Notes: generated from the letters alone by a model not told the origin. Positions 1-64,000 are shown, counted from the first letter of the stretch. The stretch is DNA of 64,000 nt from Stylophora pistillata (GCF_002571385.2 NW_019217785.1:838859-902858), one strand, 5' to 3'. Numbers and translations are program-made.

Positions 1-27500: not shown

Positions 27501-29195
27501 TTATGTAAGAGAGACCCTGGGCGCCTTCAGTAGTATATATTTCTCAAGATCCTTGAACCGCTTGACGTAAAAGCTGGTGACACCCTGCAAATCTTTCATG
27601 ACGTAGGTCTGTAACTCACGTGTTGTTTGATTGATGTAGGTTAGAGTAGACTTACCCTCCTCCCCTTCAGTTTCTTTAATGAGTAACCCTGAGCACAAGT
27701 GTTCTTTCCTATTGTACTCTGGGTATGGGGGTAGTGTTGTCAGTACTACTGACCGGTAGGCGATGGTGAAGTGGTCTCTGCCATCACAAGGAGCCCTGCG
27801 TGACACTAGGAGCACTACGTCATCTGGTTTTGTTGCGTTATGCATCTTGTTCTGTAGTACCATGTGGAGTATCTCATCATCGTCATCAACGACTTTTATC
27901 ACTTGAACTTTAATCAAAAGAGGATCCCATTCTTTGCGGGCTTTCTCATTCCTCAGCAAAGTGAAAATAACTTCAGCCGGGAGGTGTATAGAGTACGAGG
28001 CCTTTACACACAGATGGTTGCCGCTTTCACACTTGGAGAGCGTGACTCCTTTAGATGATTGCACCTCTTGCCATTTTGTTAGCTGGTACAGTTTCACCAG
28101 AGCCTCTATGTTGTTAAAGTTAAGCAATTGACTAATGCACTGGTTCCAAGGTATGGCAATCACAGGACCAACAGATTTGCGGATTTGCTCACGCTCAAAG
28201 CGCAGGCGTTTTCTAGCCATAGCTTCAAATGCTCGCCGTTTTTGTTCGTCCGTCTCCATCATTAACCTGGGTAACATTTTCAAGTCTCCCCTGCCGTCAG
28301 TGCGCCGTGGGGCTGCAAAAATCAGGAACGCACTGTTTACGTGTCGCACCTCACCACCAATGGAGTAAGCTTCTACTCTACATCCCACCTCCATATGAAC
28401 GTCATACGTGTTGTTCACCATCGTTTTGATGACCACCCTATCTCCCACCTTAATGGGTCCGCGGAACTTGACCTCGTCGACTGCTTCCAACTGTGGGTGA
28501 GATCGACACAAGCGAGTAGCTGTGATGGTGCAGGCAGCTACCATCCACGCCATGATTTGACCCCCGAAAGCTGTTTGATGATGGTTTGCATGAGGAGGAA
28601 GAACTAGCTCTACACTTTCTAACGAGGTATTGACAGGTGCAATCTCTCCGTTAGAGCGGGTCTCACTCTCCGGTGTGTACATTTCATTGTCATGCTGGTC
28701 ATTCTGCTTTTTAGCAAGCTCTCTCAGGTTGACTGGGTACTGAATACGCATTCTCCTCCTCTCGTTGGCGAGAGCGTATTGAGATTTCTCTTCCTCTGTG
28801 AAAGGCACCACGGGGGTCAATTGCTGTTTTTGGTGATTCTTATCCAAGGCTACGAAAGTAAAGAAAGCCTTACAAACATTTCGTATCTCGCCGCTAAGCA
28901 GGTCTTCAACTCGTATCCTTACTCCAACTTCCATACTTGTATGGAAAGCACGATTTACTCGCGCAGTGATGTTAACTACTTGACCAACATAAATTTGTTG
29001 GTCAAAATAGAGTTCGTCCATGGAGGCGGTCACACAAGAAGTTCGAGCGTGTTTCTCAGCCGACAGACAAGCTGCTGCGTCCATCCACTTCAGCAGCTGT
29101 CCACCACTGAGGCAGTGTTCTTGTCGCTCGTTTGTATGCGAAGGAAGCACGAGCTGATTCATTTCGACTTCGGTAATATTCTTGTAGGAGTCCAT
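27501..29195 (-). CDS. Acyl-CoA thioesterase 11/12-like (two hotdog domains + START domain), intronless CDS, 564 aa
   Basis: Hotdog motifs VLPSHTN...GGQLLKWMD and VLPPHANHHQTAFGGQIMAWM. START-like C-terminus (RKEWDP, DVVLLVSRR, IAYRSV). Confidence 0.92.
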   Translation of the reverse strand: MDSYKNITEVEMNQLVLPSHTNERQEHCLSGGQLLKWMDAAACLSAEKHARTSCVTASMDELYFDQQIYVGQVVNITARVNRAFHTSMEVGVRIRVEDLLSGEIRNVCKAFFTFVALDKNHQKQQLTPVVPFTEEEKSQYALANERRRMRIQYPVNLRELAKKQNDQHDNEMYTPESETRSNGEIAPVNTSLESVELVLPPHANHHQTAFGGQIMAWMVAACTITATRLCRSHPQLEAVDEVKFRGPIKVGDRVVIKTMVNNTYDVHMEVGCRVEAYSIGGEVRHVNSAFLIFAAPRRTDGRGDLKMLPRLMMETDEQKRRAFEAMARKRLRFEREQIRKSVGPVIAIPWNQCISQLLNFNNIEALVKLYQLTKWQEVQSSKGVTLSKCESGNHLCVKASYSIHLPAEVIFTLLRNEKARKEWDPLLIKVQVIKVVDDDDEILHMVLQNKMHNATKPDDVVLLVSRRAPCDGRDHFTIAYRSVVLTTLPPYPEYNRKEHLCSGLLIKETEGEEGKSTLTYINQTTRELQTYVMKDLQGVTSFYVKRFKDLEKYILLKAPRVSLT

Positions 29196-30384
29196 TGCTG
29201 CAAATTCTAATCAAATTTGTTCTACTAAATCGTTTCCTGTTTTGTTGTGACCTCGTATCTATTCATTCAATTTAACTCTATAGGAGCCAATAACTGAGAC
29301 AAGCGAGAATACCAAAGGCGAATTCCAACTCCAGTGAGTTGGTTTTCAGTGGTTAAATGGATTTGATAAGAATGGACGTGTTTGTAAATTGAGAAATACA
29401 TGTAGTAATTTGCATATTGCGTGAGCTCATGTTGTTTTGGCTCTCAGAAAAAACGATGGCGTGACAAATCTTGGAGAATTCAAGAAAAGAGGAACAAAAC
29501 AACCAAAACATTCTCAAGCAACATACGAAACTTCACCCCGGAGACAAAAGAAAGTAACAAAATGGTCAAGGAGAACTCGCTAGGCGCTAAGATCGATTAC
29601 TTCAAATTTTAGAAAACGCAAACTAATAATTTCGTGTGATAGGTACTTTAATCATATTCAGAAAGCTTCGACAATCTCAAGCTCAAGCTCTTTCAAAACA
29701 CCTTTCTAATCTTCATCTATTTTGTTTTGTTTCTTTTTTTAAATTATTTTTCTAAATATTTGCTATTTTTTAATTTTTTGTTGTTATTTATTTTATTGTT
29801 AGTCGCAAAGGTTTGAATGAGAGTTTTGTTTGGAAAGAAGTGCGTTTGGTCACCTGTAATAATGCTCCATGCATTGCTTAGTTATTGACGTAGGGGGTCG
29901 ACAAGTCGATGTGAAACGGCTTCGTGAGAAACCCAGCATTGTTCAAAGAATCAGCTCCCTCGAAATATGCGCAATTATATTAGCTATTAACTATAATAAT
30001 CCCTACCCTTTCAGTAGAAAGATTCGAGCAACCAAACGGACCAAAATGTCACCAAAGATAAGAACAAATGTTTTAAATCCTTTTTTCTAGCTAATAATAT
30101 CTCTGGCAATGTACAAGCTGTACTTCCAAATCCACATCGTACCACCAAAAAATTATCCAATAACTCAAAAATCCATAGACATAATAATTAGTATCGATGC
30201 CCTTGAGCGCTGGCCTTACTGAGGTGCTATAAGTATGGTATGTTAAAGCAAAATAAGTAACAACCACTCGACAATATTACCCAAGCCTGAAGTAAATTAC
30301 TATCTCAGTATGATAACTGACACTCAGCGGAAAAAGGAAACATGAAATACGTGGCTCTTGGTTACTATATGAGGAATAAACCCT

Positions 30385-30459
30385 GTATAGACCATACCTA
30401 TATAGACCATACCTATATAGACCATACCTATATAGACCATACCTATATAGACCATACCT
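30385..30459. repeat. 15-bp minisatellite (tatatagaccatacc) x5
   Basis: Direct tandem repeat. It explains the spurious YRYGL-repeat ORF at 30277-30489. Confidence 0.95.
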
Positions 30460-30925
30460 CATTCCCCAGAGCCCACTAAATATCGACAATGCCGGGCTAT
30501 CGCACCTCTGATTATCAGAGAATCCGCGTTTCCCTTCAATTTGTATATTTCTTTTCTAAAAAACTTCAAAGAAATTATGCGGCGATCATTTTGAAAATGA
30601 CAGAGCGTTTCAGTAAGATGTGATGTAATTTGCAACCAATCAGAATATTTGCATCTTTATAATCGCCTAATAATATTCTAGGAAAATGTAATGCGTAAGA
30701 CGCCTGTAGATTACTATGGATACAACTGGGATAATCAAGTATGTAATATTTTATTTTTAATTCGTTCTTTTGTGTTAGAAGAATCTTTACTTCTTACATT
30801 TGCATGAAACCTATGAAGATCGTTTCTCCGGGCAATCCTGATTCAGCCCCTAATTTTTTTTTTTTATGTGATTCATTACATACAGCCAAAACAGGAGCTG
30901 TAGAAGAAACTGTAGGGGACTTTTT

Positions 30926-33900
30926 ATGGGCCACAAAACTTTGACAGAGTGGAAATATTGTCACTTTATAATGGTCATTGGTAGTTTAACCTTGCTCCTT
31001 CTGGTTGGGAGATTTTTAGAGTTTCCCTTAATGAAGACCAGTATAACAGGTAAGCTTGGCAAAGCTGCTAACTCATTAAGAAAAGGAAGTCTTTCAAAAA
31101 AGTTCACAAGTAAAGGTATAGAGTGTTAATTACATCGCTGAAAGAAAAACAAAACGCATATTCGTGCTCTTTAAAGAGTACCAACAAAGTTCCCATAGTT
31201 TGGTGGTGCTACGAATTTGAAGTTGCCATCTTTTTGAAAATTTATCAGGTTTATATTCGAAAACCTGATCGGAGGTATTGAACAAAGAAGTTAAAATCTA
31301 ATTAAAGTGGTTTTTATGTGGCCCCCCAGCGAGTTTTCGTTGCAAACTTTATCATGGATTTTTCAAGATCTAAAGATTTGCATAATTTGTAGATACAGTG
31401 GTTACTAATTCATCTTTGGATAATTTGTCCTTTTGGGCAAGAAACAATTGCCTGCAACTGCCACATCCTTGGAGACAATGACCCTGGATAAAACCTTTGA
31501 AGAGAGCCGAATAACATAAAAAAATTGTGCTAACTATCAAGGCAAGCAAACTATAATCGCAGAATTTTTAATAATTAAGTCCCCTCTATCGTTTGATCTC
31601 TCCGCCTCGTGAGGGAAGTTGATTATTTTTCGGTGAATTAGAACAGCAAATTGAAAATCAGTGGTGATGGTAACACACGCTAACAACTCAGTTAAGGGTC
31701 TTTTCATCGATAAAAAGTTTTTTTAAATTTTAATCAGTTGAGTTGAAGAATATTCCCTTGAATTAAAAAGCTTCTCTTTCAGAGTATTCCTGTATTACCT
31801 TGGAATATTCAGCGTAGCTGATCACAAATGGTCTTTATTTTAACTCTATCACTCTCCGGAGTGTTCAAGGAGTAATTTCACTTTATAATATCGATACACT
31901 GTTAAGCGGACGGGCCATGAGAATATAAAAAAAAACTGAGGTATATCACTTGATTAAAAAAAAACAAATTCTTAAGACTAATATTATAAGAAATGTAAAG
32001 TAGAAAGTAAGAAAGAGTGCTAGTTAGATTTAAGAAATGAAAGGTTCAAAGGCCCGCTAATCTTTCTTTCGAAACACGTGACGGAAGTGGAATCCAAGAG
32101 CCAACAGAAGTTGTTCAAAGCTCTTAGAAGTGCGCCACTTTTTATTCCAAGTTGTGTTGTGTACCGTTATCATACAGACTCTCTGCGTTTATTTTTTTAA
32201 AGGAATACAACACTATCAGTTTGGGGGTTCCTGAAATATACTCAGGTTCTCCATTTAAATAGTAAACATACATTCATAAAATCTTGCTTTGTACAGGACA
32301 TTTTGTCATTCACCAGCATGGGACCACAAGGAATAAAACGGTATCTATTTGTCTCTTGGTTAGGATCTCTTCTAACAATGTTTTATTTCGTGTAAATTGA
32401 CAACCTTTAGAATCATCATGAATAAGAGAAATGGGTTAAGAGCGAAACCAAACGTAGTTTTTTACTGTAGCTCTAGTCGCCATGGTGGAGGCGCTGTGGC
32501 CTCATGGTTAGTCCGCTCGACTCCGGATCGAGTGGTCAGGGTTCGAGCCCCGGCCGGGACATTGTGTTGTTCTGAGGCAAGACACTTTACTCTCACAGTG
32601 CCTCTCTTCACCCAGGTGTATAATTGGGTACCGGCAATTTAATGCTGGGGGTAACTCTGCGATGGACTGGTATCCCATCCAGGGGGGAGTAGAAATACTC
32701 CTAGTCGCTTCATGCTACAGAAACCGGAGTTAAGCACCGGCCTAATGGGCCACTAGGCTCGTCAACAGACTTAACGTTTTTACCTAGTCGCCATGACTTC
32801 GTGGCGGAAAGTAAAATTTCTCTGTCTAAAACACTAGAATACCCTCCCTAGTCTACGCTTTTCCCTTGTAACTTTCGTGGAAATTCAGCTTTAAAAGGTG
32901 ATGTGTGAAAATACTGGGCTGAAGATAATTTTCCATGCAGCTGGAGTTCTGACAGATTGTTTTGTTACTTGAAGTTGGATAATCGGACACTCAAGGTACC
33001 CTTTTTCGCGTTACCGGCTTACTTATACTATATCTATATATATATACACTTACACAAATAAGTAGTCCACATAGCACTCCTAACATTTGAACTGTTTCAG
33101 TTTCATTTTTTTTGTGTGCTCTCTGTCACACGTGAGTACTGTTTTTACTTTTGTAACAGTCAAACACAACCGTAGTGGTTAATGATATCTTCACAAGATC
33201 CGCCAAAACACAAGCAATGAGAAAGGGACTCCTGACGGATTACTGCAGGACATATTCTGGAAATCAAGAACTACCCGATAAACAACGACTTGGACAACTT
33301 CTTGTCGACGATAACAACAATTACATCTACTGCGCTGTTCCTAAGGTTGCCAGCACGACAATTAAGGGAATCTTGTTCAGTTTGCGTAATGACAGCCATA
33401 AAGTTAGGAAGTTTTCCGTGCATACGCCGAGTTTGTGGCAACACATGAGTCAGTTCAATATAACGGAAAACTCAAAACGTCTAGCGACGCATTTCAAGTT
33501 CCTCTTTGTACGTGAGCCATTTGACCGTTTACTGTCTGCCTACAAAGACAAATTCTGCGGGAATAATCGAATTTACACGAATGGTTATCGCCGAATGATA
33601 GTCCAGGCATTCAGACCTCAAGATACTGAAACAATCGGCACGACTGCTAACAACGTGACTTTCAATGAATTTCTCAGGTACATTTTAACCTATCCTGATT
33701 ACCTCATCTCTCGCGATGACCACTGGAAACAATACAGACATCTTTGTTTCCCTTGTATCATCCAATACGATTTCATCGGCCATTATGAGACGTTAGAGGA
33801 TGACGCCATTTACTTACTAAAAATGGCGGGAATTGACAACGTGGTTTTCCCGCCAATTCACTCGTCAGGAGCTGACGAAGATTTTCTCAAGTTTTACTCC

Positions 33901-34047
33901 CAAGTTCCACTCCAGCTTATTTTTAGAATAGGAGAAATTTTTAGGAAAGATTTTGAAATGTTTGGTTATTCGTTCCCTGGACCCTTGAAAGAATTACTCT
34001 CAAATTATACTCTGAATATTAACTCTGATTCTTTAAAACACAAGTAA
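30926..34047 (+). CDS. Carbohydrate sulfotransferase (CHST11/HNK-1ST family, Sulfotransfer_2), type II membrane protein; 3 exons
   Basis: Exons 30926-31049 (TM anchor), 32297-32340 and 33160-34047, with consistent phases 1 and 0. 5'-PSB YCAVPKVAST, 3'-PB FVREPFDRLLSAYKDK, and HW...LCFPC...YDFIGHYETLEDDA. Confidence 0.92.
32485..32783 (+). mobile_element. Full-length tRNA-derived SINE with CORE-like body and 12-bp target-site duplication
   Basis: A box tggcctcatgg and B box ggttcgagccc. Body ggcaagacactttactctcacagtgcctc...tgtataattggg. TSD ctagtcgccatg at 32473-32484 and 32784-32795. Confidence 0.9.
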
Positions 34048-34325
34048 GGCTATGATCCACTGATGAGTTCTACGTAGGTTACGGCGACGCGGAAAAAGAG
34101 AGCTTATTCGTAAGATTGATTAACATATTATCTTTGCTGGTATCATTTCCTGCTCCATGCATTAGGAAGTCAAACCAAACAATTGTCAAGGTTACTAAAA
34201 ATTCAAATTACATTTTTTTGTGGAGACACAGATGGCAAAGTTTCAACCGTGGAATCTTAAGGGAATTTTTTCAGGCTAACTAAAACTGGCATTTGCGATC
34301 TGTCTCGTGGATGTGGAAAATAAAG

Positions 34326-35609
34326 TCACTTCTTGAAGAAATCAGATATTATTCTCTGGTTGTTTGGTGTTGTACATTTCTTTTGATTTTTCGAGATTGG
34401 TGATGCGGGATACTTTTTCTTGGGAGAAATTAAACCTGCTCGACTTGAAGTTCGTTTGGTGGCCATACCAGACGAGCACAATTTCGACTCCTCGAGGGGT
34501 GATATGGGACGTTTGCTTTCAGACTCTCTGGACTCCATTGTAGCAAATGAGATGGTTTCAGACACCCTAACCTCGTCGCCTTTTCCAATGGCCACCGTAT
34601 CAAGTAAATCTTTCTGATTTAGAGCCGAATTTCTTGAAACGGAACTTTCCTTCTTCTGTTCGTCTGATGTTGTAGGGACTCTTGAACAGAATCGTAACAT
34701 GCCAGTGTTGGAGATCTTGCTTTTCCAATCGTAAGCCATACTTCCTATTTCCTTTGTCAAATTCTTTGAGTTAATAATCGGCTAAAAATGAACATAAACA
34801 GATGTGTCACCTGAAAAGCTCTGCGAATTTTTCCCGCATCCATTCTTATTTAAATCATTTAGCCTAGATGAGTGTTTAAATTAAGAAACCATATACTAAT
34901 TTTATCAAAAAATGGGAATTTTTCCTCAGGTAAGCTACAACTCATATACACTAGAGATAACCGAATGTAAAATAATCAGGGGAATAGGAAAAATGACTTG
35001 AAACACAAATCTCAGATCAAAAGCTCCTGACCCAACCTGATCTTCGTGATCTGTTCCCCACATAAAATAAATTGGTCCTTGTAATGAATTCTGCAATTCA
35101 GGCAAGCGTATGCGCTCTCCCCAACTGTGGATACAAAACAATTCCTTGTTTAGAGGAAGTTATGAGTGAGGTTACCACCTCTCTCGTTAAGGCAAATGCG
35201 AAACATTTTGTCTCCCCAAATTTTAAGACCCGGGATCAGATTTCTCTTTTAAGGTGAAACGCAGAAAAAAACAGAGCTCCAAAAAACTTTGGATGGAATG
35301 AGGAGAGGAAGAGGATTTGGACCACTGCTGGGCGCGTTATAACACTCATGTAAACAATTTTGATACCAAACATAGGACTACCGTAAGGAGCAAGATTCAT
35401 AAATATATTGACAAAGATAGCAACGGCTCTTACAAACCTCTTTATCTCCTCTTCACTCAATACCCGATGTTTCCCAACTCTGCGATGCACGCGGACATAA
35501 GCAAAGTCACATGAACCAAGTGCCATGATAATCGGTACCACTCCTCCACGACCAGACCCCTGCCAAAAGAAGTAATTCTTTTTCTCAGAAGACTCACGAA
35601 GATGTCCAA

Positions 35610-35642
<33 letters not shown>

Positions 35643-38600
35643 GCTCACCCCAACAAGACTTGTTATGCTTAGGATGAACACAAAAGAGTAATGAAACCTG
35701 CAAAAATTTAACAACGAAGGTAGCTGTGGGGAAACGTTTCTTTTTCAGAGTTGGTGTTTCAATGGATCAGTAGAACAATACCTCAAAGTAAGAATCTATT
35801 AAATACTTAAAAAGAAACCATAATATGTTTCCTAGTAAAATAAACGTTCTTTAAGACAAATAACTCTGCAACCTGACATGCACATGCTACTTGTAAAATA
35901 TACATGTTGCAGGTAATTTTTTTTTCTAAGGTAAATTTAATTTTTCACTTGGTACAATTTTTTAACCTAGGTAATTTTGCACCACAATATTTTTTTCACT
36001 TGCTATGGAGTAACTAACTCTTTATTTATTGATAACAATGATAGAGATATTGGATTTTGTCAAGATAAGAATATAATAATCTGAGAGAGCAAGATCTTCA
36101 CTGCAATTAGCCTGATTCTGTCAAATATACCAACAAACAATGGGATATTAAACTCCTAATAAGCATTTTTGTCTTTTCTGCTGCTCTGAGGTGAAAAGTA
36201 CTCTTCAATCACTTCTAAACTAACTGATCAATGCACAACATTATATATTATATAATAAATCACAATATATCATCTTAATCTGAGATATGTGTACCCTGAA
36301 TAACCCCACTGTAACTATCATCAACTGCATTTGAACGTCAGGATAAATAACAGTACCTTGCCTTGTCCCTCAGCTGATTTGTTCTTTTCAACATAGAGCT
36401 GTAGACAGGTTGGACAATGAATTTCAGAATACAAAAATGAAAGCATGTTATGATACATTCCCACAACGATCTTTCAAAGTTGAAACAACAAACCAAGATC
36501 TCTAATATGTCAAAGGTTGTTGTCTAACACCTGCTTAAACAACTTGTCTGAATATTTATGGTTTGCCAGATGGGAGGAGCTCTTAATACAAACTGACAGG
36601 ATTGAAGATAAACTTGAGTAAGAGGGCGCAGCTGTGGCTAGACGCAAATCACAGCGACCAAAACTATTCAGAATAAAGAGTACATGGAGAAATTTATAAA
36701 TATGACCAACTTATTTTTTGAAACATCATCCAAATAGAAAGCAAACAGTTAACTAGCAGAAATTGTAGCATAAGAAAGGCAGGTTAAGGATAAGAGAACC
36801 CTTAAGAATGATTACAAATGTTTCTCTAACCTCATTTTGCAATTCATCGGCAACTACCAAACCTTAAGTGAAAAATGATAACAGTGAATAATTGATCTTT
36901 ACCAAAAATGCCCTCTTACAATATATGCATCAGTGTGGATGGTAATTCAACAAAATTCAGGCTGCAATGGAAAAGCAACCAGGATTTAAATTTATGAGTA
37001 GAATAATAAAGTCAAAAAGTTCTAGCACCCAAACCGCTAGAACATGTCTTGGTTTCCATAGCATAGAGGGGAATTATAGAAGTACTTCTGTTGCCTATGA
37101 TGGGGCACTGATCAATCCCAAATTACCATGTATATATCTCCATCTGAACTGGCAACTCTCTGGCACTTATTTCTGGATGTATTTCAAGAAATATAGAAGC
37201 AGGATAGCAGCGTAACATAAAAGGATAGTATCATCTACATCTGAGTGAAAAACATCTCAGGTCATCAAACTCTAACCAAAGAATTCTTTGATTTCTGATC
37301 TGTCATTTATATTCATGGTCGGGGAGGGGAATTTGTGAAAGTTCAGTGTCATACATTTGTACACAACACTAGTATAGCCCAACCTAGAAACTTAGGACCT
37401 TTTGATCTAGAGTCCAACATGCTAAACATTTGGTCACCAAGATTCCCGCTTAGGAGAGGTGCTAATGTATTAAGGGCATAATAACATCTCAAAAGTACTC
37501 CCATTCTCCTCAGTTCTGGAGCAAACATTTGGTGCCATTCATTCTTCTAATTTTCTTTATTTCAAACTTCAGGTTACTGTACTCACCAATATTGTGCTTT
37601 TTCAACCAGTCCAAGGTTGTATGTAAATTCTCAGTTGTAAACCAAATTCTTGAGCGAAACTCTACAGCCATAGGATAATTTGTTTCAAGAAATTTTCTAC
37701 ACTCAATGACGTGCTCCTTATTTTCATTGGTAGGATGGAAACCTAAGTGAAACTAGAGGATGCAAAGTGATTTTATAAACAAACAAAGAGATAACTACAA
37801 AAATTGAGCTGCACATTCATTTCCCCTGTTCTTGGACGCTGCATTGTTTAGTTACATCACACTTTACACCACTGATTCAAATGGTTTTCTTTTTTGCCCT
37901 TAAATTTTTTCCCAGTTTTGATTAATTGATAAAATTGATAAGAAGACTTGGCATACATAGTTCTGTCTGTAATCATGCTTACTTTGTGTTCCTTTAATCA
38001 CTTTTTTTTTTGCAGAGCAAACTTTGGCCCCCCTTGACCCCAAAATAACAAACAATATAACATTATAAATTTCTTTGAACTCTTAGTATCATTTTCCATT
38101 CTAGCAAGATCACAAGAGAATTTAAAGAAAGTGAAAGTCAAATAAAATGTACTTTGATTTAATACAAAAATCTTAACATGCATATTTAAGGAAATATCAG
38201 GTTACTGAATGGCTTACCAACTGACTTATGTACATCTCCATTTCAATGGCATTAATTCAACACCTAATCAAAACCTGGTAAATTGTGAAAATTTCTTGGT
38301 GGATTCTTCATTTATAAATTTACAACTACTATCAACAGCCTAAATTTACAACTACTATCAACAGCCTTTATTCATTACTATCAACAGGCTCTACCTGGAA
38401 AATGACAACTCCCAATTTGTTTTTCTGATGAGCAGGTTGAAGTGCAGAGTTGAATCTGTCCCAGAGTTTCTGTTTTTGCAGAACACTTAATTCCTCCCAG
38501 GTGATTGACACTTGTCCTTTAACGACATTCTCTGGGAGCTCATCTCTGACAACATGGGGTAGTGCCAACATAGAGATTGACTGAAAAACCAAAACAGTTT

Positions 38601-39948
38601 CAGCCTATCTAATCTGTCTGAGGGTTATAACCCTAACCCTAACCCTAGCTCTAGCCATTCAAGATCTGATTGTTAATTCTCTCCTCTAGATGTTTAACAA
38701 TTCTTGTAAATTAGTTACTAGAACTTCATGTGAGATAAGATAACCTCCACCTGATAAGTTCAAGTATTCTCAGTACCTGTTTCCCGGATAATATATGGAT
38801 AACAAAGGGAGAAGTTACATGTTAATCACTTCTGAGAGTTAAAAGGTTAAATAATAAAGCTCTCACTTGTTAGTTAATTTAGCAACATAAATTTATGAGC
38901 TCAAAATCTTTTACTGTGCAAGTCAAGTCTTGTTAATTCTTGGAAAACCAGAAGCTCAAAGATGTTAGAGTTAAAACCCTGACTCAGAAGTGTAAAGGGA
39001 CTAAAATGTTTTAATCCCTGTGAATTAAGAACCGACCCATTACAAGATCCAATTTATCAGTCAGTGAATCCATCTATTCCCCTTGATGAAGTAATATACT
39101 GTATCTTGCTCGAGAACCCAATTGAATAGCCACTACCAAGTTTGAAATAAAAAATTTTTCATGCCGAGTCAGAATATTGGATATTAGGCCACCATGTGAT
39201 GTGTGTCATTTCATTTCAAGTATTCTTACAATACATGGAAGATGTTTGGTCTGGTGGTCAGCACAATGAATTCATCAGCATAAGCCCAGTAGCCCAGTTA
39301 TTACATCATGTTATCAAATAACCTGCATGACCCTGCATGTGCTCTCATTCCAAATGATTATATAAAAATCCTGTTTAAGGGGCAATTAATGTAGCTCAAG
39401 GCAGGGGGTTAGTAAGCCCCATGGTCCAGTGCACAACTCCACAAGATACAAAATAGGATCCCATCAGGAGAAGTAAAAATACTTACATCATCACAAATCT
39501 TCTGCCCAAGGTAATAAATTTGTTGGAAAAGAATCATGACATTAAAGGCTTCCATTGCCTCCCCCCCCCCTACCCTGCCCATCTCCAAACTCCATCCAGT
39601 TGTAGTGATACCTCACTGTAAAATTAGTTCTAAAAAAGATTTTCTCAAAAATTCAACCTCTAATGTAACTCTTACCTTTCTTGTAAATAACCCAAATGCT
39701 TTGAAGTGGAACCTAAAACCCGTCGGTACACACTTCAGCCATTTCTCCACTGTTATTGGACTAGGAATCGCATAGTTACTCGTGTCGCATTCCACACAAG
39801 GGAAGAATCTGGAATAATGCAGTAAACGGTCCGCTGTTGTCTTAACTGAAGCTGGATAAAACCTTCCGCATTTTACAATAGACGAATCCGACCAACCACA
39901 AGTTCCTTGGAGAACTTTCCCCGCGAGATCAGCATCATTCCCCGCCAT
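34326..39948 (-). CDS. DUF72 (UPF0759, YecE/YunF-like TIM-barrel) protein with a disordered C-tail and terminal PIP box; 8 exons, about 454 aa
   Basis: Exons 39948-39676, 38580-38395, 37752-37587, 36862-36831, 36398-36357, 35559-35438, 35124-35037 and 34781-34326; all GT-AG and frame-consistent. DUF72 motifs GTCGWS, FYP, RLLHYSRFFPCVECDTSNYAIP, W...P.GFRFHFKA, LGVVIFQF, AVEFRSRIW, LVVADE and AYVRVHRR. Confidence 0.88.
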
Positions 39949-40152
39949 TTTCTTTCTAGTACCCAGTCTCTGTATCAGTCTCTCTTTGACGAATGTAACT
40001 GGAGCATTGGGGAGAAACTTGATTCCAATATGGTAGACGCACAGTGTTGTTCAGGTCTAGTTATCATGTCGCCAGTTATTGTGAAAAGTTAGTCCCAAAG
40101 ATCCAGTGATAAAATTCAGAAGCCTGGATTTTTGGTTTTGAATTATTCCCCG
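39949..40152. promoter_or_regulatory. Probable bidirectional promoter DUF72 / GORAB
   Basis: Divergent ATGs 204 bp apart. CCAAT at about 40025 (+) and cattgg at about 40005. Confidence 0.6.
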
Positions 40153-43100
40153 ATGTCATCTTGGGCCGGATTCACAGACGAAGAGCTCCTCCGTTTGAGA
40201 CAAACTGGAAGAGAAGATGGGACAGCTCCAGAAAGCCTTAAAAAGTCAGCGATTAACACTGCAAAACGACAACGACCTCGAGAGAAAGTAAGATCAAGAG
40301 TTACGTCCTCAGAAAAAATAGAGTTCGGGAAACAAGAAGGAAATGACGACCAGGGCTCGAGAAATCGCGCTCAGTCAGCGCAGCAAAACCCAGGCTCCAG
40401 AACCCACGGTGGTCATTCAACTTCGCGGCTTGATTCCAGGGAGGAAGAAAAGGAAAATTCCTCTCCAGAGTGTGAAAGGCGGGGAAAAAGTATAAGCCAG
40501 GTAAAAGAAGGGAATGCCTTTCCCGAAGAACCGACATCAGAAACCAAGTCTTTGGAGAAGGCCAATGATCAACAAGGAAAAGCTCTCGAGGTGGATGATG
40601 GCCTTCAAAAGCAGAATGGTTCACGAGCGGATAAAGAGGTGGAAATCGTTCTCCCTAATATAATCGACGAGAGTGATAGGTAGGATAAGGGAAAGGTGTT
40701 ATTAAAGTTTTATTTGATCAGGTCACTCCAACAGTTTCTGGTGAAGGTACTTACCGGTTCGCGAGCATTTTTAACCCACATTCCACAAGGGTAAGATCTT
40801 GTCTCTTAGTGACATTTAATTAAAAGCAAATTTTCTTCTTTTGCCATTGAACCAGTGTATGTAGGGATGTTTTATTGTTTGCTTTCAATCAGCACTTAAT
40901 ATTTTACATAAATTATACAGGTAAAATAGCTTGAATAATCAGGGATTGTTTTATTTTTAAACAAGAAGTGCGGTATATTGGCAGGGGTGCATGAAACTTT
41001 CATGAATATACAATAATCAACAAAAGCAGTTGGAACACGTTAAAAAAAACCGATTTGTTCTCCTTTCTGGCACATTGTACCCTTGTACCCTCCCTCCTTT
41101 CCTCAGGTTTTTCGTATTTTGTGCCAACTAAGCAACTCTTGGTGATGAAAAACACAACATTGTTCTGGGGAATGGGTTGAATGTCAATAAGGCAAGGGGT
41201 GCAATTTGTAATAAGTGTTACAATCCTTTAATGCTCATTGAAGTTGTCAGACATGAAAGAAGATCCTTGAGCAAACTGAGTTCTCTTTTTGTGCAGTCAT
41301 TCTCTGTATCCAAGTGAGGACCCATCCAAGAAGACAAATTATTACACATGTTTCAAATACCATATTTTAATAACTTGTTATAATTATTTTTTTTTAATTT
41401 TTTGCATAGAATACAAGCTATTGAGTTGTCAGCATTGGAAAAGATGCAAGAAAAACAGAAACAGATTGAGCTGGAAAATAAAAGAAAGAAAGCAGCTCTT
41501 CAGGAAACAATAAAGAAAAGGTATTCTTTTACTAGTTCACAAGATCAAAAAATGAAAAGCCAATCATACTGATGTTGGCAGAAGACAATACCTACGAAAA
41601 TGGCAGAAAGCAGAGTGGATGCCCTGAACCATAAAATGATTACATTTTGTGGTGTGAAAAAGTGAGCATGAATAGAGCACGTATTTAGGAGGTAATTTAT
41701 CAAGATGCTTGTATTTAGTATCAATAACCTCTCCAGTTGTTATTTCCACCTCTCTTTTGGTCTTATTTTGCTTATTTTTTGGGTTAGATATCAGAAAACC
41801 CAAGCAGAAGCCCAAGTTCTTTCTTTAGTTCAGAAAGAGTTGAGCCATCTTGACAGTCTCCTGTCTGCTGATGTGGCAATTCTGCGAGACAAGATAGAGG
41901 AGAGCAGTAGAGATTATCTTAGTGCACAGTAAGTGAATGAGTACACTATTCAATTTAGGTTTGCTAAGATGTTTTACTTTGCAGAGCAATTTCTTCTAAA
42001 TTTTCAAGAACGAGTTGATCCCTCTAGTCTAAATTGATTGCACTACTGGCAACAGATTTTGTATTTCCACAGTTTCATTCTTGGCTTCTTTCTGCTGCTA
42101 ATGCCACATCAACAAAGCTTTACCAACGAATATGTGCACGATCCTTCGCAGTAAAGCACTATTTAAGCAATAGTGAAAATCAGACCTGAAAAAAATTTTT
42201 TTCAGGTCTGATTTTCACTATTGCTTAAATAGTGCTTTACTGCGAAGGATCGTGCACATATACGTTTCATAACCGCAGTTCATATATATGTATTTCATAT
42301 GTTTGTTGTTTGATTTATCATCTACGGGTTTATGTCGAATTAATTTGATGGCCTGCTCCCAGTTGGCTTGTTAGCTCAATTGGTAGAGCGCTGCACTAGT
42401 ATCGCAGAGGTCAGTGGTTCGAATCCCGTACAGGCCTGAATTTTTTTCAGGTCTGATTTTCACTATTGCTTAAATAGTGCTTTACTGCGAAGGATCGTGC
42501 ACATATACGTTTCATAACCGCAGTTCATATATATGTATTTCATATGTTTGTTGTTTGATTTATCATCTACGGGTTTATGTCGAATTAATTTGATGGCCTG
42601 CTCCCAGTTGGCTTGTTAGCTCAATTGGTAGAGCGCTGCACTAGTATCGCAGAGGTCAGTGGTTCGAATCCCGTACAGGCCTGAATTTTTTTCAGGTCTG
42701 ATTTTCACTATTGCTTAAATAGTGCTTTACTGCGAAGGATCGTGCACATATACGTTTCATAACCGCAGTTCATATATATGTATTTCATATGTTTGTTGTT
42801 TGATTTATCATCTACGGGTTTATGTCGAATTAATTTGATGGCCTGCTCCCAGTTGGCTTGTTAGCTCAATTGGTAGAGCGCTGCACTAGTATCGCAGAGG
42901 TCAGTGGTTCGAATCNTTTTTTTTTAATTTTTTGCATAGAATACAAGCTATTGAGTTGTCAGCATTGGAAAAGATGCAAGAAAAACAGAAACAGATTGAG
43001 CTGGAAAATAAAAGAAAGAAAGCAGCTCTTCAGGAAACAATAAAGAAAAGGTATTCTTTTACTAGTTCACAAGATCAAAAAATGAAAAGCCAATCATACT

Positions 43101-44731
43101 GATGTTGGCAGAAGACAATACCTACGAAAATGGCAGAAAGCAGAGTGGATGCCCTGAACCATAAAATGATTACATTTTGTGGTGTGAAAAAGTGAGCATG
43201 AATAGAGCACGTATTTAGGAGGTAATTTATCAAGATGCTTGTATTTAGTATCAATAACCTCTCCAGTTGTTATTTCCACCTCTCTTTTGGTCTTATTTTG
43301 CTTATTTTTTTGGTTAGATATCAGAAAACCCAAGCAGAAGCCCAAGTTCTTTCTTTAGTTCAGAAAGAGTTGAGCCATCTTGACAGTCTCCTGTCTGCTG
43401 ATGTGGCAATTCTGCGAGACAAGATAGAGGAGAGCAGTAGAGATTATCTTAGTGCACAGTAAGTGAATGAGTACACTATTCAATTTAGGTTTGCTAAGAT
43501 GTTTTACTTTGCAGAGCAATTTCTTCTAAATTTTCAAGAACGAGTTGATCCCTCTAGTCTAAATTGATTGCACTACTGGCAACAGATTTTGTATTTCCAC
43601 AGTTTCATTCTTGGCTTCTTTCTGCTGCTAATGCCACATCAACAAAGCTTTACCAACGAATATGTGCACGATCCTTCGCAGTAAAGCACTATTTAAGCAA
43701 TAGTGAAAATCAGACCTGAAAAAAATTCAGGCCTGTACGGGATTCGAACCACTGACCTCTGCGATACTAGTGCAGCGCTCTACCAATTGAGCTAACAAGC
43801 CAACTGGGAGCAGGCCATCAAATTAATTCGACATAAACCCGTAGACGTACAGGCCTGAATTTTTTTCAGGTCTGATTTTCACTATTGCTTAAATAGTGCT
43901 TTACTGCGAAGGATCGTGCACATATTCGTTTCATAACCGCAGTTCATATATATGTATTTCAAAGCTTTACCAAATAAAACAAAGTAACCAATTGAACTTA
44001 GCTCTTCCTATGGTTAACTTCTCACAAGTTCAAGGTAACATGCAAAGTTGACATGCACTAAAAATTTCCTACCATACTGTTTCATGTTCTACTCCAATAT
44101 ATTTGTGACTCTTGTCTCTAAGTTCCTAAATTTTTTTCCTCCACAAGCTTAAGTTCCAACTGTTTTAATTGTCTTTACTGATGCACTTAATAATCAAAAG
44201 CATATCCATATCATTGATTTCAACTGCACTCAAACTTTGGTTATCAAGTTTCAAATGTTTGTTTGCTAAACATCTCAGGTGTCCATGCTTAGATGAAAAC
44301 AGCAGTAATGTTCACAACAGGACATACTACTTATTAACTTTATTTTCAGAAGGAGGTATGAGAAAGCAGAAAAAGAGTTTGTGGAGGCGAAGATGGATTT
44401 ACACAGAAAAACGGAAAGGAAAGATTTACTTACAGAGCACCTGTACACCATTATTAGAGAAAATGAATTGAGAAAGGCAAAAAAACTTGAAGAACTCATG
44501 GCAAAGCTTAATGAGGGTGATCAACCCTCTCTGGAACAGAGCAATTCTGACGTTTCGGTGCCATTAGAGAAGGCAAGTAGAGATGTTCCAGAATCGAAAT
44601 CAAGTTCATTTTCATCACCATGTGATGACGTAGACGACAAGACTCCTATTAAAGAGACTAAAATTGACCTGGCAAAACAGGCCACGATGTCTGAAGCGGT
44701 TTCAAAAGAAGAAGTTACAGTTACGAATTGA
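40153..44731 (+). CDS. GORAB: RAB6-interacting golgin GORAB (SCYL1BP1); exons 2-3 appear twice in this assembly
   Basis: N-terminal [17 protein letters not shown]. Exons 40153-40679, 41410-41520, 41788-41928 (copies at 42940-43050 and 43318-43458) and 44350-44731. Coiled-coil [13 protein letters not shown] and [24 protein letters not shown]. Confidence 0.92.
42127..42915 (+). repeat. Tandem array of a 245-bp unit containing a tRNA-Thr(AGT)-like sequence, preceded by an inverted partial unit
   Basis: ggcctgctccc recurs at 42350, 42595 and 42840 (period 245). About 42130-42195 is the reverse complement of the following sequence. The array is cut by the N at 42916. Confidence 0.9.
42365..42437 (+). 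pseudogene. tRNA-Thr(AGT)-like sequence (repeat-borne, probably non-functional as tRNA); copies at 42610-42682, 42855-42915 (truncated), about 43730-43801 (-) and about 14920-14991
   Basis: Acceptor GGCTTGT/ACAGGCC, D-arm GCTC/GAGC, anticodon loop CTAGTAT, TTCGAAT loop and a downstream oligo-T. The T-stem AGTGG/CCCGT has two mismatches and the anticodon stem one. Confidence 0.7.
42917..43725 (+). repeat. Near-identical duplicate of about 41387-42195 (offset 1530 bp) after a single-N join
   Basis: Visually identical except g/t at 41781/43311. Contains GORAB exons 2-3. Confidence 0.9.
43657..43959. mobile_element. tRNA-containing repeat insertion with inverted halves and a 13-14 bp TSD
   Basis: caaagctttaccaa at 43643-43656 and 43960-43973. 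About 43657-43844 is antisense unit and about 43846-43960 is sense unit. Confidence 0.85.
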
Positions 44732-45769
44732 TTAAGCTTCTTTTCACTTTGAATAAACGTCTCATAAAATGACTGAAACTGATAATCACGACTCCGGGTG
44801 AAATGTTTGGTTATTGTGTAGGTAGGTGTCGATACAGAATGAACCCCAAGATTTACCGGAAAATCAGCAGAATTCTCAGGGAGACTTCATTTTATAGCTG
44901 AACTTCTCAATGAAAAGTAGTTTTATATACTCCGCCTTTACTGGAGTCATTCATTTTAAATCTAAATTATCCTGGGATAATAAACCTTATAAATTTCTGA
45001 AGTAGGCTTGGTTCTTTACATGAACGTAACATACACCTGTCCAATTAGACCTATGCAATTAGCCCCGCCCAGTTTTCAACCCTCCCGCCTTTTCGAAACT
45101 CGCGCCACTTTTCTCGACCAATAAGATTCAAAACATAAACCAATCGTCACTTTGTAACTCGCGTTAACTTGTCTTTATTTTGAGTTTTACTGGGCTCTGA
45201 GGTATTTTCCTTTATTCTGATTGCGGGTTGTTTGGTTTTGGTTTTACAATCGAAATTTGCTGCACATCTTGTAGTAATTATAGTTATGAGACAATTACGG
45301 TGGGAGATAAGTCTAAGGTTTATCCTTCAAAGCACATAAACCTGCCGCACATAAACCTACGCACCAGGAAAATGACAACCACACGTATATATATACATAT
45401 ATATCAAAATCATCTTTATAGTTTGCCTGAAAAAGCAAAGCCGCATCAAGGGGGAGGCAAGACCGAGGCCGTTTCCCCCTGATGCGGCTCGCGGATAGGT
45501 AGAAAACAAAGGCGAGTTGCCAGGTCTAAGGCGAGCTAACAGTGATGCAGTCGATAACGAAACCAGCGCATATGAGAGCGACACAGTTGATGGATAACTA
45601 ATGGATGCTACGTATTATGTTGCCATTGGACGGTATACAATTTCTCACATTTATTTTTGTCCTCTACTTAAAATTACGAACAAAGTAAAAGTAATTTTGT
45701 CCTAGTCCAGGTGTAACAGTCATGAAATTTGCCACCTCTTGATTAATAACCAACAAATCATAGGCAAAT

Positions 45770-47467
45770 TCATTTCCTACCCACTTCCTCATCGTCAAAC
45801 GCCCCGAGTGTTGATATCGACATCAACTGAATCCATTGATCGTCCTTCGAAGAAACCACAAGGGTGCCATCGGAGAACAGGGCTATATCCGTGGGGCGTC
45901 CATCGATCGGGAATGCCTCTAGAAAAGTTCCGTCGGGTTTGTACGTTTGAATGGAACTAGATCCCCAGTCACACACTAAAAATATTTCCTCTCTTGGATC
46001 AAAGATCATTCCCGTCGGTAAAACCAGACGACCATGACCATGAATTTCGTTGTCTTTACCCCCAAAATGCCGAAGAAAATCGCCACATTCGTTATACACC
46101 ATAATGCACCCTTTTTCCATGTCTGTCACATAGTAATGCTTTTCATGGTAAAGGACTTTAAAAGGGAATAACAAAGTACCCTCGCCAGAAAACCCGAACC
46201 TCAAATCGGGTTTTCCGAAAGGCGTATCCGAGTGCACGATGATGCATGCTCGGCATTGTTTCGCTAAGGGTTCGCATGTGAGCAAAAACCGTCCACTCTG
46301 ATCAGTGGAAACAAAACAGTATTTGACACCCCACTGCGAGCTGCTTCTGTAACTCACTTTAAAGGTTCCATCAATTGGATTGATGAGATGTACGTCACGA
46401 GCACCGTTGACGGCGATCAAGTCGTTTTTGTCCTTGGAAAAAGCAACGCCCGAAAACATCATGGCAGGTTGGGGAGAGCTGGCTGGAGATGTAAATCTAT
46501 TCACGAAATCACCATTGCGATTCAAAATCAGAATGTTGTTGTTCTCTGGATCAGCTACAGCCACCTGCTTGTCACCATCTGTTGCGATGCTTAAGGGTGA
46601 AAAAGACTCGAAGCCAAAATTCGAAGCAGTGATCTTACGTAGTGTTGTGAGCGATACCCTCATGAACTGCAGAGGCGTAGAAATTCCAATTTTCACCCCG
46701 CTCGGATCACTCATCGATAAGTCTCCAATGCCCAGACTTTCGACATTTCGCAGAAGATCTTTGTTTGCGTCGAATGAAGCAGCAAACGAATTTAATTCGT
46801 GCATCTCTCTGTAAAGTTTATCCTCTGTGCTATTGTGCGCCAGGGAAGCTAAGGTGTTTTTCATCTTTGAAATTTCCCCATCGTTCTTCTCATCGTAAGC
46901 GTTCAAAGAAACATTAACGTGAGCTTGTAACTTCTGTTTGAAAGCTTCCATCTTTTCTTCAAGGCGGCTGAAAACGCTGTCTTCTTGAGAAATAAAATCT
47001 TCCATTCTACTGATCAACTCTGATTCGCTCAGCCTTGTCTTTCTGACAATCGCATCAGCCATTCTGTGAATTTCTTCTTTAAGACACTCTCCATGTTCGA
47101 ATTTTCGTTGTCGACTCAATTTTAGCTCCTTTATCAATTCATCTAAAACTTCCACCTTTGTTACGCATGCTTGAATCCCCTTGGAAAGCTTCTCGCGTTC
47201 TTTTTGCGGCTCGGTTTGTTGTAGAAGTTTCACTAGGAACACGTTTGTCTGTAAATCATCAAGGTCATCTTCACGAATAAAAGATTCTTGTCGACACGTA
47301 GGGCACTGTATGTAAGCCGGTTTTGCTCGCATTATAATATTTTTGAGACACTGTCGACAAACGTTGTGATTGCAAGTAGGAAGAACTTTCGGATCTTGAA
47401 ACTCTTCTAAACAGACCGGACAACAATAATCATAAAAATCCGTATCCTTATACCCGCTGGAAGCCAT
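45770..47467 (-). CDS. TRIM-NHL-like E3 ligase (RING, coiled coil, NHL beta-propeller; no recognisable B-box), intronless, 565 aa
   Basis: C3HC4 RING CPVC...CNHNVCRQC...CPTC followed by LQTNVFL. NHL repeats (VAVADPENNNILI, GTLLFPFKV, YYVTDMEKGCIMVY, LPTGMIFD, PTDIAL). Confidence 0.9.
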   Translation of the reverse strand: MASSGYKDTDFYDYCCPVCLEEFQDPKVLPTCNHNVCRQCLKNIIMRAKPAYIQCPTCRQESFIREDDLDDLQTNVFLVKLLQQTEPQKEREKLSKGIQACVTKVEVLDELIKELKLSRQRKFEHGECLKEEIHRMADAIVRKTRLSESELISRMEDFISQEDSVFSRLEEKMEAFKQKLQAHVNVSLNAYDEKNDGEISKMKNTLASLAHNSTEDKLYREMHELNSFAASFDANKDLLRNVESLGIGDLSMSDPSGVKIGISTPLQFMRVSLTTLRKITASNFGFESFSPLSIATDGDKQVAVADPENNNILILNRNGDFVNRFTSPASSPQPAMMFSGVAFSKDKNDLIAVNGARDVHLINPIDGTFKVSYRSSSQWGVKYCFVSTDQSGRFLLTCEPLAKQCRACIIVHSDTPFGKPDLRFGFSGEGTLLFPFKVLYHEKHYYVTDMEKGCIMVYNECGDFLRHFGGKDNEIHGHGRLVLPTGMIFDPREEIFLVCDWGSSSIQTYKPDGTFLEAFPIDGRPTDIALFSDGTLVVSSKDDQWIQLMSISTLGAFDDEEVGRK

Positions 47468-48020
47468 TTTCAGTCGGTATCTTTGAAACTAGTGGAGAAG
47501 TAACCGCCGAACACTTCCTGACAATACACAGCTGGGAGTTTCAAAATTGTTCATTTACATTGGGTAAAACCGACGTTATGATAATGCGGACGTGTGGCTT
47601 TTCAGATTTGCATACATAAAACAGTTTGATTGTGATCAGCGAATGAGAAGTGAATCTCTAAACGCCACTATCACAAAATTAACCTCAATGGACAAACACC
47701 CATGATTCACCTTAAAAAAAAAATTATACACCAACGAAAATAGGACAATTGGGCGCAATTACTTGAATATAAAGACTCTTTCATATAACTAAATCATTTA
47801 TTTATTCAGTTGGAACATCAAACTGTAATATTACACAGAAACAAAATAATAAGGAATCTCGAATACTCATTTCAACCCATGTCTTACTCATATACCGTTT
47901 AAACAATGAAAGTACTTTCTGCGGATCAAACCTGTATCTGAATGTTAATTTAAAAAATTCAGAAGCTTTGTTTTGAGACCAAAAAAAAAAAAAGAACTTA
48001 GGGAGTTCATTAAATTAACA

Positions 48021-48280
48021 TACCGTAAACTGCCGCTTATAGCAACTTCGTGGGGGATTTTAGGAGGGCTTATAAACGGAGGGGCTTATATCCGAGGGTA
48101 CTCATATCCGAGAGGGCTTATATCCGAGGGGGTTTATAAGAAAGCGGAATAGAAGAGTGCTTTGAAACGAGTTATAGCAGTGCTGATCAAAATTCGTTTT
48201 GCATTTACCGGTTCTTAATAATTCTCCACATCGACATAGTAAATCGAATTCATTTCAATACATTTAAATTACCGTGTGTA
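48021..48280. repeat. MITE fragment with ~18-bp subrepeats (ggggcttatatccgag)
   Basis: Starts taccgtaaa. 3-4 tandem degenerate gggcttatatccga units at 48065-48140. Confidence 0.55.
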
Positions 48281-49188
48281 TATTACTCTTGGGGAACAAC
48301 AAACACAATGCTTAGGTCATGAAACAAAAACGTGACACACAGTGCATTATATATGGACTATAATCAAAATCATGCAGAGGAAAATGCGTACTGTACAGAA
48401 ACAAAGCCCTACGTTAGGTTGATTGTATACGTTAAGCTGAAGCCTGTTAACTCATGATCAGTGTTGCACAATAACACCACGACGAAGCATTGAAAGTTAC
48501 TTCAGTGGTGTTTCACATTGACGTTTTGTTGTTTGTTCTTTTAATTGTTTATAAACTTGATATTTCGCCAAGCCTGGGGCGGATTGGCGTCACCAACCCC
48601 ATACTTCGATAGACAATTCTTCCATTTAGGTTCTTCATTTGTCTTTCTTTTGTTGGGAAAGTGAGTTGTCTCTAAGTGTAAAGTTTGAATGTTATATGAT
48701 TAAATAGTTTGTAGAGAAACAAGGTTTTGCTCTCTTATTTACGGCTGAACAATCAGTTTCGGTCAGCTAATGTTGAAAAAAACAAAAATGAAAAAAGAGT
48801 ACGATTTCATTAGACAGGAAGGCCTGCTTCAACTACAACACCACAGGTTACTACCTCGATTTAGTGCATCCGATATCAAATATCATTCATTTTTAGGCTT
48901 AAATTTTTATTCATTCCGCCAAGTTTAGATTCAAAACTGCCTGTTGTGGGCTGTTTCACACGTTCAATAGGTGAAACAAAGCGCGTCACAAAACGGCGCG
49001 AAAGTGACAGAGGACTGAAAAAACGAGGGAGGCTTGGGTCGAGTCGACGCGACCTGAACCTTCCCTCGTTTTTCGCTCAACCACTTCAAGCGCATCGTTG
49101 ACTATTCGCACGGATTTCACACCTTTTTACTTTGTGAACGCCTGGGTCAGGCTACTCTGCGCTCAAAATTAGTCATTTCAATTGTGTA

Positions 49189-50219
49189 TTGTCGAATTCC
49201 TCAGTTGCTGAAATTGCCGAATGGGCAGCTTCCAACAAACTACCGATCAACGAAAGCAAGATTAAAGCCATACTCATTACTGGTAACCGTCTCGCCTCGA
49301 AGATCATTTACGAGATGGCTTTAACTATTAATGGAACTGAACTTGAACTTGAACTTGTCCCCAGTGTTAAACTGCTGGGTCTTGAAATTGACTCTGAACT
49401 AGCATTTAATTCCCATGTTGAGAAACTATGTAAAAAGCTGTCCCAGCGAATCGCAATATTGAAAAAGATACGATCTTGCCTGCCCATGACACAAAGATTA
49501 TTGTACTATAACTCTATGATTAGATCGGTCCGGCTTTACGTCAGCTCAATCTGGACTAGCTGTAACAAGGAGAGTCTAGGTCGTATTTTAAAGTTGCAGA
49601 AACGAGCAGCCAGGGTAATTTCTGATGCTGACAACCAAGCGTCTAGTGCCAAGCTGTTCAATAGACTTCAGTGGCTCCCTTTTTAGGAGGAATCCAAAAT
49701 AGCTAAATGCTGCGTTGCGTACAAACGTATCAAGCGTTAAGTACCTTTATATACTGAAGGCTCTTTAATACTTAATAGTCAGCAACATAATCGTGCTACA
49801 AGATATAGCAACCGACACTAATTTAATTTGCCCAAGATTTAATCGTATGACCGAAGGCGGTAGATCAGTCGCAGTCACTAACTGTAAATTTTAAGAATAG
49901 CCCAAGTCTAGAATTCAGGAATTCTGTATCATTAGAATCTTTTAAAAACAATTATAGAAACAACCTTCTTAATGTACAACAGAAACTACATCATTTTATA
50001 GTCTAACATACGATTCATCATTTGCTCTCAAGTTACATTTTATTTTTATTCGTAATTCGTCTTCTAATTAGATATATATTCCTAGTTTTTATTAATAGTT
50101 ATGTTAGAATTCAACATACATTGTTTGTTAGAATTCTTTAAATAGAGGGCCACAAGTTTATTCGTTACTTCAACTACTCCGTGCCACCCTCTCTAAATAA
50201 AGTGTATCATTATTATTAT
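49189..50219 (+). mobile_element. 5'-truncated, decayed CR1/L2-group LINE (RT C-terminus + 3' UTR)
   Basis: W...NKLPINESKIK, VKLLGLEIDSELAFNSHV, Y.SSIW, LQKRAARVI, LQWLP. In-frame stops after 49683. Ends aataaagtgtatcattattattat. Confidence 0.85.
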
Positions 50220-50323
50220 GTCGCAGAGAAATCAACTGAATGCTACATTCTAATCAGGCAGCACAGGGCGAAAACCGTAACCTGTGAGCCATGGAGTAAA
50301 AAAATAAATGTACATTAACTATA

Positions 50324-50324
<1 letters not shown>

Positions 50325-50363
<39 letters not shown>
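50325..50363. repeat. (TTA)n/(TAA)n microsatellite at the 3' end of the RLE element
   Basis: About 13 tandem att units. Confidence 0.95.
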
Positions 50364-50366
<3 letters not shown>

Positions 50367-53325
50367 GCAGTGTACACGTATAGATGCTATAATAAATAAA
50401 AGAACATAGGGCGCAAAGCGTAGCCTATGTCTTCTTAAGAAACATACGTCTATACAGATAACTATGTTTATGTCTAAAAACTACAACGAAATATTCCCTA
50501 AAAGTCTCTACAATATTCCCTAAAAGTATCTAAAACATTAAATACGCACTGTTACTTGTTGGTGGCCTTGAAGGTGCGGGCTATGTTAACCGAGCTTGAG
50601 AGCGTCGCTTTCTACATTTTTCTCAGGACTTCCTTGCTCCTATCGCCCACAAGCTTCTTCATTGTTTTCTCGAGCTCCTTCGACCACCCCCCTAGCACAT
50701 CGATAACAATGTTGAACTGCTCCACGCAATATCCAGGATATTGCTTTTTTAGCTCCCATTGCAGTGGGGCATATTTTCCCGTCTTTTCCTTCTTTTTTCC
50801 GCGGTTATCTAACCAGGGACAACTCATTTCCACCGCCCAGACTTGCTTCCTGTTGTGATCCACGAACCTAGCATTCACTCTGTTGGCCTTGACGTGACTA
50901 TGGTCGGCGTACACTGGTACATCCCAGTACGCTGGAGCATCCGAAGATTCGTACACTGGTTTGGGTGCTACTAACGAGTACCATGGTGGTACTGAGACCA
51001 CTAGCTTCAGGTCTTTACACACCTCAAAGAAAAGCACCTTTAGCACAGCGTTGTGTCGGTCCAAGTATTTCGACTGTGCTAAAGCAGAACACCCGGCTAA
51101 AACATGCGCAAGAGTTTCTGTTGCGCCTCCGCACAGCCTACACGTGGTCTCTCCTTGAGAAGTTCCTGTTTTGAGCTTTGTGTATACTCTAGTGGGTGTA
51201 AGCTGTTCGTAAAGCTCCAGTAGCCCGTTAATCGTATGGGTGGGCGCTGAGTTCCAGTCCCGCAGCCAAGCAAAGCACTCATCGTCGCTCAGGTCTTCAT
51301 CCTGCCACCTTGCGCACAAAAACCGTCCATGCCACAGCTCGCCCTTAACTTCTTCCTGCAACTTTTCGGTCACGGACTTCCTTAGATAACCCTTAACTTT
51401 CTTCCTGGATATAGAAATATTGGGTGCTTGGTGCGAGCTACACGACGGAATCGGATAGTCCAAAGTCAAGCTTGTTCCCAGTTCCTCCGTGTACTTGCAT
51501 GCCTCCTTAATCAACGACGTAAATCCCTTCTCGATCGCTCTCTCTTCAAACTTCTGCATTAGCCTCATGGTTGGATCGGAGTTCTGATGTAGCTTGATTG
51601 CAGACTTGATCTTAGTAAGATATTCTTGCTTAACAGAAAGCAGTCCACGACCACCCTTGTCCCTAGGAAGATACTGCATCACCGTGGAGCTAGGCGGATG
51701 TTTTCCTCCGTTCTCGCATATGATCTTCCTCGCCTCTCTATCAATGGATCGAAGTTCTGTAACGGGCCAGTGCTGGGTCCACATCAAATATGGGAGAACT
51801 GGGAATGCAAACTGGTTACTTGCAGTAACACGGTTAGCATCAGGAAGAGGGCTGCTCCAAATCACTGACAGTCTTTGAAGGTAAGATTTCGCTGCGCATT
51901 CTAGTGCCAACTTCTCATCCTGTATCACCGTCTCTTTCACCCCCAAAAACTTATAGCTTGAACCCTCCTTCAGATTTCCCACGAATCCCTCTTGACCCAT
52001 CCTCACACCCGCCGCATCTTTCACCTGCACTCCTCTTCTCACATGAAAGACATTGCACTTCTTGGGATTCCATGTAAGTCCAATGTCCTCCATGGCAGCA
52101 CTGGTAGATTTCAAAACTCTGTTAAGCTTGGCCTCTGACGAAGCAAAAACTTTCAAATCGTCGATGTACAATAGCTAGGAAACACTGGCACTGATAGGCT
52201 TCGACAGCCAATATCCCTCTGTAGCTTCAAGTGACCAAGCAACTGGATTCAAACACAGCGTTAAGAGGCGCGGGCAGAGCGAATCTCCCTGCGGCAAACC
52301 CCTGTTGAATCGAATGCAGCGAGAGGATTCGGGCTCACGTTTGGTAGTAGTAATAATTCTCGTATTCCAACTTGCAACCAAGCACCTCATGACTCTACAC
52401 AGCCAAGTAGGAAAGCGGTGAACTTCCATGATCTCAAGCAACTGTGATCCACCGAGTCATACGCCTTTTTTACATCAATCCAAGCCATGCTTTGGTTTCG
52501 TTTTCCTCTGTAACGATCTAAAGTCACCACTCTATCAATCAGCAGATTATCAGATGTCCCACTGCAGCCCGATTTGGCTCCCCTTTGTCCATTTTCTATC
52601 AGATCGAATTCATTCAGGTGGTTATCCGAAGGCATGACGTAAATGTTATTTAAGCAAGTTATTGGCCGCTGATTCTCGCTGCTGAATTCACCTGGTTTAG
52701 GGGTGAGTCGCGTTTTTCCCTCTGAAAACCAAATGGGGTATTCCTCAGTGCTTTTCGAGATACCCATAAAAGCTTTAGTGACTCCCTCATGCAGCACATG
52801 CGCACGCTTCCACCAATAGTTGACAAGACGGTCTGGGCCTGGCGCACTCCAGTTTCTTTTCTTGAGTAGACACCTAACAGCTTCAGAGCACTGTAGGTTC
52901 CAGGTCCCCTCAGACGGCATTGGTACTTTCCTAGCAATTGCTTCCTTGATCTTACTCAACCACTCTGCTTCCTTGTTTCCAGTCCCTATCGTCTCCCACA
53001 ACTGTATCCAAAAATTGCTTGCGTCCTCAATGTTCTCAAACCTGTCTCCGCTACTACCAGAGCCAGAGTCATTTTTAGAAATGTTCAGGTATTTAGGTCG
53101 ATCCTCCTCTTTGCTGCACAGAGCACCAAAATGTGAGTAAACCTTCCTTGTGTCTTGATTAAACTGGCGGTTAATAGATCTTGCTTCACCCAGATTTTTT
53201 CCTCTGACATATCAAGCCTTCAGTTTGCGTAACTGTGACTTTTTCTATTCCATATTATTAATCAGGTCAGATGACAAGATCTTTTTGCAGTCTTCTATCA
53301 AAATAGCCCGGTTTCTTCTTCCTTC
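50364..53325 (-). mobile_element. Decayed non-LTR retrotransposon with RT + CCHC + restriction-like endonuclease (R4/Dong-like), 5' truncated
   Basis: SAPGPD, QRPITCLN, AWIDVKKAYDSVDH, GLPQGDSLCP, YIDDLK, YKFLGV, GGRGL, CRLC..ETLAHVLAGC, YLDRHN and AVEMSCPW. Split over frameshifted ORFs 52387-53001, 52175-52441 and 50612-52171. Confidence 0.9.
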
Positions 53326-53336
53326 CTTCCTCCAGC

Positions 53337-54183
53337 ACGGGTCTCGTTCTGCATTTCCAGAGTCATGTTGACATTAAGTACAAGCGCAGCAAAGTTAACA
53401 CCATGGTGGATCGCGCTTATTGATTATCTTCTAACTGGTTATTCTTCTCGGAGGAATGTGACCGCCTTAGAAGGGTTTTTCATAACTTGAAATACCCAAA
53501 GCTACTGGTTGAAACTATAATCAAGCGGTTCGTTGAGAGAAGGATTTCATCTCAAGAGCCCTGTCCATCACCTGATTTACCATCGGCGACTGAGAGTAGT
53601 GTTACCCTTCAAGGACCAGTCTTCAGCTAATTATGTTAAACAACAACTGAACAATCTAAGTTCCAAGTTGAACGTCACTGTCCAACCAGTGTTTGTGAGC
53701 CCTAAGCTCGAGCAACAACTTAAGCGACATGAGACTAATCCCCCCATTGTCAACCTACAACGTCTCGTCTATGAATTTCAATGTAACCTGTGTGATGCAG
53801 GGTATGTGGGTTATACACGTGGTCACTTACACGAGCGCGTAAAAGGGCACACTAGAAAGTCATCTTCGATTTACAAACATTATAACCTCCAACACAATAG
53901 TGAAATGCCTGAACGCTTCATTGAGCAATTTCACATCATCACGAAATGTAGGGGCAAATTTGATTGCCTCGTTAAAGAAATGTAATACATTCCCATGCGT
54001 AAACCAACACTGAACGTGCAAACAGATTCCATCCGCGCCAAGGTGTTTGTTTAGGCCGTTTATTGTAATTAATGCTTATCTTGTACCTTTCCTTAGTTGC
54101 ATGCTAGTTAACTAGACTCATGATAAAGGAGTCATGATGATTCCGAAACGTCGAGCAGCAGTAAATTTTTCCTGGTTTTTTAT
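53337..54183 (+). mobile_element. Penelope-like element 3' fragment (RT thumb + GIY-YIG endonuclease), decayed
   Basis: TGLVLHFQSHVDIKYK at the start. LVYEFQCNLCDAGYVGYT.GHLHERVKGH, then CLVKEM*YI..RKPTLN. Internal stops and frameshifts. Confidence 0.85.
54114..54157 (+). ncRNA. Minimal type I hammerhead-ribozyme-like motif of the Penelope element (degenerate core)
   Basis: ctc-a-tgataaa-ggagtca-tga-tgattcc-gaaac-gtc-gag: stem II hairpin, GAAAC, GUC cleavage triplet and short stem I (ctc/gag). The CUGAUGA box is altered. Confidence 0.55.
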
Positions 54184-54231
54184 ATACCTATGATTTATGA
54201 ACGGTAATTCAACATTTGCCTTTCCAGTTCT

Positions 54232-57200
54232 TTAGGCGTGTGGATTAACCATAATCTTACATCCTTTCCCAGATTTGAGCAAGTCAAAAGCCTGCAATGT
54301 AACAGTTAACAGATCAGAATCACCCTGACTCGCTCACAAGGAATGGTTCTGTGTCGTGTATACTGAAATTGTGTGGATTAAAGTATGCCAGTGCTAGTTG
54401 GAAACAACAAGCATTTCAACAGGTCCACTAAGTCCTTTAATCTGTTAGACTGCAAGGCGATCAGTCAAACGATCGGCCATCAGTTAACCAGTCAATCAGT
54501 CCTTTTCTCATTTGAAATAGATTTAACACATCATTAAGAGCAGAAGGGATGGGGAATCACACAAAGGGTAAGACACCAAGTTATATAAGCAGTTTTCAAT
54601 TGTGTCGAAAGTAATCTGTGATTGCTTTCGTTTTCTTGAACTTCGCTCTGTGATTGGTCCAGAAAACTCTGCCACCCAGCCAGATTGAAAACCTAAACCA
54701 ATCGTGTTTTGGTCACTTGCGTTTTCCCGCGTTCCATCCAGTTTGCCTGTTTTACTGCGAGTTCTCAATGACTTACAATGATGTCGACTTTGTTGTGATC
54801 AATTTGGTTTTGTTCCTCGAAACTCAACTGAAAACTGCTCTAAACAGCCAGTTATTCAATCAATCCGTAACTCACCCGCATAGTCTAAAAAATCATTTCT
54901 GTGCCACCCTTGACAAGAAGATAAAACCTTGAAACAACCAATAAAACTTATTACCAGTGGGAGCTAACAAGTATTTAGATAACGTCACGTATAATGAAGA
55001 AATTCAAAGAGAGTGGCAATTCGTCTTACTTTTTCAAATTGGCTCATTGGTACCTCATGAGTAATGACCGGAGTTACATCAACCCTGCAAAGAAACAAGC
55101 TCAGATCAATTCGGATGTTTACAAAATTACGGAACATATTGTGATGAACTTTACAAGTCCGGTTTCTGCCTTTCCAAAACTTCCTTGCGCTCCTTATATT
55201 AAAGTTTAGTTTACCCTTACTTAACTTATTGTGTTTCAGTGTGGGGATCGACATATCAGTCTAATTCAAATCGTATTATTATTTTGCAAAAGAAGATAAT
55301 CAGAATCATATCTAAAGTTTCCTTTGATTCACATACCGATGTTCTTTTTAAAGAACATGGGATCTTAAAATTCTCGGACATCTATTTCTACCAAATAGGT
55401 AAATTTATGTATCTGTTTAAAAGAGGCTTACTACCTAATTATTTTCAAGATATATTTACTCTTGCTAGCCAGATACATTCTTATAATACAAGAAATTCCA
55501 GCTTTTTCTGCATACCGAATTGCGCTATATAAGAACTTATTATTAAATTACCTCATTGTCGAACTAATTTTCGAAAATTTTCAATTCGGTTTCAAGGTCC
55601 TAAGTTTTTCAACACACTAAGTCGGGAAATTATATACTCTGAAAGCATCAGCTTGTTTAGCAAAAAGCTTAAAAAAATTCCTCTTTCTTAGTTAAATATA
55701 TTCTTTGTTAAGCTAAACACCTTTTCTTTTTTTTTTTTTTTTATTTTTTTTTTTAACTTAATCTAAATTTTCATTCAGCACCTTTGATTTGTATGGTTTA
55801 TCCTATAGTTTAAGGGAGCCCAAACTTTATAAGCCCCCGGCTTCTAATAGGCTTCCTTGCTGTTACCTCGTCAGTTCCTTTGATTTTGAAATTAATTTAG
55901 TTAGAATAGTTCTTTTTATCTTTGATGTATCATAAATTTTGTATTCGGTTAATTTTTTTCTAGTAATGGCAAATAAAATGAAAGAATGAATGAACTTCAA
56001 CCGTAGGAGTCCTCGTCGGTTCGGATCAACGTTAGAAGTACCTGAGCAACGGCGCACCTACCCCTCCCATAGCTCTACATTAACCCTAAGTTGTTATTAA
56101 TTGACTGTTGCTGGGTTGGGGGGAGGGGAGGGTAGGCACATACTGTGCTCTAATATTGACATCTGTGATCCATTTAATGAGAGAATAGAAACGTGGTTAG
56201 CATGGTTGGCGTCACCCAACGTCAATGGCATTGAACTGACACAAGATTAGCACTGCCGCTGAAAACCGCCAGCTCCTGTTTGTCACGTTACGTTGCCCGT
56301 CGAGGCTACGTTTATGTTTTTTACCCTTACGGCCCTCGACAGCATTGAATATGCGTTCTAGCGAAGGGCTAACGGCCGAAAAGCTTCAGAAACTCCTTAC
56401 GGTGGCCAATTTACATAATTGACTCAGTCGATAAAAACAAATTATCTGGAATATAACTACGGTGACTAAGTTGTTATTGGGGTTAGGAGCTCAAAGGTAC
56501 GTTATAGATAGAAAGAATTCTACTAATTCATACTTGTTGTTAAACAGCAACTCTTCTGATTTTTCCCAAGTGCTGAAAATCTTCCTTCCATGAATTGTTT
56601 TTAATGTCAGAGACTTGAATAAAATATCTTGCAGAAAGTTTTCTACATGAAGAGGTTGCTGAAAAGCATTTAAAAGAAGAACCTTGAATAAACTCTGGAA
56701 AGTTTAACAGAGGGCTAACGAACTAGTCTAAGGCTAAGAAAACTGTTTCAAATAAAAACATCAGGCTCCGGTTGTTCAAAGGCCGGATAACGCTATCCAA
56801 CGGATAAATCGCTATCCAGCGGATAAGTGTTACCAAAACGTACAGCGCTATCCACTGGATAGAGATTTATCCAGTGTATAGCGTTATCCAGCCTTTCAGC
56901 GGAAAAGTGTTACCAAAACGTACAGCGGTATCCACCGGATAGAGATTTATCTAGTGTATAGTGTTATCCATCCTTCCAGCGGATAAGTGTTACCAAAACG
57001 TACAGCGGTATCCACCGGATAGAGATTTATCCAGTGTATAGCGTTATCCATCCTTCCAACAACCGGGGCCAGAGCAGAACTGCACTAAACAAGAACTACC
57101 AAGGCTTGGAAAAAACTTTTCGAGATTCCACGGAAAAGATACAAAAAAGCAAAAATTTTTACCTTAAGAAGTCCCACAAGAACAACCCTTCCTCCTTTTC

Positions 57201-60200
57201 TGCAACGAAACACTTCATGTTGTTAACATAAATCCATTTGCGTTCTGTCACAAATGCTGCAATCTGATTGGCTGCGCTACTCATTTTCTATTTATCAAAT
57301 GGATTCCATTTTGCCGTACGTTTGTTTAGCAATAGATCAGAGATGACGTCAAAATGTGGTGAGAACCAAAAGTGGCACACGGACGCGCAGCCAAGCGTGT
57401 CACTGATGTTCTTAGCCGGATAGATAGTGAGGAGCTTATGAGCCAGTGGAATTTGTGCCTGCGGGAAGTTTTCGGTAACTGAGGGAATTTGGTTAGTGCA
57501 GACTCGAAAGTATTGTCGGCAGCATACCACCACTTATTATTTGCCAGTGAAGAAAGCAATCTTGCGAGATCACAGAAGTAAGTATGCAGTTAAAAGAAAT
57601 CTTTACCTCAACAGGGAGAAACAGCTGTTTACTAATGGCGCTGCTCCCGAACACTCAACAAGGCAACCAATTCCATCACCTGAAGTTTCTCTCATAACTA
57701 GAGGGAAAGGGAACAACAACATTGATTAAAACTACATTACCAGCAAAAACTCTTTTTGATTGAGTGTCGTAAAACCAAACCAAAGTAATTAGAACGGAAA
57801 ATCAAAAGAAAGGAAAATGCCCCGGAGAGCCAAAGAGAACTCAAAGTAAAAACAAGCAAACCACCTAAAATACTGGACCAATCAGCAGTGGAAAGCAAAA
57901 CCAATGCAAGCCCGGGTTACTTTAGACACTTGTTCTAGTAGTAACAAATAAAACCAATAAGGAAACCACAATTTTATGAAAAAATTACATTAAATTAAAC
58001 AATATTTTTGGGTGGGAGTACTTTACCAGGGTGCTAGAATGGAGTACAGATACCTTAACTAAGTTGGAAACGAATGCAGGGTTCGTGCTCTTTCGAATCA
58101 CGATGGTCATCTTGTTCAAAGATCTTGTTCATGTTTTCCGCGCCCTACACGAGCACCCTACATAAGCGCCCTACATGAAAAGTTGGTCGGTCATGACAAT
58201 GCGAAAACGATCATTCTATTTCAAAAAATATATATTTAGTCATTTTACATGACTTTGGATGACCCTAATTTTCCAAGTTTTCCATGACCAATACGAACCC
58301 TGGAATCCAAATGAAACTGTCAAACCTATTTCATATTACGAAAAGTCCTAAGTGATCCACGACCTTACATTGAGTGACAGTGCTGCTCCTTAAAAGCTTC
58401 TTTCTTTTCCGACTCGAAACTTTTGATCTTTTGACCTATAAGCTGGATGGCATTGACCGACAACCCTCGTTAATGTTGCGTTTTTTCTTGAGCCGCTCCT
58501 ATTTCCTGTTATGTACCAACATTGACGAGGGGTGACCAGGCAGAAAGAGGACTTTAGCCTCATTTGTAGCTCCTCTCTCGGGCTGAGCGTTACGTGACAT
58601 CCCAACAACAGCTGAGAAGGAGAGCTCATAGACCACTTTCATAAATGGCCACGAGGCCAGAAGGGCTAATTTAAATTTAAACAAAAGAATATTAATCCGG
58701 CAGCCATTTATGAAAGTGGTCTATGACTCCACTGCGTTGCTCAAAGCAACAAGAACAGAAAACCCCATGACAGCGAGTGCACTTTGTTTTCGTGATTTTA
58801 TATGAGAACTTTGCGAGTCGCTATAGTTGCAGTTTTTCCGATTTTTGCTCATTACGTTCTCAACAAAATCAATTTCTAGGTCTGCTTTTATGACGTCAGT
58901 GCATTTTAATTGGAAGAGGTCTTTTCAACGGTTTGTACTCTGGGCATTTAACAAAGGGTCCCTATCTTGGATTATACCACTCCCTCTCCCTCCTGCAACT
59001 CTATTTTGACATTAAAAAAAAAAAAAGACAAACCGATATCTTTGAGATTTTCTGTCTTCCCATTTACTAGCACATCTGCACCCATTTGCTTTGCTTTTTG
59101 AAGTCTTTCTTCTACAATATCTGTGGCAATGCTGAAAAATAAAGAGATCGTTAACCTGTTAACCCAAAGAGTGACCAGCATCTAAATTCTCTCAGCATAA
59201 CAACTGAATCATTCATTAACCCTTTCACTCCCATAAGTGACCAAGACAGAATTTCTCCTTACAATATCGATACAATATCAAGCACACAAGTGATGAGAAT
59301 TGGGAAAAAAGAAATTCAGGGGATTATCAGTTGATCCTATACCAAATTCTCCAAACTAACAACATAAGAATTGCATGGCAGACACTAAAGAGAATTACTA
59401 ATAATATCTCGTGAGTGAAAGGATTAAGATTATGAGAATAAAGGCAAGGATTGCCAACTTGAGAAGCTTGGATTGCAACACAACTTCTCCTTGTCAGTAC
59501 AAAAGAAAATGTACAGCGAAGAATATGGAAAACATCGGTACTAATATTAAAGTGTGAAGGGTTAAAAAGTTAGTAAATCACACTTCATGGGTATCTTATA
59601 ATATAGTCCCATATTTGAACTGCAAGCCCCAGCTACAAAAAATTTGTTAAATTAGCCCAGGGTTCATTGTTAAGAGATAGGGTTTGTCAAAGGACTCTGG
59701 ACAGAGGGCTGACAGAATGGCTCATCTCTTGCACATTAGCTGTGGAGGTATTTCTGAGCCATGAATGGAGGCAAAATCTTGAAAGGGCCTCTATAGCTAC
59801 TCATTCAAATTGACCGGTACATGATGGGATTAAGTCAGATGAATTTTGAATCTTCAGGTTGTGTTAAGACCACTGCTACTGTAAATAGATAACTTGTGTA
59901 GGATTCTGAATATAGAGCAATCTTTGCAGTTATGAACGTTATTCACAATTTTTATTTTCACTTCTGCTCAAGTAGTGTTCATAACTGTGAAGATTGCTTT
60001 ATATTCATTTCTTAAACAGGGCTCGAAATTAACGGTAACCCGTTAACCAATGGTTAGTAATTTTCAACGTTTGGTTACTAAAAATGTGTCTAACTAACCC
60101 GACATGGTTGGTAAAATTTTCTAACATATTTAAACATTGGTGGATTTCAGGACAAAGAGCATGTAGACCCAACTCTCAGAGAAATACTTAGAATACTCAA

Positions 60201-62695
60201 GTTGTTAAATCAACTTAAACTCTTTTTAGAGAATGTGCTGTAGATGTACTGTTCTTGACTAATCATGGTAAACGAGAGGGAAATAGAATAAGTGCATAAT
60301 TGTCAACGTTTTTGAGGTCAACATGCAATTTCAGCTACTCTTTAATTTGTCCTAGTTGTTATTGTCTAAATGTTGAATATTTGAGATATCATAACTTGTG
60401 AGCTTGTATACCAAACTTTATAATTTGGTTAGTAGAGAAGATGTCTACTAACCCTAAGGGTTAGTGCTCCAAAAATTAAATTCGAGCCCTGTTAAACTTA
60501 CATAGGATTGTTTCATTAGATATAAACATGTCAAAAAATAATACATACATTTTGACAGCACCCATGCACTTGGCAATCCCAGCTGATATTAAGCCAATAG
60601 GACCACACCCTGAAGCAGAAATTATGTCAATACAAACAACAGTTTACAATGACTAATGGCACTGCATGGATAACAACCCACATGTACAGATACACTGGTT
60701 CACACATAAACAAGACTTAGCTTCTCTAATGCAATTATTGTATACTTTGTAAAAGGCAAAGCAGCCTTGTACAAAACACAACAAAGGACCTTCAAAGGAA
60801 TGAAACCCAGAAATTTTACAGTTTAATCCCATGAACCTAACCTTGGATAGATTGGAGTCCATTGCTTTATGATGAGGTTCAACATATTAAAATCAGGCAA
60901 GAGCACATTTTAAAATATGCATGTTATTCACTCTCCAAAACCAGTGGCAAGTCAACATATTATATCTCAGAGTTTTTCCATAACAGTGTCATTAGATAAT
61001 GCTATCAGTTTACATCAGATTGTTATCTGACCACAAGATTCCATAATCATTTTAAGCACCAAGAGGGGACAACCTTCAGATTCAATATAGAAACCAACTT
61101 AACAGAAAAAAAATCTGCTTCAAACACATAACTAACATACACCACTATCAACTGTTAACCTTGAATCAGTACAGTGTCTCCTCCAGGACAAACTTCTTCC
61201 ATTGCTTGATGTGCCACACCAAATGCTATCAGTAATCCATAAAAAATAAATGATTTCAAGGCAAACTATTGAACAAATTATTAGTGAATTTCATCTTGCT
61301 TATAAACAAAGGCTTACTCACGTTCCAAAAGGCAGGCCCTGTCCACATCCAGGTTTGTTTTCAACTGGTAGCAGTATTGCGCTGGAATAATGGTATACTG
61401 GGCACATCCTATAGAAGGACAATTCTGTAATCTCACTGTGTTTATCAAAAGGTGACTAAATGATTAGGAAGACAATTGCTTTGGCAGTTGAGATAACTTT
61501 GCCTTATAGTAGGTCTGATAAAAAAACATCAATTTGACCACTAATGAAAAATTCTATAATGTTTGTCAATTTCATTACCTCCATAGATTGTTCCTCTTCC
61601 ATGGCCAAACTGATTCAAGTTCTGGCAAATGTGGCGTAAGTCTAGTGGGTCAAATAACACAATCTGTAAATCCATTGGTTGAGTAATGATTTGTCACTTA
61701 TTTTTAAAATCACACCTCCCTTGAACCATTTTTGCACATTTTGACGAGTTTTATGTGATAACAAAATATCCTTGCTTACTCCTACCATGTGAACACTGAT
61801 AGCACTTTCCACAATAAAAGTGATTTTCGCAACAAATTCGCTGCCCAATGAAATATTTTTCATCACATTCAGGACCAACCTTCACAACCTAGAGACAAAA
61901 TAATTCATTAAGGAAAGGAAATTAATAATAAGTTGTAAAATAGAACACGACATCTATTACCTCTCCAACACACTCATGGCCAGGAATGAAAGGTAATGTG
62001 GCTATTGCCTTTGCAGCTATGAATAGATAACACGTGAACAAATTAGACTAAAAAACAAACTGATTTTTGGCGGCAAGAACAGTGATCAGTCATGATGTGT
62101 TACAATTATTGAAAGAGATGAGGCAATTTTAAAGCAATAAGACATCTCAGTTGGTAAATGCAACTTCCAAAGAAATGGAATGAACAAGAAACTGTAGATG
62201 GCATTAGGCAACCACACAATTTGCTAGTTTCCTAAAAAAGGTAAAAAATGTTAAAACAAACTATTCAGTAAAAAGAATAAGGCCTGAAGGTATTTTAACA
62301 CATGAAAAACGGAACTCCGTCTTCTAACCCAGACCCGGTCTTACCCTTCCCCTACAAATGTCACAGAAAGAGATTTTACAAAAATTGCTCTCTAGACTTG
62401 TAATATATTGTAATGTTGACATGAAACAGGGTGAAAGGGGCGCATCCTGACCCACATTTCGATGTTATCTATTGAATAAACAATGAAAATATGCGAATTA
62501 CATGTACAGATTCATTGAGTTTTCACCTTCGCCCCACTGGTACAATATGTTATCAGAACCACATATAGAGACTTTAAGAACTTTCACGAGCAATTCGCCG
62601 TTTCCTGGTTGTGGGACAGGAATTTCTTTGTACATATACGATGGTTTCTCCTCTTCCTTGATTAGAACTTTCATGCAATCCGGTAATTCAGACAT
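54232..62695 (-). CDS. Zinc-dependent (MDR) L-threonine 3-dehydrogenase-like protein, bacterial Tdh type; 13 exons, 356 aa
   Basis: Exons 62695-62527, 62016-61961, 61888-61786, 61641-61579, 61408-61322, 61225-61160, 60609-60549, 59131-59034, 57697-57607, 57199-57163, 56658-56534, 55084-55030 and 54291-54232; frame-consistent, 1071 nt. Motifs ICGSD..LYQW, PGHECVGEV, ENHFYCGKCYQCSHDLRHIC, LEPFGVAH, GCGPIG, ILFKSLTLKTIHGRKIFSTW and VTPVITH. Confidence 0.88.
55175..55994 (+). mobile_element. 5'-truncated CR1/L2-group LINE 3' end in a Tdh intron
   Basis: SLVYPYLTYCVSVWGSTY...LQKKIIRII...LFKEHGILK...HSYNTR. Ends aataaaatgaaagaatgaatgaa. Confidence 0.8.
56762..57071. mobile_element. Palindromic MITE with an internal 80-bp triplication
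   Basis: TIR caggctccggttgtt / aacaaccggggccag. cagcgga(t/a)aagtgttaccaaaacgtacagcg recurs at about 56817, 56897 and 56977. Confidence 0.85.
58077..58302. mobile_element. MITE with CAGGGTTCGT TIRs
   Basis: cagggttcgt ... acgaaccctg perfect 10-bp inverted ends. Confidence 0.7.
58627..58725. mobile_element. Short palindromic MITE
   Basis: catagaccactttcataaatggc ... gccatttatgaaagtggtctatg. Confidence 0.8.
59151..59565. mobile_element. Nested piggyBac-type MITEs (TTAA-CC...GG-TTAA)
   Basis: Outer ttaacc...gaagggttaa. Inner ttaaccctttcactc (59216) ... gagtgaaaggattaa (about 59426). Related decayed copies at about 31840-32047 and 38640-38850. Confidence 0.65.
60017..60491. mobile_element. MITE with CAGGGCTCGAA TIRs
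   Basis: cagggctcgaaatt ... aaattcgagccctg, flanked on both sides by ttaaa (putative TSD). Confidence 0.75.
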
Positions 62696-62989
62696 GTCGA
62701 CAGTTGGGTAAACCAAACATGAAGCACTGGTGACCAAACACTAGCACCCAACGAGAATGGACTGAAAAGTAGTGGGAGGGGAGGGTGGAGAATAATGAAC
62801 TAAATGCAATTTTTTTTTTCAAGTTTGAACAAAAATCGAGAATTTGAAGTTAACTCTTTACTTTAATTCAGGTGTTTTCTTTATTCTCCCATCCATATAG
62901 GAAGAGTTGCTAGTTCTGTAGCTTTTGAGAACAAGCAGCACATCTACGCTGCCTACCCCTGTAGCTAATTCCAGGGCAGAAACGGCAAG
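62696..62989. promoter_or_regulatory. Probable bidirectional promoter Tdh-like / KIFBP
   Basis: Divergent ATGs 294 bp apart. CAAGATGGCGG overlaps the KIFBP start. Confidence 0.6.
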
Positions 62990-63519
62990 ATGGCGGACGA
63001 GTTGGAGCAGATTGAAATAGGCTTTGAAGAAAGACTAGAAGAAATCAACAACTGGCTAAGAAAGAAAGGATACGAAAAGTATAAAGAAGCTAGAAGCCTA
63101 GCAGAGGAAGAATCACGCGAAGATCCTGAAACTGATCCTTTTAAGTCAAAGTATAAAGCCAGAAAAATCTTGTCAGATTTGAAAGCTGAATTGGTACCAT
63201 TGTTAGACGACCAAATCCCCAGCGAAAAAGCGAAGATCCTAACGGCGGCTCTTGATTACCAGATTGGACAGAACTACATTGAAACTGAAGAGCTGAGCAC
63301 GGGTGAGGAACTCATTAAAAGTTGCATCAATACTCTCGTAGAATATCGCCTGGACCAAAGAAATTCTTCGATATACTTGCATGCTTTGAACGAGCTGGGA
63401 ATTCTCTGGTCCAAAAGAGGTGACTCCGAAAAAGCATTGGGATTTCTGCAGGATGCAGAGAGGTTGTACCATAGTTACACAAAAGAAAAGGGAAGCTGCT
63501 GTCCTTATGACATCCATGA
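62990..63519 (+). CDS. KIFBP: KIF-binding protein (KIAA1279), first coding exon; gene continues beyond the window
   Basis: DPETDPFKSKYKARKIL, LDYQIGQNYIETEELSTGEE and ALNELGILWSKRG...A.GFL..AERLY. Donor GA|gtaagt at 63520. Confidence 0.92.
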
Positions 63520-64000
63520 GTAAGTTGAAAAAGGGACTCGTTTTATTATTAAGGTGGTTATTAATTCCTCTATCACTCAGCTGAAAGGTCTAATCTTTTT
63601 TATAGAAAAGGGTTATTACATATTGGTATATTTACACAGGAAGTCAGGTTTGGTCTTGTGAAAATTTCGATGATAAAAAAAAAAAACAAAAACAAAAATA
63701 GAGAGGTATACTTCAATGGTATCAGTGTACCTGAGGTAACTGAGGAAAAACAGCGAGGCTGCCATGATTTATTTGATTCCAGAATTAAAACCTGAATTTT
63801 TTCATGAGCAATTTGCAGGTAGTTACCATAACAAAAGTTCTTCAATCTTTTTATTGGAGTTGTTCAGGGTAGTACATTGAGGGTTGCCATTTCATGCCCA
63901 AATTTTAGAAAAATCTAGGTGTCACATACACTTTAACAGCCTTTTAAAAATCACTAATTTAAAAGCGAAAAATTCAAATGCCTCTTCCTGTGGGCAAAGT

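What the first reader, a model, noticed from the sequence alone, without database searches (positions are those of the whole stretch)
34326..39948. Intron-containing animal DUF72 (YecE/YunF) protein with a C-terminal PCNA-binding PIP box: candidate undescribed DNA-repair factor
Seen: eight GT-AG exons splice in frame into a ~454-aa protein. The first ~320 aa carry the DUF72 motif series (GTCGWS, HYSRFFPCVECDTSNYAIP, FHFKA, IFQF, AVEFR, VVADE, YVRVH). A low-complexity S/K/E-rich tail follows, with CDK-type sites and a basic patch (ISPKKK, SPISK, TP), ending in QRIISDFFKK*, an exact QxxIxxFF PIP box at the extreme C-terminus. Known: DUF72 (PF01904) is a mostly bacterial/archaeal TIM-barrel family of unknown function, to my knowledge absent from vertebrates, flies and worms, and suggested to be linked to DNA repair. 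Terminal PIP boxes on disordered tails are typical of PCNA partners. Inference: this is a nuclear, PCNA-docked DNA-processing enzyme retained in or acquired by this lineage, which would also give a functional clue for the whole family. The ORF track shows only disconnected pieces, so the link is easy to miss.
Basis: partly seen in the sequence, partly recalled or inferred. Interest (0 to 1): 0.9.

Follow-up and report, generated by a model that had tools for sequence, protein, structure and literature searches.

The report
Coral DUF72 enzyme with PCNA-docking tail
A real, spliced and expressed coral gene encodes an enzyme of unknown function (DUF72) whose floppy tail ends in a docking peptide for the DNA sliding clamp PCNA; the same tail ending occurs in DUF72 proteins of most major eukaryote groups sampled, which points this uncharacterised family towards replication-linked DNA repair.

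Summary
Eight GT-AG exons on the minus strand (39948-34326) join in frame to 454 aa. All seven junctions appear in RNA-seq from several studies.

- **Family:** Exon 1 alone passes the Pfam DUF72 threshold. The nearest full-length relatives, coral proteins already annotated as 'UPF0759 protein YunF-like' or DUF72, match the whole profile. All 31 near-invariant family residues are kept.
- **Tail motif:** The terminal QRIISDFFKK is not a chance motif. Of 91 long (380-700 aa) homologues, 74 carry [ILMV]xx[FY][FY] within the last 25 residues, against 0.6 expected from shuffled tails. They include corals, a sponge, Capsaspora, a choanoflagellate, amoebozoans, ferns, green algae, a stramenopile and a haptophyte.
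- **Ubiquitin fingers:** Three lineages insert ubiquitin-binding zinc fingers (UBZ3, UBZ4-like, NZF) before the box. This is the layout of factors that read ubiquitylated PCNA.
- **Complex model:** It places the tail in the canonical PCNA groove (0.85 against 0.02 for the best control).
- **Bacteria:** A subset of Chloroflexota-type DUF72 proteins ends in QxxLL, which resembles a beta-clamp-binding motif.

PCNA tethering is well supported (about 0.8). The catalytic activity stays inferred, and the fold search did not single out Endo IV or UVDE. I found no paper that links DUF72 to PCNA.

The parts
39676..39948 (-). Exon 1 (codons 1-91): start codon and the first third of the DUF72 barrel (GTCGWS, VECD, FHFK motifs)
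   Evidence: Sequence. Pfam PF01904 E = 1.7e-15. Joint 38580|39676 seen in RNA. The RNA contig extends 5' to 40041.
38395..38580 (-). Exon 2 (62 codons): insertion segment shared with Chloroflexota-type DUF72, ending in strand beta-4 (VVIFQ)
37587..37752 (-). Exon 3 (166 nt): the AVEFR strand
   Evidence: Pfam PF01904 E = 2.6e-4. Joints.
36831..36862 (-). Exon 4 (32 nt): LVVADE strand carrying the invariant Asp214
36357..36398 (-). Exon 5 (42 nt): flexible loop
   Evidence: The matching part of the P0154 model has pLDDT of about 63-65.
35438..35559 (-). Exon 6 (122 nt): YVRVHRR strand (Arg256, His258, Arg260)
35037..35124 (-). Exon 7 (88 nt): last barrel strand. Skipped in a minority isoform (joint 34781|35438), which shifts the frame and stops after 6 codons, so the tail is lost.
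   Evidence: 4 reads skip the exon against 9 for the normal joint in X24. Consequence computed.
34326..34781 (-). Exon 8 (151 codons plus stop): end of the barrel, the disordered Ser/Lys-rich linker, and the PIP box
   Evidence: 100% identical to the transcript-derived protein P0164.
34359..34703 (-). Disordered linker (about residues 330-444). Composition S 23, K 17, T 10 of 134 tail residues. Contains the basic patch ISPKKK (34413-34430) and a Thr-Pro site just before the PIP box that is kept in all coral orthologues.
   Evidence: Composition. pLDDT below 55 in the model of orthologue P0154. Coral C-termini.
34329..34358 (-). C-terminal PIP box QRIISDFF followed by KK (residues 445-454)
   Evidence: Sequence. 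Conservation. In the complex model, residues 30-40 of the 40-aa peptide contact PCNA residues 40, 43-47, 124-129, 233-234 and 250-257.
38742..38850 (.). Dispersed repeat of about 110 bp inside intron 1. It is not part of the gene product.
   Evidence: RNA depth in the thousands on both strands with loose ends. 2269 first-look candidates in the genome at 85-89% identity.

Best explanation
This is a genuine, expressed nuclear gene of a pocilloporid-like coral. Its 454-aa protein has three parts: an intact DUF72 TIM-barrel (residues about 10-330), a disordered basic, Ser/Lys-rich linker of about 115 residues, and a canonical PIP box at the very C-terminus.

Shown:
- the gene model, the splicing and the expression;
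- family membership;
- conservation of a terminal PIP-like box across most major eukaryote groups sampled;
- occasional ubiquitin-binding zinc fingers in the linker of other lineages.

Inferred mechanism: the tail tethers the barrel to PCNA rings loaded on DNA. In lineages with UBZ or NZF fingers it would tether to ubiquitylated PCNA at stalled forks. The barrel would then act on DNA behind or at the replication fork, most likely as a metal-dependent lesion- or structure-specific phosphodiesterase, in the way Endo IV or UVDE-type TIM-barrel nucleases act. The Thr-Pro site next to the box and the SPKKK patch could give cell-cycle control and nuclear import.

The gene is an old eukaryotic one kept in corals and sponges. 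It is not a recent bacterial transfer.
For: - Gene model and RNA.
- DUF72: exon 1 scores 58 bits and exon 3 matches. The nearest full-length relative P0154 hits PF01904 at 2.6e-37 over profile positions 1-215 of 217. All 31 near-invariant residues are kept. The AF2 model of P0154 is a TIM barrel with pLDDT above 90, matching the DUF72 crystal structures 1vpy (Z 27.9) and 1vpq (Z 25.1).
- Tail: it is disordered, with a short helix at the motif.
- Motif conservation: 74 of 91 long homologues have the motif, against a mean of 0.58 and a maximum of 4 in shuffles, and only 2 of 59 prokaryote-sized homologues have it.
- Zinc fingers: Cymbomonas P0160 has a zf_UBZ hit (E = 1.9e-5) and is named UBZ3-type by UniRef. 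The choanoflagellate P0068 has a CCHC pattern with UBZ4 spacing plus a RanBP2/NZF finger. P0069 has an NZF pattern.
- Complex model with a cnidarian-like PCNA: ipSAE 0.85, 0.85 and 0.84, against a best control of 0.02. That mark was reached by 51 of 78 solved complexes and 2 of 108 mismatched pairs. The runs agree in at least 78% of contacts and the partner pLDDT is 50-59. The contacts are those of the canonical PIP groove.
- DNA link of the family: DUF72 was modelled as a DNA-binding endonuclease (PMC3828134, PMC4939058), and DUF72 genes are enriched next to polB2 translesion operons (PMC11791011).
- Bacterial parallel: 19 of 52 extended Chloroflexota-type DUF72 proteins end in Qxx[LM][LFM], against 0.06 in shuffles. 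This resembles the beta-clamp motif QL(D/S)LF (PMC6511837).
- Tree: prokaryotes and eukaryotes split at 100/100, and corals plus sponge group at 100/97.
Against: - No DUF72 protein has a measured activity. The nuclease idea rests only on modelling papers.
- My fold search did not single out Endo IV or UVDE. An ASFV AP endonuclease scores Z 11.9, among dozens of unrelated TIM barrels at Z 11-13.5. There is no Pfam hit to AP_endonuc_2 or UvdE even at E up to 10.
- Many orthologues lack the Gln, and PIP-like motifs can also bind Rev1 or Mlh1.
- The complex model used a PCNA from another cnidarian-like organism (76% identical to the window genome's own PCNA over exon 1), and it may score high from memory of solved PIP-PCNA complexes.
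- The coral protein itself has no zinc finger.
- The 122 neighbour genes of about 80 Chloroflexota loci show no conserved repair partner.
- RNA depth is modest, and an exon-7-skipping isoform lacks the tail.
Confidence: 0.62

Rival explanations
1. The tail does dock on PCNA, but the DUF72 barrel is not a DNA nuclease. It could act on something else met at the fork, such as embedded ribonucleotides or RNA primers, sugar or ADP-ribose adducts, DNA-protein crosslink remnants or a nucleotide metabolite. It could also be a non-catalytic binder.
For: - The next-best structural neighbours are sugar epimerases and isomerases, glycoside hydrolases and MbnB, not specifically nucleases.
- There is no sequence link to Endo IV or UvdE.
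- RNase H2B shows that non-nuclease-fold subunits also carry terminal PIP boxes lacking Gln (my own knowledge).
Against: - Conserved Glu53, Glu184, Asp214 and His258 sit at the strand ends, as in a metal-dependent active site.
- Published DNA-docking models exist (PMC3828134, PMC4939058).
- DUF72 genes are associated with polB2 operons (PMC11791011).
Confidence: 0.22
2. The terminal [IL]xxFF box is a PIP-like motif whose real partner is not PCNA. It could be a Rev1-interacting region (RIR) or an Mlh1-interacting (MIP) type motif, so the protein would be recruited through translesion or mismatch-repair scaffolds instead.
For: - About half of the orthologues lack the Gln.
- Ser or Thr often precedes FF, as in RIR motifs (the RIR and MIP consensus is from my own knowledge).
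Against: - The hydrophobic residue three positions before the aromatic pair is Ile or Leu in 112 of 114 cases. That is a PIP feature, not an RIR feature.
- 36 of 114 proteins end only two residues after FF, which is too short for the helix that follows FF in RIRs.
- The coral box is a full canonical QxxIxxFF.
- The complex model places Ile and Phe in the PCNA pocket with low expected error.
Confidence: 0.08
3. The gene is a recent bacterial or symbiont-derived transfer or a contaminant, and the PIP match is fortuitous.
For: - DUF72 is mainly prokaryotic.
- The nearest prokaryote-sized relatives are Chloroflexota and Actinomycetota, at about 33% identity.
Against: - The gene has seven spliceosomal introns and spliced polyA RNA.
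- It lies on a large scaffold, with an adjacent sulfotransferase gene (Sulfotransfer_2).
- Orthologues exist in Pocillopora, Orbicella, Acropora, Montipora and a sponge.
- The eukaryote clade has 100/100 support.
- The motif is conserved far beyond chance.
Confidence: 0.01

Closest known systems
DUF72 / UPF0759 family (PF01904; E. coli YecE, B. subtilis YunF, T. maritima TM1631; structures 1vpq, 1vpy, 1ztv)
   Same: It hits the same Pfam profile, has the same TIM-barrel fold (Z 25-28 on the orthologue model) and keeps all near-invariant residues. The function is unknown in both.
   Different: The coral and other eukaryotic proteins add a disordered linker of 100-300 residues and a terminal PIP-like box. 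Prokaryotic members are about 270-330 aa, and 57 of the 59 sampled lack the box. The gene is split by seven introns.
PIP-box repair and replication enzymes with a terminal box on a disordered tail (FEN1, RNase H2B, Apn2, DNA ligase I)
   Same: A canonical QxxIxxFF followed by basic residues at the extreme end of a disordered tail. It is predicted to occupy the same PCNA groove.
   Different: The catalytic domain is unrelated to any of them and has no measured activity.
Readers of ubiquitylated PCNA that combine a UBZ or NZF finger with a PIP box (Pol eta, Pol kappa, SNM1A, SPRTN, ZRANB3; PMC3714560, PMC11199599, PMC4652755)
   Same: In Cymbomonas, a choanoflagellate and one unnamed eukaryote, the DUF72 tail carries a UBZ3, a UBZ4-like or an NZF finger upstream of the PIP box. 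This is the same modular logic.
   Different: The coral protein has no zinc finger, only the PIP box. Ubiquitin binding is untested in any member.
TIM-barrel DNA repair endonucleases Endo IV (Nfo) and UVDE
   Same: TIM-barrel fold with conserved acidic and His residues at the strand ends. DUF72 was modelled on Endo IV-DNA (PMC3828134) and was called close to UVDE (PMC11791011).
   Different: No sequence relationship was detected here. Structural similarity is no higher than to many unrelated TIM barrels (Z about 12). The histidine-rich trinuclear metal site is not evident among the conserved residues.
Bacterial beta-clamp-binding motif clients (QL(D/S)LF; PMC6511837)
   Same: A subset of Chloroflexota-type DUF72 proteins ends in QxxLL or QxxLF after a variable linker. 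This would be the bacterial counterpart of a terminal PIP box.
   Different: This is seen only by pattern and shuffling. Binding to DnaN is untested, and the motif is weaker than the consensus.

Membership tests
DUF72 (PF01904) | Match to the Pfam profile above the gathering score | tested here: met
   Exon 1 alone scores 58.1 bits against a cut-off of 25.3. The relatives P0154 and P0002 score 129-130 bits over profile positions 1-216 of 217. The joined window protein itself was not submitted.
DUF72 (PF01904) | TIM-barrel fold like 1vpq and 1vpy | tested here: met
   AF2 model of P0154 (78-93% identical to the window protein, exon by exon): 1vpy Z 27.9, rmsd 2.5 over 245 residues; 1vpq Z 25.1. 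Foldseek E = 1e-16 to 1e-18.
DUF72 (PF01904) | Family-wide conserved residues intact | tested here: met
   31 of the 31 columns that are at least 90% conserved in 140 homologues are kept.
PIP-box PCNA clients | Motif Qxx[ILM]xx[FY][FY] | tested here: met
   QRIISDFF at residues 445-452, followed by KK and the stop.
PIP-box PCNA clients | Motif lies in a disordered, accessible region | tested here: met
   In the orthologue model the tail has pLDDT below 55 and a short helix sits only at the motif.
PIP-box PCNA clients | Motif conserved among orthologues | tested here: met
   74 of 91 long homologues have it, against 0.58 in shuffles. All five coral clusters, the sponge, Capsaspora and other eukaryotes carry it.
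PIP-box PCNA clients | Physical binding to PCNA | not testable with these tools
   Only a model is available: ipSAE 0.85 against a best control of 0.02, with contacts in the canonical groove.
PIP-box PCNA clients | Nuclear localisation | not testable with these tools
   Only basic patches (SPKKK, KNQKK) are seen in the tail.
UBZ/NZF readers of ubiquitylated PCNA | Ubiquitin-binding zinc finger in the same protein | tested here: not met
   The regex scan covered the fetched homologues, not the window protein itself, and found such fingers only in P0160, P0068 and P0069. In the window protein, by reading the tail, I saw three scattered Cys and no Cys/His zinc-finger pattern. Pfam gives no hit on exon 8.
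Endo IV (PF01261) / UVDE (PF03851) | Sequence membership | tested here: not met
   No hit for five family members, even at E up to 10.
Endo IV (PF01261) / UVDE (PF03851) | Specific structural similarity beyond the generic TIM barrel | tested here: inconclusive
   The ASFV AP endonuclease 6khy scores Z 11.9, within a crowd of TIM barrels at Z 11-13.5.
PIP degron (CRL4-Cdt2 substrates) | Thr-Asp at motif positions 5-6 and a basic residue four places after the box | tested here: not met
   The box has Ser-Asp, and the protein ends two residues after the box. The degron consensus is from my own knowledge.

The most novel reading that the evidence does not exclude
DUF72 (YecE/YunF) is an overlooked family of sliding-clamp-tethered DNA-processing enzymes found in both bacteria and eukaryotes. 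Eukaryotic members dock on PCNA through a terminal PIP box that dates back to early eukaryotes, and in some lineages read ubiquitylated PCNA through UBZ or NZF fingers. Some bacterial members dock on the beta clamp through a terminal QxxLL motif. The family was missed because it is absent from the named vertebrate, fly, worm, yeast and seed-plant hits (none was seen here, but this was not tested exhaustively).
Probability: 0.4. Interest if true: 0.85.

Novelty: new variant of a known kind. Interest (0 to 1): 0.74.

Why it matters
DUF72 is a large family whose structures were solved in 2004-2005, yet none of the papers I found reports a measured activity. A conserved clamp-docking tail is a concrete, cheap-to-test clue. 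It says where the enzyme works (on DNA-loaded PCNA, at forks or repair patches) and so which substrates to try. It would add a new catalytic fold to the PCNA toolbelt. It also points to a repair activity that corals, sponges, algae, ferns and many protists keep, and that did not turn up among named hits from the usual model animals. For corals, which live under strong UV and oxidative stress, such a factor is of physiological interest.

Tried and rejected
- **Rfam scan of 34000-40400.** It returned only a sub-threshold lncRNA match, so no RNA gene explains the very high RNA depth in intron 1. That depth comes from a dispersed repeat.
- **Gene neighbourhoods of about 80 Chloroflexota DUF72 loci.** No conserved partner emerged among 122 neighbours: metallo-beta-lactamase 6, OB/HHH_6 domains (possibly DnaE-type, by my reading) 3-4, DUF1848 3, dUTPase 2. 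This gives no functional clue.
- **Large alignment for locus search.** The first attempt at search for related loci with the 140-sequence alignment failed because no stretch was conserved enough. It was repeated with a narrower alignment.
- **Search for a specific link to Endo IV or UVDE.** None was found beyond the shared barrel.
- **NCBIfam.** It returned only a weak partial hit to the YecE equivalog.
- **Vertical inheritance within Holozoa.** The AU test rejects a clade of Metazoa, Capsaspora and the choanoflagellate (p = 0.00015). I named this group after seeing a first tree. The deep history is left open: hidden paralogy, eukaryote-to-eukaryote transfer or a model artefact.
- **Literature.** No paper was found on eukaryotic DUF72 or on a DUF72-PCNA link. 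Hits for DUF721, DUF723 and DUF724 were irrelevant.
- **PIP degron reading.** Rejected because the TD and B+4 features are absent.
- **Joined spliced protein.** Natural full-length relatives served as proxies.


Full report
**1. What is in the sequence**

On the minus strand between 39948 and 34326 lie eight exons:

| Exon | Window coordinates |
|---|---|
| 1 | 39948-39676 |
| 2 | 38580-38395 |
| 3 | 37752-37587 |
| 4 | 36862-36831 |
| 5 | 36398-36357 |
| 6 | 35559-35438 |
| 7 | 35124-35037 |
| 8 | 34781-34326 |

A local count shows that every intron starts with GT and ends with AG. The phases fit, and the sum is 1365 nt: 454 codons, a stop, and no internal stop. An in-frame stop precedes the ATG. 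The protein ends in QRIISDFFKK.

Exons were searched one by one by reference, the join was only counted locally, and natural full-length relatives were used as proxies.

**2. Is it transcribed and spliced as modelled?**

Yes. The runs that hold this stretch are coral RNA libraries from several studies. When one contig set and two raw-read runs were laid on the stretch, all seven junctions appeared as CT..AC joints on the + strand. The read orientation is that expected for an RNA on the minus strand. The junction that attaches the tail exon (34781|35037) is seen in one contig, in 4 reads and in 9 reads.

A minority joint, 34781|35438, skips exon 7 (4 reads against 9 in X24). This shifts the frame and stops after six codons, so that isoform would lack the end of the barrel and the whole tail.

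Two database proteins assembled from transcripts agree with the model:
- P0164 (274 aa) is 100% identical to exon 8 and spans exons 3-8.
- P0154 (453 aa, Pocillopora) is 78-93% identical exon by exon, with segment borders at my exon borders.

The genome (398 Mb, 5513 contigs) has a single DUF72 locus.

**3. Family**

- Exon 1 alone hits PF01904 (DUF72) at E = 1.7e-15, and exon 3 at 2.6e-4.
- The close relatives P0002 and P0154 match the whole profile, at 2e-37 and 2.6e-37.
- In an alignment of 140 homologues, 31 columns are at least 90% conserved. The window protein keeps all 31.
- An AlphaFold model of P0154 is a confident TIM barrel (pLDDT above 90 for residues 10-330). It is followed by a disordered tail (pLDDT below 55) with a short helix exactly at the terminal motif.
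- The barrel matches the three DUF72 crystal structures: Foldseek E = 1e-16 to 1e-18, and Z 27.9 and 25.1.
- Conserved Glu53, Lys83, Gln153, Glu184, Asp214, Arg256 and His258 sit at or near the ends of the barrel strands, where TIM-barrel active sites lie.

**4. The terminal motif is conserved across eukaryotes**

A full HMMER scan of 1.84 billion representatives with exon 1 gave 1957 hits. I then compared homologues by length.

| Homologue class | Number | With [ILMV]xx[FY][FY] in the last 25 residues |
|---|---|---|
| Long (380-700 aa) | 91 | 74 |
| Same tails, shuffled | 91 | mean 0.58, maximum 4 |
| Prokaryote-sized (250-340 aa) | 59 | 2 |

Aligned on the aromatic pair, the hydrophobic position is Ile or Leu in 112 of 114 proteins. 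The pair is F/Y followed by F. Lys, Arg or Pro usually follow, and the protein usually ends 2-5 residues later (that count also includes near-identical coral cluster members).

Named holders:
- Corals: Pocillopora, Orbicella, Acropora and Montipora, all ending in QR[MIT]ISDFF.
- Sponge: Corticium.
- Other holozoans: Capsaspora (QKAISSFF) and the choanoflagellate Didymoeca.
- Amoebozoans: Phalansterium and Balamuthia.
- Land plants: a liverwort, a lycophyte and two ferns.
- Green algae: Cymbomonas, Chlamydomonas eustigma, Picochlorum and Mesotaenium.
- Others: Ochromonas (stramenopile) and Prymnesium (haptophyte).

About half of the proteins lack the Gln, as do some accepted PIP boxes.

**5. 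Extra modules in other lineages**

- Cymbomonas P0160 has a zf_UBZ hit (E = 1.9e-5, just under the cut-off). UniRef names it UBZ3-type, and its CxxC...HxxxH segment resembles the Pol eta finger.
- Didymoeca P0068 has a C-P-x-C-x11-H-x3-C pattern, which is the spacing of the RAD18-type UBZ4 (from my own knowledge), plus a RanBP2/NZF finger.
- P0069 has an NZF pattern. Both NZF patterns carry the Thr-Phe that marks ubiquitin-binding NZFs (my own knowledge).

A catalytic domain followed by a ubiquitin-binding finger and a PIP box is the layout of Pol eta, SNM1A and other readers of ubiquitylated PCNA (PMC3714560, PMC4652755, PMC11199599). The coral protein itself has no finger.

**6. Complex model**

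The genome's own PCNA gene is split by introns. I therefore used a full-length PCNA reading frame from a metatranscriptome contig (L084:191-985, 265 aa, 76% identical to the window genome's own PCNA over exon 1). It was modelled with the last 40 residues of the window protein.

- The scores were 0.85, 0.85 and 0.84, against a best control of 0.02.
- That mark was reached by 51 of 78 solved complexes and by 2 of 108 mismatched pairs.
- The runs agree in at least 78% of contacts, and the partner pLDDT is 50-59.
- The contacts join the last 11 residues to PCNA residues 40, 43-47, 124-129, 208, 233-234 and 250-257. These are the hydrophobic pocket, the interdomain connector loop and the C-terminal strand used by known PIP peptides.
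- Because many such complexes are solved, the pass shows likeness. It does not show binding.

**7. What the barrel does**

This step is inferred. Three papers bear on it:
- Two modelling papers propose that TM1631 binds distorted DNA and cuts it with two Mg ions (PMC3828134, PMC4939058).
- A 2025 survey found DUF72 genes enriched beside polB2 translesion operons and called the fold close to UVDE (PMC11791011).

My own searches do not single out nucleases. After the DUF72 structures come many TIM barrels at Z 11-13.5, and an Endo IV-type AP endonuclease (6khy) is only one of them. No Endo IV or UvdE Pfam signal appears. Neighbours of about 80 Chloroflexota loci show no conserved partner.

**8. 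An unexpected parallel in bacteria**

The nearest prokaryote-sized relatives are from Chloroflexota and Actinomycetota.
- Of 52 such proteins with at least 8 residues after the barrel, 19 end exactly in Qxx[LM][LFM], for example PQPRLL, KQERLL and EQRALF. Shuffled extensions give a mean of 0.06.
- None of the 45 proteins without an extension ends this way.
- Four more carry SQPxLFPDY.

This resembles the beta-clamp-binding motif QL(D/S)LF, which tolerates variation and sits in flexible termini (PMC6511837). The holders lie mostly in one part of the tree, so they are not many independent events, and binding is untested. If the motif is real, clamp tethering recurs across this family.

**9. Origin**

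A careful tree of 36 sequences gave these results:
- Prokaryotes and eukaryotes separate at 100/100.
- Corals plus the sponge group at 100/97.
- Streptophytes group at 98/97, and amoebozoans at 97/89.

The introns, the spliced RNA and the neighbouring sulfotransferase gene on the same large scaffold exclude contamination or a recent bacterial transfer. Capsaspora and the choanoflagellate do not group with animals, and the AU test rejects a Holozoa clade (p = 0.00015; I named the group after a first tree). The deep history is therefore unresolved. Absence from Bilateria, fungi and seed plants is suggested only by their absence among named hits, and it was not tested.

**10. Novelty**

The gene is already annotated in coral genomes as DUF72 or 'UPF0759 protein YunF-like'. 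What I could not find in 8.4 million papers and preprints is any link between DUF72 and PCNA or PIP boxes.

My confidence by claim:

| Claim | Confidence |
|---|---|
| Gene model | about 0.98 |
| DUF72 membership | about 0.98 |
| PCNA tethering | about 0.8 |
| A DNA-processing activity | about 0.55-0.6 |

Noticed in passing
window 38742-38850 (intron 1): A dispersed repeat of about 110 bp. RNA depth runs in the thousands on both strands, with loose ends on both sides. The genome holds 2269 first-look candidates, and the 40 scored copies are 83-89% identical. It is probably a SINE- or MITE-like element that is present in many transcripts.
   Followed up: partly
window 34781|35438 (exon 7, 35037-35124, skipped): A minority splice form skips exon 7 (4 reads against 9 for the normal joint in run X24). 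The frame shifts and stops after 6 codons, which removes the last barrel strand and the PIP tail.
   Followed up: partly
L040, L044, L048-L050, L058, L060, L064, L066, L071, L076, L078, L079 (C-terminal ends of the DUF72 ORFs): Chloroflexota DUF72 proteins with a variable C-terminal extension end in QxxLL, QxxLF or QxxLM: 19 of 52 against 0.06 in shuffles. This resembles a beta-clamp-binding motif. Four others (L039, L043, L047, P0229) carry SQPxLFPDY directly after the barrel.
   Followed up: partly
window 38640-38660 (intron 1): A short run of telomere-like repeats, (TTAGGG)3, followed by its partial complement. The read tool skipped this place as a repeat.
   Followed up: no
window 35602-35648 (intron 5): A run of about 31 A (minus strand) inside the intron. 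The read tool also skipped it as a repeat.
   Followed up: no
window 35776-36169 (intron 5): RNA coverage with the opposite read orientation, and contig depth of 20-40 with loose ends at 35900-36003. This is probably another repeat or an antisense transcript inside the intron.
   Followed up: no
window 33175-34047 (+): A single-ORF sulfotransferase gene (Sulfotransfer_2, E = 3.8e-53) that converges on the DUF72 gene. The RNA contig of the DUF72 mRNA runs more than 250 nt beyond 34200, so the two 3' ends probably overlap in antisense.
   Followed up: partly
window 40132-40683 (+): A head-to-head open frame of 183 aa (low complexity, no Pfam hit) begins 184 bp from the DUF72 start codon. This may be a shared bidirectional promoter.
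   Followed up: no
G000:C220:418820-419164 (L082): The genome's own PCNA gene. Exon 1 is L082:1501-1824, and the gene is split by several introns.
   Followed up: partly
P0088 (765 aa homologue, organism unknown): A DUF72 protein fused to a GNAT acetyltransferase domain (PF00583, E = 2.6e-7). It lacks the terminal PIP-like box.
   Followed up: no
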